In this document: positions 1 to 64,000 of the stretch, in pieces
Numbering within the stretch: position 1 is the first letter of the stretch
Layout of the letters: every line of letters starts with the position of its first letter
Assembly (NCBI GenBank): GCA_000004985.1
Contig: GG738856.1
Reading direction: 5' to 3' (one strand)
Origin: Naegleria gruberi
Lineage: Eukaryota
DNA: 64,000 bases
Program-made: the position numbers and the translations under genes
Notes under the pieces: model-generated
Told to the model about the DNA's origin: nothing
The model's database searches: none
The model's input: the letters and a program-made list of their open reading frames with translations, nothing else

Positions 1-110
1 CTTCCGATAACCATCATCAGGATGGAAATGATCAATCAAAGCTTCGATCACCATCATCACCAACTCACTCAACCTCCTCATCAAGTGTATTCAGCACAAC
101 TTCATCGATC

Positions 111-948
111 ATGCCTACGGAATTATATCCTGCTGGAACAAGCAATGCGGAACGATTGGATCCATTCAGATTAACTCATGATACAGTCAAGATGACTAGT
201 AAAATTGTTGATGATGTATTTCTTCCACCTACAGCGTATTATATTCCTAATTTTTTGACTGAAGAAAAGGAAAAGGATTTACTTCAGAATATTTATGCTG
301 TTAATTCGCAACAATGGCATAGATTGAGTAATAGAAGATTGCAGAGGTGGGGAGGAAATCCAAATGATAAGTTAATGTTTGAGGAGAAATTACCTACTTG
401 GTTGAGTGGACAAAATCTTGGATTGAATGATTTGCATACTTTTCCAGGAAATAGATCAATTAATCATGTTTTAATTAATGAATATGAGGTTAATCAAGGT
501 ATTAATTCTCATAAGGATGGTCCAGTTTATTTTCCAATGGTTTTCATTTTGAGTTTGGAATCTACAGTAATGCTTAATTTTACATTATGTGAAAAGGATG
601 AGGATTATGTGGAACAATGTCCATACATAAGAAGCTTTTCAGTAATTGCTGAGCCTAGATCACTACTCGTTTTCACTGAAGATATCTATCATTGTAAGTG
701 TTTTAAATTTCTCCAACCAATATAATTTACTTTTATTTACTAATATGTTACTAGACTATATGCATGGAATTGAAGAATGTGAAAAGTATGAAATCAATGA
801 TGATATGGTTATTGCCAATGCAGGTCTTTTACACAATAAGGAGCTGGCTGAAACAGGTCACGTTATTGAGAGATCGAAAAGAGTTTCATTGACCTGCAGA
901 TGTGTCAGAAAAGTAGCCAAGAAAAATCTATTCTTCCTTAAGAAATAA
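111..948 (+). CDS. ALKBH6: AlkB homolog 6-like Fe(II)/2-oxoglutarate dioxygenase. Two exons: 111..693 and 755..948 (intron 694..754, donor GTAAGT).
   Basis: The protein aligns with ALKBH6 along its length, including the conserved blocks PxxYYIPNF, RLQRWGG, HxD (INSHKDGP), PRSLLVF and the C-terminal LHGI...RVSLTxR. Track ORFs 111..725 and 646..948 are in different frames and are joined by a 61-nt intron that closes phase 1 correctly. The frame is open from position 3 up to the ATG at 111, so the true start may lie 5' of the window. Confidence 0.75.
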
Positions 949-1521
949 TAAATTCAAAACCACTAAAGAGTAGGTTTCAAAGTTAGCTCTATTGGACAAT
1001 TCCATAACTTGGATGCATGTGTAAATTGAACTTTCATAATTGCTGTTTCTATTCAATTCAAGTGAGTATTTTCTTGGAAATTGATGTAAATCTTTTCTAG
1101 TACAACAAATTAATTTTAACAACAAAAGATATCAAAGCATAATGACAAGAAATCTATTAATGACTTGTGAGATCTATCATAAAACTATTGAAAGCTTAAC
1201 ACCAAATCAAGATGTAATTTTAGAATTTATGAATTGGTCTCAAGATGGAACTAATTTATTTATTAAATCAAGTGAGGGATAAATTTTTAATATTTTACAT
1301 GTATTGTGATAAGGATGAATATTATGATATGATTGAGGAGATTTTATGGATTGAATTGAACATTGTTATGATTAATTTTAAAATGAAGCTTTTCAACATT
1401 TCCAAAATTCCAAAATTTACAGATATACTTATTGAATAATTCTACTAAAATAACATTAATTACTCTTGTAAAATAATTTACAAATAATTTAAAATTACTG
1501 CTTTAATGTAGTGAGCTTGAT

Positions 1522-2309
1522 TTAATTTGAGCTGCTACCTCCACCACACCTATAGAATGATGGGAAACCACATGAAAACCAAATAATCAAGAAAATTACA
1601 ATCAAAATAATAATAGCAATCACTGACACAATGATGATATTTCTCTTTAACATGTTGTTTTTCAATTTCTTACTCTTTGTCTTGTAAAGTTCAGCAGATT
1701 CAACTAAGTCACCAGTTCTGTTGACAAGAATGTCAATCTTTTCTCCTCTTGCTAAAACCTTGTCGATATTGTCAATCATAATATCCTTAACTTCATTAAT
1801 TTGTCCTTTAACTTTTTGAATACGATCGTTTTGTCTTGGATTGTTAAAGAATTTAGTTTGTTGTTTAAGAATTTGTCCAAACTCTCTGTTAAGTCCATTT
1901 GGTTGAATTCTTTTAGATTGTTCTCCAGGATAACTGCTCAAAAATCGTTCCTTTACATCATCAAGGAAATTGAATGGTATTCTTGAACCAAAATCCTTTC
2001 CACTCATACAGAAGAAGATCAACCCATATTCTCCAACAACCATAATATGGAACATATATTGATCATACACATAGGAGACTATTATGATCATTAAGTTAAT
2101 TTTCTTTCAAAACTCTACAACATACCTTTTGTAGATTTGTTACTTGGGATCTTTTCCAAAATTTGTTTAGAAATTTGTTGGAAATTTCCTTTACTTTCAG
2201 TATATTCACACAATATCGTGGCACCTCTTGCAACCAAAGAATAAATAATTCCGGTTTCGGTTGGGCCTACACCACCACCATCATCATCACCAATACTTCC
2301 ATAACTCAT
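1522..2309 (-). CDS. VAMP7: Longin-type v-SNARE (VAMP7/synaptobrevin family). Two exons: 2309..2126 and 2078..1522 (47-nt intron, donor GTATGT).
   Basis: N-terminal longin domain (IIYSLVARGATIL...), SNARE heptad region (KVKGQINEVKDIMIDNIDKVLARGEKIDILVNRTGDL) and a C-terminal transmembrane segment (IIIVSVIAIIILIVIFLIIW). Track ORFs 2115..2309 and 1522..2091 join in frame via a phase-1 intron. An a-rich run precedes the ATG. Confidence 0.8.
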
Positions 2310-2522
2310 TTTTTTAAAGATTTTTTTTTAAATGATTATTTAATCTTTCGGAGTTTATAAGGTGATGCACGTTTATTGTTTTTAATTGGAAACAGATTAG
2401 AGTTTGGAAATGTACTTGTTTTATTGTTGTGAAATATTATTGTAAAGTTGTATAAATAATAATAGGTTTAGACTCTTTGAATTGAATTTCACTGTTCTTG
2501 CTCACGATGAACTTAAAAAAAA

Positions 2523-3718
2523 ATGTCTGAAAATCAAGTGCCAGAAATTCAGTTGAAGGATGGTGAAGAAAAAGAGATACAAGATCATATGGATCATAAC
2601 GATCATGGAGAACAAACTCTGCCTGTACTCAACGGAGGAAATATAAAATATTTGGATATGGTAGAATTTGATAATCGATTCAATGATGATATATTCCGAT
2701 TGGTTTTGTCTTTTCTTGCTATTCGTGATTTGGGAAGATTGGAAAGAGTGAGTAAACATCTAAGATTGAGCCAATTGTGTGGCGAAGATTCAGAAATATG
2801 GAGGAAAGCTTATGAAAAAAAAGTTACTGAATTACATGAAATTTTGAAAAAATCTGGGGCTATTTATGAAAATCCAATTCTGCCCTTTTTGGGTAAGATA
2901 TCAGATTTTAAATCAAGTATTTGTGGTGCATTGAAAGTGTTTGATACCCTAGTAGAGAAAAAGTCTTCAGTGAGAATGGAAGATATAGAAAGATCGATCA
3001 AGAACTATCCCACTACTGGTATTAAGAACATTTTTGTGCCAAAGGATGAGCTCTTAAAATTCGATGTATCCTCAGCTGTATATAAAAAGAAAGAGGAAGG
3101 TATTAAATTGCTTGCATTAGGTAGGTTTAGTTTAAGAATTATTGATTCATATTATAAGGGGATGGAGCTGTTGGAAAAACTTGTTTGATGCTAAGGTTAC
3201 TCACTGGAGAGTATCCAACCGAGTACGTTCCTACTGTGGTGGACAATTATATGAATAATTATCAACTCGACAATAATGTCTATAGAGTATGTTACTGGGA
3301 TACAGCAAGTTCAGATGATTATCCTAGGCTGAGAGTTTTGGCATATCCTCAAACAGATGTCTTTATGGCAATGTTTAGTTGTGTTCAAGAGTATTCTTTC
3401 AAAAATTTATTCGATGTTTGGATACCAGAAGTGAGACACCATGTTCCTGATGCTGCCACTGTTCTCGTTGCTACAAAGATAGATTTGAGAAGTGATATTG
3501 ATGTTCAGGCAAAACTGATTGAAAGATATTGTACCAGACCGTTCTCTTACAAAGATGGCGAAAAGGCAGCACAACTTTCCAATTGTTTCACCTATTTTGA
3601 GACAAGCTCACTGATGAATATTGGTATCAAAGATTTTACAGAAATAGCCTTAAAGGCACACTTTAAAAATTTGAGTTTGAGAGAAACTAAAGAAAAAAGG
3701 AAATGCATCTTACAATAA
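2523..3718 (+). CDS. F-box-like N-terminal domain fused to a Rho/Rac-family small GTPase with a C-terminal CAAX. Two exons: 2523..3120 and 3159..3718 (38-nt intron, donor GTAGGT, splits the Gly codon of GDGAVGKT).
   Basis: F-box signature DDIFRLVLSFLAIRDLGRLERVSKHLRL...IWRK. After splicing, the P-loop reads LLALG|DGAVGKT. Rho-type blocks follow: TEYVPTVVDNY, WDTASSDDY (G3 lacks the catalytic Gln), the Rac-like TKIDLR, and a polybasic KEKRKCILQ CAAX box. Joining track ORFs 2523..3188 and 3185..3718 is in phase. Confidence 0.7.
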
Positions 3719-3800
3719 TTGCCAAACCTTTTTATTCAAACATAAACAAAGAAATGGCGGCTGATGGTACATTAAGGTTAATTAAGGATTGTGTAGCATA

Positions 3801-3873
3801 GCCCGTCTAGCTCAGTCGGTAGAGCGCAAGGCTCTTAACCTTGTGGTCGTGGGTTCGACCCCCACGGTGGGCG
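3801..3873 (+). tRNA. tRNA-Lys (anticodon CUU)
   Basis: Cloverleaf: acceptor GCCCGTC/GGTGGGC, D-arm GCTCAGTCGGTAGAGC, anticodon stem CAAGG/CCTTG with loop CTCTTAA, T-arm GTGGGTTCGACCCCCAC. Matches the canonical eukaryotic tRNA-Lys(CTT). Confidence 0.9.
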
Positions 3874-4241
3874 ATTCATATTTTAATTTCTCTTTTTCAG
3901 CTAACTGTTCTCTTGGTTATTTATTTCCTAAAATGAAGTATTTCAAATAACTAATCCTTCTTTTTATTTTTCAAAAACAATTTAATTAAAAAACATTAGT
4001 CTGACTCCCAGATTTCACTCTCTGTTAGCTCATGCTCAGAGAACCATCACAGCTACCTCCCTACAGTAGCCCAGCTTGTCTGTAAAGAAAGATTTGCAAA
4101 GGTTGGAAGAGAAAATATTTTCTAGTCATTTATAAATGTGGTTTGATGAAATGAATATTTTCTCTCCTTTCAAGTTTGATGGTTGAAGGTGCCGCCAAAA
4201 TTTACTACAGAAAAATTACTGTCCAATAACAATTTAAAAAA

Positions 4242-5921
4242 ATGAGCAACAACAAGTACAGTCACAATGATGCCATCATGGAGATGCAGGATAAATTAAA
4301 CCTTCTGGATGGAGATCGTGATAGAAAAGCAACAATGGAAACAAAACAAAGAGCTTTGCAAAAGAATATCGATACATTAGAGATGGTTAAAAAGGAAAAC
4401 AATGAATTAAAGGAAACGTTAAAAAAGCTTCAAAAAGAAGTAGGAGGAAATAACGGAGAGAAATCATTCCAAGAAAAAGAATATGAAAGATTGGAAACAA
4501 TTCTTCATTTGAAAAGACAAGAATTTGATGAGCTTCAAGCTATTGCTAGAAATTTGCAAAAAACAATCCGAAAGAAGGAAGATAAGTTGGGTGATTTCAA
4601 TAAGGAAAAGGCACCAATCCTTACTGATGACTCGCCCTTGACGAGACAAATCAGAATTTTAGAAAACAGACTCGATAAGGCCATGATTAAGTACAATGAA
4701 GCTCAAAGTATTAAAAAGACATATGAACAAATTTTGGAAAGACTAAAGGAGGAAAGAATAGGGTTCGATAACCAACTTCAAGCAATTGAAAGAACTTTGA
4801 AAGCCAAGGATAAGGACTATATTGAATTGTTGAACATGTCCCGAGATGCTAATTATTTGAGAGAGCTTGCTAAAAATGAATTGACAACAGCAAAAGGTGA
4901 ATTCGAAGAATCTGTTAGGGATATGAGAAAGGAACTTGATGAAAAGAAGAAATATGTTGAAGCTAGAGTTAACTTGACAACTGACTTGGCAAAGAAGGAA
5001 GCAAATAGAAGAAGAAATCAAGATGAAGAAGGATCAAAGAAGTTCAGATCCTCCAGTGCATCTCAACAAAACAGCAGTGTAAATAAGACCCAAGTTGATG
5101 AAGAAAGAGATAGACTTCAAGGTTTAGAAGAAAAATGGAGAAAGATCAAGGAAGTAACTGGTGTAGATGATGTAAATGAAGTTATCCAGAAATTCCTTTC
5201 ATCTTCGGACACACACAAGAATTTGGAACAAATGACAAAGGAATCTCAAAAGAGAATAGAACACCTCACTGAAAAGAGAGCAGCTTTGAAAGCCAGACTT
5301 GAAGATCTTAAATATTCTCAATCATCTGGTTTGGGAAGCAGAAGAATTGTCGACGAATTCATTCAACAATTATCAGAAGCCCAATCAAAGAACGAAAGAC
5401 AAAAGCAACAATTCGAAAGAATTGCCAAAATACTGGTCAACGTTAAAGCTGGTACAGAACACTTGAATGATAAGATGGCCCCAGCTCTTGTTGATTTATC
5501 AATGGCAGAAAATCTTTCAAGGAAGTTTATTGAAGAAATTGCCAGAGGTGAAGATATTTCTCTTAATGCAGAATCAGCCAGGGATGAGAATGTTAGCATG
5601 TCTACAGTCTCACTAGGAACTCAAAGTAACGAAGAACGACATATTGTAAATTTATTAGCACAATGTTATGTCAATTTATCAGCTGTTTTAGAAAGTTTAC
5701 CATCAGAGGAAGAACTATTCCAAGAAACTTTGAAATCTACCGATTCATTTGATTTCAATCAAAGTAAGAATAATATTAGAATTAAGATCAATCATGAAGA
5801 TAATCAAGATTCTGAATCCGAAGATGATGATGATGATAAGGAAGCTGAGCTCATCAGTAGACTTAACGTTAAGAAAAAGGCTGAGAAACTCATGTCCAAA
5901 ACTAAGGTCGTTAAAAAATAA
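4242..5921 (+). CDS. Coiled-coil protein of the CCDC63/CCDC114 (outer dynein arm docking complex DC2) type
   Basis: Continuous 559-aa ORF, heptad-rich throughout. The N-terminal pattern LNLLDGDRDRKA...KENNELKE resembles the conserved start of ODA-DC2/CCDC114-family proteins. The gene sits near DNAI2. Family assignment is tentative. Confidence 0.5.
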   Translation: MSNNKYSHNDAIMEMQDKLNLLDGDRDRKATMETKQRALQKNIDTLEMVKKENNELKETLKKLQKEVGGNNGEKSFQEKEYERLETILHLKRQEFDELQAIARNLQKTIRKKEDKLGDFNKEKAPILTDDSPLTRQIRILENRLDKAMIKYNEAQSIKKTYEQILERLKEERIGFDNQLQAIERTLKAKDKDYIELLNMSRDANYLRELAKNELTTAKGEFEESVRDMRKELDEKKKYVEARVNLTTDLAKKEANRRRNQDEEGSKKFRSSSASQQNSSVNKTQVDEERDRLQGLEEKWRKIKEVTGVDDVNEVIQKFLSSSDTHKNLEQMTKESQKRIEHLTEKRAALKARLEDLKYSQSSGLGSRRIVDEFIQQLSEAQSKNERQKQQFERIAKILVNVKAGTEHLNDKMAPALVDLSMAENLSRKFIEEIARGEDISLNAESARDENVSMSTVSLGTQSNEERHIVNLLAQCYVNLSAVLESLPSEEELFQETLKSTDSFDFNQSKNNIRIKINHEDNQDSESEDDDDDKEAELISRLNVKKKAEKLMSKTKVVKK

Positions 5922-5945
5922 AATGTAAAATTCAACTGTAAAAAA

Positions 5946-6797
5946 ATGTTAAATTCACCCGTCTCTCAAAAACCCCCACTTTCTCATGTAACGGTTAGTT
6001 TGGAAAATGTTCGATTATCACCAGCATCTCGACAAGGGCTTACATCAGTGAAAGATCTTTCTAAGGATAAGGCACCTCTTCTTCCTAGGAATGTGGTTAA
6101 TGTCTTGGAATTTGTTGGAGATTTAATTGAATCCAGTTCTGATGTAAATACAACCCCTATAAAAGATAGAATTGAATTGAGAAAGAAAGACCGAGAGGAA
6201 ATAATGAAAAGTACCCTTAATGATGATTTCGGATCTTTGTTACCTGAAACTACTCCTGATATTAATTCAAATTTAGCTCAAAAGAAACCTAATAATACAG
6301 ACTCTGACGATTCTGAAGAAGATGAAGAAGATGATAATGGAACAATAGGAATTGGAAAACAAATTTCTCTCTACACTAAATTACCTCCACCTAATGTACA
6401 AATACTCCCTTTCAATTTTCTCACAAAGAAGGCTGAAATTGAAGGAGAACAAAATAGTGAAAACCTTGGTGATGAATTAGATAATCTCATCACAAATATT
6501 CAAACAAGAGAAGACTTTGAAAATCTCAAATCTAGAACCAATGACTATTTGGATCGTTTGATTAATCTTGTTGATAATCTGTATGGACAAAATCAGAATG
6601 AATATGTAGTTTACCATTCCAGCAGATCAAAGAAGGGTAACAAGGTCAAGAAGGATCAAGCTAAAGAACAACCGACCACCATTCAATTCCTGAAAGCTTT
6701 GGATAAGGCAAACAATATCATGGAGGAAGTTGATAGATCTCGTAGAGAAACTCAACTCAAAAAGAAGATTGGTATTACTCACTATCAAAAACTGTAA
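5946..6797 (+). CDS. Hypothetical acidic/Ser-rich protein
   Basis: 283-aa ORF with its own aaaaaaATG context, only 24 nt downstream of the previous stop. No recognisable domain. It could instead be a 3' exon of the upstream gene; RNA evidence is needed. Confidence 0.35.
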   Translation: MLNSPVSQKPPLSHVTVSLENVRLSPASRQGLTSVKDLSKDKAPLLPRNVVNVLEFVGDLIESSSDVNTTPIKDRIELRKKDREEIMKSTLNDDFGSLLPETTPDINSNLAQKKPNNTDSDDSEEDEEDDNGTIGIGKQISLYTKLPPPNVQILPFNFLTKKAEIEGEQNSENLGDELDNLITNIQTREDFENLKSRTNDYLDRLINLVDNLYGQNQNEYVVYHSSRSKKGNKVKKDQAKEQPTTIQFLKALDKANNIMEEVDRSRRETQLKKKIGITHYQKL

Positions 6798-6880
6798 ATC
6801 ATTATATTCCGTGTACTTTACTACTTTCCAATTTTAATATTTAATAATAATAATTAAATAACATTAATTTAAATAAAAAA

Positions 6881-8233
6881 ATGAGTGGAAAACAATTGTG
6901 GGTCAAAAAGACAGTGGTCAATAATAACCAACAACAACAACCATCATCTCCCAATACAGCAACAACAAACAATAATACTCCAACAAGTAATACAACAACT
7001 CCGAATGTTACCTCAGGAAGTGATCAATCATCTTCAACCCAACCAAATAATCCTGCCAGCACATCACCATCTTCAACTCTAAAGATTACTTCAACACTCA
7101 AACACAATGCCACTCCATTTACTCCCCAAAACTTTGTACCCCTTACACAACCTCAACCTGTCCCAACACCACAACCAGTTCCTCCTGTACTAGTAGCTGA
7201 AAAACAACCACACCCTAAAAAGAATCACCCAAAGAAACAACATCAAAAGGCTAATCAAGGAAATAATAATCAACAAAATAATCAAGGAAATAATGTCGGA
7301 AATAGTAATACTAATAATAATAATAATGAACAACATTATGGAAGTCTTTTGAAGAACAAGACAAAAGTAATTATTAGAAATATTCCCTATAATTTTACAG
7401 AGCAGGATTTTATTGTGAAATGTGCTCCAAAGAGTTTTGTTACAGAGCAAGTAAAGCAGCAACAACCTCCTGTTGTAGCTAGTGCCACACCAACTTCGGA
7501 ACCTAGCACTCCAACCCTACCAGAAATTCCACACTTTATCTATGATCCTAAAAAGATCACATGGTCCGACTTTCATGTTGGACACAAGACCATGACTCAG
7601 GTATTTTCAAGTATTGCTTATTTGAATTTTGCAAGTGTTTCCTTGTTGCATCAGTTCAAAAATGAATTTTATGAGGAGTTGAAGAGCAAGCAATCAGTTG
7701 CTCTTTCTTCCTCTGTTCAAATCACGGATGATGATGTTGATGAAAGTCCAGTACCTACATTGGCAGCTACTAATACCTCAATATGGAGAGAAACACCAAT
7801 GACTATTGAATATTGTCCTCTACAAATGGTTCCAAAGCCAAAGAAGAAAGATCCAAGAGATGGAACAATTTTCAAGGATGAACATTATTTAAGATTTTTG
7901 GAACAACTAAAGCAACCTAAAGATCTCACATTACAACCTCTTAGTTTGGATAATAGTTCTACGACAAGTGGACTTGGTCTTGATGGCGGAGAAAGCTCTG
8001 ATGGAAGTACTTCAAGCAAAAAACTTGGTACAAATATTCCACTTGCTCTTGGAGGTGTTGGAGCTTCATCAAGTTATACTAAGAAAACTGACGAACCTAT
8101 TATTTCACCATTATTGAAGGAATTACTTGAAAAGAAAAATAAGAAGGGAGCTAATCAAAATAATGATCCAAACAAACCAAAGGGAAACAATCCTAAGAAG
8201 TCTGGAAAGCCTCAATACAAGAGAAAATACTAA
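6881..8233 (+). CDS. UPF3: UPF3 (regulator of nonsense transcripts 3; Smg4/UPF3 domain) with an N/Q/T-rich N-terminus
   Basis: KTKVIIRNIPYNFTEQDF aligns to KVVIRRLPPTLTKEQL. IEYCPLQMVPKPKKKDPRDGTIFKDEHYLRFLEQL aligns to IVEFAPFQK..KKKRDTKVGTIDDDPEYRKFLES of UPF3B. Confidence 0.75.
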   Translation: MSGKQLWVKKTVVNNNQQQQPSSPNTATTNNNTPTSNTTTPNVTSGSDQSSSTQPNNPASTSPSSTLKITSTLKHNATPFTPQNFVPLTQPQPVPTPQPVPPVLVAEKQPHPKKNHPKKQHQKANQGNNNQQNNQGNNVGNSNTNNNNNEQHYGSLLKNKTKVIIRNIPYNFTEQDFIVKCAPKSFVTEQVKQQQPPVVASATPTSEPSTPTLPEIPHFIYDPKKITWSDFHVGHKTMTQVFSSIAYLNFASVSLLHQFKNEFYEELKSKQSVALSSSVQITDDDVDESPVPTLAATNTSIWRETPMTIEYCPLQMVPKPKKKDPRDGTIFKDEHYLRFLEQLKQPKDLTLQPLSLDNSSTTSGLGLDGGESSDGSTSSKKLGTNIPLALGGVGASSSYTKKTDEPIISPLLKELLEKKNKKGANQNNDPNKPKGNNPKKSGKPQYKRKY

Positions 8234-8394
8234 TTTCCCAAAGGTACACCACTCAATTAGAATGAATTATTGGAATAATTGACATGAATTCAATGAGAAA
8301 GTCAAAGAACTCAAAGAATAAGGAACAACAAAATTGGCAACAATAAGCTAAGGATGTTGTAAAATAAAAAAGCATAAATAACTGATTTTTGTTA

Positions 8395-10820
8395 TTAGAA
8401 ATATAATGTTTTCACATCATTTGGATCATATCTCATACCGCACCTAGGACATTTTCTGTTTCTTATTTTGATATTCTTATCCAGACAAGTCTTACAAAAA
8501 CAGTGGAAGCATCTACTGATCACTGTATCAATATCGTTCTCATTACATTGAGAACATCTGAAAGAAGTGTCAGTGCTGCTACTTGCGGTAAGTGTCTTTT
8601 CCTTTTCTAAGAAACGTTGCTTCTCCGATTCCAGCTTTTTGATGGAAAGAGTTTGCTTGTGACATTCTGTCTCCTTCTTTTCAAGGTCCTGTAAAAGTTG
8701 ATTATTTTTAGCTTTGGATTGTTCCAGTTCTGTAGAAAGTGATTGCACTGATTGTTTGGAATTTTCCAAAACTTGTCTTTGGTGATCAATTATTCTCTTG
8801 TATTGAGTTTCTTCAAGCTTTCCCTTTTCAACAATTTCTGATAACATGGTCTTTTCGTTATTGAGTGTCACTATTTTTTCATCATATTGTTTCTTAATTT
8901 TCTCATGTTCTGTACAAACATCAGATAATCTTTTCATTTCTTCCTTCATTGATTCTACATTCTTTTCTAATTTAGCCTTTTCTTTCATGGACTCAAGTCT
9001 TTGTTCTTCTGCTCTATCAACTCTTTTGGCAATGTCCTCCTTTTCTTGGAGTAATTTTTCATAACATTGCGTTGTATCATTGAGAGAACTTTCAAACATT
9101 TCACTTTGTTCCTTCCATTTGATAATTTCTGCCTTGAGTAAAGAAATTTCCGTTTCTGGCTCCTTAGGTTGAGAAGAAGATTCTTTAGACTCCTTATGAT
9201 CGGCTGCTAATTTTGACAGCTCTTCATTTCTCTTCTTGTACATATTTAATTGTCTAACAATCTCTTCCTTATCTTGCTTGTAAACTCGCAATTCTTCAGC
9301 AGATGCTTTAGCTCTTTCATACCTAGCAACAAGTTTGTTGTACTTTTCTGTTTGCTCTTTTTTCTTTTGAAGCAATTGTTCATTCTGTTTGACAAGGTGG
9401 TGCTCAGACTTTTCCTTTGTCACCTTTTCAAGATTATCTTTGAGATTCTTGTTTTCCTTCTTCATTTCAAGTATATCTTGTTTAATCTTTTCCTTAAAAG
9501 TATTATAAGTTTCTTCAAGAGCCTTGATATTTGCCTTATTCTTTTCAACTTCCTGATTGTATTGATTGTAAAATTGTTCAACTCTTAATTTTTCCTTTTG
9601 AACATGATCCTTATAGTAATCTACTTCAGCAGTAACGTTTTTGATCTTTAACTCTAATTCCTCTATTTTGACTTTGTGTCGTTCATTAATGCCATATTCT
9701 TTAGAATATTTTTGAGCATATTCTTGTAACTCTTCTTCTCTTTTTAAAAGAGCTTGTCTGACATCATCTACTTGGGCATTTGCAGGTAAGCTGTCAAGAG
9801 CTGATGAAGAAAAAACTCGTGTTGGCGTACGGAAAGGTGATAATGGTGTAGAACAAGGAGATGCTGAACGTAATTCTTCATTTTCTAAAGAAATTCTTTC
9901 AACTTTTTTGTATGTGTCTACATATTCCTCCTGTTTCTCATCTAACTTTTGTTTTAATTCCTCTAATTTTTTGTTTGAGTCTTTAAGTTGTTCATGAAGA
10001 GAATTGTATTCATCCTTTATCTCTCTATATTCAATATTTAAAGCTTTGAGTTTCTCTTCCAATTGTTTCTCATTACTACTCGTTTTCCCATCTTTTACGC
10101 TGTTAACTGATTGTATGATTTTTGAAAGTATACTCTTCAACCTTTCGAACAGTTGGTTAATTGAGTCATCATCTGTTTTGCCATTGTAAACTTTGCTAAT
10201 AAAATCCAAACCTACCACTCCATTTGGAACTGAAGGTAATCTTGATAACTGTATTGAAATGTCTTCTATCATCTAACAAGGTTATTATAGGAAATGTATT
10301 TGAAATGAAACATACATGATTAAATTGTCTAACAAGTCTCATCATATTCGAAGAAGTATTATCTCTTTGTTTGGATGCTTCTTTAGCTTCATTAATAAGC
10401 TGTTGATTTAACATGTTTAACTCCTTATTTTTGAGTAATAATCTCTTCTTTTGCTCATTGACAAGTTTCAGGTCATGCTGAAATGGTCATTCAATAATTA
10501 ATTAAAATCAATCTACATACCACTTCTGAAGCGTTAAATTTAGTCTTCTTAGTTGGTGGAGAAAGAGGTTCAGATGATTGTGATTGTTGGGATGGTTCAA
10601 TTTTAGTTGGGGTAGATGGGAAAGAAGTTGTTGTGGAAATAGAGGAAGGTGTGGCTTGTGTAGGGGTAAAAGATCCAACTGCAGGACTTGGTGTATCTGG
10701 TATTGATTGAAGATTAGTAGTATTGATATGAAGATGACTTCCATTCAACTTTGGACTTCCTTGGTTGATTTCATCTTGTTTTCTCTTCCTAACCTCCTTA
10801 TCCTTCAGTTTGTGCAACAT
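8395..10820 (-). CDS. BRE1: BRE1-type (RNF20/40-like) E3 ubiquitin ligase: long coiled coil plus C-terminal C3HC4 RING. Three exons: 10820..10521, 10477..10316 and 10272..8395 (two 43-nt introns, donors GTATGT).
   Basis: The C-terminus CSQCNENDIDTVISRCFHCFCKTCLDKNIKIRNRKCPRCGMRY matches the BRE1 RING. An extensive E/K/L heptad coiled coil lies upstream. The track ORF fragments (10491..10919, 10196..10414, 8395..10272) join in frame. Confidence 0.8.
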
Positions 10821-11424
10821 TGTTAAATCTATCTGTTGGGGTTTTTTGGTATTCTTGAAAATTACGTAATAGAATGTATGGTGAAATATTTGACGATGAT
10901 CCTGACACAACACACACAAAGGTTCTTTTGCAAAACCGTTTTCTTGTTGTTGTTTTTAGGGAGGTATATATTTCCAATTAATTAATTTAAATATACCAAG
11001 AAGATTTCGTCTAATAAACACTCTCCAATATATTATAAAATATAATCAATCACTCCCAGAGGGTTTGATGATAACTTTCTTGTATAAACGGTTCTACTAC
11101 ACTATCCACAAAATATGTGGTTTGTTGGACAATAATCAAGTGATGACGTTAAAATTTTTTTGCAAGATTTTAGAAGAAGCGCCAACTTGATATGATGACG
11201 ATCAAAATCTCCAACATCTTTTGCTACACGTTCTCTCGCACAAGGAAGTGAAACAAGTGAAGATAAAATTGTATTCAACTACTACGAGCACTAAGTTAAT
11301 ATTAGATTTAAAATTTTTATTAGTAGCATGTTGTATTGATATCCGCCTATGATGGCAATTTTAAAGGAATTTTCTCTTACCAGCAAGCTTTCTTCATCAT
11401 GATGGAAAAATACATTAAAAAAAA

Positions 11425-14400
11425 ATGGAGCCTCAACCAACATTTTCATTTCTCACGCTCATACATCATTTGGTAAAACAATCACACGATGAGTTGAAAA
11501 AATGTGTGTTGGAAATTAAAAAAGGAATGGATAATTCTAATGATCAATTTGAGAGGGAGGCTTCTACGAGGAAACAAATTTTATTTCAACATTTTCAGGA
11601 AACAAGAGAAAGATTTATCCGATTGCTTGTTCTTTTGAGATGGTCAAAGAAATCCAAGAAGACTCTCGACAAATTTAATCAAGTATCATCAGCTATGGAT
11701 TTAAAAGTTAATTCTTTTGATATGGCATCATTTACACTTTTTCATGCTGCAAGGATTTTGTCAAGATTAAGAGAACCTGTTTTTGATCTTCCAACAGCAA
11801 TTGATGTTTTGACAACAGGAACATATCCAAGACTTCCGCATATCATACAACAGGTTGGTATTAATTTCTTACATTAATTAATCGATTATTCTAGTCACGT
11901 GGAGATTTGCAAAATTCTGCAGATGATTTTACTACTCAAGATAAGGAACGTGCTATTTCAAAGCTTACAGATATTATCAGAATGAAATTACTTCAATGCA
12001 CCATTCCTCCAAACATGTTTGTAAATAAGCTTGAAAATGGTCAAGTCAATTTGATAGCTGAAAATGAATTTTCTATAATTATGACATTAAATCATAAACG
12101 TGAGGAGGGTGAATCTAACACTGACGAGCTTAAATATTATTGGCAAATAATTTATTTGGATTTATTGGTTAATGAGGACGGAATCAATGTGAGCCCAATT
12201 CATGATGATATTGTTCAAAGGCTCAGCACTGTGATACAAAAAAGATTATATTATCTTGATGAATCAGATACTATGGTGCCTTCCATGGTTGATATTTATA
12301 ATATCATCCATTTGGTAACTATTAGGATTGCTATGGATATTATTACAAAACAAGCAAAAACATTGAAGTGGCCAAATGAAATTGTTACTTGTGAAACATT
12401 TAATGAGAGCGTAGATCAAGATTTTTCATTATCACTTAAATATTGGCACAAAGCACCTCCTATGGTGTCATTTATCGAGAAAGTTATGGATGGTATTGAG
12501 GATGATGAAAAGAACTTCTTCCTCAAAGATAAAGGATCTAGGAATGAACTTAAAATTTTCATAGACAAATCAAAACAAATTGTCTTTGACATGCAACCAA
12601 AGCTTAGATGCAATTATACTCCAGCTATTAACCTATCAAGAATTAATCTCGGAAAGATTATTAGTGATTGTATTTTTTATCATTCTATTGAAAGACTGGA
12701 AAGTGTAAAAGTTTTCTTAAATAGAGAAAGATTGTTCCCTGATATCCAATTGATAACAGATGCTGAGTCTAATCAAGCTTACTTGTCTATTTCAGTATTC
12801 GAGGAATATATTCTCATTCTAGGTATTGACTGGAAAACAGGTCACTTCCAACTCCATCTTTCAGTTGACGGAGAAAAGCTAGATGTAGACTATTCAGAGT
12901 TTGTTACACGGATTAATAATATTGACGTGAGAAAGTCCAAATTCTCGGAACAACTTCTTTCCTCTCTGGAGGGTGCTAGAAAGAGAACAATTATTCATGC
13001 TTACAAAACAGCAGGTGCTCTTCTCGATTTGGATGTTCATTCAGCTCTATTCGAAGGAGATGGTCTTTCGGATGAAAATGTTTATTTCTCATTCCCAAAT
13101 GTCAGTACAGCATTTATCCAAATTAGAGTCACTCCATTTTCTTACGAAAGAAGAAAACCTTTGGTTTCTTCTAGAGTGGTAATTGAAAGAAGTCCAAAGA
13201 TTATTGATATCCCTATTCCTTCATCACTATTTTTGGATATTTATCAACCTGCCCCTGAGGAAGAAATTGATAGCTATGAGCCAACACAAAAGAGAGTTAA
13301 GAGAATGACATGCATGACTGCACTTCAGAAAACATTGGTTGCTTTCAGACATTTGAAACAAATTATTGCTGCATCAAAGCATAAAGTACTCTTTGGAACT
13401 ATGTTGAGACAAGTTCAAATCTCAAATAGATTCTCATATGATCTTACTGACCAAGAATATGAAATGATTATCCTTCCAAATGATAACTCTAATTTCTCCT
13501 TCCTTGACTTGGAATGCATTACACTTTCGATTGATGTGAATACTTATGAATGGGTCGCTACTGTATATGAAAGAAGACCTCTTCCAGTTATAATTCCTCA
13601 AAATAGCAAACAACACTACGTAAACGACAGACTCACTTTCAAGTATACTACAATGAGAAATTGTCAAAACCTTTTTGAAGAATTTTATCAAGATTTGCTA
13701 TCTATTGACAGAATGTATCCTTTGGCACTCCAAGTTATCCATCCAAGTCCTCACTTTGCTGGTATTCTTCAACAAGCTTGTACTGTAGAAATGGTATCAC
13801 ATACCAAGATTAGAATTGATTACGGAAATTGTGGATATAAATTAATAATCAAGAATGTAGATAAGAGATATAGAGTTATTTTATATCCAACAAATAGATT
13901 TGAAGCAGATCTAGAAGAATATTTTAACAAACACTCTAGAAATGATACATATGGCGAGGTTATGTGCAAGCTAGTTCAACTTCTTTTGAAGTCAACTGTT
14001 CCTCTCAACAAGCTAAAACAATTCTTGTCTGATCGTCATCCAACTTCATGGTATTTGATACCTAGAAGTATGTACAGTTTCAAAGTTGTACACAAGGGAA
14101 AAACAACTAGGGAATTCTTAGTGACATGTAGAGCATCTGGTCAAGTTGAATTCAAAGCCACAGATGATAGTTTCCATGTGATATCAGCACCATTTGGTGA
14201 GGAAATAGATAATGCTGTATTATCTTTAAAGAGATGTTGTACCTCTTCTACACTTCTAGAAAATATGTCACCACCCCTTCAAATTGCTTTAAGCGCTGAA
14301 AATATCAAACAACAAGACAACACCCTTTCATTCTCCTCTCCAACATATGAATATAGCTGTGAGTTCAACAATTATGAATTGAAGTTGACAAAGATTGTTC

Positions 14401-15008
14401 CTAGGAAGAACAGTATCTTGACTAAAGATGAAGAAGAATTTTTGAAAGAAGCTTTCACAAAGTATTACCTTAATTCAGCTTTAGAGGCTGGAGTATCTCT
14501 ATCAGGCAATTTCTTCTCTCATTCATTCCTTTTGATTTTATTCTTCCCAAATCCATTATTCAAGCATGTTGTTCAAGCATGGTACTTGTTGAAGGATAAG
14601 ATAGATCTCGTTTTCTTTAATCCATATCCAGTGCGTAATGCTCAAAGACGTACATATGATGAGTCTTTTGGTCTGGCAGAAGTTAAATTACCAACATCTC
14701 TTTCTGCATTACTTCCAGTCTTTAGTTCTGGAAAAATTATCGAAAAAAAGACATTGAATTCAGTCTATGTTATTACTCTTTTGGTTAGAGTTTACATTGG
14801 TGATGATTTTATTGATTTGCCTATTCAATATGGAGCTAATATGGAATTGAAATTTGGTGATCAAAAGCTCACATCTGAAGTAGCAACGAAGATAATTGGA
14901 GAATCACAAAGGCAAGAAGTTCCTGAAGAAGGATCTGATAATACTCTTCTCAAGTTGTTGACCTACATTACTGCAAACTGTACAATTCCTCAATTACTAG
15001 ATATTTAA
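11425..15008 (+). CDS. MED14: Mediator complex subunit 14. Two exons: 11425..11853 and 11895..15008 (41-nt intron).
   Basis: The N-terminal MED14 signature FIRLLVLLRWSKKS...LPTAIDVLTTGTYPRLP aligns with human LFVRLLALVKWANN...IPYAIDVLTTGSYPRLP, and the alignment continues after splicing as ERAISKLTDIIRMKLL. The donor CAG|GTTGGT is non-consensus but keeps the frame. Confidence 0.8.
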
Positions 15009-15038
15009 ATAGGTTTATCTATACAATTAAATATTTAT

Positions 15039-16670
15039 TTACTTTTTCTTAATGGCCTGTAAAAACATGTCCTCATCTTCTTGCAATTCACTTTCGTTAA
15101 TTACCAGTGTGAAAGTTTTTGATGATTGCTCTCTTTGTTTCTTCTTTGCTTCAATTCTTCTTTGTGCTTGTTCAGATTCTTTTCTATTATCAATAAGTGC
15201 TCGTTCTCTCTTAGTTTCTCTTTCCAACATATTGTTAATAAATTCCTTTTCTTCCAAAACTTGTTGTTTTTCTTCTCCTCTCAATCCTTCACTCACTTCC
15301 AAAAGCCTAGTTGAACCATCTCTTCCACCAACAGCAATATATTTTCCATAAACACTCAAAGTGTGAAGTCCTTGATCTGACAATCTTAGAGACAACAATG
15401 GTTTGCTTTGCTTGTAGAGATAATCCCAAACATCAAGTGTGTCCAATCACCAACAGTCATAAAGTATTTTTGAAGGAATGGATTTCTTTGAATTGAATAA
15501 ATTGGACCATGGTGATGATGATGTCCATAGTAAACTTTATCAATGGCCGTACCCTTATTCTTTCTTCTCGTACAACTCAAAACAGCACCTTGTTCAGTAC
15601 CAATCATAAATTTGGTTGGCTGTGTAGTGTTAAAATTACTGAAATAATTTAGTTCAACTTACACTGTAAGAAACATCGTAATCAATAGATTCACCTCCCA
15701 ATAAACCTTGGAGTTTGCATTCACCATTTTTATCATCAGGAATTCTAAGCTCAAGAGTTTCAGAATCGACTGGATTTGAAAGGTTTCTTGTATCCCAAGT
15801 TAGTACTTGACCATCAGTTGAAGTTGAAATAAAGAATGTTGCACTCTTACTTTGAAGCCATTGAATATCATAAATTGGATCTCTGTGACTTGTTTTAAGG
15901 TCGGAAATGAGAACTTCCTCACCTCCTTTTCTTGTGTCAAATATACAAACAACACCATTGTAGCAACCTCCTGCCACTGTAGAGTTTTCCTTAGGGTTAT
16001 ATCTGATAGATGTTAAATGAGATGATGGAAGTAAAGTCACGTCTGGTTCATTGGCATTATTCACATCCCAAACGTATGCATTTGTCGGTATTTTCTTTGT
16101 TGAACTTTGAAAATCTAGGTTGGCATAAGCTACTGCCAGCTTTGAACCATCACTAGGAAGCCAAGAGATTTTGGTTGCTGTTCTCTTATCTTGGCAAGGA
16201 TCTTTGAACACCGACACAGTTTTAACCATAGATCTTTCACTTCCAAAGTCTTGTACAGTTTCCTTAAAGTAGCTACCAAATATATTGATCGCATTATTTT
16301 GTTGAATGTAATATTCAGCGTTATCTCTTAAAGAGATGAACGAATTCAAATCTTCAATATTATTTTCAATTTTCTTGATGTATCTTTCCTTGCTTGATAA
16401 TTTTGATGTATCGACATCCTTTGGCCAACCTCCTTCATTGTGCATCATTCCTTGTTCTTTTGTTTCATGGGTCTCCGTATTAGTAAAGTGTTCAGAAAAT
16501 TCGGCAACAGCTTGAGCTCCTACACTTCTGGGTTCCCTATTAATATATTTTTGCTTAAATTCCTCACTTGGTTTGATATCAACGATCATTTCGGGTTCAG
16601 TATCCACAAAATGACCACTATATCTACCAAATTGTTTCCTCAGCTTTTTGTATACTGTTACAATATCCAT
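15039..16670 (-). CDS. DNAI2: Axonemal outer-arm dynein intermediate chain 2 (IC2/IC69, WD-repeat). Exons 16670..15663 and 15619..15443, then an apparent frameshift or deletion, then 15437..15039.
   Basis: Strong alignment to DNAI2: MDIVTVYKKLRKQ, HNEGGWPKDV, PTKFMIGTEQG, GPIYSIQRNPF...TVGDW and LDVWDY...LLEVS. A 43-nt GTAAGT intron (15662..15620) is clean. Between TVGDW (frame A) and LDVWDY (frame C) only 5 nt remain where orthologs have about 45 aa. The gene is therefore interrupted as sequenced (see findings). Confidence 0.75.
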
Positions 16671-16942
16671 TTTGAGCACAATGTATAATTAATGTTACTG
16701 AGAGCTACAACGAGCGTGTTGTATTGCCAATTTTTTTTAGTGTTTTTTAAAAAGTTTCCCGCTTTTTTTGTAGTGGCTATTTGTGCCAAGCAAACAACAA
16801 CGACATCGTAAATTTAATTGTTCAATTATATTATTTCATCATCAAATTTATTATATCGGATCATGAAATTAAAAACTGTTTAAAACAGAGAAGGGTATTT
16901 ATTTACAGTTCGCCTAGTAAGTAATATTCACTAAATAATTTT

Positions 16943-18642
16943 CTATCTAATTCTCATAAAATGAATTAGTCCTTTTTCAGAGTCACCAAGTGTGGCCAAA
17001 ACCTTATCTTCAATCATTGAACTTTTTTGACCATTTGATGAAGAGGTAGACGAAGAAGAAGGTACAGATGTGGTGGAGGTTAGTAGAGCAGCTGCTGAGG
17101 AAGAGGCAAGAGCTGGTGAGTTTCTTTTGCTGCTGTTGCTGCTGCTACTGGTCAATCCTCTAATCTTATCATAGCTACTGGATCTGGCATGTCTTCTGTG
17201 TGGAATTGGTGATGAGTGAATAGTTGGTGAGTTGATAAGGGATTGGCATTTGGATGGATCTTGGACAAAATAGTTTAAAAATTGAATTCTGCAAAATGTT
17301 AAATTTGAGGCTGGTGAAATACTTACTTGGTGGTTGCATGTGAAGGTTGATAAGAGGCAGCTTCTTTACATTTTTGTCTAACATCAAACATAATCTTGGT
17401 CTTAATCATAAGCAAAAGTGGTGTAATTGATAGAATATGAGACATGATCAATGTTTGCAACAATAAATTCTTATCCATTGATTGTAAAAAGTCCCAATTC
17501 CATTCACCAATCACTGATTTGAAATACGATTCACTATTACAACAAAACATCATTCCCTTTCCCTCTAAATCAATCTGAATAAACTCCTTATTAGTGGAAT
17601 AATGTTCACACCACTCAAAGATCTGAACAAATACCTGGGATGAGAATACGACACAACCTTCCATTGTAACTTTTTGATTGTAACTTGTTACGAGTGAAGG
17701 AATGTCCTCTGGATAATCGATGGCAAAATGAAAACAAAAAGGAATTTGTAACTCTATGGTTTGGATCTTTCCCTCATCAATCTTACATGCAATGGATGGA
17801 ATGAGGAAGCAAGCATTCTCTGAGATGGTAAGAGTCGTGGATGTTTTCTTTGGAATTTCTTCATCAATCGAATAGTCATTGGAGAAACGAAACTCTACAT
17901 CAGAAAATTGTTTCCCACTTAAACACTTCTTCAATCTCTTGTGTATATACCTCTGTGTAATACAATCGTCAAAGACCCATTCGATTGTTATCGATTTGGG
18001 ATGTAATAATGGTTGTTGTGAAGTTTGTGCTTGAATTGACTCTTCTTGACTCAAATTACCTCTATAACATTGCACATTGAAATGTTTAGAATTAATTGGT
18101 ATGTTGTTTTGTTGATTATGATGTTGCTGTCTCATTGATGATGCTTGACTCCTTTCAGAATTTTGATTAGTAGAAACTGAATCACTTGGAAAGTAATCCT
18201 GACTATTTCCACTATAATTCTGACTCATTGAATTGTTGTTGTACTGAAGCTGCTGATTCAGAAAGCTTTGATGATAATACGAAGTTGGAGAGGCTCTAAA
18301 TGATTTTGATGAAATTTCCTCAATTAACGATTGAGTTGTTTCATCACTAATTTGATCCATCATAAAGGAGGTACTACTGTTTGTTCTGGTAACACTTGTT
18401 TGATGATTATCAGAAGCAGAATTGTGGGGAGTTTGTTGATCATCTTGTTCCTCCATTCTGTTGCTGTTATTTGGAATGCAATAGAGGAAGGATCGACGAA
18501 GCAGTTTTTTAAGTTGCATAAATCTTTTTTTTGGCATTTGATCAACTGAAGATTCTTTGCTTTGGGTTTTAAAAGATGAGCAGCTATGGAATTGTGCTGT
18601 ATATATGGAATGAACATAATTGCAGATTACGTATATTACCAT
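16943..18642 (-). CDS. Hypothetical protein with a Ser-rich C-terminal tail. Two exons: 18642..17327 and 17288..16943 (38-nt intron; GTAAGT donor overlaps the apparent stop of ORF 17323..18642).
   Basis: The 439-aa ORF ends ...ATTK*, where the TAA stop is part of GTAAGT. Splicing to the acceptor TTTTGCAG at 17289 joins in phase 2 to the downstream open frame, which ends ...IEDKVLATLGDSEKGLIHFMRIR. No domain recognised. The start may be the second ATG (MPKKRF, about 18537). Confidence 0.45.
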
Positions 18643-18727
18643 ATTTGTTACCCTACAAAAATAACATATTTTCTAAAAATGGTAGATTGTTATATTTTTA
18701 CATTTTTTACATTTACAAATATAAATT

Positions 18728-20362
18728 TTATTCAAAGGATTCAGTGGCAACAATTGCTTGAACCTCTTTCTTATCACCGATGTAGGCACCTCTCAACAGA
18801 TAAGTCTTGAGATTAATGATATGTTTAGCATCAACTCCTGAAGCATGTGGATGAGTTTGAATTGTCTTGTGTAAAACTTCAATGGTATTAAATTTCCATT
18901 CTTTGGTCTCCTTATTAGGTTCTGTATTTCTATCGATAATGTAATCAAAGAATTCGCTATGTGCATTAACATGATTCTTCACAAGATTGATTCTTGAGCA
19001 CAAGCCTTTCAAAAAGTGATAGATGGCACATCTCACATCAGAGAATGGAGCTCTCAAATTATACATGGCATAGTTCATAATGTAACTGTTAGAAGGTTTT
19101 GTGATACTTGGTTCAATTCTCTTCTTTAACATGGACTCGAGTACGTTGACAATCTTTTCAGCTCTCTCATCGTCAATTCTAGGTGATTCGAGGATAGAGC
19201 CTAGTGAGTGGTAGAATGCTTGAGCAATTTGGTCGTTGATGGAATCGGCATAGAAAACCAGATATTTTGAAAGTTTTTCCTCATCTCCAAGGAGAATAAA
19301 GTCCAAATTCTTTACCGATGATTTACACAAAGCGCCAATTACTGAAATGGCTACTATTTGAGATTCCTTATTGAATGTATTCGAAAGATCTTCATTAAAG
19401 AGTTTCAAAATGATTGATGGTGGCACTGACAATTTGGATTCTTCTCCAAAGAATAAATTTTCTGCAGCATCTGAAATATCAGCAATCAAATTGAGAATAA
19501 ATGTATAGGTGAGTTGATCCTCTTGGTTGTCATTGAGAATAGCCATTAATAAATCAAATGATCCCTCTTCTTTCAAAGAATTGGCTCCTTGTTTCTTGAA
19601 GCTTTGAAGGCAAAGGGCTTTGAAAATTTCCAAAAAGTTTAAAATTGACAAAATATCATCCTTTGAATTCTTAAAATCGTTATTGAACAATTTGAAAAGA
19701 CCAATATTAGAAACAGCATCGAAAGCTTCTTGGGACAGTCCACATAAAGTTGTCATTAATTCATACACTCTAAATCTATTAATTTCATTTCCAGATTTTG
19801 GCAATTCACCCAATAATTTATCAACCAATAAAGCTTTGTGCTTGTAGAAAATTGCATCTATGCCATCCAATGTCGACGCAATGTTTGTGATGATTTTTAC
19901 AGCAACTTTTTCCACAGAAATTTCAGGATCCAACATTCCACTATACAAAATATCCAAAAACAATTCAGGATTAGCCATCAATGTTTGTAAAGTACATCTA
20001 GCAACTTGATTAATGGTCAATCGTCTAACAATTTCGAATGGATGCTTGTATCCCTGTGCAAGAAATTGTCCAACAATCGGATCAACCAACAAAGCTTGAT
20101 TAACATCGGTTTCTTCCATAATTTTCCCAAAAACAAATACTATCAATTGTAACTGTTCAAGTGATTTTGTGTCAAAACATGGCAAAAAGCTTTGAATCGG
20201 AATATTTGTTGTTAATGTTTGCACTCTTTCTCTAGCTGCTCTAGCATCACCTTGTTGAATCAAGTAAGCCTGAAGTGTCTCGAGGGCCTTGATGATATTA
20301 GCCTTCTTTCCACCCTCCAACCAAGTTTTCAATTGGACAAAGTCTGTTGTTGTAGCTGGCAT
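18728..20362 (-). CDS. PSMD5: 26S proteasome non-ATPase regulatory subunit 5 (S5b) homolog
   Basis: A 544-aa ARM/HEAT-like protein. RFRVYELM aligns to RYRVYELI, and the C-terminal INLKTYLLRGAYIG aligns to LRLRTYLSEGPYYV of human PSMD5. Confidence 0.65.
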   Translation of the reverse strand: MPATTTDFVQLKTWLEGGKKANIIKALETLQAYLIQQGDARAARERVQTLTTNIPIQSFLPCFDTKSLEQLQLIVFVFGKIMEETDVNQALLVDPIVGQFLAQGYKHPFEIVRRLTINQVARCTLQTLMANPELFLDILYSGMLDPEISVEKVAVKIITNIASTLDGIDAIFYKHKALLVDKLLGELPKSGNEINRFRVYELMTTLCGLSQEAFDAVSNIGLFKLFNNDFKNSKDDILSILNFLEIFKALCLQSFKKQGANSLKEEGSFDLLMAILNDNQEDQLTYTFILNLIADISDAAENLFFGEESKLSVPPSIILKLFNEDLSNTFNKESQIVAISVIGALCKSSVKNLDFILLGDEEKLSKYLVFYADSINDQIAQAFYHSLGSILESPRIDDERAEKIVNVLESMLKKRIEPSITKPSNSYIMNYAMYNLRAPFSDVRCAIYHFLKGLCSRINLVKNHVNAHSEFFDYIIDRNTEPNKETKEWKFNTIEVLHKTIQTHPHASGVDAKHIINLKTYLLRGAYIGDKKEVQAIVATESFE

Positions 20363-20687
20363 TTGTTGATGTATTTTTTCGGAAGTGTTTTTGGAATCTT
20401 GAATTTAAAAATAGAAAATTTATTGACTCTTCTTGCGACATGAAAATTTTCATTTTTGCACTCACTTTGTTGTCAAGGAATTTGGACAATCCAGACAAAA
20501 TCTAACAAATTACTGGACATCTTCCATTATTGCTCAAGATTGATACAAGAGGCACTGAATGGCCAACTTGAACAATAAAAAAGATCAAAATTTTTGTTGT
20601 AATTTTATCGAGGTTGGTCAACCTTTGCAACCAAAACAAGTTACGTTCTGACTTTTTACTTGTTAAAAAAATTCACAACACATCAGT

Positions 20688-22226
20688 ATGCAACACGTTG
20701 ACACACTAAACGAACAACATGTTGACGACTTGCATCATAAAGCAGATATTGCACGAAGCAATGAACTTGAATTAACACCAGAAGAGCAACAACAACATGA
20801 AGTAAAAACACAAGTTGTCGAGCTACCACTAACAACAACAACAGACAAGACGGTACTCATGAACAATCATCAACCAATTCATTTAAATTTGAGAGGTACA
20901 ATCATGACAGTTTCGTTGAGTACATTCTATTCATGTAAAAGAGAATTGGAAGACAATTTTTTTATGAAAATGTTTTCTGGTGAGCAACCCATCTATAGAA
21001 CTAATTGTCAATCATCGAGTGAGCCAATTTATTTTATTGATTGTGATCCAATCGTATTTAAAAGTGTCCTTGATTGGTTACAATATGGTATTGTGAAAAA
21101 TAATGAACTATCAGGTGAATTGAAAAATGCTTGTAAATTATTCAAACTGTCAACTATTGTTAATATTTTAGAAAATAGAAAATTATCCTATTTAAATTTT
21201 TCAAATTGTGAATTTCAAAATTTAACTTTAAAAGGAATGTACTTGTGTAATTTTACAAATGCTAAATTTGTTAAGTGCTATTTGAAATTTAAAAGTAGAG
21301 ATTATTGTACAATTGATAAATGTGAATTTATTGATTGCGTTTTGAATAGCACATGCTTTACTAGAGATTTCTCAAAGACCAACTTGTCATTGAAAAATAA
21401 TAATACTTTTAATGGATGTAGATTTAAAGATTTAAATTTGACACGTTTAAAAAGTCTATCACAATTTAATGGATGTATATTCGAAAGTTGTTCATTTAGT
21501 TTTGAAAACTTTTCCGAAAAACAAATTGAAAACAGTACTTTTGAAAAAGTTGATTTTAAAAATCAAAATTTGAAAGGTTTTACATTTAAAAATGTTGAAT
21601 TGATTAATTGTTATAATTTTATAGGTCATTGTGAATGTGATTCTGAAGGTACTTTTCAATTTTGTAATTCAACTCTCATTCCAAATTCATTTATTTATTC
21701 TAAATTATTTACAAGTTGTAAAAGTAAATCAATTCCTAAATTGCTATACCGAGGTACCATAGATGGCTTTAAAGCAAAGAATTTTCATTCAAAATGTGAC
21801 AATGCTGGTCCAACATTGGTAATTATCAAATCTGAACATGATGAATTATTTGGTGGTTTCACAACCCAAAATTGGAAATCTCCAACTAATGATTACGCAT
21901 TTGGAAAGGACAATTCTGCATTTATTTTCAAAATTATTCCTGAGAATGAAAATTATCAATTTCAAAAGTTTGACATTTTAAAAAACAAGCAAAAACATGC
22001 AATTTATTTAGATAATAATTACTTGTCTTCATTTGGAGCGTATGGTTGTGATATTTGTATCAAGGACGATTGTAATTTAAATAGCCATTCTTTTTCCAAG
22101 TTTGGATGTAATTATGAATTACCTGATGGATTTAAAACTGACTCATTCGAAGCTCATTCTTATTTGGCTGGAAGTTACGAGTTCAGAGTTGTTGAAATTG
22201 AGGTTTTCAAAATAAGAAATCAATAA
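20688..22226 (+). CDS. BTB/POZ (KCTD-like tetramerisation) plus pentapeptide-repeat region plus C-terminal TLDc domain protein
   Basis: The N-terminus IHLNLRGTIMTVSLSTF...PIYFIDCDPIVFKSVLDWLQYG is a T1/BTB_2 fold. The central block NFSNCEFQNLTLKGMYLCNFTNAKF... matches the pentapeptide-repeat pattern. The C-terminus LLYRGTIDGFKAKNFHSKCDNAGPTLVIIKS..LFGGFT is TLDc-like. The BTB and pentapeptide portion resembles KCTD9. Confidence 0.6.
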   Translation: MQHVDTLNEQHVDDLHHKADIARSNELELTPEEQQQHEVKTQVVELPLTTTTDKTVLMNNHQPIHLNLRGTIMTVSLSTFYSCKRELEDNFFMKMFSGEQPIYRTNCQSSSEPIYFIDCDPIVFKSVLDWLQYGIVKNNELSGELKNACKLFKLSTIVNILENRKLSYLNFSNCEFQNLTLKGMYLCNFTNAKFVKCYLKFKSRDYCTIDKCEFIDCVLNSTCFTRDFSKTNLSLKNNNTFNGCRFKDLNLTRLKSLSQFNGCIFESCSFSFENFSEKQIENSTFEKVDFKNQNLKGFTFKNVELINCYNFIGHCECDSEGTFQFCNSTLIPNSFIYSKLFTSCKSKSIPKLLYRGTIDGFKAKNFHSKCDNAGPTLVIIKSEHDELFGGFTTQNWKSPTNDYAFGKDNSAFIFKIIPENENYQFQKFDILKNKQKHAIYLDNNYLSSFGAYGCDICIKDDCNLNSHSFSKFGCNYELPDGFKTDSFEAHSYLAGSYEFRVVEIEVFKIRNQ

Positions 22227-22978
22227 CTTTCAATCAACTTGGAACTAATTTTTAAATATAATATTCATTCACTTTCATCCTTAATAAAATCCTTAAAAAA
22301 AAAGAAACGAAAACTTTCGACACCTTGAAAACGAAGAGCCTTAAAACTTCACATGGATTTCTATCTCGCACCAAAGATACGATTCTAATGTGACCTTCTT
22401 GGTTGAGCTGAGCTTGGTTGAGAGTGGACGTGGTCATGCTATTGTTAATAGGAAAGAGAGTTTTCACACTTCATGTTTTGGATGAAAGTTATTGGAAAGG
22501 GCGAGAAAGTAACTGAAAATTGGAGAATTAAGAGAAGCGAAAGAAAGCTTGTTGCCCTTGTCAGATCAGTCAAAGTACATTGCAAATATCGTTTATCTTC
22601 TATTTTGCCAAAATGTTTAAATCGAAAGGACTTGTATTCGAAAGTATATTCGAATGCACTACGCTGTACTTGGATTCAGAACATTTGTAAAGTTTATCAA
22701 AATTCTTTAAATACACTTAGTCAGTAAACCATCAACCAAATAGATGCCTTGAACTCGTTATAACCAGATGGAATTTTATCTTAATTCTGCGGTCAACCAA
22801 CTAATGGATTTGGAAAAGAGCGCATGGAAGGTTGTCCATCCACACCTCTTCAACCATTGGTTGAAATTCAACTTTACAAAAACAAATTGATAAATAGTGG
22901 AAGCTTAAAGAGCTTTAAATTTCACTGTCAAACAGAGAATTTCATTAATCAAAAAAAAAAATTCACACAACCGAAATC

Positions 22979-23338
22979 ATGAAATCTGCCCTTCTTCTTA
23001 CTCTCACCATCTTGGTATCCCTAGCAATTGCCACAACTGCATTGAAATGTTACAGTGGCATTCAACAAACAGGCACTGGTACCATTACAACAATTATTGA
23101 AGTTAGTAACTCAACTCTAACCAATTATGTCTGTGCTCGTTATGAACAAAGTGTTTCATTTGTTACTCAAAAGGTTTTCACATATACTGACAAGGCAACA
23201 TGTGACAATTGGTTATCAATTACCACATTCCAAAAGGTTTATTGTTGTAATACTGATTTGTGTAATGGTGGAGAACATGTTGTTGGATCTGCATTGATGA
23301 TTGGTTTGGCTATCATTGCTTCTTTCATTCTTTTGTAA
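22979..23338 (+). CDS. Small secreted, GPI-anchored Ly6/uPAR (three-finger) domain protein
   Basis: Signal peptide MKSALLLTLTILVSLAIA, mature start LKCYSG, eight or more Cys including the hallmark ...YCCNTDLCN, and a hydrophobic C-terminal tail (SALMIGLAIIASFILL) typical of a GPI signal. Confidence 0.5.
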   Translation: MKSALLLTLTILVSLAIATTALKCYSGIQQTGTGTITTIIEVSNSTLTNYVCARYEQSVSFVTQKVFTYTDKATCDNWLSITTFQKVYCCNTDLCNGGEHVVGSALMIGLAIIASFILL

Positions 23339-23447
23339 TTATCAATGAAATACTCAGAATAAAAACTGAAAATGAAGTTAATATCAGAATTGAATGCAAT
23401 CTTTAGTTTCCGTTTTCCAAAAACATTTTTTATGAATTTTAAAAAAA

Positions 23448-24314
23448 ATGTCAGACCCAACATTGTGGGATTCTCTCATTCAAATTATTCAACTCGAGAA
23501 GGAATTGATCAATGTGATCATTTCTCATGAAAATCATCTTCAACAAACCGGAAGTGAACAAGTGGTTGAATATTATGAAAAATTAGTGGACGAATATTTG
23601 AGATTTATTAAAGATCATTTCATGATTAATAACAAATTCGGAAATGGAGTGGATTATTGTTCATCATTTCTTGAAAGATATTACAAAATTAAAAGAGGAG
23701 AATTATCCAATCAAGAGAAATATAATCAATTTCATGAATTGTTTCTAATGGTGAAGAGACAATCATCTGAAGAATTTATTAAACATGTATTAACAACAGA
23801 GGAAGAACATTCATCATTTATTACTACTGATTCGGAGGCATCAACCAATAATGTTGGATGGAATAAGAAATGTTTAGCATTTGAAAGTAAGATGAAGAAT
23901 AGAATTTTAACATTAGCCAATCAGCAATATTCAATGGTTTATGGAATTGCCTCTCATGAATGTCCTCTCTCTAATACTCAACAATCAAGGAAGGATCTTG
24001 ATGAGAGCTCCATACTAATGGCATGCATTTATGCTTGTATGATATTGCATGAGGAAAATTTGCCAATTCAATCTGATTCAATTTTGAAAATTGTTCAAGC
24101 TTCAAATATTGAGATACCCTCTGCGTATGCTTCACTGGTGGCCAAGTATTTAAAGAATCATTCATTGAAGGGTATTATTGATAATTTGCAAGAAGAGGAT
24201 ATCAATGTTGCACCATCTACACCACATGATAATCATCAATCAGTTCCATATGGTATAGAGCTTTCTGAATACGGAATAGATGAAAACATAGATATCTTTG
24301 GTGATATGTTTTAA
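23448..24314 (+). CDS. Protein with a ribosomal P1/P2 stalk-like C-terminal domain and a novel N-terminal extension of about 180 aa
   Basis: Residues about 190-250, SILMACIYACMILHEENLPIQSDSILKIVQASNIEIPSAYASLVAKYL, align to P1 [47 protein letters not shown]. The acidic C-terminus DENIDIFGDMF resembles the P-protein tail DDDMGFGLFD. Confidence 0.5.
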   Translation: MSDPTLWDSLIQIIQLEKELINVIISHENHLQQTGSEQVVEYYEKLVDEYLRFIKDHFMINNKFGNGVDYCSSFLERYYKIKRGELSNQEKYNQFHELFLMVKRQSSEEFIKHVLTTEEEHSSFITTDSEASTNNVGWNKKCLAFESKMKNRILTLANQQYSMVYGIASHECPLSNTQQSRKDLDESSILMACIYACMILHEENLPIQSDSILKIVQASNIEIPSAYASLVAKYLKNHSLKGIIDNLQEEDINVAPSTPHDNHQSVPYGIELSEYGIDENIDIFGDMF

Positions 24315-24322
24315 CTTGTCAT

Positions 24323-25675
24323 TTATTTAAAAGAAAGAACACAAGTTTTAGATCTGGATGAGCAATACAATTCACCATTTTCACAATCCAAAGCAATATC
24401 AATTCCCTTTCCAGATGTACTAACATCAAAGAATTCATTATTATAGTCAACCCATTCTTGTCCTTCTTGATTCATTGAAACAATTCCATATTGAGTAGTA
24501 AATATTCTACCAGTTTCGTTTTCAATTACTAATCTTCCAGTTCTTCCACATGGAGTTTTCAATTCAACCTTTTTGAGAATCTTTCCCTTCTTATTACATA
24601 CAATCATTTCGTATTCTGAAAGTAAAACCAAATCATTATTGGAATTCAATGCAAGTGATGCAAAATCAGTATTTCCAAATATATTTTGACCTTGCAAGTT
24701 TTCCCTTAACGATTTAATGACCTTTCCAGTGTCAGGACACAAAAAGTCAATGCCGCCTCTTTGTAACAGGTAAATAGTGCCATCATGCTTATCAACTGCC
24801 ATGCTTCTAATGATTCCCATGTCTTCATCATTCTCCCAATAGGTCATTTTACCATCTCTTGAAATTTTCACAATAGTTGAGGCACAACATCTGTCAATTA
24901 CATAGACAAGAGCATCATCTCTCAAATCATAGCATGTATGATAGTGATCTCTATCTTGTGGTTCTTTAAAATGGTTGACCATCAATTTAGTTTTAGTATC
25001 AAATTCAAAAATAGTACTACGATCTGAAACAAATAGTTTTCCATGTTTGGAATCCAAACAAATAGCATTTGGACCAGTGAATTCAAAATTGAAATCTTCA
25101 TTTTCACCCAATTTCTTTTCATCTTCATATTCAAGACTGAACGGAACATTTCTTGCTACAGTGGTCAGCACCTTATGAGTATGAGAACTAGTCTTGGTTG
25201 ACTTGTTGTGTAACTTGAAATGATTTTCACACAAATTAACCTTACACTGCTCACACCAATATCCAGCAGCGATAGACTCACCATGTTCCTTCAAACATTT
25301 AGCACAATCACAAGTATTTTTCAAAGCAGGAATCTCAACAACAGATGAAGCATGTGATTTCGTCTTGTTTGAATTATTATGCAAATTGATGTGATTTTCA
25401 CAAAAGTTCATTGAGCAAGTTGGACATGAATGGGTAGCAATCACTTCTTCCTCTTCATCCTTCAAACATTTATCACAATACTTGATGGAAATCTCAACCT
25501 TTGGTGGAAGAAATGAAATTTCCTTGACATGGCTTGTATGTGATCTCGTCTTGTTGGAATTATTGTGTAATCCCAAATGGTTCTCACACATATTCATGTT
25601 ACATTCTGAACAATGGTGCGTGGCTTGAACTTCCTCTTCGTCATCCTTCCAACATTTATCACAATGAATCATCAT
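24323..25675 (-). CDS. Three B-box-type zinc fingers plus an NHL-like six-bladed beta-propeller (TRIM-NHL-like, no RING)
   Basis: Three repeats of C-x2-C-x11-H-x-C-x2-C-x4-C-x2-H-x3-H (CDKCWKDDEEEVQATHHCSECNMNMCENHLGLH, etc.), followed by repeated hydrophobic-strand/GxxD motifs typical of NHL/YWTD propellers. Confidence 0.55.
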   Translation of the reverse strand: MMIHCDKCWKDDEEEVQATHHCSECNMNMCENHLGLHNNSNKTRSHTSHVKEISFLPPKVEISIKYCDKCLKDEEEEVIATHSCPTCSMNFCENHINLHNNSNKTKSHASSVVEIPALKNTCDCAKCLKEHGESIAAGYWCEQCKVNLCENHFKLHNKSTKTSSHTHKVLTTVARNVPFSLEYEDEKKLGENEDFNFEFTGPNAICLDSKHGKLFVSDRSTIFEFDTKTKLMVNHFKEPQDRDHYHTCYDLRDDALVYVIDRCCASTIVKISRDGKMTYWENDEDMGIIRSMAVDKHDGTIYLLQRGGIDFLCPDTGKVIKSLRENLQGQNIFGNTDFASLALNSNNDLVLLSEYEMIVCNKKGKILKKVELKTPCGRTGRLVIENETGRIFTTQYGIVSMNQEGQEWVDYNNEFFDVSTSGKGIDIALDCENGELYCSSRSKTCVLSFK

Positions 25676-26025
25676 TTGATTTGATTATTCTTAATTTTTT
25701 CTAAATATCTCTTAGAGAGATTTTATCAACAATGAAAGTGAGGAGTTTTGGGTGAATGTTCAATAACAAAGAGCTGTAATCTTACTATTGATTAGTACAG
25801 CGCACGAATCCTTGACCCAACATGTACAAATAGTCGGTGAACATACCATGAACACTAAAAGGAAATACTAATTAAGGCTTGCTCGAAAAGTACCTACCAT
25901 TAAATATGAACCTATTGGGATGTGTCGTAATCACTGAAATATATCACCTCGCTGCTAAACAGCGTCATCTTTTAGCCTCTCAATAATGTGTTGTTTGCTT
26001 ATTCAATTTGTCCACACAACAAAAA

Positions 26026-27039
26026 ATGTCCTCACAACTCTCTGTATTGAAAGAATGTCAATGGTGTTTACAGCATGATGATGAGCATTGTGTAGCTACT
26101 CATCAATGTGCTGATTGTAAGGTTGATTCACATGAATATTTATGTGAATTACATGCAAATATTCACAAACAAGTTACCAAGTATAAATCTCACAATATGC
26201 AATCGCTTTCCTTTGGACCTATTTGTGATTTGAAAATCAATCCTACTTTTAAATTGAGTGAATTCAAGTTTTATCAGCCAAGCAGTTGTGTAATCGCTCA
26301 ACAATCTTTATTCGTCACTGATCGTGATTCCATATTTGAGTTTAATTTGAAATCGGGTGAATTGGTACAACATTTTAATGAACCTCAAGAGAGATATCCA
26401 AGAAATTTATGTTATGATCCTTCTGATGATACTCTTGTTTATTGTATTGAAAGAGGATCTTCTTTTGATGTTGTTAAATTATCTAAAAATGGTAAAAGAA
26501 TTTTGTGGGAAATACAAGATCAATTACGAATTAGTGATATGTGTGTCGACAAGATGAATAATGGAAATGTCTACACCGTTCAAAAAGATGGTATTGTTGT
26601 CATCAATAAGGGAAAAGTTGTTAATACTTTGAGAGATGACTTGAACGGTGACAATATGTTCATCAATATTGCCTACGACTCATTGGTTGGTGTTGCAACT
26701 GATTGTAATGACCAATTGATCATTTCTACAAAGAGATGGATTTTGATTTGCGATAAAAAGGGAAAAATTCTCAAGAAGGGACAAAAGATTAGAGAAGGTG
26801 AAAGTTGTAGAATTCAAGTTGATCCAATTCAATCTGACAGAATTTATTATATTGGTGATGAATGTTTGGAATCATGTTTATTGAATGGAACCAAGAGATT
26901 GTTTCTGAAATATGATCCAAATTATGAAGAGAGGTTTGAAATTTATTGTGGAGCTGGTTTAGATTTTGTAATTGACTTTGAATCAAGACAATTAATTGTT
27001 GCTAATATTTGTAAAGGAAAGATTCAAGTATTCCACTAG
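26026..27039 (+). CDS. One B-box zinc finger plus an NHL-like beta-propeller; paralog of the neighbouring divergent gene
   Basis: CQWCLQHDDEHCVATHQCADCKVDSHEYLCELHANIH is a B-box. The propeller segments match gene 24323..25675 (FEF(N/D), LICDKKGKILKKG vs IVCNKKGKILKKV). The true ATG is at 26026; the track start at 26008 is a TTG. Confidence 0.55.
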   Translation: MSSQLSVLKECQWCLQHDDEHCVATHQCADCKVDSHEYLCELHANIHKQVTKYKSHNMQSLSFGPICDLKINPTFKLSEFKFYQPSSCVIAQQSLFVTDRDSIFEFNLKSGELVQHFNEPQERYPRNLCYDPSDDTLVYCIERGSSFDVVKLSKNGKRILWEIQDQLRISDMCVDKMNNGNVYTVQKDGIVVINKGKVVNTLRDDLNGDNMFINIAYDSLVGVATDCNDQLIISTKRWILICDKKGKILKKGQKIREGESCRIQVDPIQSDRIYYIGDECLESCLLNGTKRLFLKYDPNYEERFEIYCGAGLDFVIDFESRQLIVANICKGKIQVFH

Positions 27040-27065
27040 AAGCAAGTAAGAATAAATTAAATAGT

Positions 27066-30000
27066 TTATTTTTCAATGCCTGGTCTAACTCTATTTAGAT
27101 CTAATTTCATAGATTGAGATCTCTTCATAGATCTAGCTGCTACTTGAGACTTGAATACAGCTTCCTTGGCTTTCTTGAATTGTAAAACAAATTCTGAAAT
27201 TAAAGCAAAGAATTCATCTTCTGCCAATTGCTTGTCGGTGGATTCAACAGGAACAAAGTGATAGAATTCATAACAGGCAGTGAATTCCTTTTGGAGTTTT
27301 TCAAATGATTCTTTGGTTGAAGGGAAGTCCTTTTGGCAGAGTTCATAAAATTCTTCTAACATTTTCTTGTAAGAATCAGTATAGGCTCCTCTTGGAATAT
27401 CTTGCTTGGATTTACAAATAAACTTGTACATTGATTCTAATTCAGAAAAATTCAACACAAGTCCAGGAACAGTAATTATGACACCATTATTACACACACC
27501 TGCCTCGTAGAGTTCTTCATCAAAGTTTCTTGTTTCTTCATCACATATTTTTACAAGATAGCTTATCAAAGTAGTACTCTTATCGACGGTTGATCTTGTA
27601 TCTTTAAGTTTAGTCAAAATTCTCAAATCAAATCCTTCACCTTCCAAACGCTTCTTACCTCTGTTCATAAAGCTACCAATGGCAAGGACATATGACAAAA
27701 GCTTGGCAAATGACTTGCAATTAACTATACACTCGATGGCTTTTCTCTTCTTTTCAATCTTTTCACTAACTTCTTTAAGTAAGATTGGGAATGATGACAT
27801 GTATCTCATCAATCTAAGCTTGGAGGCAACATCTTCAATAGCCAAAATATCCAAGAAGAAAATATCAGACTTTGGAAGTTCTTCGCGATCCAACCCCTTA
27901 AGTTTAGTCTTCATTGTTAAGGTATCACCACTACTTGTGAATTGTTCTAAATTCTCAATTTGTTGATTAGTGAGCTTTGTAATATCAAGATTATTGATAG
28001 CTTCAACAACAATTTCATTACTAATAGATTTAAATTGACTGTTAATAATAATTTCAATATTTCTAGCTGTCTTGTTATCAATAATACCTTCAGTTGCCAA
28101 TGATTTTTGTAAAGTTCTAGGAGAAGCTTTGGTACCGCCTCTTGGTGAGGTAAATCCTTGTCTTGGAGTGGCACCACCAGTGGCTGGTTCTGGTTCTTCT
28201 TCAGCCTTTGTTTGTTTAGCAAACAACATTTCAATTTTTTCCAAATCAATCATGTTAGGATCAACTTCAATCTTACTCCACACAGAATATTCCGAGTCAA
28301 CTTTCTTGATTGGCTTCCAATGCAATTGTTTGGTCTTACTGACCTCTTCTTCTTCAGTGTGTTGAATGTACTTCTTTTTAGTACCAAAAGAGATTGCGCC
28401 AGGTGGAGGTGGAACACCAGGTGGGAAAGGAATACCGCCAGGTGGGAGAGGGATTCCCATGCCTGGTGGAGGTGGAATGTTACCAAATGGAGGTGGAGGC
28501 GGAATGTTACTACCTGGAGGTGGAGGAATATTACTTCCACCAGGTGGAAGTGGAATATTGGAAGATGGTAAAGGAATATTACTATTTGGCACAGGAGAAT
28601 TATTTACAGATGTTGGTTGTGTTGTAGTACTTGGTTCAGGTTCCTTTTCTTCCTCTACTATATTCATATCAGCATAAGGTTTTGTCGAGATTAGATATCT
28701 GGCATGTTCAATTTCTGTTGTTCTAGATAAGAAATGAGGACACTTTTCAAGTGAACAAACTAATTCAGTCCAATAACTTGTTGAAAGATCAGCTGCATCT
28801 TCCTCACTTGCACAATCAATTTCTGAAAAGTTTAACTCTAGTTTAAAGTTTCCGGAGAAACTTGGTGAATTGTGAGCCCAATCGAGTTCACTCTTGTCTA
28901 CCACTACTACAGTGCTTGTTAAAAAAAGAGTATTAAAAGTAAATCTAAAGAGAGAAATAATGTTACCATCGTCAGCCATTGTAAAAGCAAGAAGAATAAA
29001 ATCTCCCATCAATGGTTTGCTTTCATTGAATGGTAATGTATAGTGGAACCATGTTTCAATTCTTGTAGAAGGTCTTTCTTCACCTCTTGGTGAACTCATA
29101 AATGTTTTTCTTCTCTCAACTCTTGGAGCATTATTAACAGAAGCTGTAGTAAATGTAGAAAACAAAATATCGGTTTGTTTTCTTACGACGAAATATAACT
29201 TTCTATATTGGAAAGAATTTAGACTGTCAGGAACTGTATCTTCATCATCACCTTTAATTGCAAGCCATTCATCTCTTTTAGGTGTTGTTCTAGATGGTTG
29301 CAAACTCATTCTTCTATCGCGTGATGTTGACTCAACCATTGATGTTGCCATATTATGATTAGAATGTTTTACACATAACCTAGAACTATTCATGGAAATG
29401 CATTGCAATCTAAATACTGAAGGTTTAAAGAAACCTTTAAATGTTGGGTTGACTGAAGGAGAAAATGTCAACATTGGAACATCGTGTACCATCAAAGTGA
29501 GTGGTCTTTGAAGTGAAATAAGGAATAAATTAGCATAACGATAAACTGATGGTTCAAGACTCTTCAAAAGAGTCATAGATTTTGGATTCAATTTCTTTTC
29601 TAATCTAGTATATACAATATCTCTTGCTTGGTTCAAAATCATCATGGTATTTAAAATTCTCTGACTATAATTTGTTGTTGTGGTGGTTGTTGTTTGGTTA
29701 CTTGTAGTAGAAACTGCATCAAGATCATTATTATTGAGAAGCACTTTTCCATCTTCTTCATCTGCTGTTGTAACTGTAATATTAACTTCATTATCTTGTG
29801 ATTGATTTGGTTCCACATTAGGTGAAACTTCTGTTGAATTTGATTGTGGTTGTTGCTGATCAGAAGTATCCAAATTTTCAAGAGAATTTACACTAACAGA
29901 GGCCAGATTAGATGATGAACCTCCTGCTCCATCTAAAACAACAGTTGTGACTGTTCTTTCTGGATGATGAGATTTGAGACTAGATTGTTCAATTCCGTAC

Positions 30001-30320
30001 ATATCCATATACATTTTAGAATCAGTATATGAAACAAATACAGCTGCTAATAAAAGTGCATAACAAGTTGTTTTTGTTGATGCAACAATAACAATACAAT
30101 AATCTTTGGAAGTTGAATAATTTAGGAGGAAATTATCAATCATGGATGAAAGGGAAAGAAGTACTGGAAGTTGTTCGAAATGTTCACTAATGACAGGAGT
30201 TGAACCAATTTCGAAACATGGTCTCGTCGTTACGGCAGGAAATGGTTTAGAAGTGAAATTGAATACAAAAACCTTGTCACTGTACTTATCAGTCAACATG
30301 GTTGATATTCTATTGTTCAT
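27066..30320 (-). CDS. Formin: PTEN-like (phosphatase-dead) N-terminal domain, C2-like region, proline-rich FH1 and an FH2 domain
   Basis: The FH1 (NIPLPPGGSNIPPPPGSNIPPPPPFGNIPPPPGMGIPLPPGGIPFPPGVPPPPG) is followed by an FH2-like region (SLLKAEIIKWKEQSEMF..., LTNQQIENLEQF, KSFAKLLSYVLAIGSFMNRG..GFDLRIL). The N-terminus FEQLPVLLSLSSMIDNFLLNYSTSKDYCIVIVASTKTTCYALLLAAVFVSY aligns to the PTEN phosphatase core, with the HCKAGKGR catalytic loop replaced by IVASTKTT. Confidence 0.8.
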   Translation of the reverse strand: MNNRISTMLTDKYSDKVFVFNFTSKPFPAVTTRPCFEIGSTPVISEHFEQLPVLLSLSSMIDNFLLNYSTSKDYCIVIVASTKTTCYALLLAAVFVSYTDSKMYMDMYGIEQSSLKSHHPERTVTTVVLDGAGGSSSNLASVSVNSLENLDTSDQQQPQSNSTEVSPNVEPNQSQDNEVNITVTTADEEDGKVLLNNNDLDAVSTTSNQTTTTTTTNYSQRILNTMMILNQARDIVYTRLEKKLNPKSMTLLKSLEPSVYRYANLFLISLQRPLTLMVHDVPMLTFSPSVNPTFKGFFKPSVFRLQCISMNSSRLCVKHSNHNMATSMVESTSRDRRMSLQPSRTTPKRDEWLAIKGDDEDTVPDSLNSFQYRKLYFVVRKQTDILFSTFTTASVNNAPRVERRKTFMSSPRGEERPSTRIETWFHYTLPFNESKPLMGDFILLAFTMADDGNIISLFRFTFNTLFLTSTVVVVDKSELDWAHNSPSFSGNFKLELNFSEIDCASEEDAADLSTSYWTELVCSLEKCPHFLSRTTEIEHARYLISTKPYADMNIVEEEKEPEPSTTTQPTSVNNSPVPNSNIPLPSSNIPLPPGGSNIPPPPGSNIPPPPPFGNIPPPPGMGIPLPPGGIPFPPGVPPPPGAISFGTKKKYIQHTEEEEVSKTKQLHWKPIKKVDSEYSVWSKIEVDPNMIDLEKIEMLFAKQTKAEEEPEPATGGATPRQGFTSPRGGTKASPRTLQKSLATEGIIDNKTARNIEIIINSQFKSISNEIVVEAINNLDITKLTNQQIENLEQFTSSGDTLTMKTKLKGLDREELPKSDIFFLDILAIEDVASKLRLMRYMSSFPILLKEVSEKIEKKRKAIECIVNCKSFAKLLSYVLAIGSFMNRGKKRLEGEGFDLRILTKLKDTRSTVDKSTTLISYLVKICDEETRNFDEELYEAGVCNNGVIITVPGLVLNFSELESMYKFICKSKQDIPRGAYTDSYKKMLEEFYELCQKDFPSTKESFEKLQKEFTACYEFYHFVPVESTDKQLAEDEFFALISEFVLQFKKAKEAVFKSQVAARSMKRSQSMKLDLNRVRPGIEK

Positions 30321-31383
30321 TTCATCAGTTCCATTGTCATTGTGAATATCTAGTAGTAGTAATAGTAATAGTATTGATGATGATATGGAGATGGTAAATA
30401 TTTAGAATATCACACAATCATAGCAGTGATAAGCAGAGATGATGAAAATTATTGATAGTAGTAGGGTGTTGGTGATTGGATGATATCATCACAAAGATTT
30501 TAATAGTAATATTCCATCATAAATGTTATAGTTTGTCATTATCGGAATAAACCAACAGCCATTTGAATAAATTACTTGACATTTTCATACACAAATCTAC
30601 TTACATTTCAGCCTCTCGTTTATATTAATATCTATAATATCATTATAGTTCCAATAGTTACGCAGAGCCTTGAACATTTTTCAAAATAGGAGAGAATAAT
30701 ACTATGTACACACTCTATACTCTCCAAATTAACGTTCTCGGATTTTTCTAAAAATCGGTGGTGTTGGTGTTCTTCTTCTTCTTGTCGTATCGATTTTCTA
30801 TTATAATCAAACACAATAATAACACCTCTCCAATTCGCTGATCGTTGTTGTTGTGATTTTTTTAAAATTTGTTGCTGTGAATGCAAACGTCTCGTTATTA
30901 ACGCACAAACGTGTAACCTAGAAAATATTTTATCACTCTCTCGGAGACTCTTTACACGGAAGAGGGAAAAGGAGTTTTGAAGAGGTTGATTGTACAATTG
31001 TTGGTGTTATTGAATGGTGAAATACGACTCTTCAACGGGATGGTTTTTTGATGCTGATTTGTCAAAGGTTCTTTGTTCAACAGTGAAAGTTGGTGAGCTG
31101 CTGGTTGTTGGAAACTAGACGAAAGAGTGAAGAATGTAAACTGTCTTGTTTTTTTCAAAGTGGAAAGTATTTTGATACAAGTGATGAAAGGAATGCTGTC
31201 ATGAAACACGCTCAATGAAGATCACCAGCAAGAAGGGCAATTTGGCAAGTTCCGAAAATAACAGACGTAAATATTTTGTCAACATTCATCAGCTTTTGTA
31301 TGAGGAAACCACGAAAGCAAGATCTCTCAAAATAACAACACAGTCAATCAACGAAAATGTGATCAAGATAAAAACAAAACTGT

Positions 31384-34300
31384 TTATTGCAATAATTTAT
31401 CAACCATAGAATCGTAACGATGATAAGTTTCGTCTGATTCAGTTCTTTCATGAACTGATTGATTTGAGGCAGTTTGTGATGCACCTGGTGTTGATGGTTT
31501 GTTTGGAGAGTTACCGACAAAATATGGACTTGAATTGCTCAAGTTATTGGCAGAGTTAGAAGTTAGATGAGAAGGAGATTGGCCAAACATAGAGAAAGTG
31601 GATGGTGGATATCCAATTGTGTTTTGAGTCATTGGACTTGCAAATGAACCCATTCCAAATGAGTTACTGTCCAAGAATGGAGAAAGAGTTCTTCCCAAAC
31701 CACTTGGATTTCCACTTTGTGATTGAGGATTAAAAATGGATTGATATGGAGGAGAGTAGAGTGAGAATAAATTTCCACTTTCCATCAATGAAGGTCCATT
31801 TGATAATAAATTTGAGGTGGAATTTCCCAATCCACCAAGAATACCTGGATCAGTGTATGCTCTCTTGTTGAGAGGAGCTTGGAAATTGGTTTTGATTTGA
31901 AGAGTTGGAGATGGTGGAGTTTGTGGACAAGTAGATGTTGAAATATCATTATCATTACTACCACTTGTACTAGTGGTGGTATTATTCGACATTTTTGGTG
32001 TCGAATTGCTTGGTGCTTCATATCTTACTGTCTTTTTAACTTCATTTGGAGAGGTCAAACCGCTTGGTGTTTTACCTGTTCTCATAGAACTCTTCTTTTG
32101 AATTGGCATGAGAGTTGGAGGTTCTGATGATGAAGAGGATGCAGAAGTGTTGAGAGTTGGGGTCTTAGCAGATTCTTGATCGCCAAGGTATTTCATTTGT
32201 GTCTTAACCATTTCTCTTGAAAGGTGAACTTGATATTTAGGATTATTCATAGCAAATTGAACAAGTTGACCTTCATCAATTCTAGTTTCTGGATACACCT
32301 TTTTCAAGGTATTGACAATGTTACCAATAAAGTAACATCCTTTGAATTTAGGATTTTCAGCTTTGAGAAGTTTGTTTTTGAAAATAAACTCTAGTTTAAA
32401 ATCAATTTCCTCAGGATCAATATTTGATCTTGGAATGTGAACTGATGAAAGGAGCCAATTTGGCATAGAGTTGTAAGACTTGCCATCAACTGATGGAGAT
32501 TGAGGATACATTGGAGACATGGCACTGAATTCACTTGGTGACATGAGTGTATCTGAAACACTGTTATTTTCATCACTTCCTGACAAGTTATCTTGGTCAC
32601 CCAATTCATCAGTTTGTCCATTTTCCTCATTGGTCATTCTACTAAAGTATAATTGTTGTTGTAATCTCATCTTTGAAATATCAATTGTTCTCATTTGATT
32701 ATTAGAAGGATAGGTAACTTCAGATGAGGTTTGATTTTGTTCCCAATACTTCTTATTCTCAGTAACAATACTATCAATAATTCTTCTGATTGAAGAATCA
32801 ATTTTGTTTTGTTGTGGACCTTGACCACCATAGGAGAAATTACGTAAAGTGTAATTACTTTGTAAACCAATTGCAAGTGCTTCACCACCTTCATGATAAA
32901 TTTGATTGTCTGTCAAGCACAATCTTGTTAATGATCTATTCTTGGAGAGAACTTGAGCCCAACTTGAAGCACCTTGGTTCTTTGCATAGTTAGCACCTAA
33001 ATCTAAGTGTCTTAGGGTTGTGTTGGTTTCTGCCATATTAGAAAGAGCTAAAATACCCTTCAAGTGAATTTCACAACTTCTCAAATCTAGAGAAGTAAGG
33101 ACTGTATTGACTGCAAGAGCAGCTGAAAGTGCAACTGCACCTCCATTACCAATTTCATTGTTACCTAAATCCAATCCAGTAACAGCTGTTTGCTCACATT
33201 TCAATGCTTCTGCAAGAGCTACAGCACCCTTTTTTCTAATTCTATTATTTGCCAATCCCAAAGTAGTAATTGATGGATTAACTTTGAGAAGATTGGCAAC
33301 GTAGAGAGCACCTTCATCTCCGAGTTCATTGTCATTAAAATTGAGAGCATGAACGCTGTGATTGTCTTTGAGAGCTTGACAAAGACTCTTGACACCAACT
33401 GGACCAATAGCATTTGATTGAAGTTCAAGAACTTTGAGAGATTGGTTAGTAATTAAAGCAGTTGAAAGACACGAAGCACCCATAGCCTTGATACTATTTC
33501 CTTTCAATTGAATATCACTCAATTGAGTATTAGACTTGAGTGTTTCTGCCAAATATTTCATACCATCACTTCCAATACCATTATCTCTTAAACCCAATGA
33601 AGTCAAAGATGTATTATTAATAAGAGCATCAGCAATACTCTTAATACCGACAACATCAACTTTGTTTCCACCCAAGTGGAGTTGTGTCAAGGTTTGATTA
33701 TGTTTCAAACCTTCTCCTAGGATTCTGGCACCTTCTGGACCAATTTTGTTGTCACCCAATTTCAATCTCTTCAAAACCTTATTAGTCTTGAGCATTTCAG
33801 CAACTAATTCACAACAAGCATCAGTCAACTCATTTCCAAACAATTCAATACTAATAATTTGTTTGTGATATGGTGATTGTGGAAGAAGCAACTCCTTGAT
33901 AATTAAATTTGCTCCAACATCACTAATATTATTGTGATTCAATAGAATTTCATTGACATCGAATAGAGTTTGATTTGTGTTCAAATTTGAACCCTTTCTA
34001 TTGTTATTACCTCCTCTATTGTTTCTATCATTTTGTACGGAAGTTAATGCATGAACAAGAGCTTTGATATGATTGTCATCTGCTTGAGCATGGCAAATGG
34101 ATAACTTTAGTAACGGCTCTTGATTACGAACAGCAACCTTGATGAGTCTGATAACTTCCTGACTTGGTTTAACTCCATATTGATCACAAAATGATAAGTA
34201 TTGAGTACGTAAAGCATGACTTCTCTTTACAACATCATTCAAGTTACCCAATTGAGTTGGAGAATTGACACTATTAGCACGATTGTTTTGTTGGTCATTT

Positions 34301-35094
34301 CTTCTCTTGAATTGATTATCATTGTTATAACGATTTGGTGTGACTGCAGAACGACTTTGTGCTCTCTTCAAATTTTGAGTATTGATCACAGGAGTTGTAG
34401 TTGACTGACTAACATTATTACGTTTGTTATTAATAGTCAACATGCTTGGAAGTCCATTAGATGAATCATCAGACGAATCATTGGAATGAGTTGGAGAGGA
34501 TCTACTAACATTACTCTGAGTTGTACTATTACTTTGGGTTGAGTAATTACTTTGATTGCTACCAGAGGATAAACCACTCAAAATACTATTATTCAAACTA
34601 CTTCCACTGTTACTATTCAACAATGGAGTTGTTGCTGTTTTAGTAGTACTATTATTATTAGGACTATTGTAAGCAAATGATGATTGTTTGGCAACAAAAT
34701 TATTCAAATAACTTGAACCACTTGAGGTTGTTGTATTATTCATGTTATTATTATTACTACCATTCAATAGATTGTATTGATAGGAAGAGGTATTGTAGTT
34801 ATTTTCTTCCATCTTGTAATTGTTATTAGTAGTGGAACCTCCCAATAGTTGTTGTTGTTGTTGTTGATGTTGAGGAGAATACATCATTGGATGATGAGAG
34901 AGCATCATTGGATTGTTTTGCGGCATCATGTTCATTTGGTGAGAATACATCATCATTGGAGAGGATGTATTGCTGTTGTTGTTATTGTTACCCATTGAAA
35001 CATTGTTGGAGGTTGTAGTACCCATCATGTTATTATTGGGAAAGAAGAAACCCTGTTGTTGTTGTTGTTGTTGTTGTTGTTGCTTGTTATTCAT
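31384..35094 (-). CDS. Large ribonuclease-inhibitor-type leucine-rich-repeat protein with poly-Q/N and S/T-rich tracts
   Basis: At least 12 tandem 28-aa RI-like LRRs (LxxLxLxxNxIGxxGAxxLAxALxxNxxLxxLxL). N-terminal (Q)12 and N/S-rich low complexity, and a conserved C-terminal globular segment (KLEFIFKNKLLKAENPKFKGCYFIGNIVNTLKKVYPE...). Confidence 0.6.
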   Translation of the reverse strand: MNNKQQQQQQQQQQGFFFPNNNMMGTTTSNNVSMGNNNNNSNTSSPMMMYSHQMNMMPQNNPMMLSHHPMMYSPQHQQQQQQLLGGSTTNNNYKMEENNYNTSSYQYNLLNGSNNNNMNNTTTSSGSSYLNNFVAKQSSFAYNSPNNNSTTKTATTPLLNSNSGSSLNNSILSGLSSGSNQSNYSTQSNSTTQSNVSRSSPTHSNDSSDDSSNGLPSMLTINNKRNNVSQSTTTPVINTQNLKRAQSRSAVTPNRYNNDNQFKRRNDQQNNRANSVNSPTQLGNLNDVVKRSHALRTQYLSFCDQYGVKPSQEVIRLIKVAVRNQEPLLKLSICHAQADDNHIKALVHALTSVQNDRNNRGGNNNRKGSNLNTNQTLFDVNEILLNHNNISDVGANLIIKELLLPQSPYHKQIISIELFGNELTDACCELVAEMLKTNKVLKRLKLGDNKIGPEGARILGEGLKHNQTLTQLHLGGNKVDVVGIKSIADALINNTSLTSLGLRDNGIGSDGMKYLAETLKSNTQLSDIQLKGNSIKAMGASCLSTALITNQSLKVLELQSNAIGPVGVKSLCQALKDNHSVHALNFNDNELGDEGALYVANLLKVNPSITTLGLANNRIRKKGAVALAEALKCEQTAVTGLDLGNNEIGNGGAVALSAALAVNTVLTSLDLRSCEIHLKGILALSNMAETNTTLRHLDLGANYAKNQGASSWAQVLSKNRSLTRLCLTDNQIYHEGGEALAIGLQSNYTLRNFSYGGQGPQQNKIDSSIRRIIDSIVTENKKYWEQNQTSSEVTYPSNNQMRTIDISKMRLQQQLYFSRMTNEENGQTDELGDQDNLSGSDENNSVSDTLMSPSEFSAMSPMYPQSPSVDGKSYNSMPNWLLSSVHIPRSNIDPEEIDFKLEFIFKNKLLKAENPKFKGCYFIGNIVNTLKKVYPETRIDEGQLVQFAMNNPKYQVHLSREMVKTQMKYLGDQESAKTPTLNTSASSSSSEPPTLMPIQKKSSMRTGKTPSGLTSPNEVKKTVRYEAPSNSTPKMSNNTTTSTSGSNDNDISTSTCPQTPPSPTLQIKTNFQAPLNKRAYTDPGILGGLGNSTSNLLSNGPSLMESGNLFSLYSPPYQSIFNPQSQSGNPSGLGRTLSPFLDSNSFGMGSFASPMTQNTIGYPPSTFSMFGQSPSHLTSNSANNLSNSSPYFVGNSPNKPSTPGASQTASNQSVHERTESDETYHRYDSMVDKLLQ
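35055..35084 (-). repeat. (TTG)n / (CAA)n microsatellite encoding the poly-Gln tract at the start of the LRR gene
   Basis: ctgttgttgttgttgttgttgttgttgttgc on the plus strand; this is (CAA)n on the coding strand. Confidence 0.8.
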
Positions 35095-35516
35095 GTTCGA
35101 ATCTTTATAAAAGCTTTAAATACTTCGTTCAAAATAATTTTGTAATGGTGGTGGAGGGATATAGTCAATATATTTGTAATTGTCAAGATTTCCGGACAAT
35201 AAATATGAGAGTACTGGGTTTTAAATACTCTCTTTGAATTCTATGATATGTACAGCACTACAATGTATGAATGTAGTAGTATTAGAAATTTGTAATGCTC
35301 AAGCGTCTAAAACTGTCCTGACAGGTGTTGGTAGTCAGCTGCTGCTTGTCGGTAAAAGAATTTTTTTGTTTTATTTTTGACAAGACCAGTCATACAAATT
35401 TCAATTTGGCTCTGCAAGACACTTGCCATTCGTGTTGAAATGAATGTTTCCCAAGCAGGAAAGGCAAAATAAATCACAACTCTTAATTCCTGCATGGAAA
35501 TTAAATGGTAGAATTG

Positions 35517-36308
35517 TTATTCGAATTGTGAAAACAAAGTGGAAAATGTATCATTGGATGCCACTCTGCTAACATAACGATTTGGTTGCAAAGGAGAGAA
35601 TAAATCGACTTCCTCACGGGGTTGCTGTTGCCTAAAAAGATTGAATTTCGTATCTGGTTGATGAGCCTGTTGGTTGATTTGCTCTTCGAACTCGAAAGAA
35701 CCACAGCTGCCGGCTTGTGTATTTGAAAAGAGGCTATTCTTGTGGATATTTCCTTGTGCTTTGATTGGAGAGAATGGTGCAGGATTGTAATCAGAGTCAA
35801 AGGAGGTTGCACTCTTAAAGAATGGAGTAGAATTGTTTGATGAATCAATTCTCTTGCTTGGAGTGAATGGTCCATTGGAGAAAGGAGTTGTTGATTGAGC
35901 AGAAGGACGGAAAATGTCATCTTCTGAATATTGTACAGAGTTATTATTCAGATTTGAAAATTGGAAAGGATTATTCGTTGATTGTTCAATCGTTCCAAAG
36001 TTTGCAAAGGTTGGAGGCAAAGATGAATTAAATATCTTTGAAGATTTTGAGTTGAGGCTTATTGGTTGATAGGAAGTTTCTTGAGAGTAAAACACAGACT
36101 TCAATTGGTTAGGAATGGTAAACATATCATTGCTACGATTGTCTTGTTTGATTTTCCTTCTGGTTGACTTGGGAGTTGATGGTTGAGCGAAACTTGAAGA
36201 TCCCTTGCTTCCCTTGATGAATTGAGAATCAGATTGTGAGGTCTCCTCAATCATCTTTCTCTTCAGCAAGCCTTCAACATGAACTCTCTTGTTTGTTCGA
36301 TCGGTCAT
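35517..36308 (-). CDS. Hypothetical S/N/F-rich low-complexity protein
   Basis: 263-aa ORF with a clean ATG. Composition-biased with no recognisable domain. A second overlapping frame (35501..35920) was rejected. Confidence 0.3.
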   Translation of the reverse strand: MTDRTNKRVHVEGLLKRKMIEETSQSDSQFIKGSKGSSSFAQPSTPKSTRRKIKQDNRSNDMFTIPNQLKSVFYSQETSYQPISLNSKSSKIFNSSLPPTFANFGTIEQSTNNPFQFSNLNNNSVQYSEDDIFRPSAQSTTPFSNGPFTPSKRIDSSNNSTPFFKSATSFDSDYNPAPFSPIKAQGNIHKNSLFSNTQAGSCGSFEFEEQINQQAHQPDTKFNLFRQQQPREEVDLFSPLQPNRYVSRVASNDTFSTLFSQFE

Positions 36309-36555
36309 GTTACATCAAACCTTAATGTATTAATACAGTATTGGTGAAGTTGTCTAGTTGTGCTATTTTTTTTGTAGGATGTTCAGAGTTTTCTTTTGGC
36401 GGGAATAATACAATTCCGAGCAATTAAGAACAATGAAATTAAGCTTTCGGTTTTAAGGAACCATTAATATGATTCAACATAAGGTTAACATTAACTAATG
36501 CGTTTGAGGTTGTTTCTATTCTATGAATTAAATACAAAGAATTAAGATAAATGAT

Positions 36556-36673
36556 GGCTACGGCCATATCACGATTCATGCACCTCATCCCGTCCGATTT
36601 GAGAAGTTAAGCATCGTCGAGCCACATCAGTACTGAGGTTGGAGACAACTTGGGAACCTGTGGTGCTGTAGTC
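36556..36673 (+). rRNA. 5S rRNA: 5S ribosomal RNA, copy 1
   Basis: GGCTACGGCCATA...CCCGTCCGATTTGAGAAGTTAAGC...GTACTGAGG...GGGAACCTGTGGTGCTGTAGTC matches eukaryotic 5S helices I-V and loop C. A T6 run (pol III terminator) follows immediately. Conserved upstream box gaattaagataaatga. Confidence 0.85.
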
Positions 36674-36772
36674 TTTTTTATTAAACTCAATTCTGTGTAC
36701 ATCAAAAACTAATATAAATGATAAGATTCGTTAGTTTTGGTAAATTGCATTTTGAAATTCACTTTTAAAAAA

Positions 36773-38278
36773 ATGTCAACCAACAATCTCGCACAATGTT
36801 CATCTATTTTATCAATCGATACGTTGTCTATTGTTGTGTCCTATATTTCATTACATGATTTATGTTCATTCCGATGTGTTTCTTCTGATTGGAATCAGGC
36901 AATTAATTTTTATACAAATAATCATCATGATCACGATGATCAATTGATAAATATTGAAACTCTTACTCAATCAAGTCCTACTGATGCTGATTGCCATAAC
37001 AATAGAACGATTGGTGTATTTTGGCTGGATAAATTCAAATCATTCCTATACGAAAGAGATGATCGATTGAAGGAACTGTTCTATGTTGAACATTTGAAAT
37101 TTAGAGAATATGTGGAAAGGTATTTCTACTTTCATGAAAGAAGGAGGTGTTTAAAGAGATTTAAAAAAGTGGAAAACAAAATTAAGAATAATTCTACAAT
37201 TGTTTCTAAATTTGATTATGATTATTTGAAATCTCAAGTTAATTGTTCAAATTGGGATTCTATTTCTCGATTTATTCACAATATTTTGAATAATCCCAAT
37301 AGAGTGATTGAATATGTTGAAAGTATTTATGATTTTAAAGATATTTTTAGTAATAATTTAATTTATAGCGATAAATTTATTAAGGAATGTGTTAATTATA
37401 ATAGATTTTTAAAAAATCTAATTATTTATTTCGATAATAATGAAAATATTTCTGAAAATGTTTATAATTTTATCGTGAATAATTATTTTGATAATAACAA
37501 CATTCAAGGTTTCATTATAAATGATTCAGTAAAATTATGTAAATTATTAGCACTATTAAAGGATAAATCTATAACACTGGATTTGAAAGATTACAACTAT
37601 TTGAAAATAATGTTATTGAAATCAATTTTTATTGGATATGAGCATTGCAAAGAATTAAAAAATTTAATAATTTTGAAATGTAAAACACCAGAAAATTTTT
37701 TTTATGGAGGTACATTTGAAAATATTCTAAATTTGGTTAATAATAACTTGCAAAAAATTGACAATGATTCATTTCTGAAAATAGTTAATTTATCTACATT
37801 GTTCAATGTGAATATTAAGGATTATTTGGATTATTGTATTGAAATATTTTCATCTCAAGAATTGCAATATCAAGTAATGGATTATAAATGTGAACATGAG
37901 TTTAATAATAATGTATCTAAAATTGATGAATATTTCCATAAAATATTTCCAAATATGAAATGTCTCCAGACAGCTGGTGTGGAAAAGTACTATATTAAAA
38001 AATTAAATAGAAATATGTTTACTGTTGTAGATAATAATAATTACATTATCCACAAAGTGAAACGTATCAAATGTTACTGGGATTTTTTTTTGTTAGGTAG
38101 ATATTTAGACGAGCAATTTAGAGAAAATAGAGAATTAAATTATTTTAAACTAGAGAAAGATATGTGTTGGTTGAATTTGGACACACTGATGGGTAGTATT
38201 GAACTGGGCTCAGATGAAAAATCAAAAATTGAAGAGAATTGTGCTTTAATAGCACCTAGATATAGTTATCGTTTTTGA
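36773..38278 (+). CDS. F-box-like protein with a long N/K/Y/I-rich low-complexity body
   Basis: The N-terminal SIDTLSIVVSYISLHDLCSFRCVSSDWNQAI fits the F-box consensus. The ORF is continuous to 38278. The ATG is at 36773; the track start at 36737 is not ATG. Confidence 0.45.
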   Translation: MSTNNLAQCSSILSIDTLSIVVSYISLHDLCSFRCVSSDWNQAINFYTNNHHDHDDQLINIETLTQSSPTDADCHNNRTIGVFWLDKFKSFLYERDDRLKELFYVEHLKFREYVERYFYFHERRRCLKRFKKVENKIKNNSTIVSKFDYDYLKSQVNCSNWDSISRFIHNILNNPNRVIEYVESIYDFKDIFSNNLIYSDKFIKECVNYNRFLKNLIIYFDNNENISENVYNFIVNNYFDNNNIQGFIINDSVKLCKLLALLKDKSITLDLKDYNYLKIMLLKSIFIGYEHCKELKNLIILKCKTPENFFYGGTFENILNLVNNNLQKIDNDSFLKIVNLSTLFNVNIKDYLDYCIEIFSSQELQYQVMDYKCEHEFNNNVSKIDEYFHKIFPNMKCLQTAGVEKYYIKKLNRNMFTVVDNNNYIIHKVKRIKCYWDFFLLGRYLDEQFRENRELNYFKLEKDMCWLNLDTLMGSIELGSDEKSKIEENCALIAPRYSYRF

Positions 38279-38723
38279 TTAGGAATTTATATGATACCAA
38301 AATTTGTTATTAATCCAATCCATTAAAAACAAGAATATGTACTTCTGACCAACCATAAGAGGATTTTTCAATTCAATTCAATGGATTTGTTTCTAAATCA
38401 AAATTTCAAACATGTCAGCTAATTGTCTAATAAAATGTTCAGAAGCCATGTAGATTTCCAATAATAGTTCCATCAACTTTGACTTAATAAACTCCAAGTC
38501 TTTTCTCAATTCATTCATCTGCATACCTATAGATGTGTTCCATCCTGTTTAAAAGTCAATATTCTTTTTCACCGAGTCTGTATGGTCCACTGTTTCACAT
38601 CCATATAAGTTGGAATTGTGAATTTCTTTGTTATTACTATCATAAAGTCCTATATGAAAATGTAATGGGTAAATTTTTAAACAGACATACTGTATCTCAA
38701 TAAAAGAAATAGTTTATAAAAAA

Positions 38724-38841
38724 GACTACAGCACCACAGGTTCCCAAGTTGTCTCCAACCTCAGTACTGATGTGGCTCGACGATGCTTAACTTCTCAAAT
38801 CGGACGGGATGAGGTGCATGAATCGTGATATGGCCGTAATC
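38724..38841 (-). rRNA. 5S rRNA: 5S ribosomal RNA, copy 2 (variant 5' end)
   Basis: Reverse complement matches copy 1 except at the 5' end, GATTACGGCC vs GGCTACGGCC; helix I still pairs. The same upstream box (attgtttttatactaagaattaagataaatga) and a T-run terminator are present. Confidence 0.8.
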
Positions 38842-38974
38842 ATTTATCTTAATTCTTAGTATAAAAACAATCTCAATTAATTGGAAACTAGAAACTGTCT
38901 TTGTAAGTTTTTTCTTTTCATTCCAACAAACAAATCAATTAATTAAGGAGTTGACATTATCAGTTAATTAACAA

Positions 38975-39754
38975 CTACAGATATATATAATTATTCTTTT
39001 CCAGTTCAATGTATTTAACACCCCATTCGAATATATCTTCGTTAACATTTGTGAGAAATCCAAAGGTATCTGCACTTTCAAATAATGGAAATCTTGTGTT
39101 AGCGAATGGATACGAAACAGCAAGAATTATTCCCCTACCAAATGATAAAAATTCCAGATATCCAAACTCCAAATCATCAGTACTAAAGTACAATCTGCAT
39201 GGTTCTGTATTGTACTTTCTTGACTTGGAAGAAAATTCATCATATTCAATACTCTCCATTTGAGTTACAATTCTGATATCACTCAATTGCTCTTCTCTCA
39301 CTCCACTATATACGAAACCACTCTTAATATTATTCGAATGAGCTTTCAGTAAATATTTAAACTCCTCTAGTGATCCACATTTACATAATTCACCATTTAG
39401 TTTTCCAACTGCTCGTTTCTCTGTAGCAATTGGATGTTTCTTCGTTTCACTTTTGTAACAACAAGCATGGTCAATACTCATTGCTTCATACATACTTTGT
39501 AAACATAGAGAAAGATCCTTCCCCAAATATTGATAAAACTTTCGATAGTGAATTACTTCACCAAATTGTTGCAATGTGTAGAATTCTTCACCATTAGTTT
39601 CGTCCACTTTCGGAGGATGCAATGTTAAATCATAGGCATCTATTGGATAGGATGTACCAGTTTCTTTCTGATGTTTTTCTATGGCCTCTTTGAATGGTTT
39701 GGCCATAATTCTGCAATCTCCGGTGGCTTTAAGAAAGTAACTATGCAAACCCAT
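38975..39754 (-). CDS. Hypothetical protein
   Basis: 259-aa ORF with an aaaaaaaaATG context. Non-repetitive and Cys-containing; no family recognised. Confidence 0.4.
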   Translation of the reverse strand: MGLHSYFLKATGDCRIMAKPFKEAIEKHQKETGTSYPIDAYDLTLHPPKVDETNGEEFYTLQQFGEVIHYRKFYQYLGKDLSLCLQSMYEAMSIDHACCYKSETKKHPIATEKRAVGKLNGELCKCGSLEEFKYLLKAHSNNIKSGFVYSGVREEQLSDIRIVTQMESIEYDEFSSKSRKYNTEPCRLYFSTDDLEFGYLEFLSFGRGIILAVSYPFANTRFPLFESADTFGFLTNVNEDIFEWGVKYIELEKNNYIYL

Positions 39755-39832
39755 TTTTTTTTAAAAATTTATTTTATATTTAATTGACTTGTTGTAATCA
39801 AAATATTTAATATTTAATTAATTTACAAAAAT

Positions 39833-40765
39833 TTAGTTTTTAAAGTTTTCAATATTAATTTCACGATCAACCATAATACCTGCTTTTTGACCTGAGGCCA
39901 CAGCCAATGCCACGCTTCTCATGTAGGTTGTGGCATCTCCTGCAGCATACACACCCTCAACAGTGGTCTTTTGGAGAGAATCGACAATAATTTCATTGGT
40001 TGTGGTCAATTCACATCCCAATTGTTTGGCCAAGTTGTTTCCTTGAGTTGTCTTTGGTTTCAGATAAATTACATCAAGTTCAATTTCAGAAGAATCCTTA
40101 AAAACAATCTTTTGAACTCTACCTTGATGATGAATGAGCTTTTCAATGGGTTTCTCAATAATTTGGATTCCATTTTTAACATGTACTAAATGTTGTTGCT
40201 CTGGAGTGAGAGTACAAGGGCCATCAGTCAGCAATATTAAATCCTTTGCCCAATTACTGATCATTACACATGAATCGAAGGTCTTTTCATTATTCGAAAT
40301 GAGGGCTGTTTGCTTTCCAATCTCCTCATAACCATGACAATATGGACAATGAAGAACAGAAATTCCCCAACATTCAGAAACTCCCTGAATGAGTGGAAAC
40401 TCATCTTTGAGACCTGATGCCAAAATCACCTTTCTAGAATGATAGATTCCATTATTGGTTTCTACTTGAAATCTGCTGCTGCATTCGCCCTTACTTGCCT
40501 TCAAAACCTCCTCCATCCTATACGAAACAGTTGAATATTTGAGAACTTGCTCAAGGGCTTTTTTGCTAATTTGTGATGGAGCTTCACCATCATGCAGAAT
40601 GAAATTGTGAGAGAATGGAGTTTGTCTATTGCATGGCTTGTTAGTGTCGAAAATCAGGACTGATTTTGATGCTCTTCCTAATGCCATAGCTGCTGATAAA
40701 CCTGCAAAGCTACCTCCAATAATGATAACATCGACGAGTGAGGTTGATAAGTGTTGTTGGATCAT
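39833..40765 (-). CDS. FAD-dependent pyridine-nucleotide disulfide oxidoreductase (bacterial thioredoxin-reductase-like)
   Basis: FAD motif VDVIIIGGSFAGLSAAMALGR, redox-active HCPYCHGYE, second dinucleotide motif TALISNNEKTFD and C-terminal GVYAAGDA. Intronless 310-aa ORF, bacterial-like in architecture. Confidence 0.65.
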   Translation of the reverse strand: MIQQHLSTSLVDVIIIGGSFAGLSAAMALGRASKSVLIFDTNKPCNRQTPFSHNFILHDGEAPSQISKKALEQVLKYSTVSYRMEEVLKASKGECSSRFQVETNNGIYHSRKVILASGLKDEFPLIQGVSECWGISVLHCPYCHGYEEIGKQTALISNNEKTFDSCVMISNWAKDLILLTDGPCTLTPEQQHLVHVKNGIQIIEKPIEKLIHHQGRVQKIVFKDSSEIELDVIYLKPKTTQGNNLAKQLGCELTTTNEIIVDSLQKTTVEGVYAAGDATTYMRSVALAVASGQKAGIMVDREINIENFKN

Positions 40766-41130
40766 TTTTTTTGATTGAAAATATTTCTAAAAAAAGCATG
40801 CTAAGGAATGTATAATTATACTACTTTTTTATTCGAAATTCTTCATGTTCAATGAGTAGAAATGCAAATTCAACCCTTAAATCCACCATTTGGGTATTAT
40901 TCATACATCTTCAATGAAATGCATTGAAATCCATTCATATTCTAATTGCACATTTTCTCCTCATCGCTTTGTTTTTAAATGTATTGTATTTTTTAACACA
41001 AAATGTCTCAATTCCTTAGTGGAAAGCCATCAAAGAAGACTTTCCTCATCCGATGTATTAAATTTCAATCATTCCGTATAGAGCTTTGATGAACTTTGAA
41101 ATTTAAAAATAAGATCCAATTACAAAAAAA

Positions 41131-42330
41131 ATGTCAACACATGGTGGGGAACTCTATCACCAGCTTCCATCAGAAATCATCATGGAAATTCTGTCCTATT
41201 TAGAATTTGAAGCCAAGTTGTGCAGTGGAAAATCTTCAACATTTTTCAAGTATTATTTTGGAAGATTTAGAACAGGAAATATTTGCTTCTTATTCAAGAA
41301 TTTGTGTTGGGATCAAACGAGGGTGGAAGAATCATTTGAAAGACAAGTGATAAATATTGAACTTTGTGCCAATGATGGAAAGAGAATTGACTTGATAGAA
41401 GGTGAAAAATCGAATATTTTGAAACCAAACCTCCAGAAACATAATACTGAAGAAAAAGTAATTGAAAATTTGGAAAGAACATTCAAAAATGTGGATACAG
41501 ATTTGGTTAAATCAATTCACTTATCTAGTGACGATCTTCCAGAATATGTTTCTCAATGGGCATTGAAAAAGTTTACAAGTTCGGAAAATATTAATATTAG
41601 ATGTGATTATTATTCTAATAGTGATTATGGTCTCTCAAGCTTGGCTTCTTTAATTGCAAAGTGTAGAAATTTGAAGAAATTGACATTGGATTGTATTGAT
41701 TCAAGCTCATTAATTGAACATTTTATTGAAATATCAAAAAACACTCCTCAATTAGAATATTTCAAAAACAAATCATTAACATCAATTTTTACAGCGCCAG
41801 AAATATTTGAAAATTGGAAGAATATCAAAGAGATTTATTCCGTTATTTATCTAATAAGAGGTGAAATTACAGAAGATCCAACAAGTGAGCAAGTTGTTGA
41901 ATCATTTGCAGCCATAAATAAGTTGAAATATTTGGAGAAGATGGTACTCACAACATTGAGATTAAGCTTGTCATATGCTGAGTTTTCTGATTATTTGATG
42001 GATTCAATTTCCAAAAATAGTCAATTGAAAGAGCTTTCATTTGAGAATGGTGGATATAGGGAAAATCTCACAAGGTTGACCCCTGAAACATTTAAACAAT
42101 TGGAAACCTTTAAAATGTTTAGTATTACGAATGAATTAGCAGAACATTTCTCTAAATTTGAGTCTATTAAGAAACTCTCCATCAAATATGCTGAAATAGA
42201 TCAGTTTGGATTGGAATCTTTATTAAAATTACCAAAATTAGAAAAGGTAATTTATTCGAAGGGTTTCAATGCACTTGAATTTGATTTACCACAAAATGGG
42301 AAGATAGTTTTTGAGAAACTAAAAAGTTAG
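41131..42330 (+). CDS. F-box / LRR-like protein
   Basis: The N-terminal LPSEIIMEILSYLEFEAKL is an F-box. The remainder has an irregular leucine-rich periodicity (LKKLTLDCIDSSSLIEHF..., LKELSFENGGY...). Confidence 0.5.
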   Translation: MSTHGGELYHQLPSEIIMEILSYLEFEAKLCSGKSSTFFKYYFGRFRTGNICFLFKNLCWDQTRVEESFERQVINIELCANDGKRIDLIEGEKSNILKPNLQKHNTEEKVIENLERTFKNVDTDLVKSIHLSSDDLPEYVSQWALKKFTSSENINIRCDYYSNSDYGLSSLASLIAKCRNLKKLTLDCIDSSSLIEHFIEISKNTPQLEYFKNKSLTSIFTAPEIFENWKNIKEIYSVIYLIRGEITEDPTSEQVVESFAAINKLKYLEKMVLTTLRLSLSYAEFSDYLMDSISKNSQLKELSFENGGYRENLTRLTPETFKQLETFKMFSITNELAEHFSKFESIKKLSIKYAEIDQFGLESLLKLPKLEKVIYSKGFNALEFDLPQNGKIVFEKLKS

Positions 42331-42509
42331 GTCAACCATTTATTAAGATAGCAACATTATCAGGCCATCCTTAAGTACTTTAAAACAAACGAAACATATT
42401 GATAGTACAAATTCAGTGGCTGAACAATTGGTTTTGAATAAAGGATTATCAGCAATTGCTTAATGACTGTTATGAGATTGTTTTTATACTAAGAATTAAG
42501 ATAAATGAT

Positions 42510-42627
42510 GGCTACGGCCATATCACGATGAATACACCTCATCCCGTCCGATTTGAGAAGTTAAGCATCGTCGAGCCACATCAGTACTGAGGTTGGAGAC
42601 AACTTGGGAACCTGTGGTGCTGTAGTC
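42510..42627 (+). rRNA. 5S rRNA: 5S ribosomal RNA, copy 3
   Basis: Near-identical to copy 1, differing at GATGAATACACC vs GATTCATGCACC. Same upstream box and a T-rich terminator. Confidence 0.85.
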
Positions 42628-43277
42628 TTTTCTTTTTTATATGTTCATCAATGCCATTCTATATTAACTTTTTCTACGTCATAGAACAATTTGAAAGTTC
42701 AATAATTTATGATTAAAAGCTTATTAAAATTTTTAACCACAATTATTAATAGAATGTAAATTAATTGAATACATAGAGAGATCAACATTCATCATTCCAT
42801 AGCAATCACACTGCAATCCAACAACCAAAGGTATCATCAAAAGGCAACTTATGGGTTTGAGTACTCGATTGTGAAGTGGGTACACTAGCTCAGTTGTCTT
42901 TTTTCTATTTCCTAATCAATGAGTGTTTTTGGAGTATGTTGATACTTGGAAGCAAGTCTTTTCCTCATTTAAATTCAACTTTTTCTTCATATCCAGCAGA
43001 AATGAAACCTACAATCAAAATAACTATTGAATTGTAACATGTTGCAATTTCACAGAGAACTAATTGAGTGTGAAATGCATTTATTAAACTCAATTCTATA
43101 CATCAAAAACTATAAAACTAAAAACGATAATTGAACAATATCTTAATTTTCATTTAGAAACTGAGTTTTTATTAGCTCGTGCTCATAAACCATGTTAAAA
43201 ATTTTCACTTTTTCAAAAACTTCCTCTTTTCAAAAACGGACCAAATTTGTAGAATTATAGATGACCTCAAAGAAAAA

Positions 43278-45617
43278 ATGAAGAGAAGGTATTGTCCTGT
43301 TGTTTTACGCTCTCTCCTTGGAGTATCATCATCATCTCGTAGTGGAAAAGGCTTGAATTCAATCAATTTTTCCTCAACTTTGCAAGCCAATCTAACAAAA
43401 AACATTTCGAATGGAATGTTATGTTCCGAGAATTTTCATCATCATCATCACGGAAGAAGTATTGGTTTGGATTATATTAAAACAGCTTTTAAAGCTTTTT
43501 CAAAGAGTGAAACTGTAAATTCGGAACCAAAGACTGCTAGTAGTGAAAAACAAATTCAAAACGAGTCATCTACAAGTACAACAATAATTGATTCCGAATT
43601 TTCCAAGGATAAAGAATACAAGAAATTGGAATCCATGGAAAAGAAGAGAAGATTTGAGAATATTATTAATTATTACGTGTTAAATTGCAAGAAAAAGCCA
43701 CTTGCTAATCCAGATAGAGATTTTGCTCTCTACAAATTCTTTTTGAATGCCTTTTCAATGATTAGACAGGCTCACAGTGCTTTGGATTGTTTAAACGAGT
43801 TGAAGGAAAAAACTCACAAACCAATTCCGAGCAGTTATTGTGATATTGTCATTCATTCATTACTTTCTTCGGGAAGAGAGGAAGAAGCTACAGCTCTCCT
43901 TAAGGAAATGGAAAACACAATGAATTTAGTAATTGAAGGACCAGACAAAACTACATATACTAGATTTTTCGAATACTATTCAAAGGAAGGTAAACTGTAT
44001 CCTGCTTTATCGTTATTAGAGTCCGTTCACAAACAATACTCTATCGATAAAGCAACTAAACAAACAATGAAATATCAGCCAGTTCCTCCAGATTTTCCAA
44101 TGTTTAAAGCTGCTCTGAAACTGCTGACTGAACAAGGAAAAATGAAATTGGCCTCTAACTGTCTTTATTTAATGACCAAACATTACAAAATAGATGTCAA
44201 TGCTCCAATTTATGAATTATTTTTGAATGGTTATTGCAAAATGGGAGATATTCACTCAGCTAAGGGATACTTTGAAAGTATTAAATCCTTACAAAAGGCA
44301 GGACATGCATCATTGAATACATTAAGATTAACATATATTACTTTCATCAAGGCACTCTGTGAAAGTGGAGATCTCAACTCTGCCGAAGAAGTTTTGAAAG
44401 AGTTTCATGAAAGAAAATTCCAGGAAGATCCAGCTTTAATTGGAGCATTTATTGAGGGACATGCCAAAACAGGAAATATTCAAGCTGCTCTGGATATTTA
44501 TCATCAGTCTAGGGAAGCAGGATTACATATTTTCCCAAGTTCATTTGCATCTTTGATAAGGTCTTTTTGTAAGATGGGCAATTTTGAAATGGCCAACAGA
44601 ATTCTTGAGGAAGCTTTTACTACCTTTAAGGGAACAAGAGGTGATGAGCCATTGTCATACTGTTCTAACTTTTTACTGAGAGGATATTTGGATGCAGGAA
44701 AGCTTGTAGAAGCTTCCCACCTTTTTGAAAAGATGAAGTCAAGCGGTCAAAAGATAACTTCACACACATATAACTCATTAATTAACGGATTTTGCAAAGC
44801 AAATAATCAACAAAGAGCTATAGAAATTGTTGGAGAAATGAAAAACTCTCATGTTCAGCCAGATATTTACTCAATAGCACCAATTATTCAATCATTCTTA
44901 CAGAGCAATAACTTGGAGAATGCTCAAATGTTTTTGGATTTTGCAACTAAAAAGTTTAACATCAAGACAAATTTCCACATTTGTTGCATGTTTGTTCAAT
45001 ATGGTACTGTGCAAAGAAATGCAGAAATTGTTAATCAATATTATCAAAAGGGTATTGAATATGCTAAGAAAAATAGCTCTGAGAATTCTTTATACTTTTA
45101 CAATCAGGTACTTAATTATCATGCAATTTTCGGTAATGTTGAATTGTGTGAAAAAGTGCTATTAGATATGGCTAACATGTATACCCATCCAAACACTATC
45201 TCCTATCTTTACACCAGTACTGCTTTCGCTTTGCAATCCAAATTCTTAGAATCTAGGAAATATTTACAAAAGGTACCTGGCATTACTGTAGACGAAAATA
45301 GTAAGGAGGCACTGAGTTTGCCAGAATTGAAATTTATATTTCTCAAACTTATTGAAACCAAGTCTTTTTCATTAGCAAACACATTACTATATGATTGTCT
45401 TTTGCCAAATGGCATTGTTGATTTGGATATCTTGCACACTGGAATGAAATTGAATCTTGAAGTTGTGGACAGAGTTCAAAAATTATATGATTCATGTATC
45501 AAGTATAGTATTGAACCAGTTAGAGAAACAGAAGACCTTTTGCTTAAATCCAAGAGAATGGCAGAAAGTGAAAGCATTACAGAAGTATCAGACTTTGTAA
45601 AAGTGGTACGATATTAA
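43278..45617 (+). CDS. Pentatricopeptide/TPR-like helical-repeat protein, probably organellar
   Basis: Many degenerate 35-aa repeats (YCDIVIHSLLSSGREEEATALLKEM, TYTRFFEYYSKEGKLYPALSLLESV, TYNSLINGFCKANNQQRAIEIVGEMK...). The N-terminus MKRRYCPVVLRSLLGVSSSSRS is basic and hydroxylated, like a transit peptide. The first in-frame ATG is at 43278. Confidence 0.55.
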   Translation: MKRRYCPVVLRSLLGVSSSSRSGKGLNSINFSSTLQANLTKNISNGMLCSENFHHHHHGRSIGLDYIKTAFKAFSKSETVNSEPKTASSEKQIQNESSTSTTIIDSEFSKDKEYKKLESMEKKRRFENIINYYVLNCKKKPLANPDRDFALYKFFLNAFSMIRQAHSALDCLNELKEKTHKPIPSSYCDIVIHSLLSSGREEEATALLKEMENTMNLVIEGPDKTTYTRFFEYYSKEGKLYPALSLLESVHKQYSIDKATKQTMKYQPVPPDFPMFKAALKLLTEQGKMKLASNCLYLMTKHYKIDVNAPIYELFLNGYCKMGDIHSAKGYFESIKSLQKAGHASLNTLRLTYITFIKALCESGDLNSAEEVLKEFHERKFQEDPALIGAFIEGHAKTGNIQAALDIYHQSREAGLHIFPSSFASLIRSFCKMGNFEMANRILEEAFTTFKGTRGDEPLSYCSNFLLRGYLDAGKLVEASHLFEKMKSSGQKITSHTYNSLINGFCKANNQQRAIEIVGEMKNSHVQPDIYSIAPIIQSFLQSNNLENAQMFLDFATKKFNIKTNFHICCMFVQYGTVQRNAEIVNQYYQKGIEYAKKNSSENSLYFYNQVLNYHAIFGNVELCEKVLLDMANMYTHPNTISYLYTSTAFALQSKFLESRKYLQKVPGITVDENSKEALSLPELKFIFLKLIETKSFSLANTLLYDCLLPNGIVDLDILHTGMKLNLEVVDRVQKLYDSCIKYSIEPVRETEDLLLKSKRMAESESITEVSDFVKVVRY

Positions 45618-45620
45618 ATT

Positions 45621-48600
45621 TTACCTTTTATTGATTTTAGGATTAAACGAACACTCTTCCAATTCCTTTTCAATCAAACCATTCCTCAACATTTGAATTT
45701 TCTTATCACGAACCTCTTTATAGGCCATCATATTATCTACACGATCTTGAAAGTTTTCTCCTTCGAATGGATCAAGCTTTCTTGAATATTCTGATATTTT
45801 TGGTGTGAATTGTAAATCTCTATTCTCTATAGCCAACTGAAGTTCAATTTGATTTTGTAATAACTTGATTTGGGAAGCTAAATCTTCCAAGTTCAATCTC
45901 GCTTGTGAACTAGAAAGGAAAGTTCTGAATTGATCATAATTAAGAACAGCCTTGTTTCCAAAATTATGCTCTAAAAGTGGAACGACTAATGCCATTGGTT
46001 CTCCAAATTTTTCTAGCAATGGTTCAATAACACCGTGAAGCTTTCCAACTTGCATATTATCAGAGTTAGATTCAATACAGAATAAATTGAATAAGGAGAA
46101 TATCCTCTTCTCCTTCATGCCTTGGATGTATTTTGTACTCTCCTTGTTTGTGTGTCTAGTTGCTGCAATATTTTCAAGATATTGATCATATTGCTCCTTA
46201 ATGAATTGTCTTCTCTTTTGAACTTCCACTCCTTGTTTGTACAAATGTTCACAAATGTCAGACCTATCTGAGATGTCATTGTTATTGATTTGTGGTTTGA
46301 AAGGATTTTCCTTTTCAAAAACTTTCTCTCTCAGCTCTTCCATCTTTTTTTCTTTAATTTTTCCTGATTCCAACATTCTATTGATAAATGCTTGTTCTTC
46401 CTCTGGATTCTTCCACACTTTTGGTTTAACTAGTTGTTTCTTTTCTTCCTCTTCTCTCATATTTACAGCACTTTCAAATTACTTAGGAATTTAGTTGTTG
46501 AAATACTTACACTTGTCTTATTTTGGCATTTTGTTCTTCTTTTTCTTTAGCTTCCTCGAAAAGTTTTTTGTAAATTGGTCCTTCTTCTTTTGATCTTTTT
46601 TGTGAAATCAATTCGTTTGTTTTCTTGCTTAGATTTGGGGTAAATGTACACTCGGACATACTTTCTTTCATTATATAGTATTCCTTTACTCTTCTTCTCC
46701 TAGAGTCTTGTCTCATGAGTCTCATCTCTTCTAAACTTCCTGCACTACTATGAGCTCTGAGTTCAAAAGTTGGAGACTCTCCACTATTTCTCTTAAATGA
46801 TTCCATTGGTGAGTCAATCTCCCTAAATGTTCCCGATGCATGATATTTTCTGTTAATAATCTCGATAGAATTCCTGTTAAGAATAGGTTTTTCTCTCATT
46901 TCTTGCATTACCTTGGCTTCTTGTATCTTTTTCTGATTTGTAGCCCATTCCCTAGCTTTTGCCTGTTTTTCAATTCCTCCTTCATAAAGCCTATCAACAA
47001 TTTTATCACATAGAGCAGAGCTGGCACTACCAGGTCTTGTTTTCCTAGATTCTGATACGGGTTGGTCAAGAGAAATTGTGACTTTTCTTGTTCCCGCAGC
47101 TGATGAAGGCCTCTTAGTGAGTGAAGGTGATGTTGGCCTTATTATTGTTTTTCGTCTCTCTGTATTATTCATTGGTTCCGAAAGAGAGGAAGATGGTCTC
47201 CGTGTTAAACTAGATGCAGATGAAGGTCTATTTGTTGTTGTCTTCATCTTGGGAGTAGAAGATCTGTTAGGTTCTGAATTGCTCTCCTTTGTCTTTGAAC
47301 TTGTCTTTTTCTTGAGAGGTTCTTCATCTTCCGAACCTGACTTTTTCTTCATGTTTTTGCTCTTTTTCTTTTTTTCTGTTTTGCCTTGCTTTGATTCTTT
47401 TTCACTAAGAGTTTTATCCTCCTCAGCTTGGATTTTAGGGTCACACATTGGAGATGAGTACGATTCCTTAATTGTTTCCTCATTGTGTAAGATTGGAGCC
47501 TGTCGCATAATATTGTCAATGATTTGAAGTTTTTCCTTTGGAGAAAATTCACCCTCTGTTAAAAGATCTTCTGTTAAGGTTTTGATCACTTCTTTCTGCT
47601 TTTCAACAAGTGATTGGTATTTTTCCCTCTCAGTTTTGAGGAGGTATATTTGTTTGACTAATACTTCAGGTTCATCCTCTTTAATATTATCCGATGAGGA
47701 TACTAGAGTTTTGCCCATAAACTCCATCTTGTTGTGCAATAATTGGGAATACCCTTTCTTTGGCTTGGTTTCCATTGGTTTGTTTTTAGAGACAATGTGT
47801 GACTTGGTCTTTGCTAGCTCGACATCATGTTCCATCTGTTCAATTTCTACAAGCTTTTCCAGATTTTCAAGATCCTTCTCATATTTTCTTCTTGATGCTT
47901 TCAGTCTTTCCAATTCTCTATTTTCTTTATCCCATCTCTCCAATTTTAGAGATGTATTGAGATCAATAGGTTGACCTAATTTTGCAAACTCATCGGTCAA
48001 CTTTTCTTTGGATGAGCTTCTATCCTTAAAGTATTGTCTAAGCAATGCTTTTCTTGCATATTTGTATTTAGCATCCAAATTTAGGGTTAATGATATTGGT
48101 TGTTGTTGACTGGAGACTGGAAGAGACTCAGGAGGTGGAAGATCACTTAGCCTCTTTGAAGCCACTCCTTTTGCTATTTGGCTATCCTTTTTCAGATCAT
48201 CTTTCAGTTTAGTAAGCTCGGATTCTAAAAACATGGTCAATTCTTTATGCTCCAATTGGGCTAGCTCTTGTGAAGGGGATCCTGTCTTCATTCTAATTTC
48301 TTCCTGTTCTTCAATATCTGAAACATTGTGTTCAGGGGTATGTTCCTCAACGAAATAACTTTGTTTCACCCTTGGAGATATCTTTTTTGGAATTTCTTCC
48401 TTAGATACTGATTTAACCAAATGCTTGTTAGAATTTTGTGGGACTGAAATAGATTTAATTTCTTCCTCCTCATGGTGATTGTACATCTGTTCTTGAATCT
48501 CTTCTTGATAATTTTGTGCTTCTGTTATTTCGTCATCGCTTGATAATTCAGGATCTTCATCATCAAGATAATACTGATCAAAGTTGTCATTCTTAGTTTG

Positions 48601-49566
48601 ATACTTTGGTTCCTCAATAATTTCTTCTTCATAGTGTTCTTCTCCTGTAACCTCTATGTCGAGATTAGACTGGTTGAGATCAAAATATGTTGGTTCTTCT
48701 GGATCATATTGAGTTTGTTGAATGTTGTTAGTATTTTCAATTAGAATTTCATCCTTGGTTTCATTTTCCATGTTAATAATTTCTGTTTCATTAATTGCTT
48801 TTTTAAATACCTCAGGAGAAGAAAAATTATCCTGTTTCATTGGGTTATCCTCAATTTTAGATTCTTCCTGAATAAATGAATCCTCAAGTTTTTGAGAAGA
48901 GATGCTGCTCGGTGGTATTACTACTGGCATTGTGGAGTTTGCAAAAGATTCCTCATCAGTTTGGAAACTTCCAATTCTTTCTCTGTCAGTGGTAATGTCA
49001 ACTGGCTTTGGAGATGGTGGTCTTTGAATTGATTCATTGTTGATACTCATTGATTGATTTAAAGAAGGGAATTCATCATCTGAATCCTCAGATGGTGTTG
49101 TTGTAACATCTGCTGTTTTTATCTCTTTAGAGGATGCTTTTGGAATTTTGTACACATTGCTTGTTGCAGTATAGAATGGTGTTTCTTCCTCACTTTCAGA
49201 GTTGTCTGCTATTTTAATTTGATTGAGTTTATGTACAATGGAAGAACTTTCATTGTTTGTGATTTCTGTTTTAGGTTGTAACTTAGAAGTTTCTGGACTC
49301 GACACTGGACAATCCAATGTTTCTGCTGTCATTATATTATCAGCAAAAACTTGCAAATTCCCCTTTTTTGACTGAGCTCTTGGAAACGATAAATCGTCAC
49401 CAAATTCGTTTCTCTTATTAAATTGACTAGTTTTGTAAGAGCTATATGCTCTATTAGAGGATTTAGGAACCATTTGGATGAAATTGCTCTTCTTTTCTGG
49501 CTCATTTGAAGAGGTTGGAACAACATTCCCACAAATTGTCTCGGAGGTTGCATCAATAGCACTCAC
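45621..49566 (-). CDS. Very large acidic/basic coiled-coil protein of about 1290 aa. Two exons: 49566..46511 and 46455..45621 (55-nt GTAAGT intron joining the two track ORFs).
   Basis: ORF 46507..49566 ends ...IRQV*, where the stop is inside GTAAGT. Splicing at acceptor TATGAG|A gives ...IRQ-V-EEEEKK in phase 2. A motif C-(S/T)-F-(T/N)-P-x-(L/I)-(S/N)-K occurs near both ORF C-termini (ECTFTPNLSKK, ECSFNPKINK). The track start is GTG; the first in-frame ATG is at 49473, so the 5' end is unresolved. Confidence 0.45.
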
Positions 49567-49957
49567 ATTTGGTTCAGATATTTGATCGAGCTTGTCCTCC
49601 TTCTTTTTCTTATTCCCTATTCATGATGATGTGTTTAAATATATTTTATGATGATGATTACTACTACTCACTTTTAATCATATTCCAGAGACCCATTTTC
49701 AAATATTCAATATTCGGATGATGATGGATATTGAATTTGAGAAAATGTAGTGTAACGAACTACCTTAATTTTTTTTAAACTGTTTTTTCTGATTTGAAAT
49801 GGCGCGAAGTGTTTTTCTCTTTTACCGTTACTAAGACTATTGTTGATGGAGAAGCAAATGTCAGTGCAAATCTTGCTTCTTTGATGTTATTGTAGTTCTT
49901 TTTTCATACTTAATGTTCAAAAAGACAGGTCAGTTACAAGAAAAAAGAAAACTATTT

Positions 49958-51462
49958 TTAATGTTGAAGAGCAATACCCTTATCTGCAGTACTACTAGTA
50001 GCGATCTTATCATCACCATATGATAATTTCTTTTGAGAAGTGTAGGCAAAGTTTTTGAATGGGTTGCTATCAGAATTGTCTTCTTGATCGACGGTATTTT
50101 CATCCTCTTCTTCATTGTCACTATCGACAAGTGGTCTGAAATTGGAGGTATCTTCTGGATCAGAAACTTGAAGAACAATTGGTGGATGTTCATTTCTAAT
50201 TAAAGCCCAATTGATACCCTTGAAGAATGGATGTACCTTAATATCAGAAGCACCATTCTTGTGACCCAATCTCTTATCTTGATCAGATACTAAAAGCTTC
50301 TTGATAAGTTCCTTACAAGCTTTTGAGACAGGTTTGTCTTTGGGGAAATCCAATTTTTTGTGAAGAATACTATTAAAAGTATCTTTTTGTGAAGATCCCT
50401 TGAATGGAGTAGTACCAAAAAGCATTTCATAAATCAGAATACCAAAAGTCCACCAATCGACAGTTGAAGTATGTCCACAACCAGCAATAATTTCAGGACT
50501 GAGGTATTCAGCAGTTCCGACAAAGCTGTTAAATTGTTGAATTTGTTTTGTATCCAATTTACTCTTCTTATCTGATGAGAAAAATCCTTTAACAATTTTT
50601 GGAGTGACTGTTTGCACAGTTTGTTTAGAAAGATCAAAATCTGTAAGTCTGACATGTCCACTTTGGTGAAGTAAAATATTTTCTAATTTTCGTTAATATT
50701 AGTATTAATAATAATGAATATTCCATCATGAACATGATAAAAACATACCTGGTTTCAAATCACGATAGATAAAGCCCATAAAGTGCAAATATTCCAAAGC
50801 AAGAAGAACTTCAGCAGCATAGAATCTAACTGATGATTCTGGAAGACATTTTCCTGGTTGTTTTTGAAGCATACGGAAGAACTCTCCTCCACTACAATAT
50901 TCCATGATGAAATAAAGTTTATCCTTTGATTGGAAAGAGCTATAGAGAGTGACAATGAAAGGGTGATCTGTTGTTGCAAGAATTTCACGTTCGGTTAAAA
51001 CTCTTTTAACCTTATTTCTTTGAATCATTTCTTCCTTCTTTAAAACCTTCATGGCGAAATATCTACCAGTTTCCTTGTGTCTAACCAAATAAACTTTACC
51101 AACTATTTCCGATTGTGTAAGAAGTTACTACTATATAATAAATTTTAAAACATACCATCTCCACGACCTAAAAGTCTAATCTTTTTAAAGTGGCTTGGAC
51201 GAAGGTTCTTGTAATCAAATTTCTGTTTAGTTTCCGACAATGTATCAACACAAACACTGGTTTGATTGGACAAGGCCATTTCCTCAGCCATTAAATCAGA
51301 GAAGGACATATTGTGAGGAATTTGTCTGGCAAACACAGTTGGTTGTGCAATTTCAACATTGGCATTAGAATTGGATGTATGACTGGAAGACTCGGATGTA
51401 TCATCACGCATCGGTGATGTTGGTTGTGTTACTGTAGAAGTAGTATTATGATTATCACTCAT
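49958..51462 (-). CDS. AGC-family Ser/Thr protein kinase with a long insert between DFD and APE (AGC VIII / NDR-like). Three exons: 51462..51156, 51102..50749 and 50682..49958 (introns of 53 and 66 nt, donors GTATGT).
   Basis: After splicing the protein reads LLGRGD|[21 protein letters not shown]...FIYRDLKP|[19 protein letters not shown]...[11 protein letters not shown]...[21 protein letters not shown]...KRLG, followed by an AGC C-tail (HPFFKGINW). Exon phases are consistent. Confidence 0.75.
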
Positions 51463-52018
51463 TTTGTATTATGATTCGAGCTTTTTCGAAAAAGAGAGAA
51501 TTAAAATAGTTAGGGGAGAAGGAAAAATAAGAGAGTGTATATATCGTGTGTCGGTTGGGTTTTATAAAACAAGCAGGTACAAAAAGTAGTGTTGTACTCA
51601 GCAATGTTATTCTTGGTGTGTTGATGATTGATTTCGAGCGAACAAACGCTTTCTCTAATTTTTTTGGCTAAAGAAGAACGTTCTAGAGAATCAGAGAGCG
51701 AAAAAACTACAAATATTAACCTCAAACATAAACGGAATGGTCACCATAATTGGTAGTCATCAGAATCGTTTTTTTAATAATATTTATTAAATTATTTAAT
51801 ATTTGAATTGAAATATAATTGATTACAATGCTATGAAAAAGAAAGTGAATGTATGTTGAAATGAGTTTTAAAAGATCTTGTAATAATATCAAAGACAATT
51901 TTGAACTCGAGAGGTAATATTTATCAAAATATCTTCATGGCATATCAACATGTGTGAGAATTCGGTTCTCCGATTCCTTTCCTCTTCTTGTTCTATTTGG
52001 AAAATATCTATTTGAATT

Positions 52019-53413
52019 TTATTCATCTTCCTCTTCTGGCATTAGAATAATCTTTCTGAAAAATTGATTCAATTCAAATCGACACGCAAGTGCTAGTAAA
52101 TCCTCAACTCTGAATAATGCTCTATCAATTTCCAGTAATTGAGATTTGGTCTTATATTCCTTGAGGAATGTGAAAATATCAGAAATGAATTCATTGTTGG
52201 TGTTAGCAACAGTTCTGTAAGCTTTTATCAGAATGTTGGAATCAATCTCTCTAGTTCTCTGGTTGATAATTCCATTCTCGTAAAGATATTGATGAATGAG
52301 CAATTTCACTTGCAGAGTTAGATTGTGGTAAGATTCCAAAATTGGATTTAATGATTTCAACAAGATTTGGATCAAGTGGTGCATGTACAATATGTCGTTT
52401 CATACGAAACTCCACCCGATGAAAACTGTCAAGATGATATTCATACATTATTCCACTAGAACTATCTGAATGTAAGGTTGGATTGTACGTTGATGTAATA
52501 ATATTGCAATATCGTTTATCCACAACCAATAAATCACCAGTATCGTTCATGATTGTTCCATATGAACAATCTCCATGTAAATTCAAATGTCGAAATTTTC
52601 CAAATATGTCTGTCTCAATAGATACAACTCGATTCCTACTAAAATCTGGTGCAAAATAAATTATCAAACTTTCACATGTGGTTATAATTTTCAAATTATC
52701 CGCATCGTCCAAACACATGGAGGTCCAACTACTCGTGTTAATATTCCACCTATTGCTTTGAGATCCATCGGAGCTTTTTATTGCCTTAATAGATGAAATT
52801 GTGAATAAGATCAATTCTCAAAAATTGTAAAAACTTACCAACAGTTCGTTTTTTACACATATCAACAACTCATCCGTTGATTTTCTATAGACAGTTCTAT
52901 CACTGCAAATGTTGCTTGTCCATGCATGTTCAAAGTTTTGTGAGAATTAATCTTGGTAATTGAATTATCAAGACGTGTGCAGATGAGAAAATCCTGATCA
53001 TTATCTCCTTCAACAAGAATTACCTGCCTTGTGATGAATGGAAAGTTCAGTCGATACTTGGGCAGTTGAGACTCCAAGTCGAACACTATCATGTATTTCG
53101 AAAAAGTAGCTAGCAGCAGTTGTTTCTTATTGTGAACAGCAACAGAGTATGGTGTGGAATTGCATGGAAATATCTCATCATGATGATATAGCTCTTGCTC
53201 CAGAAAGTATACTACTCGAGTTTGCCTTAATGACTTCACTAGAAAGTCCTGCATTGGATGATTTTTCAACGGTCCATCAAGTATAAGAGTGGTTAATGCA
53301 CAAATCATGTGTGTATCTCCTCCCACCTCACAAAAAGACTCAAAATCACATTGATGTTCATCATCTTCCTGTAGGGAAAGTTTGACTTTTTTCAATGGAC
53401 GAAATTCACACAT
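52019..53413 (-). CDS. Hypothetical protein; multi-exon, structure unresolved (track ORFs 52862..53413, 52251..52814, 52019..52390)
   Basis: Three protein-like ORFs in series on the minus strand; the last two overlap in different frames, implying at least one intron. I could not place canonical GT..AG pairs confidently. No domain recognised. Confidence 0.3.
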
Positions 53414-53566
53414 TTTTTATAAAGAGGTACATCTTTATTAAGACGCGTGGGTCTGTCATCCAGAATAAGCTTTAATACCACCATTCCAGAAATATTGCAA
53501 CACCAAAAGTGATTCTGGTTAAGGAAAATTCTGTAGTTGGTCAAGTTAGCAAACGTTTTAGGATTT

Positions 53567-54730
53567 TCAATACACCTTATTGGGACAATCACTAGAATGT
53601 AAATCATACTGTAATTTAAAGTGCAAGGACAGAATCAGTTTTTGATTTGAACTGTTTGCAAGGCAGAGGAGATGTGAAAATTGGCCTCCTAGTTCGCTGG
53701 ACAGAAAACTTTTCTTTTCAATCACATCTTTAAGACGTAGCAATAGTGAAGCTCGTTCCATCAACGACACAAGGGAATTGGCTCTTGGTTGCTTTTCCTC
53801 ATGACCTTGAAGTTGGAGATCAATACCACCAAGAACTTGTTGAAGCTCTCTGGAACGGTCCATTCCAGATTGACCAATGTTATATTCTGGATGATTTTCA
53901 CAATTAAACAAGAGGAACATTAGTAGAAACATTGGAGAATTTCTCAATTCGTCCAACTTGGTAATACTCTTTGGGAATTCACCATCCATCATGAAAAAGT
54001 TGTTCTTATTCTTCTTACTTTCATTGTTTTGCACAGCAATTATGGTAGCCCAGTAATTTAACAATTTAGCTAACTCGAATCGTTCCTCTCTGTCTTCTTT
54101 TTCAATATTTTGATGAATGATGTGGGAAATCTCAAATAAAACATCCCAACAAGATGGACATGATCTTATTGAGGAAGGGATTGATCTTTCAAATGTATTA
54201 AGCTGAACCTTTGTCCTAGCTACATTTCCACATGTGGCAGTGACCCAACATGGATCAGTTCCAGTCTTGTACATGTTCAAATAGGATGTTCTGAAACAAA
54301 TATACCCCTGTTGATTATCAGAATTATCCATTAAGGTGTGTTTCAAATCCATCAGAACACATTTCACCTTCTCCTTTCTCTTCAGCACAATTTTAATATC
54401 TGAGCATAGATCATTTCTTGAATAAATAGCTGGTAAATAGGCATGAATAATCCAGCTATTATTGTGAGCGTTGTTGGAACCCTCCTTGGTGTTTGAAAAG
54501 ACAATACGAGAGAGTCTCTCCGAAGTTGTTACATTCTCTGGACATTCAATTCGAATGAGCAGTGCATTAAGCATCTGATTAATGACCATTTCATCTTGTT
54601 GAGAATATTCCCTCTCAACATTCATAGAGGCATAATCCTTACATGGCCCTTTAGAGTTTCTAAAGTATTTAAATAACGAAGATGATGATGAGGAGGTTGG
54701 TTTATTAAGGAGGAGAGTTGTTTCTTCCAT
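53567..54730 (-). CDS. Hypothetical protein
   Basis: 426-aa ORF. The likely start is MEETTLLL at 54730 (aaaaaATG context); the track start is TTG. No domain recognised. Confidence 0.35.
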   Translation of the reverse strand: MEETTLLLNKPTSSSSSSLFKYFRNSKGPCKDYASMNVEREYSQQDEMVINQMLNALLIRIECPENVTTSERLSRIVFSNTKEGSNNAHNNSWIIHAYLPAIYSRNDLCSDIKIVLKRKEKVKCVLMDLKHTLMDNSDNQQGYICFRTSYLNMYKTGTDPCWVTATCGNVARTKVQLNTFERSIPSSIRSCPSCWDVLFEISHIIHQNIEKEDREERFELAKLLNYWATIIAVQNNESKKNKNNFFMMDGEFPKSITKLDELRNSPMFLLMFLLFNCENHPEYNIGQSGMDRSRELQQVLGGIDLQLQGHEEKQPRANSLVSLMERASLLLRLKDVIEKKSFLSSELGGQFSHLLCLANSSNQKLILSLHFKLQYDLHSSDCPNKVY

Positions 54731-54911
54731 TTTTTCAAATTTGCTTTTTTTCACTGAGTTGGTAGTAGTAACCGATTTATATAGAGCACACACGCTGTGA
54801 TGGAATATTGAATGAGGTAGAGTAGTTGTTGTGAGGGAACACTTCAATTCTCATAAAAATCAAACTTCAGAACAAATGAGGGAAAATTGATATACATGTT
54901 GTGAATGAAAA

Positions 54912-55160
54912 TTATTTGAGTTTAACAACCTTTCGAACAATTTCCTTTACTTCTCTATAGAAATGCTTTCCATAAACTTTGGCCTTTCCAACATTGTCTG
55001 GTGCCGAATCGACAATCTTCTCCACCTGTTTCTCAGTCACTTGTACTATCTTTTGGACATTCTTATCGGAGGCAAGTTTCTTGGCCAATTTATCCTCAAC
55101 TTTGGGCATGATAATCTTTGAGAAAAACTTGGATACGAGTGTGCTTATAATTGAAAACAT
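54912..55160 (-). CDS. Small basic protein of 82 aa
   Basis: Clean ATG with an a-rich context; K/V-rich and helix-prone. No family recognised. Confidence 0.35.
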   Translation of the reverse strand: MFSIISTLVSKFFSKIIMPKVEDKLAKKLASDKNVQKIVQVTEKQVEKIVDSAPDNVGKAKVYGKHFYREVKEIVRKVVKLK

Positions 55161-55234
55161 TTTTTAATATTCTCTCTCTCCAAGAAGGTATCTCGTGTTT
55201 CTAGTGTACAATTTTAGTAAATTTCCAAACAAAA

Positions 55235-55579
55235 CTATTCCACAAGAATACTCTTGTAATGGCCACTGTGCAATCCAAGAAACTTTTCTCTCAGATAGGT
55301 GCATGTTACCTTTACTTTCCAATTGTGTTGGAGAGCATAATCGAAACATGCTTTCGCAAAAGGCATGGCAATTCCTTTTCCTCTGTATGCTTGTGGTACT
55401 TCAATGTGATAGAATTCATAGATATGAGTTGGAGTCACTTCGGAAATTTCATGGTGATCACGTTGATGATACTTTTTCTTTTCAAATGATAGAGTTGCAT
55501 AATGTTTACCATCATCCAATAGACATGAAAATTTATCGGATTTAAGTTCAAGCTTTTCAGCATACTGTTGCTCTGACAT
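55235..55579 (-). CDS. NATD1: GNAT-fold protein of the NATD1 / YjdJ-like family
   Basis: IYEFYHIEVPQAYRGKGIAMPFAKACFDYALQHNWKVKVTCTYLREKF matches the NATD1 C-terminal signature (FYHTEVP..RGKGLA..HVTCSY). The ATG at 55579 has an aaaaaaATG context. Confidence 0.6.
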   Translation of the reverse strand: MSEQQYAEKLELKSDKFSCLLDDGKHYATLSFEKKKYHQRDHHEISEVTPTHIYEFYHIEVPQAYRGKGIAMPFAKACFDYALQHNWKVKVTCTYLREKFLGLHSGHYKSILVE

Positions 55580-55657
55580 TTTTTTAATTATTTGGTGGTC
55601 ATGCAACGATTGACAACAGTAGTACATAAAAGGACTTTTTTTCTTTCTTAATAAAAT

Positions 55658-58600
55658 TTATGATAAGGTAGATGATGGATTGAAAATATTGCCATTCGAT
55701 AATGAATCCACAAATGGGTCACTGAAGCTTCTATTAATTCTTTCGGATGTTGGAGTATATTGAGGTTGCTGAGCTTGGTTTACTGGCTTTCTAATTGGCA
55801 CAGGTTGAAGTTGTGGAACCATGCTGAAATTGGATAAGCTACCACCAGATACACCTTTTGGATCTTGTATCACTTTGGCTGGAGAAGTCAAGCTTTTTGG
55901 ATCAGGTTTTACAGAACCATTGTTAGTAGGTTGTTGGGTAGTGCTAACAATGAGTTGATGCTGGTGAACTTGAGAAAATATTGATTGTGGCTTATCCATA
56001 CTGAGGTTTTCTAAATTCTTACTGATGAGTGAAGTTAATTCATTATTGTCAGTTGGTTTAACTACCACGTTCACATTGACATTCAACTGACCAGCTGGCT
56101 TGGCAACTGGCTTGACTGGAGCTGTTGGTGATGCATTTGATGAAACTCCAATCTGATTTGGTGTTGTTGGAGTTGTTTTGATTCTGTCATCACTAATTGA
56201 GCTGGTAGTAGTTTGAATTGATGTACCAATAATTTTAAAGGAATTGTTTGAAGATTGTCTCAACTTATTTACAATAGTTGTGGCAGTAATTAATGAGGAA
56301 CCCTCTGATGGTAATTTAACCTCAGTGAGCTTGTTTTCCATATCATTAATTAGTCTGGCACTGAGATTTGACATTTGGTAAGGATTTACAATCTTCAAAT
56401 TACTATTATTTGAGACTGGATCAAATTGGAATGGTGTCATTTTGGTTTCGAGAGGAACGTTGAATTTTTTCATCAGCTCCATTTGCTCCTTTCTTTGTTT
56501 TGCCTTCAAAAGTTCCATTTCTTCATACTGTTTTTGTAATAATTGCTCCCATTGTGCTTCAAAATCATCAGACTTTACCGCAACATTTGATCTTGCATTG
56601 GTTGGACTTGTTCGTGTTGACTTGTTAGGTTGTGTTACATTTGTAGTTACAACATTCGTATTGTTAAGGGCAGGGCTGGATTGATTTCTTAAAAGAGGAG
56701 AGTTGGATTTCTGTTCAGGTGACTCCTTTTTAACAGCTTCACCAACCTTTTTTGTTTCCACAGTGAGGGGTTTTTCTGTCTTGGTAGAGTCAAAATTGTT
56801 TGAGAGGAGGGTAGGTGTTGTTGTTTTTGGGGATGGAGAAGTATTTGATGTTGAAGTTGTTGGAGAGGAAATGTTAGCTTGAGTATTATTATTGGTGGCA
56901 CTCTTATTCTGGTCAGTAGTAGCTACTCCAACACCATTCTGTGGTGTAGTGTTGATTGGTTTTGGAGGATTATTTGGTGTTTGTTTGATTTGTTGCTGAT
57001 TATTGACAGGTGTTGCACCATTTGTTTTTGGTGTGTTATTAGCTTGCTGAGGTGTCACTACTGGTTTGAGAGTTAATTCATTTGTCTTTGGAGTGGAAAG
57101 AGGAGGAAGCTTCTTATCAACAAATGGAGTTATTTCCTTAATAACTGGACCATTAAAAGGTGAAATTGGTTGTGGAACAACTGGACTTGAAAGGTTAATA
57201 ATTTCAGCTTCTCTCACTGGTGTACCCTTTGTTGGTGAATCGATAGGTTGATCCCTTTTGGTTGGAGTGGTTGACCTTTTTGGTGGTTCAATAATTACAG
57301 GAGTTTCTACAATTTCTAAAGATTTCTCTTTTGTAATTTCAGAAATGGATTTAACTGAAGTAGTTGGTTCTGTGTTTGAAGAAGAACTATCACTCTCAGC
57401 ACTACCCTTAGTTGTTAAGAAATCGAGCTTGGCCTTTGTTAGACAATCAGATAGTGCTTTTGATATCGAGTCAACGAATGATTCTGTGAGTGAAAGTTCA
57501 TTCACCATTTCTCGAGCAACTTCTATTGGGGTGTCTTTCTTCAAGTTGAAAGCAAATTTGATTTCCTTATATTTTTTGTTTCCGTCCACCTTAATATATA
57601 GCTTTGTATTAACAGAATATTTGTCATTAGTAGGATCATTTCCAAGAACAACTCTGACATCTTCTCGTTCTTCTTCTTCATCAGATGAAGATACTTCATT
57701 ATCCTCTTCCTCGATGCCAAAATAAAAGATTGTATCATTATTTGTAATATCAGTCATAAATCTATGATTCATCAATTCGGCTGCACTTGGACGTATATCC
57801 TTATGACAAATGCATAAATTAATAAATTCTTTCACGTCGGGATCTTTAACTCTTTCTATACCTTCTGGTTTAACACCAGATGTTACTCGTCTATATACTT
57901 GGGCAATACTGTTACATTCACTATAAGGATATTCACCAGTGACCATTTCCAAAACACAAAGGCCAAATGCATAAATATCAACCTTCTCGTTATAACGTTC
58001 CTCATAAAATTCTGGAGCCATAAATTCTGGTGTACCATTCACTGAAGTTGCAAACTTTTTATCTTTCATGCTTACTGAAAGACCCAAGTCTCCAATTTTA
58101 ACTTCTCCTCTACTGCCATTCATGAAAATATTATCACATTTCAAGTCTCTGTGAATGATCGAGTGGGCGTGAAGGTAACTCAGACCTTCTAACACTTGTT
58201 TACACCACTTTTTAATATTTCTCAATCTTACTTTCTTTGAATTTCTTATGAAACTAGATGGAAATTTGTTAAAATTTAAAAAAGAGCTAAATCACTTACT
58301 CTTTTAAGGTACCAGAACTCATTAATTCTGTAATAAATATTAAATAATCGTCTTCAGTTTCCCACGAATCATATATATTAATTATTGATGCATGTTTTAA
58401 TTGTCCAAGTATACTAATTTCCTGCATAATCTTTTTCTTTTGGTTTGGTGCAACACCAGCAAGTTTGATTTGATTCCAAGCGACTTCAATACCCTCTTCG
58501 GTATCATACGCCCTGTAGCTGTTTAGTGTTGGTGATGATGATTATTGAAAACATTAAATATATTATTACAATAATATTATACTTACACTGTCTTGAAGGC

Positions 58601-58666
58601 TCCGGAACCTAATAATTCCTTCTTCGAATACCTTCCTTTGGGATCAGTTTTAATTTCTTTCGACAT
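55658..58666 (-). CDS. WNK: WNK (with-no-lysine) protein kinase with a long S/T/P/N-rich C-terminal region. Three exons: 58666..58587, 58518..58300 and 58253..55658 (introns of 68 and 46 nt, donors GTAAGT).
   Basis: The spliced N-terminus MSKEIKTDPKGRYSKKELLGSGAFKT|VYRAYDTEEGIEVAWNQIKL...ITELMSSGTLK|DFIRNSKKV...IIHRDLKCDNIFMNGSRGEVKIGDLGLS...GTPEFMAPEFYEERYNEKVDIYAFG aligns to WNK1 throughout. WNK features include Cys in place of the beta3 Lys context and HRDLKCDNIF. A PF2/CCT-like segment follows the kinase domain. Confidence 0.8.
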
Positions 58667-59709
58667 GGTTAATAGTTGTTGTTATATAAAAATTGTTTGA
58701 TAGCACAGTTGATAAACTCTGCTTTCGCTGAGTTGATTGTTTGGTTGATATTGTTGTGTAATGTACCACAACAGAACAAGATGATAGTTTTTCCAGTTTG
58801 ATAAAATCCAATATTTGCCAGATGAGAGCCCAGATATCGAAAAGAAATCGAGTATACTATTATTAAAACTTCTCTTGTAGATTGAAGTGATGAACAGTGG
58901 TTCAATTTCTTGAAGAATGGATCTTTGAAGAGAATCCGAATAGAGTTTAATTGATGATGATTCGGTGTTTGTTTCTAGAGCCAATTTTGTGCAATAGATA
59001 TCTTCCAATTAAATCTCTAATGTTCCGTTTTGTGAGAGTAAAATTGATAATCAATCCAATTGATATTGTTGAATATTATATGTTCAATATAATTATTGTT
59101 GACTATTAGAAGGCCTTCCACAACTTTGTTCGTGGACACAAAAATCCGTGATGAGTTCGAGTTTTTTTCGAAATGAATGTCTTCTTCCCTTGTTCTTCAT
59201 CTCATCACAGTGCAAAATTCAAGCGGTAAATAAAACTGTAGAGAACAACCACAACGCTATGATTTGATGGCACAGGTTACCAAGCAAGAACATTGCCCAT
59301 CAAGCTTGGCGTTTAAAGGGAAACACAAGACCATTTGTATTAACACCTTGAGCGAAATTACAATTAATTGGATTGACAAGTAGTTGGCGGGAAACGAATC
59401 ATACACAAGCTAGGCTATTTCTTCTCAAATTGTTGTCTTTCTCAAATTCTTCCTTATGAAGAAGAGAATTCAGAGTTTAGTATGATGAGATGCAATAGTG
59501 AGACAATTCCAATGTGCACCTTCTCCTTCAAGCTCTTAATGGCGTTATTGAACAAGATGGTATTATTAGATAAAAATGTTACATGCTGGTAAATTGTTTG
59601 GTTCTAATGAATTCCAAAATCAACAACAACCAATAGAATCTTCTTCACCTCCCCCAAAATTTCATCAACAACAGAAAGAAGATTAACATCCCTTCTCTCC
59701 CATTTACAG

Positions 59710-60558
59710 TTGGTTGCTTCTCCTTTTGTTAGACATTCAACCAATGTTGTGCAATACTTTTCCAACAATAATAATAACAAAATAGTGGAAGATGTTAATG
59801 TAAATCATCACAAAATAATCAAGAAGGAAAACAAACAATTTAATAATTCAACACCAAATCAATCCGATAATACTCTCCTTCAAAATTTACTTTCAAAATC
59901 TTCATCATCAAAAAGAAAGAATTTGATTAATGATAACAACATCCAACAAACACCAACAATAGACAATCAAACATTGAATCAATTAGCAGATGCTTCAACA
60001 CGTTCCAAAACATCGGGTGCTGATGTATTATTGCAATTTTCACCTCTAGTTTCTGGCCAAATCAAACAAGCACAAGTTACTTATATTTCTCCTCATTCTG
60101 CTTCGGAATCTGCCGATTCAACTTCAATGCAAGCTGGAGTTTTATTGGTTGCTTCTACGAGAGCAGATTTGAGAAGAGCTTTTATTGAAAGATTGTGTCA
60201 AGCTGCTGTGGAAAGATCTGCATTGGTTTACTCTATTGCAACACAAGGTGGTGTCAATGTTTCAACAGATGGTGTTTACAAATTATCAACTCATCCAACA
60301 TTATCAAGAAGAGCCATTTTGAATGCATTATTGAGACATGGAGCTCACTTATTAGTGTTTGGTACAATCAGCACGAGAGATGATGTCATGTCTTTGATGG
60401 ATGCTGCCTATACAGGTTATCATTGTGTTGCTGAGATTTATGGTGAATCAGCTCATGACGTTCTTTCAAGATTGGAAGCTATTGGAGTTGATGTTTCAAT
60501 GTTACCTCAAAATTTGAGAATAGTTGTTCCAGCAAATACTACTTCATCTCTTACATAA
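59710..60558 (+). CDS. Protein whose C-terminal 170 aa resemble a CpaF/TadA/VirB11/GspE-family secretion-ATPase core with a degenerate Walker A; 5' exon(s) unresolved
   Basis: GVLLVASTRADLRRAFIERL sits where ILVSGGTGSGKTTLLNAL would be. LSRRAILNALLRHGAHLLVFGTISTRDDVMSLMDAAYTGYHCVAEIYGESAHDVLSRLEAIG aligns to the CpaF segment [57 protein letters not shown]. The N/S-rich N-terminus is eukaryote-like. The ORF begins just after a polypyrimidine-CAG acceptor-like site (59709); a candidate ATG sits at 59576 (aaaaATG). Confidence 0.45.
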   Translation: MVASPFVRHSTNVVQYFSNNNNNKIVEDVNVNHHKIIKKENKQFNNSTPNQSDNTLLQNLLSKSSSSKRKNLINDNNIQQTPTIDNQTLNQLADASTRSKTSGADVLLQFSPLVSGQIKQAQVTYISPHSASESADSTSMQAGVLLVASTRADLRRAFIERLCQAAVERSALVYSIATQGGVNVSTDGVYKLSTHPTLSRRAILNALLRHGAHLLVFGTISTRDDVMSLMDAAYTGYHCVAEIYGESAHDVLSRLEAIGVDVSMLPQNLRIVVPANTTSSLT

Positions 60559-60744
60559 TTTTATTGTAATGCAAAGTGTAATGGTGCTGTTCTGTAAGAG
60601 ATAACGTTGGATGGATTGGAGATAATTTTGTATTGTTGAAACATTATTAGAAAAACGCTTTAAAACGCTTAATAATTTTCATGATGAATAAAGTTATGAT
60701 AGAATAACAGAAAATATTTTTCCAAGGTAAGAATCCCAAAAGGT

Positions 60745-60818
60745 TACAGCGAGCGGGGCTTGAACCCGCGACCTTAAGCGTGTTAGGCTTACGATCTAAC
60801 CAACTGATCTATCGCTGC
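60745..60818 (-). tRNA. tRNA-Val (anticodon AAC)
   Basis: Reverse complement GCAGCGATAGATCAGTTGGTTAGATCGTAAGCCTAACACGCTTAAGGTCGCGGGTTCAAGCCCCGCTCGCTGTA folds as a cloverleaf with anticodon loop CTAACAC. There is a G1-U72 pair in the acceptor stem. Confidence 0.8.
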
Positions 60819-61023
60819 TTACACTGTTTTTATCCTTAATACATCGAGAGCCTTAATTTAGAGTTAGATGGTAGAGGTTTGAATTTAAAGGTTCGTATTC
60901 CATTCGAGTAGCCTTAATTAATAAAAAGAAGAATAATCTATTAAAATCTTTTAAGAGACACTAGTTAAAAATTGGTTAGAAACAGGTTCATAGTTCGTTA
61001 ATGAATAAGTTCAATTAAAAAAA

Positions 61024-62301
61024 ATGCTCAACAACATTTATGCTCTCATCACTGGCAATCCACTGCCATCATCAGATTCATTGCAATTAAATAATACGCC
61101 AGAGGATGAGGAAAAATCAAATCAATCGTGTCCACCGTCATTCTATGAAGAGAGTGGGATCTTTTTTAAAAGTTATGATTCTTTGGAATATTGTAAATAT
61201 TTGTATGATCCAAATCAATTCGTTGCACAATTTAAGAGTTGTTTAGAGGAAGAGAATTTTACCAAGTTGAGAAATTTGAGAATTCTTATTCAACATCAAA
61301 CAACTCATATATGTCGTACTAGAAAGTATAATTTCAGGCCAATTAAGGTGGAAGGTGAGGTTAAGAAGAAGAATGTTGAATTGAAAGAGCATGTATTAGT
61401 GAATGCTTCCATCAATAGTAAATATTATAGAAATGAATTATTGGATGTGAGTGATAAGGTTGGAAATCCAGAGAAGGATACTCAAGTTTTGGTTTTTAAC
61501 GGAGATTGCCTTGATATTGCATTCCATGTTCAAGATTTATTGATGAAGGAAGGTCAATTAGGAAAGGAACGAGTTGCGGTTTTGAATATGGCCAATCCCG
61601 AGCAACCAGGAGGAGGATACAAGACTGGGTGCGGGTAAGTTAGTAACTACTATTTCAATTAATTTAATTTAACCTTTAAAAGAGCTCAAGAAGAAAACTT
61701 ACATAGAAGATCAAACTTGTATCAATGTTTGGATAATCCAGTTGATAGAATCGATAAGAAAAGAACATGGTCCTATCCAATTGGTTATGAGAGTGGTGTC
61801 TTTAGCCCAGATGTAACTGTTTTTAGAGGTTGTGAGGCCAAGGGTTATCCACTCCTCTCAGCTCCAAGATTAATTGATGTTATCACCGCAGCAGCAGTTC
61901 CTAATTCTGCATACAATGATGGAAGTATCGATAATAGAAATATTGGATCCATTGAGGCAATATTGAAAATTGCAGTTCAACATAAGGTGAGAAATCTTGT
62001 TCTTTCAGCTTTGGGTTGTGGAGCTTTTAGAAATTCTCCAACAGCTATCGCTCAAGTTTTCAAGGAAAAGATTGAAAGCACTGAATTCAAAGGTCATTTT
62101 GATAGAGTTTTCTTTGCAATTATCGATGATCACAATGCAAAGAAAGTGCACAATCCAGATGGAAATATCAAACCATTCGTCCAAGTGTTTTCTAAATATT
62201 TGAAGGAGAGAGAAGATTTGCCACAACTCATTGGACAACAATTTGATTATGATTATGATAACATGGCATTAGAATATCATGAATTCTATGCAAATCTCTA
62301 A
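61024..62301 (+). CDS. Macro-domain protein of the bacterial-type PARG family (TIGR02452/DUF2263). Two exons: 61024..61634 and 61683..62301 (48-nt GTAAGT intron).
   Basis: The spliced signature VAVLNMANPEQPGGGYKTGCG|GAQEENLHRRSNLYQCL matches the conserved VLNxANxxxPGGGxxxGAxAQEExLCRxSxLY motif. The C-terminal LSALGCGAFRNSP and FDRVFFAII blocks also match. Exon phases are consistent. Confidence 0.75.
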
Positions 62302-62563
62302 ATATGATACTTATTTTTGTAATAAAACAATGGATAAGAATAGAATCGTAACATAAAATTATGAATCCATATTTTTCAAATAAAAAAAATGAAAAGTGAA
62401 AAAAATATGGTAAAAAATAGGTCTCAATCAGAGGTTATTTTCTAAAGAAATACTTGTCATTACTTGCTGAAATTTGAGACGTATCTACACATAGTTGTAT
62501 TCTATCTACTATAAAAAAATAGCAATTTATCATAAAAAGATGAAGAAACTAAAATATATTTTC

Positions 62564-62634
62564 TGCGTCGACCGGGAATTGAACCCGGGTCACGGCGATG
62601 GCAACGCCGTATTCTACCACTAAACCATCGACGC
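62564..62634 (-). tRNA. tRNA-Gly (anticodon GCC)
   Basis: Reverse complement GCGTCGATGGTTTAGTGGTAGAATACGGCGTTGCCATCGCCGTGACCCGGGTTCAATTCCCGGTCGACGCA is a near-canonical eukaryotic tRNA-Gly(GCC). Confidence 0.9.
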
Positions 62635-62961
62635 TTCACATTTATCACCTCAAAATTGTATATCTGAACATAAACCATATTATCTGTTTAACTCTTCATC
62701 CGTTACAAACTGAAACAAAGGATGTTTGATACATGCATTCTCCTCTTACACCTCATCGTTATCATGAACCAAAGGATATCCAAGAATCATCTTCTCCATC
62801 ACCATTTCAAGCAGTGCCCACAAGCGCTCAACGGCTTGCAAAAAAATCAACAATTTTGAAACATCACAAATTTTCAATTATCAAATTCTTTGGCCGCCGA
62901 ACACAACAAGTAACAAAGGAAGAAATTAATATATAATTATTTAAATTGTTAACAAAGAGAA

Positions 62962-64000
62962 ATGAAACACATTCCACATTTAAAACCAGGCCAATGCCAT
63001 GAAAATGATAAAGCCGAAGTTGTTCTTTTACATGAACCAGGATTAGAAGCCTTGTTAGGATCACTTCATGCTTCCGGTTCATTGTTTGAAAAACCAGTTA
63101 ATTTGCAATTAGCTAGAAAAAATCATCAAGGTTTTAAAGAAGCCCTGAGAAGACACGGAGTTAAAGTTATGGATGTTAGAGATATTTTGGCAATGAATTG
63201 TGAGCATTCTTTGAAATGCAGAGTTGAATTGGAAGAATTAGCTTTAAAGTGTATGAAATATGTTTGTGATGATGGTGATGATGAAGCAACAACAGATTTT
63301 AATGATTTAACATCAATTCAAAAGTATTTATTAACTGATGATTATAAGAGAGAATGTTTATCAACAATGGGTGTTAATGATTTAATTGATATCATCTTGT
63401 TGGGTCCAACTGTTAGATTGGTTCCTTCATCAACAAATACTCCAATGAGATTGGAAAGATTAGGTATGAGACCTCTTCTTAACTTGACCTTTACTCGGGA
63501 CCAACAAATTGTCACCAATAGAGGTCTTGTTATTTGTCGTATGGGAAGTTTGCAAAGACATCAAGAAACTAAAATTTTGAAATTCTGTTTTGAAAAGTTG
63601 GGATATGAAATTTTGGGAGAAATTAAAGAGCCAGGTATTATTGAAGGAGGTGACTTTTTGGTTGGTGGTGCTGATATCTGTTATATTGGTGAAGGTTTGA
63701 GAACTAATCCAGATGCCATTCGTCAAATGCTTGATAATGATTGGTTTGGAACTAGACGTGTTGCTGTCGTTCATGATTACTTTGATTGTGATCAACAAAG
63801 AATGCACTTGGATACCTTCTTTAACATTTGTTCACACAATTGTTGTGTCATGCTTGAAACTGTTATGGGAGAAAACTCTCCACTCAGACGTTTGGTTACT
63901 GAATATACCAAGAATGAACAAGGAAAGTATGAAGTGACTCGTTTCAATGTTGAATTTTCCAAATATATTAAGGAAGAAGGTTATCATATTATCTCAGTTA
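62962..64000 (+). CDS. Arginine deiminase-like (guanidino-group-modifying / amidinotransferase-fold enzyme), 5'-complete but truncated by the window end
   Basis: The frame is open from the ATG at 62962 to the window edge; it is absent from the ORF track because no stop is reached. It has the ADI motifs VLLHEPGLE (LHRPGxE), NLTFTRD, EGGDFLVGG and MHLDTFFN. Confidence 0.65.
   Translation, partial: MKHIPHLKPGQCHENDKAEVVLLHEPGLEALLGSLHASGSLFEKPVNLQLARKNHQGFKEALRRHGVKVMDVRDILAMNCEHSLKCRVELEELALKCMKYVCDDGDDEATTDFNDLTSIQKYLLTDDYKRECLSTMGVNDLIDIILLGPTVRLVPSSTNTPMRLERLGMRPLLNLTFTRDQQIVTNRGLVICRMGSLQRHQETKILKFCFEKLGYEILGEIKEPGIIEGGDFLVGGADICYIGEGLRTNPDAIRQMLDNDWFGTRRVAVVHDYFDCDQQRMHLDTFFNICSHNCCVMLETVMGENSPLRRLVTEYTKNEQGKYEVTRFNVEFSKYIKEEGYHIISV

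Follow-up and report, generated by a model that had tools for sequence, protein, structure and literature searches.

An F-box–Rho fusion gene of Naegleria gruberi belongs to a Naegleria/Willaertia family with a conserved nucleotide pocket and a relaxed catalytic site

In the window analyzed here, a 64,000-nt stretch of the Naegleria gruberi genome, a gene at positions 2523 to 3718 of the + strand (the strand of all features described below) encodes an N-terminal F-box joined through a helical linker to a Rac-like G domain with a polybasic CAAX tail. We regard the gene's identity and F-box–Rho architecture as almost certain. By homology, it belongs to an expansion of F-box-linker-Rho proteins that is specific to Naegleria and Willaertia. 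For its function, we propose a membrane SCF receptor with a constitutive Rac-like binding module, and the chance that this whole mechanism is correct seems to us about even.

The gene consists of two exons separated by one intron. Exon 1 (2523..3120) begins at Met1, ends with base 1 of the codon for Gly200, and encodes a head predicted to be disordered, the F-box, the linker, and the initial beta-strand of the G domain; exon 2 (3159..3718) supplies the remainder of this Rac-like domain, followed by the polybasic CAAX tail and a TAA stop. When positions 2523-3120 and 3159-3718 were joined, a 1158-nt ORF of 385 codons was obtained, and its 385-aa product was residue-for-residue identical to GenBank entry XP_002679732.1 (EFC46988.1), a spliced model annotated as "rho family small GTPase" of Naegleria gruberi NEG-M. 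The 38-nt intron (3121..3158) has GT..AG borders (GTAGGT...ATAAG) and is in phase 1; it follows the first base of GGG, the codon of Gly200, which is the first glycine of GDGAVGKT and the equivalent of Rac1 G10. Removal of the intron restores this motif and the reading frame; with the intron retained, the P-loop is interrupted and a stop codon ends translation after 221 aa. The homologues P0097 (L003:4001-4966) and P0089 (L004:22-1239) each encode the fusion in a single ORF without interruption, in which F-box and linker are followed by the G domain or, at a minimum, by its P-loop and switch I. Three observations lead us to infer splicing, namely the P-loop that it restores, the annotated gene model, and these single-ORF homologues. 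The earlier note on this DNA had proposed one spliced gene with an intron inside the P-loop glycine codon, and both proposals were confirmed; the coordinates and motifs that it quoted are all present in the sequence. The gene has an intact ORF and likewise intact splice sites, start codon, and CAAX box, and there is no second Rho or F-box-linker copy elsewhere in the 64,000-nt window. The adjacent gene has a comparable intron of 47 nt.

The Rho/Rac identity of the G domain (residues 194-366; 3102..3658, with the intron inside) is solid as judged by sequence and model comparisons. The Pfam family Ras (PF00071) matched residues 195-361 at 1e-31, and the best 60 matches among solved structures were all Rac1/2/3 or Cdc42 (2e-46 to 3e-41), with Rac1 at 2e-46 and 45% identical across the G domain. 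The G-domain model was superimposed by Foldseek on Rac2/Rac1 with a TM score of 0.93 and an rmsd of 1.0-1.4 Å. When the protein was mapped on Rac1, most landmarks were intact, including the P-loop GDGAVGKT (residues 200-207; 3120..3181, with the intron inside), the equivalent of T35, the G4 motif TKID (residues 305-308; 3473..3484), and the G5 motif TSSL (residues 348-351; 3602..3613). The Rho insert (residues 310-327; 3488..3541) aligned with Rac1 117-137 with one single-residue gap and was predicted to form a helix at residues 313-323. The complete Rho-family G domain of the earlier note, with its GDGAVGKT and TKxD motifs, was thus recovered.

The exception is the G3 motif at the start of switch II (residues 246-252; 3296..3316), which reads WDTASSD and differs from Rac1 by G60S and Q61S. 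As the earlier note had pointed out, the catalytic glutamine is absent; its equivalent is Ser251, and the loss of this residue is typical of the clade. The equivalent of G12, Gly202, is kept. Substitutions at position 61 of Ras and Rho proteins abolish GAP-stimulated hydrolysis, and the GTPase encoded here is probably hydrolysis-dead. Because the DxxG glycine is also lost and G12 is kept, a GTP-locked state may differ from an active conformation. By analogy with Ras G60A, G60S could block the GTP-type conformation of switch II, in which case the G domain may be a pseudo-switch.

The F-box (residues 53-97, FNDDIFRLVLSFLAIRDLGRLERVSKHLRLSQLCGEDSEIWRKAY; 2679..2813) is supported through family-level homology. 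The single protein scored 18.3-20.1 bits against PF12937 (F-box-like), for which the cut-off is 24.3, and 15.2-17.4 bits against PF00646 (F-box), for which it is 20.5, with E-values for the two of 5.6e-4 to 0.02. The single sequence therefore narrowly failed the F-box HMMs, an outcome that the earlier note had named as refuting. However, PF00646 was matched by 11 of 12 N-terminal homologues (best E-value, 1.5e-9) and PF12937 by 10 of the 12 (best, 4e-13). When the family profile was compared with the PDB, the best 30 matches were F-box proteins, including FBXO3 at 2.3e-9, FBXW12/19/21 at ~1e-6, and also FBXL5, beta-TrCP, Skp2, and FBXW7. Because the family matches both the Pfam F-box and solved F-box proteins, the F-box call holds despite the sub-threshold score; the F-box-like motif of the earlier note was thus upheld for the family, although the single sequence falls below both Pfam cut-offs. 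In the family alignments, few stretches of the N-terminal module are as well conserved as the F-box core. At the Leu-Pro dipeptide by which most F-boxes contact Skp1, Phe-Asn is found here. In the full-length AlphaFold model, helices were predicted at residues 55-64, 67-76, and 82-85 with low confidence (pLDDT only 50-66). A model of the N-terminus alone had a mean pLDDT of 57.8 and a pTM of 0.30, and a Foldseek search of the PDB with the low-confidence N-terminal model returned no match with an E-value of <1.

The F-box is preceded by an acidic polar head (residues 1-44; 2523..2654) that is predicted to be disordered (pLDDT < 50) and followed by a family-specific helical linker (residues 98-193; 2814..3101) that is conserved in alignments and has no Pfam family match. 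The alignments reveal a conserved DFK motif (residues 127-132; 2901-2918) and a pre-G motif, FVPKDELLKFDV (residues 171-182; 3033-3068), in the linker, for which the model predicts a long helix at residues 126-160 and reaches a pLDDT of 96 at residues 171-180. A 44-aa head, a 45-aa F-box, and a linker of ~95 aa account for the entire N-terminal region of only ~193 aa, which leaves no room for the further ~200 aa that the earlier note had placed after the F-box. At the other end, the protein extends 19 residues past the G domain and carries the predicted polybasic-CAAX tail, KEKRKCILQ at residues 377-385, composed of the polybasic stretch KEKRK (377-381) and the CAAX box CILQ (382-385; both within 3689..3715). 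C382-I-L-Q385 stands directly before the stop codon and fits the CAAX pattern. Farnesyltransferase accepts CaaX boxes with Q, S, M, or A as the last residue, as in Rap2A, and CILQ predicts a farnesyl rather than a geranylgeranyl group.

The related proteins were recovered by an exhaustive HMMER profile search and not by word-indexed searches. With the N-terminal 202 aa alone, a word-indexed search returned only the near-identical ENA fragment P0001, and with a 12-sequence N-terminal profile only three proteins. The HMMER search yielded 199 representatives with the same N-terminal module, and among the best 145 of these, ~45 had a Rho-like domain behind it. All named family members come from Naegleria fowleri, N. 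lovaniensis, N. gruberi, and Willaertia magna. Apart from a near-identical environmental copy, no homologue above ~40% identity was found. This environmental allele differs in exon 1 by four nonsynonymous and two synonymous substitutions, and these six differences are too few for a dN/dS estimate.

Conservation across 30 family members was uneven. Residues of the nucleotide pocket were kept in nearly all of them (G10 and G15 in 30/30, T/S17, K116, and S158 in 29, K16 and D57 in 28, and D118 in 26), whereas only 12/30 members kept G12 and only 9/30 kept Q61. The positions whose variability most exceeded that in 81 ordinary Rho proteins were Q61, P29, F37, G12, N39, E62, I33, and A59. A CxxQ tail was present in 24/30 members. 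As these alignments indicate, constraint in the family acts on the nucleotide pocket but not on catalysis or the canonical effector/GAP face.

In the mechanism that we propose, the N-terminal F-box would bind Skp1 and thereby enter an SCF (Skp1-Cul1-Rbx1) ubiquitin ligase, while Cys382 of CILQ would be farnesylated and, with the KEKRK patch, anchor the protein at the membrane. The order of F-box, helical linker, and C-terminal globular domain corresponds to the usual topology of an F-box substrate receptor. The Rac-like domain would stand where such receptors usually have a WD40 or LRR substrate-binding domain and would still bind guanine nucleotide. Because this domain is without Gln61 and the DxxG Gly60, we propose that it is not switched off by hydrolysis or GAPs; it would act as a constitutive binding module and not as a timer, and would deliver partners of its diverged switch surface to the membrane-bound ligase. 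The gene model, the Rho identity, the family-level F-box homology, the substituted motifs, and the family pattern are shown by the present analysis, whereas the protein's role as a substrate receptor, its nucleotide state, its farnesylation, and its binding to Skp1 are what we infer. Several observations weigh against the mechanism, namely the sub-threshold F-box scores of this protein, its Phe-Asn dipeptide, the low-confidence models of its N-terminus, the possible effect of G60S on switch II, the retained G12, and the lack of any homologue found above ~40% identity in a family described as evolving by birth and death (PMC8296547).

The strongest competitor, which we consider possible though distinctly less probable than the receptor model, is a built-in off-switch. 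Here, the Rho domain would be the output, and the F-box would route the protein itself to SCF-dependent ubiquitination in place of GTP hydrolysis, much as protein turnover ends the signal for Rnd3, RhoH, and RhoBTB. F-box proteins are commonly auto-ubiquitinated within the SCF and hydrolysis-deficient Rho proteins are controlled by abundance, both of which agree with this proposal, as does the loss of catalytic residues next to a conserved nucleotide pocket. However, the order of F-box, linker, and C-terminal domain is that of a receptor, and the highly diversified switch I/effector face fits varied partners better than a shared output. The two models are not mutually exclusive, and nothing here separates them. 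It is also conceivable, but unlikely, that the F-box is degenerate and that its helices do not bind Skp1, in which case they would serve as a scaffold or oligomerization module of an atypical membrane Rho protein with no ubiquitin ligase involved. The Pfam scores under threshold, the Phe-Asn dipeptide instead of Leu-Pro, and the low-confidence structure model with no fold matches would all be expected from such a module; the strong conservation of the F-box core in the family, the recognition of bona fide Skp1-binding F-boxes by the family profile, and the close relatives that pass Pfam with E-values to 4e-13 would not.

Very improbable, in our judgment, is a decaying paralogue, that is, a recent duplicate drifting to a pseudogene, in which the odd G3 motif would be damage and not design. 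Birth-and-death evolution and disrupted copies have been described in related F-box-Rab-like groups (PMC8296547), and the lack of any homologue found above ~40% identity could be read in the same way, but the intact ORF, splice sites, start codon, and CAAX box are at odds with decay, as are nucleotide-binding residues that are all kept and differences that fall only at family-variable positions. Hardly credible at all is a pair of unspliced genes, one for an F-box protein of 221 aa and the other for a GTPase fragment without a P-loop. The 221-aa read-through ORF (P0001) is indeed called on metagenome contigs by prokaryote-style gene callers; however, the second ORF has no P-loop, yet splicing recreates GDGAVGKT exactly, the GenBank model is spliced, and homologues have the same fusion in one ORF. 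Finally, the protein might be an integrated decoy in defense, a farnesylated Rho-like bait on the SCF that captures Rho-targeting bacterial effectors or toxins for ubiquitination. Such a decoy would explain an expansion limited to the bacterivorous Naegleria and Willaertia, rapid birth-and-death evolution, and a conserved pocket, and it would also explain the hypervariable Q61, G12, P29, F37, and N39, because many toxins contact or modify several of these residues. The pattern of family features is the one line of support for the decoy, which we regard as a long shot.

Among known systems, RhoBTB (Dictyostelium RacA and metazoan RhoBTB1-3), like the protein described here, combines an atypical Rho domain with divergent GTPase motifs and an adaptor domain for a cullin-RING ligase. 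In RhoBTB, however, the Rho domain is N-terminal and tandem BTB domains lead to Cul3, whereas here the F-box, expected to lead to Skp1 and Cul1, is N-terminal and the Rho domain is C-terminal; the CAAX box is a further difference. No Pfam match to a BTB domain was obtained even at E-values up to 10, and membership in RhoBTB was rejected for the lack of this domain. Rnd1-3 and RhoH share the replacement of the catalytic glutamine (Q61S here), and Rnd proteins are farnesylated. In contrast to the protein described here, which keeps Gly12 and has lost the DxxG glycine, Rnd/RhoH proteins have Gly12 replaced and the DxxG glycine kept; they also have no F-box. The best matches of the present protein are Rac and Cdc42. 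Rnd and RhoH are known as metazoan clades, and this restriction together with the retained G12 led us to reject membership in them. FBXL2 provides a precedent for a prenylated F-box protein and, as proposed for the present protein, is a substrate receptor tethered to the membrane by a C-terminal CaaX lipid, which is here a prediction; its F-box was among the profile matches (PDB 6o60, GGTase3-FBXL2-SKP1). FBXL2 uses leucine-rich repeats for substrates and is geranylgeranylated, whereas here a Rho GTPase fold is C-terminal and the terminal Q of the CaaX box predicts farnesyl. Our protein agrees with Rac1 in its P-loop, T35, TKxD, Rho insert, and polybasic CAAX tail and differs from it in G60S, Q61S, F37V, the 193-aa N-terminal extension, and CILQ instead of CLLL.

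Literature searches with the accession numbers, or for other F-box/Rho fusions, returned only Herman et al. 2021 (BMC Biol 19:142, PMC8296547), in which Table S8 (Additional file 10) lists XP_002679732.1 as "Rac, F-box"; the protein analyzed here has the same accession and sequence as this "Rac + F-box" entry. No experimental work on any family member was found, and a literature search on Skp1 and cullin in Naegleria yielded nothing of use. Because the accession was already catalogued there, the F-box–Rho fusion is not new (PMC8296547). In addition, GTPase-dependent ubiquitination was proposed in Additional file 4 of that work, so the idea of a cullin-1 counterpart of RhoBTB, put forward in the earlier note, is supported but was in essence already published for this gene set (PMC8296547). 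The architecture and the idea thus stand in the supplement only and without experiments; the fusion is a real oddity but not a new one. According to the same study, N. gruberi also has true RhoBTB genes (PMC8296547).

F-box-GTPase fusions are rare. If their architecture is a guide to how they work, they would couple small-GTPase recognition straight to ubiquitination through cullin-1 at membranes, a lineage-specific parallel to RhoBTB-Cul3. The catalogue of Herman et al. 2021 (PMC8296547) gives the domain combination only, and the loss of Q61/G12 in the Rho subgroup, the CxxQ tail, the conserved linker, and the Willaertia members do not form part of it. Here, we add a testable description of the family, in which the nucleotide pocket is conserved, most members have given up the catalytic glutamine and glycine, a farnesyl-type CxxQ tail is near universal, the linker is conserved, and members are present in Willaertia.

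The F-box-Rho gene (window 2523-3718, + strand) lies in an AT-rich region (33.5% G+C) that reads as a eukaryotic gene. In an ORF scan of the window, a 221-codon ORF starts with ATG at 2523, and another extends from 3185 to the TAA stop codon at 3716-3718. When 38 nt at 3121-3158 (GTAGGT...TATAAG) are spliced out, both ORFs are joined in frame (1158 nt, 385 codons). The junction falls after base 1 of a GGG codon and restores GDGAVGKT, placing the intron at the first Gly of the P-loop, as the earlier note had read it. The spliced product is identical to XP_002679732.1 (EFC46988.1; UniProt D2V859), a 385-aa "rho family small GTPase" found among the members of the 90% cluster to which the exon-1 fragment P0001 belongs. 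Thus, the single spliced gene proposed from the sequence is the existing GenBank model. If the intron is retained, the frame stops 21 codons on and the P-loop is missing from the downstream ORF, which makes two separate, unspliced genes a very remote prospect. The fusion is independent of the predicted intron, since it recurs in uninterrupted ORFs: P0097, a protein from a JGI metagenome for which Pfam F-box and Ras matches were precomputed, has all of it in one ORF (L003:4001-4966), and P0089, an ENA fragment, runs unbroken from Kelch repeats through F-box, linker, P-loop, and switch I. The F-box-Rho fusion is therefore confirmed. A comparable, probable intron of 47 nt (GT..AG; 2079-2125, - strand) is present in the divergently transcribed longin and synaptobrevin (VAMP7-like) neighbor XP_002679864.1 (1522-2309, - strand; annotated as a partial model). 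Because only 213 bp separate the two start codons, these genes probably share a bidirectional promoter region.

The gene is already known, as it has been annotated and catalogued with the same architecture and the same hypothesis, GTPase-dependent ubiquitination. The Ras-superfamily genes of Naegleria gruberi and N. fowleri were re-annotated by Herman et al. 2021 (BMC Biol 19:142, PMC8296547). Table S8 of that paper contains the row "Rac XP_002679732.1 F-box" and paralogues with Kelch and F-box, or BTB and F-box, before the Rac domain, and its Additional file 4 lists RhoBTB in Naegleria too. Our literature searches found the accession in no main text and retrieved no experimental study. F-box-Rho is a real, unusual fusion that was known before the scan.

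The complete Rho-family G domain recognized in the earlier note was recovered. Pfam Ras matched residues 195-361 (1e-31), and every one of the best 60 solved-structure matches was Rac1/2/3 or Cdc42 (Rac1, 2e-46 over residues 192-384). In the AlphaFold model, pLDDT exceeds 90 across most of the domain, and superposition on Rac2/Rac1 gives a TM score of 0.93 (1.0-1.4 Å rmsd, 173 columns). In Rac1 numbering, G10, G12, G15, K16, T17, Y32, T35, D38, D57, A59, R66, K116, D118, and S158 are the same, and the Rho insert is present. G60S, Q61S, and E62D produce the WDTASSD motif, which lacks the catalytic Gln as claimed; F37V in switch I and A159S are also changed. The protein ends in KEKRK-CILQ directly before the stop codon, in keeping with the proposed polybasic, prenylatable tail. 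GAP-stimulated hydrolysis is lost when position 61 is substituted, the DxxG glycine is required for γ-phosphate-driven movement of switch II, and CaaX boxes with a final Gln are farnesyltransferase substrates. With its pocket kept, positions 60 and 61 changed, and a CILQ end, the domain should, by motif and textbook rule, bind guanine nucleotide and be lipidated, and it is unlikely to cycle. The earlier interpretation is supported, with the caveats that the predicted lipid is farnesyl, that G12 is kept and G60 lost, and that the F-box is recognized through its family. Because of G60S, an "active" conformation is uncertain.

For the F-box, this protein alone is suggestive, scoring below the Pfam cutoffs (PF12937, 18.3-20.1 bits against 24.3; PF00646, 15.2-17.4 against 20.5), and Phe-Asn replaces the usual Leu-Pro. 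Its F-box identity is established through the family. In alignments, the motif is one of the best-conserved parts of a family-specific N-terminal module, and 11 of 12 aligned N-terminal regions match PF00646 (best, 1.5e-9) and 10 of 12 match PF12937 (best, 4e-13). When a profile of the 12 was run against all PDB sequences, the best 30 matches were F-box proteins, including FBXO3 (2.3e-9), FBXW12/19/21 (~1e-6), FBXL5, β-TrCP, Skp2, FBXW7, FBXL2, and FBXO4. The AlphaFold model shows three short helices here, at a pLDDT of only 50-66; a Foldseek search with the low-confidence N-terminus-only model (mean pLDDT, 57.8) gave zero matches at E <1. The F-box is followed by a helical linker (~95 residues) in which a DFK motif is conserved; the Pfam search found no family covering this linker. 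The short motif FVPKDELLKFDV (modelled pLDDT, 96) follows, directly before the G domain.

Word-indexed searches were of limited use, yielding three informative homologues: P0097, P0089, and P0006 (N. lovaniensis C9374_002053; 34% identical, query coverage 86%). When 1.84 billion representatives were searched exhaustively with HMMER and the N-terminal profile, the module turned up in 199 proteins at E ≤1e-3 (30 at E ≤1e-10), and about 45 of the best 145 carry a Rho-like G domain directly behind it. The named members come only from N. fowleri, N. lovaniensis, N. gruberi, and Willaertia magna; the rest are metagenomic. In L003, the metagenome locus of P0097, its ORF (4001-4966) lies 279 nt downstream of a 640-aa Kelch β-propeller ORF (1800-3722) on the same strand. 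Both may belong to a single Kelch-F-box-Rho gene interrupted by an intron, resembling the N. gruberi Rac proteins that Table S8 labels "Kelch, F-box".

Residues were counted in 30 full-length members, six of them N. gruberi sequences from the published table. G10 (30/30), G15 (30/30), K16 (28/30), T/S17 (29/30), D57 (28/30), K116 (29/30), D118 (26/30), and S158 (29/30) are near-invariant, and 24 members have a CxxQ C-terminus. G12 is kept in only 12 and Q61 in 9. In a rough comparison with 81 ordinary Rho proteins, plain Rho matches from the word-indexed search, excess variability was largest at Q61, P29, F37, G12, N39, E62, I33, and A59, which are catalytic and switch I residues. Even so, the nucleotide pocket is clearly constrained, and catalysis and the canonical effector face are free to vary. 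This pattern argues for a nucleotide-binding, non-cycling module and against simple decay, leaving a decaying paralogue quite improbable. Several of the variable positions are contact or modification sites of bacterial toxins aimed at Rho. Only this overlap suggests a decoy or effector trap, a speculative idea that is equally improbable.

F-box, helical linker, and C-terminal globular domain are arranged as in a canonical SCF substrate receptor, and FBXL2 is a precedent for a prenylated one. The most likely reading, at about even odds, is a similar receptor in which farnesyl would provide the anchor and the non-hydrolyzing Rho-like domain would serve as the recognition module; we infer its expression and lipidation, its nucleotide state, and Skp1 binding. 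In the main rival, a good deal less probable and compatible with the SCF-receptor reading, the F-box chiefly governs how fast the protein itself is turned over and takes the place of hydrolysis in switching it off. An F-box dead for Skp1 binding is unlikely, about half as probable as that rival.

An environmental allele, L002 (ENA ERZ929261 contig k127_64429), is 99.4% identical to window 1360-3421; across ~2 kb, the two differ by 12 substitutions and 3 small indels. Six differences fall in exon 1 (two synonymous, four conservative or nonsynonymous), and zero in the intron or the covered part of exon 2. L001, from the same sample, carries the ODAD1-type ORF (window 4242-5921) at 100% protein identity. 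The sample therefore contained an N. gruberi strain very closely related to NEG-M.

Downstream on the same strand, tRNA-Lys(CTT) (3801-3873, +) starts 83 nt beyond the F-box-Rho stop codon; tRNA-Val(AAC) (60745-60818, -) and tRNA-Gly(GCC) (62564-62634, -) lie close to the far end of the window. A second F-box protein, XP_002679740.1 (41131-42330, +; 399 aa; UniProt "F-box domain-containing protein"), is unrelated to F-box-Rho, and its F-box opens with a canonical LPSEII. Single-exon ORFs in the window gave exact-sequence matches to N. gruberi NEG-M proteins encoded on a single 602-kb contig; these include this protein, XP_002679735.1, XP_002679737.1, and the ODAD1-type coiled-coil protein XP_002679733.1 (4242-5921). 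Together with a UPF3/Smg4 homologue (6881-8233), a proteasome non-ATPase subunit (PF10508; 18728-20362), and a TLDc-domain protein (20688-22226), the latter makes up an ordinary housekeeping and flagellar neighborhood with no evident link to the fusion.

What the first reader, a model, noticed from the sequence alone, without database searches (positions are those of the whole stretch)
15039..16679. DNAI2 (outer-arm dynein IC2) carries an internal frameshift and is missing about 45 aa
Exons 1 and 2 align cleanly to DNAI2 up to FMTVGDW (frame A). The next conserved block, LDVWDY..., is in a different frame (frame C), and only 5 nt (acaca) separate them. Orthologs encode about 45 aa there ([44 protein letters not shown]). 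No GT..AG intron fits between them. The locus is either a recently deleted pseudogene, an assembly or sequencing collapse, or uses non-canonical processing. The deletion may be microhomology-mediated, since it falls in an ACACAC context.
Basis: seen in the sequence. Interest (0 to 1): 0.55.

Follow-up and report, generated by a model that had tools for sequence, protein, structure and literature searches.

The report
Broken dynein IC2 gene in Naegleria
In the Naegleria gruberi reference genome, the gene for a core flagellar motor subunit (outer-arm dynein IC2/DNAI2) lacks 130 bases, which removes one WD-repeat unit and shifts the reading frame; the public annotation hides this with an invented 26-base intron, and it is most likely a very recent strain-level deletion allele or, less likely, an assembly fault.

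Summary
The window is Naegleria gruberi, and the minus-strand gene at 16670..15039 is the syntenic orthologue of outer-arm dynein intermediate chain 2 (DNAI2/IC2/ODA6). N. fowleri, N. lovaniensis, Willaertia and a Naegleria-like metagenome organism all have 135 nt (45 codons) in one uninterrupted exon between GDW and LDVWDY. N. gruberi has 5 nt (ACACA), so 130 nt are missing and the frame shifts. The lost piece is one WD-repeat unit in register (strands 5C, 5D, 6A, 6B of a seven-blade propeller) and holds six residues that are invariant across eukaryotes. Read literally, the gene gives a 413-aa truncated protein. The deposited model (XP_002679865, 520 aa) restores the frame only by splicing out 26 nt of conserved coding sequence, which is an annotation artefact. 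There are no other lesions: both halves show purifying selection and the N. gruberi lineage is not accelerated. So the event is very recent, or absent from the organism. I favour a real deletion allele in strain NEG-M (about 0.58) over an assembly or cloning artefact (about 0.30). Recoding and old pseudogenisation are disfavoured. No independent N. gruberi reads were reachable. This is an ordinary kind of lesion, of practical rather than conceptual interest.

The parts
15039..16670 (-). N. gruberi orthologue of outer-arm dynein intermediate chain 2 (DNAI2/IC2/ODA6), from ATG to stop; locus NAEGRDRAFT_60431
   Evidence: P0001 is 98% identical; solved DNAI2/IC2 chains match at E 1e-119 to 1e-115, against 1e-16 to 1e-21 for IC1; synteny on both sides.
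15663..16670 (-). Exon 1, 336 codons (MDIVTVYKK...DYDVSYS)
   Evidence: The exon boundary agrees with the orthologue proteins.
15620..15662 (-). The real spliceosomal intron, 43 nt, GTAAGT...CACAG, phase 0
   Evidence: A 41-nt intron sits at the same position in L001.
15443..15619 (-). Exon 2, part before the break (PTKFMIGTEQ...FMTVGDW), in frame with exon 1
15438..15442 (-). Deletion junction ACACA: the left Thr codon ACA plus CA, the last two bases of the right Thr codon. Relatives have 135 nt here.
15039..15437 (-). Exon 2, part after the break (LDVWDYLYKQSKPLL...AIKKK, stop TAA 15041..15039). It is frame-shifted relative to the upstream part, and open for 132 codons.
   Evidence: dN/dS is 0.12 against L001.
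15386..15388 (-). Premature TAA reached when the gene is read literally. The product is 413 aa and ends ...GDWTHLMFGIISTSKANHCCL.
15406..15431 (-). Spurious 26-nt 'intron' (GTTTGG...CAAAG) used by the deposited gene model to regain the frame. It is conserved coding sequence (DVWDYLYKQ) in all orthologues.
   Evidence: removing it reproduces P0001 exactly..
11907..15008 (+). Convergent neighbour, Med14-like (downstream synteny anchor)
   Evidence: PF08638; 51% aa identity over 1,055 aa to the neighbour in L001/L002; same arrangement in N. fowleri and N. lovaniensis.
17323..20362 (-). Upstream synteny anchors: a 439-aa ORF and a PSMB-like proteasome subunit gene
   Evidence: PF10508; collinear tblastx matches to the N. 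fowleri locus L005.

Best explanation
The DNA of the sequenced N. gruberi strain (NEG-M) carries, on at least one haplotype, a very recent 130-bp deletion inside exon 2 of its only syntenic DNAI2/IC2 gene. The breakpoints lie at equivalent positions of WD repeats 5 and 6 (GDW-T^IKIW and DG-T^LDVW). One repeat unit is therefore removed, but with 2 nt left over, so the frame shifts. Translation would end 18 codons later and give a 413-aa protein that lacks blade strands from 5C onward and the C-terminal coiled-coil helix. By analogy with Chlamydomonas oda6 and human DNAI2 loss-of-function alleles (established knowledge), this is expected to be a null allele. Shown: the lesion in the assembly, its exact extent, its in-register position, its recency, and the fact that the 520-aa public protein model is an annotation artefact. 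Inferred: that the lesion exists in the organism and not only in the assembly; its zygosity; and its origin by end-joining or slippage with 1-2 nt of microhomology.
For: Exactly 130 nt are missing relative to four relatives, all of which encode the segment in a single exon. The junction is clean, with well-conserved flanks and no N gaps. The two WD units share too little DNA identity for an assembler to collapse them. The locus is the true orthologue by two-sided synteny, and only one N. gruberi protein of this family turned up. The lost segment contains invariant W422, S423, R426, F430, D436 and G437 and equals strands 5C, 5D, 6A, 6B of a 7-blade propeller. Recency: there are no other stops or indels, dN/dS is 0.06 before and 0.12 after the break, and the relative-rate test gives 19 vs 23 unique changes, p=0.54. 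Naegleria strains are heterozygous diploids or aneuploids that propagate clonally, and heterozygosity is reported for N. gruberi (PMC9928731), so a recessive null allele can persist without being noticed. NEG-M is a long-term axenic laboratory line (10.1101/2024.01.08.573270).
Against: No independent N. gruberi read, transcript or assembly could be reached, so the lesion rests on one Sanger-era assembly. Perfect preservation of the rest of the gene is equally what an artefact would look like. NEG-M readily forms flagellates. That is compatible with a heterozygous or even an oda6-like state, but it gives no positive support.
Confidence: 0.58

Rival explanations
1. Assembly or cloning artefact. 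The organism's gene is intact (572 aa), and the 130-bp loss arose in an E. coli shotgun clone or in consensus building at a thinly covered spot.
For: The rest of the gene is flawless and under strong constraint, which is exactly what an intact gene would show. All relatives are intact at 572 aa. Short-direct-repeat deletions are a known cloning artefact (general knowledge). No second data source confirms the lesion.
Against: A multi-read consensus rarely carries a clean 130-bp deletion in unique sequence. There is no repeat long enough to cause a collapse, and no N gap or other irregularity nearby.
Confidence: 0.3
2. The locus still makes a working IC2 through unusual processing, such as the annotated 26-nt micro-intron or a ribosomal or transcriptional frameshift at ACACA. 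The result would be a propeller with one unit fewer.
For: The downstream frame is open for 132 codons. The deletion is almost exactly one WD unit in register, so an in-frame version could in principle close as a six-blade ring. The 26-nt segment has GT..AG ends.
Against: The 26 nt are conserved coding sequence in all orthologues, and the donor GTTTGG differs from the gene's real GTAAGT intron of 43 nt. Splicing it out would also remove strand 6C and leave an incomplete blade. There is no X XXY YYZ slippery site at the junction. Six invariant residues would be lost in any case. The open downstream frame is explained by recency alone.
Confidence: 0.04
3. Long-standing unitary pseudogene. N. gruberi as a species is losing, or has lost, outer dynein arms.
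For: There is a disabling lesion in an essential outer-arm subunit.
Against: There is no second lesion in about 1.6 kb of AT-rich coding sequence. dN/dS is 0.06-0.12, and there is no rate acceleration on the N. gruberi branch. Outer-arm dynein genes are present in N. gruberi and 3 of 4 are induced during flagellate differentiation (10.1101/2024.01.08.573270).
Confidence: 0.03

Closest known systems
Outer-arm dynein intermediate chain 2 (human DNAI2; Chlamydomonas IC2/IC69 = ODA6; Tetrahymena DIC3)
   Same: There is full-length collinear similarity from residue 1, with E 1e-119 to human DNAI2 (8j07) and 6e-115 to Chlamydomonas IC2 (7kzm_E). The architecture is the same: an N-terminal extension, a WD propeller and a C-terminal helix. 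The locus is syntenic with the Naegleria orthologues.
   Different: The N. gruberi assembly copy lacks one WD unit (44 aa plus 1 nt) and is frame-shifted, so it cannot encode the seven-blade propeller or the C-terminal helix.
Loss-of-function alleles of IC2: Chlamydomonas oda6 mutants and human DNAI2 primary ciliary dyskinesia alleles (established knowledge, not re-tested here)
   Same: These are truncating lesions in the same subunit. The expected consequence is failure of outer-arm assembly, with flagella that still form and beat more slowly. That fits NEG-M still making flagellates.
   Different: No phenotype, zygosity or expression data exist for the Naegleria allele. It is a spontaneous lesion found only in a reference assembly.
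Gene-model 'frame-fixing' introns in automated eukaryote annotation
   Same: The deposited model XP_002679865/D2V864 is reproduced exactly by removing 26 nt with GT..AG ends, which restores the frame. In the same family, the N. fowleri nr model P0002 (CAG4717438.1, 526 aa) has a C-terminus unrelated to that of the 572-aa model P0177.
   Different: This is not a biological system. It is listed because it is what database users actually see.

Membership tests
DNAI2 / IC2 outer-arm dynein intermediate chain | Sequence orthology to IC2 rather than to IC1, the inner-arm ICs or the cytoplasmic ICs | tested here: met
   IC2 chains at E 1e-119 to 1e-90; IC1 chains at 1e-16 to 1e-21; others weaker; the top hits that carry a dynein name are DNAI2 or 'dynein intermediate chain 2/3, ciliary'.
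DNAI2 / IC2 outer-arm dynein intermediate chain | Orthologous genomic position within the genus | tested here: met
   PSMB-like gene ... 490-aa gene ... DNAI2 -> <- Med14 in N. fowleri, N. lovaniensis and the window.
DNAI2 / IC2 outer-arm dynein intermediate chain | Complete seven-blade WD40 propeller in one reading frame | tested here: not met
   130 nt are missing; this equals strands 5C, 5D, 6A and 6B; literal translation stops at 413 aa.
DNAI2 / IC2 outer-arm dynein intermediate chain | Invariant residues of blade 6 (W-S-x-x-R-x-x-x-F ... D-G) | tested here: not met
   W422, S423, R426, F430, D436 and G437 are invariant in 43 eukaryotes and absent from the window gene.
DNAI2 / IC2 outer-arm dynein intermediate chain | Incorporation into the outer dynein arm of the axoneme | not testable with these tools
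   This needs a flagellar proteome, or cryo-ET or TEM of NEG-M axonemes.
Unitary pseudogene (evolutionarily decayed gene) | Relaxed selective constraint or multiple disabling lesions | tested here: not met
   dN/dS 0.06 and 0.12; relative-rate test p=0.54; a single lesion only.
Unitary pseudogene (evolutionarily decayed gene) | No intact copy elsewhere in the genome | tested here: inconclusive
   One search found only one N. gruberi protein of this family, and searches found no segment in the window. The rest of the genome and the second haplotype could not be searched.
Spliceosomal intron (the 26-nt segment 15431..15406 of the public model) | Non-coding in orthologues; donor and length like the real introns of the gene; removal restores the conserved protein | tested here: not met
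   the segment encodes the conserved DVWDYLYKQ in all relatives. Its donor is GTTTGG, against GTAAGT for the real intron, and it is 26 nt against 43/41 nt. The resulting product lacks 51 conserved residues.
Programmed ribosomal frameshift site | Slippery heptamer (X XXY YYZ, or a +1 shifty stop) at the frame change | tested here: not met
   the junction reads GAT TGG ACA CAC TTG, with no slippery motif. The target frame has a TGA immediately upstream of the junction (TGA TTG GAC ACA CTT).

The most novel reading that the evidence does not exclude
The deletion is real and present in every genomic copy of NEG-M. The standard axenic laboratory and reference strain of this model for de novo flagellum assembly would then be a spontaneous oda6-like mutant, with flagella lacking outer arms. 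Less likely still, it would make a usable IC2 with one propeller unit fewer from the broken gene, by recoding or a micro-intron.
Probability: 0.18. Interest if true: 0.45.

Novelty: new member of a known kind. Interest (0 to 1): 0.25.

Why it matters
N. gruberi NEG-M is the reference genome for Heterolobosea and a classic model for rapid de novo assembly of basal bodies and flagella. If the lesion is real, the reference strain carries a null allele of an essential outer-arm subunit. That would affect motility measurements, flagellar proteomics, and presence/absence calls in comparative ciliary genomics. If it is an artefact, the reference needs correcting. Either way, the public protein XP_002679865 / UniProt D2V864 (520 aa) is a chimeric model that should not be used in alignments, phylogenies or structure prediction. 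The intact protein should be 572 aa, as in N. fowleri and N. lovaniensis. The in-register loss of one WD unit is a neat small example of how repeat proteins lose units, but it is not a new kind of biology.

Tried and rejected
(1) I searched the 64-kb window for the missing segment by tblastn with human-like, N. fowleri and L001 peptides, and by blastn with three orthologous 135-nt segments. Only chance-level hits came back.

(2) I looked for independent N. gruberi assemblies or transcripts in several ways: exact-product look-ups of the exon-1 ORF, of P0001 and of two neighbouring genes; a second protein search restricted to exon 2, to bring up short fragments; and a degenerate junction-flank DNA scan of the metagenome contigs. 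None gave any N. gruberi sequence. The single metagenome hit (L004) is a ciliate DNAI2.

(3) Literature: no paper mentions NAEGRDRAFT_60431. The papers on Naegleria axonemes, the Naegleria pangenome and outer-arm calcium sensors say nothing about this gene. The genome paper and the 2011 review are not held. The supplements of the RNA-seq preprint are not held.

(4) I scanned the window for other frame breaks as a baseline for assembly quality. This was uninformative, because overlapping open frames are also what short introns produce.

(5) I considered a scrambled or germline-type gene, trans-splicing, and nuclear RNA editing. I rejected them: the code is standard, the gene structure is collinear, and nothing in the sequence supports them.

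(6) I considered assembler collapse of two WD units and rejected it, because they share only scattered identical bases at the breakpoints.

Full report
**What the sequence is.** The window is about 33% GC, gene-dense and mostly free of introns. The conceptual protein of the flagged gene is 98% identical to NAEGRDRAFT_60431 of Naegleria gruberi (EFC47121.1 / XP_002679865.1 / UniProt D2V864, on a 602-kb scaffold). Against solved structures it matches outer-arm dynein IC2 chains: human DNAI2 (8j07) at E 1.7e-119 and Chlamydomonas 70-kDa IC (7kzm_E) at 6e-115. It matches IC1 chains far less well, at 1e-16 to 1e-21.

**The observation.** The gene lies on the minus strand.
- The ATG is at 16670, and exon 1 is 16670..15663 (336 codons).
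- A 43-nt GTAAGT...CACAG intron lies at 15662..15620.
- Exon 2 starts at 15619 and reads to ...QKYFMTVGDW, ending at 15443.
- Five bases, ACACA (15442..15438), follow.
- LDVWDYLYKQSKPLL... then begins at 15437 in another frame and stays open for 132 codons, to TAA at 15041..15039.

N. fowleri, N. lovaniensis, Willaertia magna and a Naegleria-like organism on two metagenome contigs (L001/L002) each have exactly 45 codons (135 nt) between GDW and LDVWDY, all within one uninterrupted exon. The N. gruberi assembly therefore lacks 130 nt and is frame-shifted. The segment is not encoded elsewhere in the window, and the window has no N gaps.

**What the public annotation does.** Removing the 26 nt at 15431..15406 (GTTTGG...CAAAG) from the window sequence reproduces the deposited 520-aa protein residue for residue. 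Those 26 nt encode DVWDYLYKQ, which is conserved in every orthologue. The donor is unlike the gene's real intron (GTAAGT, 43 nt; 41 nt at the same site in L001). The resulting protein lacks 51 conserved residues. This is a frame-fixing artefact of gene prediction. Read literally, the gene ends at a TAA at 15388..15386, giving 413 aa. An intact gene would give 572 aa, the length of the N. fowleri and N. lovaniensis proteins.

**What is lost.** An AlphaFold2 model of the intact Willaertia orthologue was built on a 43-sequence alignment. Its mean pLDDT is 79.6, and above 90 through most of the propeller. It shows seven blades followed by a long C-terminal helix. The missing residues, I395-T438 in Willaertia numbering, are strands 5C, 5D, 6A and 6B. 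This is one WD-repeat unit, cut at equivalent positions of repeats 5 and 6 (GDW-T^IKIW and DG-T^LDVW). The segment holds six residues that are invariant in 43 diverse eukaryotes (W422, S423, R426, F430, D436, G437) and several nearly invariant ones. A loss of 132 nt would have been in frame. The observed 130 nt leaves ACA+CA.

From the orthologue codons, the junction is best reconstructed as the left Thr codon ACA followed by the last two bases of the right Thr codon. That implies only 1-2 nt of microhomology. The ACA/ACA repeat by itself predicts the in-frame product, which is not what is seen. The two repeat units share only scattered identical bases, so an assembler could not have collapsed them.

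**Is it the real orthologue, and how old is the lesion?** Synteny holds on both sides. The Med14-like gene is convergent downstream: 51% identity over 1,055 aa to the neighbour in L001/L002, with the same arrangement in N. fowleri and N. lovaniensis. The 490-aa gene and the PSMB-like gene lie upstream. Only one N. gruberi protein of this family appeared in the protein collection.

There is no other stop or indel. dN/dS against L001 is 0.06 before the break and 0.12 after it, with dS saturated. In a relative-rate test with Willaertia as outgroup, N. gruberi has 19 unique changes against 23 for N. fowleri (p=0.54). The gene was therefore under normal purifying selection until essentially the present. 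The deletion is either very recent or not present in the organism. Old pseudogenisation is rejected. This fits the report that outer-arm dynein genes exist in N. gruberi and that 3 of 4 are induced during differentiation (10.1101/2024.01.08.573270).

**Real allele or artefact?** I could not reach independent N. gruberi data. Exact-product look-ups for this gene and two neighbours, a second protein search restricted to exon 2, and a metagenome DNA scan all returned nothing from N. gruberi.

Arguments for a real allele:
- The break is clean and lies in unique sequence, in a multi-read consensus.
- There is no repeat that could cause a collapse.
- Heterozygosity is reported for N. gruberi, and the genus is described as mainly heterozygous diploid, with ploidy variation and loss of heterozygosity (PMC9928731).
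- NEG-M has a long axenic laboratory history, during which a recessive null in a flagellar gene would be invisible.

Arguments for an artefact:
- The rest of the gene is perfectly preserved.
- Deletions between short direct repeats are known to arise in E. coli clones.

I put a real deletion allele at about 0.58 (zygosity unknown), an assembly or cloning artefact at about 0.30, functional rescue by odd processing at about 0.04, and an old pseudogene at about 0.03.

**Likely consequence (inferred).** The 413-aa product would lack strands from 5C onward and the C-terminal helix. In Chlamydomonas (oda6) and humans (DNAI2 primary ciliary dyskinesia), loss of IC2 prevents outer-arm assembly while flagella still form; this is established knowledge and was not tested here. 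If heterozygous, no phenotype is expected. If homozygous, NEG-M flagellates should lack outer arms and beat more slowly. NEG-M does form flagellates, which is compatible with either state.

**Comparison and novelty.** This is a truncating deletion, or an assembly fault, in a well-known gene, made invisible by a spurious intron. It is a known kind of thing in a new place. Its value is practical. It flags D2V864/XP_002679865 as a bad model, warns users of NEG-M, and gives a simple PCR or read-mapping test. The in-register loss of one WD unit is a nice detail, but it is not a new mechanism.

Noticed in passing
window 18643..18727 (gap between the ORFs 17323..18642 and 18728..20362); compare L005 622..1596 and L006 792..1728: N. 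fowleri and N. lovaniensis have a DUF498 (PF04430) gene between the PSMB-like gene and the gene upstream of DNAI2. The N. gruberi window has only 86 nt there, and nothing in its 64 kb matches it by tblastx. This is a lineage-specific gene loss, gain or relocation.
   Followed up: partly
P0002 (N. fowleri CAG4717438.1, 526 aa) versus P0177 (572 aa): This N. fowleri nr model ends in ...EYINNVSTFEIQFSKLDLTMFY, which is unrelated to the corresponding region of the 572-aa model. The likely cause is read-through into a 3' intron. It is a second faulty model in the same gene family.
   Followed up: no
window 15520..15506 (minus strand), protein GHHHHHGP: Naegleria and Willaertia IC2 proteins carry a run of 3-5 histidines where the eukaryote consensus is GHHGP. 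Its significance is unknown.
   Followed up: no
L004 (metagenome contig Ga0115007_10065665): The only metagenome hit to the QKYFM[TS]VGDW DNA pattern is a DNAI2 gene with many in-frame TAA/TAG codons, so it comes from a ciliate-type genetic code. It also contains the full WD unit that N. gruberi lacks.
   Followed up: partly
window 11419..11874 and 11895..15005 (+): The Med14 Pfam match starts at profile position 132 at residue 9 of the long open frame. The N-terminal part of Med14 is therefore probably in the separate upstream open frame, joined by a short intron. The N. fowleri and N. lovaniensis models are 1,216 and 1,188 aa, against 1,033 aa for this ORF.
   Followed up: no

What the first reader, a model, noticed from the sequence alone, without database searches (positions are those of the whole stretch)
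27066..30320. Formin with an N-terminal phosphatase-dead PTEN-like domain (plant class II architecture)
The 1084-aa formin has an FH1 poly-Pro and an FH2. Its first roughly 100 aa align to the PTEN phosphatase core, but the CX5R catalytic loop is replaced (IVASTKTT where HCKAGKGR would be). PTEN-formins are classically described in plants (class II) and a few protists. Finding one here supports lipid- or membrane-targeted actin nucleation in this organism.
Basis: partly seen in the sequence, partly recalled or inferred. Interest (0 to 1): 0.5.

Follow-up and report, generated by a model that had tools for sequence, protein, structure and literature searches.

The report
Naegleria formin with dead PTEN-like domain
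This is a real Naegleria gruberi gene for an actin-filament-building formin whose front end is a PTEN-like module without its catalytic residues.

Summary
The 1084-aa ORF at 27066..30320 (-) is real. It is most of N. gruberi XP_002679869.1 / UniProt D2V870. The full gene has a 73-nt first exon (30605..30677) and a 255-nt intron, and the spliced 1118-aa product matches the database protein 100%.

Pfam finds FH2 (E 1e-52) and PTEN_C2 (35 bits, cutoff 27). No sequence HMM detects the phosphatase-like half. Three other results do:
- An 8-sequence heterolobosean family profile aligns to PTEN plus a plant class II formin at 98.6% probability. The phosphatase half alone gives 84%; cross-domain controls give 0.1-0.2%.
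- VASTKTTC lies where PTEN has HCKAGKGR, so the Cys and Arg are gone. All eight relatives also lack CX5R.

The architecture is dead PTP-like + C2, then FH1, then FH2, with no Rho-binding or DAD elements. Membrane targeting remains an inference, because PTEN's basic membrane-binding motifs are not conserved.

PTEN or "class II" formins have already been reported in Naegleria (2020, 2021). The hydrophobic dead P-loop region probably explains why this protein was listed in 2008 as a putative transmembrane formin. Novelty is low.

The parts
30605..30677 (-). Exon 1 (73 nt): the true start codon and residues 1-24 (MFKALRNYWNYNDIIDININERLK) plus the first base of codon 25.
   Evidence: In-phase GTAAGT donor. 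The spliced product is 100% identical to XP_002679869.1. The peptide is conserved in N. lovaniensis, N. fowleri and Willaertia.
30350..30604 (-). Intron, 255 nt, GTAAGT...TAG.
   Evidence: Removing it reproduces the database protein exactly.
27066..30349 (-). Exon 2: residues 25-1118 and the stop codon. It contains the 1084-aa ORF reported in the finding.
30003..30347 (-). Phosphatase (PTP/DSP)-like fold, N-terminal part (residues 26-140; the fold starts near residue 13 in exon 1).
30063..30086 (-). Remnant of the catalytic P-loop: V113 A114 S T K T T C120 in place of PTEN H123 C124 K A G K G R130.
   Evidence: hhalign alignment. No CX5R in the PTP-like region. The same position is degenerate in all 8 family members.
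29658..30002 (-). Disordered Ser/Thr/Asn-rich acidic insertion inside the PTP-like domain (residues 141-255).
   Evidence: pLDDT below 50. Only 42% identity to N. lovaniensis against 80% for the PTP core. Absent from the paralog and from the Acrasis relative. Net charge -12.
29502..29657 (-). C-terminal helices of the PTP-like domain (residues 256-307), including EPSVYRY, which aligns to PTEN IPSQRRY.
   Evidence: hhalign. pLDDT 83-89. P291, S292, R295 and Y296 are invariant in the family.
28812..29417 (-). PTEN-type C2 domain (residues 336-537), interrupted by a disordered insertion at 353-406.
   Evidence: Pfam PTEN_C2 at 35.1 bits over residues 463-534. hhalign on the C2 half alone gives 98.2%, E 4e-14. 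92% identical to N. lovaniensis.
28725..28811 (-). Conserved helix after the C2 domain (residues 538-566; YWTEL...KCPHFL). Family-specific, function unknown.
   Evidence: Helix 541-559 in the model. Y550 and L554 are invariant in 8 sequences.
28395..28589 (-). FH1: proline-rich region with four tracts of 4-5 prolines (residues about 612-676).
27174..28352 (-). FH2 domain (residues 691-1083).
   Evidence: Pfam E 1.1e-52. Full-length alignment to the DAAM1 FH2 crystal structure 2z6e, E 4e-19. The lasso Trp, the Ile of NIEI and the G-x-F-M-N motif are kept. The Lys of DTK is Arg here.

Best explanation
This is the Naegleria gruberi gene for formin XP_002679869.1 (D2V870). It has two exons and encodes 1118 aa.

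Domain order:
- A PTEN-like module made of a phosphatase-fold domain and a PTEN-type C2 domain, held together as in PTEN, auxilin and voltage-sensing phosphatases.
- An FH1 with four short polyproline tracts.
- A complete FH2.
- No Rho-GTPase-binding, DID or DAD elements.

The phosphatase fold has lost the whole HCX5R signature, so it cannot be a cysteine phosphatase.

Most likely mechanism (inferred, not shown): the FH2 dimer nucleates and rides the barbed end of actin filaments, and the FH1 feeds it profilin-actin. The dead PTEN-like module acts as a non-catalytic localisation or regulatory module. By analogy with moss For2A and auxilin/GAK, it most probably docks the formin on a phosphoinositide-containing membrane. 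The formin would then be controlled by location, not by Rho-relieved autoinhibition.

The gene belongs to a Heterolobosea-wide family: two paralogs each in Naegleria and Willaertia, and a relative in Acrasis.
For: Shown here:
- ORF and gene model; identity to the N. gruberi protein.
- FH2 and PTEN_C2 Pfam hits above threshold in this protein and three orthologs.
- An exhaustive profile search with the N-terminal region returned only 9 proteins at E<=1e-3. Apart from two that were rows of the query alignment, they were four more formins (E 2e-11 to 4e-27), a C2+FH1 fragment, a genuine HCxxGxxR PTEN-like protein and a plant class II formin.
- hhalign of the family against PTEN plus class II: 98.6%, E 6e-16, collinear over PTEN residues 51-351.
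- Domain-wise hhalign: PTP 84%, C2 98.2%, cross-domain controls 0.1-0.2%.
- AF2 model with pTM 0.66 and folded parts at pLDDT 75-92.
- Foldseek: the top 18 hits are all PTEN, VSP or auxilin, then a drop from E 3e-6 to 2e-2.
- No CX5R in the PTP region.
- The PTEN-like module is more conserved between Naegleria species (PTP 80%, C2 92%) than the FH2 (61%), which argues it is functional.
- The FH2 aligns full-length to DAAM1 with the key Ile retained.
- No Drf_GBD, FH3 or DAD hit at E<=1.

From the literature:
- PTEN-like domains of class II formins bind PI(3,5)P2 and localise the formin (cited in PMC11194305).
- Naegleria PTEN or class II formins are listed in PMC7594500 and PMC8296547.
Against: - The membrane-binding step is analogy only.
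- The basic motifs that PTEN uses to bind membranes are not conserved. The CBR3 loop KQNKMLKKDK corresponds to the acidic MADDGNII. The c-alpha-2 stretch KANKDKANR corresponds to WAHNSPS. The N-terminal motif has 2 basic residues, not 5 (alignment).
- The folded module is net neutral, 39 K/R against 39 D/E.
- The P-loop pocket residues that hold the phosphoinositide headgroup in PTEN are gone.
- The PTP-half homology rests on a shallow 8-sequence profile and on an AlphaFold model. AlphaFold has seen PTEN structures.
- Sequence HMMs alone do not detect the PTP half.
- The FH2 Lys of the DTK motif is Arg in this orthogroup; the consequence is unknown.
Confidence: 0.8

Rival explanations
1. The dead PTEN-like module is not a lipid anchor. 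It binds a protein partner or regulates the formin, for example by binding microtubules, coated-vesicle components or the formin's own FH2.
For: PTEN's basic membrane-binding motifs and its P-loop pocket are not conserved. The best Foldseek hit is auxilin, a dead PTEN-like module in a vesicle-uncoating protein. [quoted passage not shown] A conserved family-specific helix follows the C2 domain.
Against: To my knowledge, the characterised PTP+C2 modules (PTEN, VSP, auxilin/GAK, moss For2A) bind phosphoinositide membranes. The acidic CBR3-equivalent loop is shared with a plant class II formin (P0012: LNDDMERE), and that class still binds lipid.
Confidence: 0.25
2. Only the C2 half is homologous to PTEN. 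The N-terminal 140 residues are an unrelated alpha/beta domain that the reader and AlphaFold over-interpreted.
For: No Pfam hit for residues 1-151 even at E<=10. Profiles of 4 and 8 sequences find no significant PTP in PDB; the best is auxilin at E 0.12. The 4-sequence AF2 model was poor, pLDDT 37.
Confidence: 0.08
3. The protein is an integral-membrane formin, as proposed for this gene model in 2008, anchored by a transmembrane helix.
For: The most hydrophobic 19-mer of the protein is residues 110-128, Kyte-Doolittle mean 1.82. Grunt et al. 2008 listed two N. gruberi formins as signal-peptide plus TM formins. Cvrckova and colleagues (2024) identify them as XP_002679869.1 (this protein) and XP_002682144.1.
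Against: The 2024 paper states that the current records have no signal peptide and withdraws the claim. Residues 109-132 are modelled at pLDDT about 90 as the buried strand-loop-helix that forms the P-loop region of the PTP fold. They align to PTEN beta5 and alpha4.
Confidence: 0.02
4. The module is still an enzyme that uses non-canonical residues.
For: One Cys (C120) and one Lys (K117) lie in the loop remnant. Glu-His (E80-H81) lies near the WPD-loop position.
Against: The Cys aligns to the Arg position, not to the nucleophile. No CX5R exists. The loop differs in every family member, so no alternative catalytic constellation is conserved.
Confidence: 0.02

Closest known systems
Plant class II formins (moss For2A, Arabidopsis AtFH13/14/18/20; here represented by Eutrema V4LRU2 = P0012)
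   Same: Same order: dead PTEN-like (PTP+C2), then FH1, then FH2. Similar N-terminus (MFKALRNY.. against MALFRKLFY..). Acidic CBR3-equivalent loop followed by (L/M)FR(F/V)xFNT. The plant protein is retrieved by the N-terminal profile at E 2e-4.
   Different: Plants keep His-Cys and lose the Arg (MHCERGAWP in P0012; Grunt 2008). Naegleria has lost His, Cys and Arg. In a published tree the Naegleria FH2 lies outside the plant class II clade. Naegleria has about 115-aa and 55-aa disordered insertions in the module.
Non-plant PTEN-formins (choanoflagellates, chytrids, microsporidia, heterokonts; Pruyne 2017, PMC5628938)
   Same: PTP-C2-FH1-FH2 architecture in unicellular eukaryotes. In the Prostak et al. 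tree, D2V870 groups with a diatom formin (support 93).
   Different: Pruyne's survey did not include Naegleria (0 occurrences). According to Grunt 2008, stramenopile formins keep the P-loop Arg but lack the His. I did not test the relationship between the PTEN-like domains.
N. gruberi paralog XP_002682144.1 / D2V201 (P0007), with the Willaertia, Acrasis and metagenomic relatives P0008-P0010
   Same: Same module and order, aligned end to end. Sister to D2V870 with 100% support in a published FH2 tree.
   Different: The paralog lacks the long insertions, is 1013 aa, and gets no Pfam PTEN_C2 hit at all.
Auxilin / GAK PTEN-like domain (PDB 3n0a)
   Different: In auxilin the module is fused to clathrin-binding and J domains, not to FH1-FH2. 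About 10-15% identity.
PTEN and voltage-sensing phosphatases (PDB 1d5r, 7jtx, 3awf)
   Different: PTEN and VSP are active enzymes with HCKAGKGR and with basic PBM, CBR3 and c-alpha-2 membrane motifs. All of these are lost here.

Membership tests
Formins (FH2 proteins) | FH2 domain | tested here: met
   Pfam PF02181 E 1.1e-52, model positions 5-372 of 372. Full-length alignment to the DAAM1 FH2 structure, E 4e-19.
Formins (FH2 proteins) | Proline-rich FH1 immediately N-terminal to the FH2 | tested here: met
   Four tracts of 4-5 Pro at residues 633-674, 39% Pro.
Formins (FH2 proteins) | Conserved actin-binding Ile (knob) and Lys (post), and the lasso Trp | tested here: inconclusive
   The Trp of LHWKPI and the Ile of ARNIEI align to DAAM1. 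The Lys of DTK is Arg (DTR) in this orthogroup. Which residues are functionally critical is from my own knowledge of Bni1p and mDia1 mutagenesis.
PTEN-like (PTP + C2) module | PTEN-type C2 domain | tested here: met
   Pfam PF10409 at 35.1 bits against a cutoff of 27.1; orthologs score 38-44 bits. hhalign on the C2 half alone gives 98.2%.
PTEN-like (PTP + C2) module | PTP/DSP-fold domain packed against the C2 domain | tested here: met
Active PTEN / cysteine phosphatases | HCX5R catalytic loop (Cys nucleophile and Arg) | tested here: not met
   VASTKTTC aligns to HCKAGKGR. There is no CX5R in the PTP region, and none of the 8 family members has a CX5R motif.
Active PTEN / cysteine phosphatases | Basic membrane-binding motifs (N-terminal PBM, CBR3 loop, c-alpha-2) | tested here: not met
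   CBR3 corresponds to the acidic MADDGN. c-alpha-2 corresponds to WAHNSPS. The N-terminus has 2 basic residues. The folded module is net neutral.
Plant class II formins (clade) | PTEN-like, FH1, FH2 domain order | tested here: met
Plant class II formins (clade) | FH2 sequence falls inside the plant class II clade | not tested
   I built no tree. In the Newick file of Prostak et al. (bioRxiv 10.1101/2020.06.12.142943, supplement 7), D2V870 groups with D2V201 and D2VV74 (100) and a diatom formin (93). That lies outside the Physcomitrium and Arabidopsis class II clade, although in a neighbouring super-clade (81).
Diaphanous-related formins | GBD/DID (FH3) N-terminus and C-terminal DAD | tested here: not met
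   No Drf_GBD, Drf_FH3 or Drf_DAD hit at E<=1. The protein ends 35 residues after the FH2.
Transmembrane (class I-type) formins | Signal peptide plus a membrane-spanning helix | tested here: not met
   The only strongly hydrophobic segment (110-128) is the buried beta5/P-loop/alpha4 element of the PTP fold. The literature has withdrawn the TM assignment. I ran no dedicated signal-peptide predictor.

The most novel reading that the evidence does not exclude
The heterolobosean PTEN-formins (two paralogs each in Naegleria and Willaertia, and a relative in Acrasis) are an old Discoba branch of one ancestral PTEN-formin lineage. This would extend Pruyne's proposal of a PTEN-formin in the last eukaryotic common ancestor. 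The family inactivated the phosphatase in a third way, losing His, Cys and Arg together, where plants lost the Arg and stramenopiles the His.

A corollary concerns a published claim. The one formin difference reported between pathogenic N. fowleri and N. gruberi is a PTEN domain 'missing' from N. gruberi formin 62754. That would be a detection artefact, because the N. gruberi paralog D2V201 has the module but scores nothing in Pfam.
Probability: 0.4. Interest if true: 0.35.

Novelty: already known. Interest (0 to 1): 0.2.

Why it matters
The architecture shows that Naegleria has formins that are probably positioned by a PTEN-like module, not switched on by Rho GTPases. Naegleria is a microtubule-free crawling amoeba and a relative of the brain-eating N. 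fowleri. Humans lack this formin type, so it has been suggested as a possible drug target (PMC8296547).

This analysis adds four modest points to the public record:
- Direct evidence for the Pfam-invisible dead phosphatase half.
- The correct two-exon gene model as read from the raw sequence.
- A likely reason why this protein was listed in 2008 as a putative transmembrane formin.
- A hint that a published N. fowleri against N. gruberi difference may be a threshold artefact.

None of this changes how formins or PTEN-like domains are understood.

Tried and rejected
1. Word-indexed homolog search with the N-terminal 587 aa found nothing, not even the protein itself. Low-complexity words probably swamped the 8000-candidate prefilter. 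The same tool with an FH2 family alignment returned 3 irrelevant formins. With the full-length protein it returned only the 4 orthologs.
2. phmmer or hmmsearch of the N-terminal region against PDB found no PTEN. I tried the single sequence, a 4-sequence PTP profile and a 4-sequence insert-deleted profile. The top hit for the PTP profile was a spurious bacterial ApeA at E 0.03. The 8-sequence profile gave auxilin at a non-significant E 0.12.
3. hhalign of the 4-sequence profile against the single human PTEN sequence gave 17% probability, and only for the C2 half.
Contiguous substrings were accepted.
5. AlphaFold with only the 4 orthologs gave an unusable model, pLDDT 37.
6. The afdb50 fold library was not available.
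7. I could not map JGI id 62754 to an NCBI or UniProt accession. The link to the paralog D2V201 is therefore an inference.
8. The transmembrane reading and the residual-enzyme reading were considered and rejected (see the rival explanations).
9. Neighbouring genes are unrelated (an LRR protein and B-box-like proteins). No operon-type context is expected in this eukaryote.
Full report
**What is in the sequence**

The window is AT-rich (about 33% GC) and gene-dense. An uninterrupted 1084-aa ORF lies exactly at 27066..30320 on the minus strand.

Upstream of its ATG the frame stays open back to a TAG acceptor. A further 255 nt upstream there is a 73-nt segment, ATG...AAAT, followed by GTAAGT. Joining 30605 to 30349 is in phase and gives an 1118-aa protein. 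That protein is 100% identical over its full length to 'FH2 domain-containing protein [Naegleria gruberi]' (XP_002679869.1 / EFC47125.1 / UniProt D2V870).

The window is therefore N. gruberi nuclear DNA, and the finding covers exon 2 of a two-exon gene. The exon-1 peptide is conserved in N. lovaniensis, N. fowleri and Willaertia magna.

**Checking the observation**

Pfam gives two hits:
- FH2: E 1.1e-52, essentially the whole model.
- PTEN_C2: 35.1 bits against a curated cutoff of 27.1, E 1.2e-8.

The three orthologs give the same two hits, with PTEN_C2 at 38-44 bits.

The FH1 is real: four tracts of 4-5 prolines at residues 633-674. The FH2 aligns end to end with the DAAM1 FH2 crystal structure (E 4e-19). 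The lasso Trp, the knob Ile (NIEI) and the GxFMN motif are kept. The Lys of the DTK motif is Arg in this orthogroup. There is no Drf GBD, FH3 or DAD signal.

**The phosphatase-like half**

This was the uncertain part of the claim. Sequence HMMs do not see it:
- No Pfam hit for residues 1-151 even at E<=10.
- No PTEN in PDB with the single sequence or with 4-sequence profiles.
- hhalign of the 4 orthologs against human PTEN aligned only the C2 half, at 17% probability.

I then ran the exhaustive profile search with the N-terminal 583 residues of the four orthologs against 1.84 billion representative proteins. It returned only nine proteins at E<=1e-3:
- Two were rows of the query alignment itself (P0001 and P0004).
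- Four are additional formins (E 4e-27 to 2e-11): the N. gruberi paralog XP_002682144.1 / D2V201, a second Willaertia formin, an Acrasis kona formin-like protein and a metagenomic one.
- One is a genuine PTEN-like phosphatase with HCQSGKGR (E 1e-4).
- One is a plant class II formin from Eutrema (E 2e-4).
- One is a C2+FH1 fragment (E 3e-4).

For the Acrasis protein, the best-matching stretch is the phosphatase-like part itself (query 37-139).

With the resulting 8-sequence family alignment (A5), hhalign against a small PTEN set (human PTEN, the PTEN-like protein and the class II formin; A6) gave 98.6% probability, E 5.9e-16. The match covers 266 columns and is collinear from PTEN residue 51 to 351.

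| Split by domain | Probability | E-value |
|---|---|---|
| PTP half against PTP half | 84% | 7.4e-6 |
| C2 half against C2 half | 98.2% | 4e-14 |
| Two cross-domain controls | 0.1-0.2% | 0.3-0.6 |

**Structure prediction**

AlphaFold with the four orthologs alone was useless (pLDDT 37). With the 8-sequence family alignment, no templates and no PTEN sequences in the alignment, it gave pTM 0.66. Folded parts have pLDDT 75-92 and three segments are disordered (141-255, 308-332, 350-406).

Foldseek against PDB: the 18 hits with E<=1e-3 are all two-domain PTEN-type modules. They are auxilin 3n0a (E 5e-10), PTEN, Ci-VSP and Dr-VSP, with target-normalised TM 0.55-0.70. The list then drops to E 0.02.

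Caveat: this is a predicted model, and AlphaFold was trained on PTEN structures. The profile evidence is independent of the model.

**Catalytic site**

The profile alignment places V113-A114-S-T-K-T-T-C120 opposite H123-C124-K-A-G-K-G-R130. No CX5R occurs in the PTP-like region.

None of the eight family members has a CX5R motif; the loop is degenerate in a different way in each. Plants keep H-C and lose the Arg (MHCERGAWP in P0012). Stramenopile formins are reported to keep the Arg and lack the His (Grunt 2008). The heterolobosean pattern is therefore a third way of being dead.

**What it probably does**

Shown: this is an intact FH1-FH2 formin with a conserved, non-catalytic PTP+C2 module and no Diaphanous-type regulatory elements. 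The module is under stronger constraint than the FH2:

| Region | Identity, N. gruberi against N. lovaniensis |
|---|---|
| C2 | 92% |
| PTP core | 80% |
| FH2 | 61% |
| Insertions | about 40% |

Inferred: the module positions or regulates the formin, most likely on a phosphoinositide membrane, as described for moss For2A (literature cited) and for auxilin/GAK (my own knowledge).

Against a simple transfer of PTEN's mechanism:
- The CBR3 loop is acidic (MADDGN). A plant class II formin shares this feature.
- The c-alpha-2 basic cluster and most of the N-terminal basic motif are missing.
- The folded module is net neutral.

A protein-binding or microtubule-binding role therefore remains a serious rival.

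**Comparison with what is known**

- The protein is in NCBI, UniProt and EukProt, and the protein collection's precomputed Pfam annotation for it lists PTEN_C2 + FH2.
- Velle and Fritz-Laylin 2020 list 'Class II formins' among Naegleria actin regulators.
- Herman et al. 2021 report two PTEN-domain formins among 14 in N. fowleri.
- Prostak et al. included D2V870 in an FH2 phylogeny. There it pairs with D2V201 (100), then D2VV74 (100), then a diatom formin (93). It lies next to, but outside, the plant class II clade.
- Pruyne 2017 proposed an ancestral eukaryotic PTEN-formin but did not sample Naegleria.
- Grunt et al. 2008 scored Heterolobosea as PTEN-negative and transmembrane-positive.
- Cvrckova and colleagues in 2024 identified the two putative transmembrane Naegleria formins as XP_002679869.1 (this protein) and XP_002682144.1 (its paralog) and withdrew the claim.

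The most hydrophobic 19-mer of this protein is residues 110-128. That is exactly the degenerate P-loop plus helix alpha-4, buried in the PTP fold. This is the likely source of the old transmembrane prediction; that link is my inference.

**Verdict**

'Class II' is true of the architecture but not shown for the clade, and the membrane-targeting function is untested. The feature is already known, so interest is low.

Small additions from this work:
- The gene model as read from raw sequence.
- Evidence for the Pfam-invisible dead phosphatase half.
- A Heterolobosea-wide family with two ancient paralogs.
- The suspicion that the published PTEN-domain difference between N. fowleri and N. gruberi formins reflects a detection threshold and not biology. 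The paralog D2V201 has the module but gets no Pfam PTEN_C2 hit. I could not confirm that D2V201 is the JGI 62754 of that paper.

Noticed in passing
Not in the window: P0007 = N. gruberi XP_002682144.1 / D2V201 (1013 aa): This paralog has the same dead PTP+C2-FH1-FH2 layout (profile E 4e-27; aligned end to end in A5). Pfam finds no PTEN_C2 in it (only FH2 on the full protein at E<=0.01), and nothing at all in its N-terminal 384 residues even at E<=10. Herman et al. 2021 report that N. gruberi formin '62754' lacks the PTEN domain present in its N. fowleri homolog. That difference may be a detection artefact if 62754 is this protein, which I could not confirm.
   Followed up: partly
window 29991..30020 (residues 110-128 map to about 30039..30095): The most hydrophobic 19-mer of the protein (IVIVASTKTTCYALLLAAV, KD 1.82) is the degenerate P-loop plus helix alpha-4 of the PTP-like fold. 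This protein and its paralog are the two Naegleria formins once published as putative transmembrane formins.
   Followed up: yes
window 28722..28742 (residues 561-567): A literal CX5R string (CPHFLSR) lies after the C2 domain. It is conserved in the three Naegleria species but not in Willaertia (CSSHQLLK) or in the paralogs (CPYYLKG). It lies at the end of the post-C2 helix region, not in a P-loop, so it is most likely a coincidence.
   Followed up: partly
window 28812..30347 against 27174..28352: The catalytically dead PTEN-like module is more conserved between N. gruberi and N. lovaniensis (C2 92%, PTP core 80%) than the FH2 domain (61%). The three insertions are only about 40% identical.
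   Followed up: yes
window 26008..27039 (+): A convergent neighbouring ORF (343 aa, Cys/His-rich N-terminus, no Pfam hit) ends 26 nt from the formin's stop codon, so the 3' ends of the two genes must nearly touch or overlap.
   Followed up: partly
window 24323..25675 (-): A 450-aa ORF with an ANCHR-like B-box hit at 26.4 bits, just under the 27-bit cutoff. The ORF at 26008..27039 also has a Cys/His-rich N-terminus, so the two may be related genes.
   Followed up: no
window 31384..35094 (-): The upstream neighbour is a 1236-aa protein with ribonuclease-inhibitor-type leucine-rich repeats (LRR_6, E 5e-38), flanked by long poly-Q, Asn-rich and Ser-rich low-complexity tracts.
   Followed up: partly
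Not in the window: N. gruberi D2VV74: In a published FH2 tree a third N. gruberi formin (D2VV74) is sister to the two PTEN-like formins with 100% support. The N-terminal profile search did not retrieve it. It may have lost or replaced the PTEN-like module.
   Followed up: no

What the first reader, a model, noticed from the sequence alone, without database searches (positions are those of the whole stretch)
59576..64000. Neighbourhood of bacterial-type genes with tRNAs between them: dead ATPase, mPARG-like macrodomain, arginine deiminase
Within 4.4 kb on the same strand lie three genes whose closest families are bacterial: the CpaF-like pseudo-ATPase, a TIGR02452/DUF2263 bacterial-type PARG macrodomain, and an arginine deiminase. 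A tRNA-Val and a tRNA-Gly sit between them on the opposite strand. The macrodomain gene has acquired a 48-nt spliceosomal intron, and all three use the host aaaaATG start context, so they look like domesticated, old acquisitions. The FAD oxidoreductase at 39833..40765 is a fourth bacterial-type gene nearby. Co-localisation of ADP-ribose and arginine metabolism with a secretion-ATPase remnant is unexplained.
Basis: inference. Interest (0 to 1): 0.6.

Follow-up and report, generated by a model that had tools for sequence, protein, structure and literature searches.

The report
Three known Naegleria genes, chance neighbours
This stretch of the amoeba Naegleria gruberi's chromosome holds three already-published genes (a dead secretion-ATPase relic called GspEL, one of seven bacterial-type PARG copies, and an arginine deiminase) plus two ordinary tRNA genes, and comparison with relatives shows they are neighbours by chromosome history, not a functional or transferred gene cluster.

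Summary
The window is Naegleria gruberi nuclear DNA, and 59576-64000 carries XP_002679742/3/4 plus tRNA-Val(AAC) and tRNA-Gly(GCC).

- **Gene 1** is NgGspEL, the degenerate GspE-like protein already described as part of the mitochondrial type II secretion (miT2SS) gene set (Horváthová 2021). Its apparent frameshift is an assembly error.
- **Gene 2** is one of the seven bacterial-type PARG (bactPARG) genes already reported for N. gruberi (Perina 2014). Its GGG-X7-QEE signature is intact, and it sits in a 100%-supported Naegleria+Willaertia clade.
- **Gene 3** is an arginine deiminase (ADI). All its named close relatives are eukaryotic, and it is only weakly similar to solved bacterial ADIs.

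The linkage test fails for the trio:
- kinase–GspEL…ADI is conserved in four Naegleria-type genomes.
- The interval between GspEL and ADI holds different genes in each lineage: tRNA–bactPARG–tRNA here, SUI1 plus canonical PARG plus an orphan in N. fowleri and N. lovaniensis, and a different orphan in a metagenomic relative.
- bactPARG orthologues lie elsewhere in N. lovaniensis and Willaertia.
- In six non-Naegleria GspEL loci, neither ADI nor bactPARG is nearby.

I found no compositional anomaly and no flanking repeats. The region is ordinary and its components are already known. The only curiosity is that two different PARG types occupy the same interval in different species.

The parts
59576..60558 (+). 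NgGspEL (XP_002679742.1, NAEGRDRAFT_65062). It is a single-exon gene for a 327-aa degenerate homologue of the nucleotide-binding (C1E) domain of the T2SS ATPase GspE. The window carries a 1-nt assembly deficit at 59654-59655 that splits the ORF into two frames.
   Evidence: - Pfam T2SSE 27.5 bits over profile 189-273/370.
- 100% identity to the N. gruberi protein; the Andalucia orthologue is named GspEL1.
Data 1 of PMC8134430.
- An intact 327-aa ORF exists in an independent ENA contig, P0229.
- No [AG]x4GK[ST] Walker A motif.
- GEIRD is replaced by GTISTRDD, and the His box TGH..LHT by TGY..IYG.
- The AF2 model's best PDB matches are PilF/PilB/GspE cores.
60745..60818 (-). Nuclear tRNA-Val(AAC) gene
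   Evidence: ARAGORN. Rfam RF00005 at 66.9 bits. No encoded CCA, and a TTTT run 3 nt downstream. No tRNA is found in the syntenic interval of N. fowleri, N. lovaniensis or L088.
61024..61634 (+). Exon 1 of the bacterial-type PARG (bactPARG/mPARG) gene XP_002679743.1 (NAEGRDRAFT_65063). It ends inside the Gly codon just before the AQEE of the catalytic signature.
   Evidence: Splice model. The spliced product is 100% identical to the annotated 409-aa protein P0029. PF10021 at 95.9 bits and TIGR02452 at 143.9 bits.
61635..61682 (+). 48-nt spliceosomal intron (GTAAGT...AAAAG) that interrupts the PARG signature-coding segment
   Evidence: The N. lovaniensis orthologue has an intron 7 nt upstream of this position. 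The Willaertia copy L004 is intronless: 1203 nt encodes 400 aa.
61683..62301 (+). Exon 2 of the bactPARG gene. It completes PGGG-YKTGCGA-QEEN (GGG-X7-QEE) and carries the GCGAF loop.
   Evidence: Invariant G196-G198, Q206, E207, E208 and G315-C316-G317-A318 in alignment A1. Alignment to solved Deinococcus (5zd*) and Thermomonospora (3sig) PARGs at 75.7 and 67.4 bits.
62564..62634 (-). Nuclear tRNA-Gly(GCC) gene
   Evidence: ARAGORN. Rfam at 66.9 bits. TTTT run downstream.
62962..64000 (+). 5' 1039 nt (346 codons) of the arginine deiminase gene XP_002679744.1 (NAEGRDRAFT_47456). The gene continues beyond the window.
   Evidence: - Pfam ADI 139.6 bits over profile 4-306/377.
- 92% identity to N. 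fowleri, N. lovaniensis and L088 orthologues.
- Named relatives at 35-51% identity are all eukaryotes.
- Solved bacterial ADIs score only 26-44 bits.
- The catalytic-Cys motif SLHC is present in the full-length protein P0149.
55658..58670 (-). Protein kinase gene that forms the conserved divergent pair with GspEL. It is the upstream synteny anchor, not part of the claimed cluster.
   Evidence: ORF. tblastx collinearity with L001 and L002. A kinase also lies upstream of GspEL in L088.

Best explanation
This is an ordinary stretch of a Naegleria gruberi chromosome. Three functionally unrelated, previously described genes and two RNA polymerase III tRNA genes happen to lie side by side.

1. **GspEL** is a catalytically dead relic of the GspE secretion ATPase. 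It belongs to the 27-protein Gsp/Gcp set that accompanies the mitochondrial type II secretion system. It most likely acts as a non-enzymatic subunit or adaptor in that mitochondrion/peroxisome pathway.
2. **The bactPARG paralogue** keeps every catalytic signature residue. It most likely hydrolyses poly/mono-ADP-ribose linkages, like solved bacterial-type PARGs.
3. **The ADI** is the eukaryote-clade arginine deiminase and converts arginine to citrulline and ammonia.

The kinase-GspEL...ADI order is inherited synteny within the genus. The interval between GspEL and ADI is rearrangement-prone. In N. gruberi it is occupied by tRNA-Val, bactPARG and tRNA-Gly, and in relatives by other genes. No step requires the three proteins to cooperate.

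- **Shown here:** gene identities, motif states, and synteny or its absence.
- **Inferred:** biochemical activities (by homology) and the absence of functional coupling.
For: **Identity**
- 100% matches to consecutive N. gruberi proteins XP_002679742/3/4.

**GspEL**
- The published description reports abrogated Walker A, Asp box and Walker B motifs and places the protein in the peroxisomal proteomic cluster.
- The curated sequence equals this gene.
- Motif loss and the GspE/PilB-like fold were re-checked here.

**bactPARG**
- Seven copies in N. gruberi are already reported, three with an intact signature.
- The signature here is intact.
- The Naegleria+Willaertia clade has 100% bootstrap.

**ADI**
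- Named hits are green and red algae, Anaeramoeba, Euglena, Fonticula and Histomonas, at 182-356 bits. Solved bacterial ADIs score 26-44 bits.
- Bacterial arcA equivalog models score 83-85 bits against cut-offs of 414-489, on a query truncated at residue 346.
- The literature places eukaryotic ADIs in a clade sister to Archaea.

**Synteny**
- N. fowleri and N. lovaniensis have kinase-GspEL-SUI1-PARG-(orphan)-ADI, with no tRNA and no bactPARG.
- L088 has kinase-GspEL-396-aa orphan-ADI.
- bactPARG orthologues in N. lovaniensis and Willaertia sit among unrelated genes.
- GspEL loci of Acrasis, Andalucia and four metagenomic contigs lack ADI and bactPARG.

**No island signature**
- GC is uniform, and GC3 is 0.20-0.28 for all three genes against 0.26 for the kinase.
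- No flanking repeats.
- The rest of the window holds typical eukaryotic genes.
Against: - GspEL and ADI stay within 2.4-4.6 kb of each other in all four Naegleria-type genomes, although every gene between them has turned over. This could hint at selection for proximity.
- The variable interval holds a PAR-degrading enzyme in both clades: bactPARG here, canonical PARG in N. fowleri and N. lovaniensis. That is an unlikely coincidence if placement were random.
- Co-expression and subcellular location of the bactPARG and ADI were not testable. The held copy of the organelle proteome table is truncated.
Confidence: 0.85

Rival explanations
1. The three genes form a functional module. They would be co-regulated neighbours linking ADP-ribose removal and arginine catabolism to the GspEL/miT2SS-peroxisome pathway.
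For: - All three are on the same strand within 4.4 kb.
- GspEL...ADI proximity is kept in four Naegleria-type genomes despite turnover of the genes between them.
- A PARG-type enzyme occupies the interval in both clades.
Against: - bactPARG orthologues lie on other contigs among unrelated genes in N. lovaniensis and Willaertia.
- ADI is absent near GspEL in six non-Naegleria loci.
- Neither a PARG, a macrodomain protein nor a deiminase is among the 27 Gsp/Gcp proteins; the paper has zero mentions of them.
- ADI and bactPARG occur widely in eukaryotes, such as algae and rotifers (fungi per PMC4245714), outside the lineages reported to carry the miT2SS.
- Each gene has its own A-rich start context, and they are separated by oppositely oriented Pol III genes.
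Confidence: 0.05
2. The region is a remnant of a single horizontally acquired bacterial island. It would have integrated next to tRNA genes and later been domesticated.
For: - tRNA genes flank the macrodomain gene.
- PF10021 and T2SSE are families with mainly bacterial membership. Bacterial bactPARG homologues are 33-45% identical.
Against: - The three genes have different histories.
  - GspEL is shared with jakobids and malawimonads and is inferred to be ancestral.
  - The nearest named relatives of the ADI are all eukaryotes.
  - The bactPARG belongs to a duplicated heterolobosean clade that groups, weakly, with other eukaryotic copies.
- There is no GC or GC3 deviation and no direct or inverted repeats bounding the segment.
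- tRNA-Val(AAC) has the A34 anticodon typical of eukaryotic nuclear genes (own knowledge).
- The tRNAs and the bactPARG are missing from the same interval in relatives.
Confidence: 0.02
3. In-place exchange of PAR erasers. The ancestral Naegleria interval carried a PARG-type gene, and a bactPARG replaced (or was replaced by) the canonical PARG at the same chromosomal position. That would mean selection for a PAR hydrolase at this locus.
For: - N. fowleri and N. lovaniensis carry a canonical PARG (PARG_cat_C 163.9 bits, PARG_cat_N 50 bits) exactly between GspEL and ADI.
- N. gruberi carries a bactPARG there.
- With seven bactPARG genes in a genome of roughly 16,000 genes (gene count from memory), random placement in this one interval has a probability of the order of 1e-3.
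Against:
- The genes are on opposite strands and share no remnant similarity beyond the signature.
- The third lineage (L088) has an unrelated membrane-protein-like orphan there and no PARG of either type.
- N. lovaniensis has both its canonical PARG here and the bactPARG orthologue elsewhere, so no replacement occurred in that lineage.
- I could not determine whether N. gruberi keeps a canonical PARG elsewhere.
Confidence: 0.06

Closest known systems
GspEL of the mitochondrial type II secretion system gene set (Horváthová et al. 2021, Nat Commun 12:2947; PMC8134430)
   Same: It is that protein. The window gene equals the curated NgGspEL sequence. It shares the C1E-domain homology and the loss of the Walker A, Asp box and Walker B motifs. 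It has orthologues in N. fowleri, N. lovaniensis, Acrasis and Andalucia.
   Different: Nothing biological differs. The reference assembly carries a 1-nt error at 59654-59655, and the NCBI model (265 aa) splices around it. That removes a conserved N-terminal segment (TTERRLTSLLSHLQ) which is present in N. fowleri.
Bacterial-type PARG (bactPARG/mPARG; DUF2263, PF10021, TIGR02452), e.g. Thermomonospora curvata PARG (3SIG) and Deinococcus radiodurans PARG (5ZDA)
   Same: It has the macrodomain PARG catalytic core with GGG-X7-QEE and the GCGAF loop. HMM scores are far above cut-offs. It is one of the N. gruberi bactPARGs counted by Perina et al. 2014.
   Different: - It has a ~115-residue N-terminal extension and a C-terminal tail conserved only among Naegleria and Willaertia copies.
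- It carries a spliceosomal intron.
- It belongs to a eukaryotic paralogue family, not to a bacterial operon.
- Its activity is untested.
Eukaryotic arginine deiminase clade (Novák et al. 2016, BMC Evol Biol 16:197; PMC5052871)
   Same: It has the ADI fold, and the catalytic Cys motif is present in the full-length protein. Its closest named relatives are algal and protist ADIs.
   Different: Naegleria-type orthologues are 761-768 aa and carry an extra C-terminal DDAH_eukar-like domain. Naegleria is named only in that paper's OTC results, not its ADI text. The window contains only the first 346 codons.
Bacterial arcA-type arginine deiminase (TIGR01078 / PRK01388)
   Same: It shares the same superfamily and reaction chemistry.
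   Different: It scores 83-85 bits against equivalog cut-offs of 414-489 (query truncated). Solved bacterial ADIs score 26-44 bits. It is not a member of the bacterial equivalog.

Membership tests
GspEL (miT2SS-associated degenerate GspE paralogue) | Homology to the nucleotide-binding C1E domain of GspE/PilB-type secretion ATPases | tested here: met
   Pfam T2SSE at 27.5 bits (cut-off 24.9) over profile 189-273. In the AF2 model, residues 140-270 have pLDDT 70-87. Its top Foldseek PDB hits are PilF, PilB, GspE and CpaF at E 7e-5 to 1e-3.
GspEL (miT2SS-associated degenerate GspE paralogue) | Walker A, Walker B/Asp box and His box catalytic motifs abrogated | tested here: met
   There is no [AG]x4GK[ST] anywhere in the 327-aa protein. 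'MVGEIRD' of PilF aligns to 'VFGTISTRDD', and 'TGHLVIATLHT' aligns to 'TGYHCVAEIYG'. These replacement residues are invariant among 18-26 orthologues.
GspEL (miT2SS-associated degenerate GspE paralogue) | Orthology to the published GspEL sequences | tested here: met
   It is identical to curated NgGspEL apart from the frameshift site. It is 59-91% identical to Andalucia GspEL1, Acrasis, N. fowleri and N. lovaniensis.
GspEL (miT2SS-associated degenerate GspE paralogue) | Co-occurrence with core miT2SS genes and organellar (peroxisome-cluster) localisation | not testable with these tools
   Taken from PMC8134430 only.
Bacterial-type PARG (PF10021 / TIGR02452) | Family HMM above the curated threshold | tested here: met
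   PF10021 at 95.9 bits against 23.5, and TIGR02452 at 143.9 bits against 50.
Bacterial-type PARG (PF10021 / TIGR02452) | PARG signature GGG-X6-8-QEE with the catalytic glutamates | tested here: met
   The spliced sequence reads PGGGYKTGCGAQEEN. It is invariant across nine eukaryotic homologues and aligns to the GGGF..AQEED motif of Deinococcus PARG.
Bacterial-type PARG (PF10021 / TIGR02452) | Diphosphate-binding loop (G-C/A-G-A/V-F) | tested here: met
   ALGCGAFRN aligns to AWGCGVFRN of 5zdf. G315, C316, G317 and A318 are invariant.
Bacterial-type PARG (PF10021 / TIGR02452) | Hydrolysis of poly(ADP-ribose) or ADP-ribosylated substrates | not testable with these tools
   It needs an enzyme assay.
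Arginine deiminase (PF02274), eukaryotic clade | ADI family HMM above threshold | tested here: met
   139.6 bits for the 346-aa window part and 173 bits for the full-length P0149.
Arginine deiminase (PF02274), eukaryotic clade | C-terminal catalytic cysteine | tested here: met
   It lies outside the window. 'MYGSLHCSSQV' is present in P0149 and in the N. fowleri orthologue. Its assignment as the nucleophile rests on motif position only.
Arginine deiminase (PF02274), eukaryotic clade | Closest relatives are eukaryotic ADIs rather than bacterial ones | tested here: met
   Every named hit is a eukaryote, at E 1e-47 to 1e-101 and 33-51% identity. Solved bacterial ADIs score 26-44 bits. No formal tree was built here.
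Bacterial ArcA equivalog (TIGR01078) | Score above the equivalog cut-off | tested here: not met
   83.5 bits against 489.1, and PRK01388 at 85.3 bits against 414. The query lacks the last ~70 residues of the domain, but the shortfall is far larger than that.
Conserved gene cluster / horizontally acquired island | Linkage of the member genes conserved in related genomes | tested here: not met
   The trio is found only in N. gruberi. The bactPARG lies elsewhere in N. lovaniensis and Willaertia. GspEL-ADI adjacency occurs only in four Naegleria-type loci and is absent from six others.
Conserved gene cluster / horizontally acquired island | Compositional deviation or boundary repeats/integration scars at the tRNA genes | tested here: not met
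   GC is 0.33-0.36 throughout. GC3 is 0.20-0.28, like the kinase gene. Only short, chance-level repeats were found.

The most novel reading that the evidence does not exclude
The GspEL-ADI interval of Naegleria could be a selected 'slot'. On this reading, GspEL and the two-domain ADI are kept together because they act in a common organellar (peroxisome/mitochondrion) pathway. The slot would then preferentially retain a poly(ADP-ribose) hydrolase: canonical PARG in N. fowleri and N. lovaniensis, bactPARG in N. gruberi. That would implicate ADP-ribosylation and arginine or citrulline chemistry in the still-unknown function of the miT2SS/Gcp system.
Probability: 0.04. Interest if true: 0.6.

Novelty: already known. 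Interest (0 to 1): 0.12.

Why it matters
It matters little for new biology. Each gene is already annotated and discussed in the literature, and the proposed neighbourhood does not behave as a unit.

The practical value is threefold:
- It removes a false lead: a 'cluster of bacterial-type genes' in a eukaryote.
- It documents that the reference GspEL locus has an assembly frameshift and a mis-spliced NCBI model.
- It records a rearrangement-prone interval that holds two different PARG types in sister lineages. This could be checked cheaply once more heterolobosean genomes are available.

Tried and rejected
1. I first guessed a dictyostelid origin from the AT-rich, N/Q/S/T-rich coding. The first homology search rejected that by returning 100% N. 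gruberi matches.
2. I tried GT-AG intron models to join ATG 59576 to the ORF at 59710. I rejected them because the published curated sequence and the ENA contig P0229 show one continuous ORF and an assembly error.
3. I searched the N. fowleri and N. lovaniensis intervals for a decayed bactPARG with a family HMM on six-frame translations. I found only noise and the expected faint hit at the canonical PARG signature.
4. I looked for tRNAs travelling with bactPARG or GspEL in nine other loci and found none.
5. I looked for repeats bounding tRNA-bactPARG-tRNA and found nothing beyond the shared tRNA T-arm and AT-rich 14-25-mers.
6. I looked up the N. gruberi paralogue P0031 to see its neighbourhood. 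It is not on record.
7. I searched the organelle-proteome supplements of PMC8134430 for XP_002679743/4. They were not found, but the stored file is truncated, so this is inconclusive.
8. I searched Perina et al.'s supplements for a N. gruberi canonical PARG. Nothing relevant is held.
9. A sequence-profile search of PDB with the GspEL family aligned only the Walker B-His box segment. The Walker A assignment therefore rests on motif absence, the structural match and the paper.
10. The NJ tree of bactPARGs could not resolve whether all eukaryotic copies are monophyletic (44.5% bootstrap). The ultimate origin of the family in Heterolobosea remains open.

Full report
**What is there.**
- The window is nuclear DNA of Naegleria gruberi. 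The three predicted products are 100% identical to consecutive RefSeq proteins on one 602-kb scaffold:
  - XP_002679742.1 (NAEGRDRAFT_65062)
  - XP_002679743.1 (NAEGRDRAFT_65063)
  - XP_002679744.1 (NAEGRDRAFT_47456)
- ARAGORN and Rfam agree on tRNA-Val(AAC) at 60745-60818(-) and tRNA-Gly(GCC) at 62564-62634(-), both at 66.9 bits.
- Neither tRNA encodes CCA, and both are followed by a TTTT run. This fits eukaryotic Pol III genes.

**Gene 1 is GspEL.**
- The ORF 59710-60558 matches Pfam T2SSE only over profile positions 189-273 of 370.
- Its orthologue in Andalucia godoyi is named 'T2SS-related protein GspEL1'.
- Horváthová et al. 2021 (PMC8134430) describe GspEL as a divergent homologue of the nucleotide-binding C1E domain of GspE, with Walker A, Asp box and Walker B abrogated.
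  - It is one of 27 Gsp/Gcp proteins that co-occur with the mitochondrial type II secretion system.
  - In N. gruberi it was recovered in the putative peroxisomal proteome cluster.
[quoted passage not shown] It reads MLHAGKLF...SSSPPSKISSTTERRL....
  - The window matches it from ATG 59576 up to nt 59653, and again from nt 59656 in the next frame. Two bases stand where three are needed.
  - An independent ENA contig encodes the intact 327-aa ORF.
  - The gene is therefore a single exon, 59576-60558.
  - The 265-aa NCBI model splices around an assembly error and loses a segment that is conserved in N. fowleri.
- I re-checked the 'dead ATPase' claim:
  - The protein has no [AG]x4GK[ST] motif.
  - PilF's 'VGEIRD' and 'TGHLVIATLHT' align to 'FGTISTRDD' and 'TGYHCVAEIYG'. 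These residues are invariant among orthologues.
  - An AlphaFold model (pLDDT 70-87 over residues 140-270) finds PilF, PilB, GspE and CpaF ATPase cores as its best PDB matches.
- The remnant is GspE/PilB-like rather than specifically CpaF-like.

**Gene 2 is a bacterial-type PARG (bactPARG).**
- It scores 95.9 bits on PF10021 and 143.9 bits on TIGR02452.
- Splicing joins ...GGGYKTGCG to AQEEN, which restores an intact GGG-X7-QEE signature. The GCGAF loop is also present.
- Both features align to solved Deinococcus and Thermomonospora PARGs.
- Perina et al. 2014 (PMC4245714) already reported that bactPARGs occur in all eukaryotic supergroups except Plantae. They count seven copies in N. gruberi, three with a fully conserved signature.
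- The closest relatives are a N. lovaniensis orthologue (56%), a N. gruberi paralogue (51%) and two Willaertia magna copies (49-50%). Next come protist and bdelloid rotifer sequences at 36-43%.
- Bacterial homologues, mostly Bacteroidota, are 33-45% identical.
- In a bootstrapped NJ tree the Naegleria+Willaertia clade has 100% support. All sampled eukaryotic copies group together, but with only 44.5% support.
- N. lovaniensis has an intron 7 nt from the N. gruberi position, and the Willaertia copy is intronless.
- The gene is therefore an old resident of a duplicated heterolobosean family. The deeper origin of that family is unresolved.

**Gene 3 is an arginine deiminase of the eukaryotic type.**
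- Every named hit is a eukaryote, at 33-51% identity and E 1e-47 to 1e-101. They include green and red algae, Anaeramoeba, Euglena, Fonticula and Histomonas.
- Solved bacterial ADIs score only 26-44 bits.
- Bacterial arcA equivalog models score 83-85 bits against cut-offs above 400.
- Novák et al. 2016 (PMC5052871) found that eukaryotic ADIs form one clade next to Archaea, apart from the all-bacterial clan. They suggest an origin at or near LECA.
- The label 'bacterial-type' does not fit this gene.

**The linkage test.**
- In N. fowleri and N. lovaniensis the order is acetyltransferase, kinase(-), GspEL(+), SUI1(-), canonical PARG(-), a 333-aa orphan, then ADI(+).
  - These loci have no tRNA and no bactPARG, even by HMM on six-frame translations.
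  - The window in turn has no SUI1 or canonical PARG.
- A metagenomic Naegleria-like contig (L088, whose GspEL P0004 is 86% identical) has kinase(-), GspEL(+), an unrelated 396-aa orphan(+), then ADI(+).
- So kinase-GspEL...ADI is conserved in four Naegleria-type genomes, while the interval between GspEL and ADI has three entirely different contents.
- The bactPARG orthologue of N. lovaniensis lies on another contig between BTB and gamma-glutamyl-transpeptidase genes. A Willaertia copy lies among unrelated genes.
- Outside Naegleria, six GspEL loci have neither ADI nor bactPARG within the available flanks. They are Acrasis kona, Andalucia godoyi and four metagenomic contigs.
- The miT2SS paper lists no PARG, macrodomain protein or deiminase among the co-occurring proteins.

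**No island signature.**
- GC is 0.33-0.36 across the region.
- GC3 of the three genes is 0.20-0.28, against 0.26 for the adjacent kinase.
- No repeats bound the tRNA-bactPARG-tRNA segment.
- The rest of the window encodes typical eukaryotic proteins: ODAD1, UPF3, MED14, a proteasome subunit, formin, LRR, F-box and PPR.
- The 'fourth bacterial-type gene' at 39833-40765 is a generic Pyr_redox_2 flavoprotein on the opposite strand, 19 kb away.

**Conclusion.**
- It is an ordinary chromosome segment that combines three things:
  - a published miT2SS-associated pseudo-ATPase;
  - one of seven published bactPARG paralogues, probably active;
  - a eukaryote-clade ADI.
- GspEL and ADI are genus-level synteny anchors. 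The bactPARG and both tRNAs are lineage-specific occupants of a variable interval.
- One residual oddity remains. Sister lineages have a canonical PARG at the place where N. gruberi has a bactPARG.
  - With seven bactPARG copies in roughly 16,000 genes (gene count from memory), this is improbable a priori.
  - It was noticed post hoc, it is not shared by the third lineage, and N. lovaniensis keeps both genes at different places.
  - I rate a meaningful 'PARG slot' at about 5%.

Noticed in passing
window 59648-59660: The reference assembly lacks one base in the C/A-rich run cctcccccaaaa (59654-59655), which splits GspEL into two frames. The NCBI model XP_002679742.1 (265 aa) splices around it and drops the conserved TTERRLTSLLSHLQ segment. 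An ENA contig (P0229) and the curated sequence in PMC8134430 give an intact 327-aa ORF.
   Followed up: yes
L001 11385-13401 and L002 11322-13347 (N. fowleri / N. lovaniensis, between GspEL and ADI): A SUI1/eIF1 gene and a canonical PARG (PARG_cat_N + PARG_cat_C) occupy the same syntenic interval that holds the bacterial-type PARG in N. gruberi. Two different PAR-hydrolase families therefore sit at one chromosomal position in sister lineages.
   Followed up: partly
L001 15657-17942; L002 15049-17331; L088 5095-7401 (continuation of the window's gene 3 beyond 64000): Naegleria-type ADI orthologues are 760-768 aa. They combine an ADI domain (about residues 50-423) with a second, DDAH_eukar-like domain (about 492-737, 97.8 bits). 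By eye, the C-terminal domain ends ...KYHVSLNNLIAPLF, with no cysteine where this fold normally has its nucleophile, so it may be catalytically dead. The N. gruberi RefSeq model (599 aa) looks truncated.
   Followed up: partly
L005 10001-11633 (Acrasis kona): The Acrasis GspEL gene lies tail-to-tail, 24 bp from a Pex2/Pex12-type RING peroxin gene. This is suggestive because NgGspEL fractionated with peroxisomal proteins, but it is a single-species adjacency.
   Followed up: no
L088 3473-4663: A metagenomic Naegleria-like contig has a 396-aa hydrophobic orphan gene between GspEL and ADI. It has no Pfam hit and no similarity to the N. gruberi or N. fowleri occupants. This is the third distinct content of the interval.
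   Followed up: partly
window 61635-61682 and L003 10616-10692: The bactPARG intron sits inside the coding segment for the catalytic GGG-X7-QEE signature. The N. lovaniensis orthologue has an intron 7 nt upstream (in a different phase) and a second intron that N. gruberi lacks. The Willaertia copy has none. This suggests intron sliding or independent gain.
   Followed up: partly
window 62287-62298: The bactPARG ends in -YANL and its N. gruberi paralogue P0031 in -YSNL. -ANL resembles the non-canonical catalase-type PTS1 (own knowledge). This is a speculative hint at peroxisomal targeting; no predictor was run.
   Followed up: no
window 6881-8233 vs L001 1076-2374: The UPF3 (Smg4_UPF3) gene lies about 8 kb from GspEL in N. 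fowleri but about 50 kb away in N. gruberi. This shows substantial insertion or rearrangement within the otherwise collinear block.
   Followed up: no
window 3801-3873: A third tRNA gene, tRNA-Lys(CTT), lies on the + strand.
   Followed up: no
window 39833-40765 (-): A 310-aa thioredoxin-reductase-like flavoprotein (Pyr_redox_2, 90.7 bits). It is on the opposite strand, 19 kb away, and its phylogenetic affinity was not examined.
   Followed up: partly
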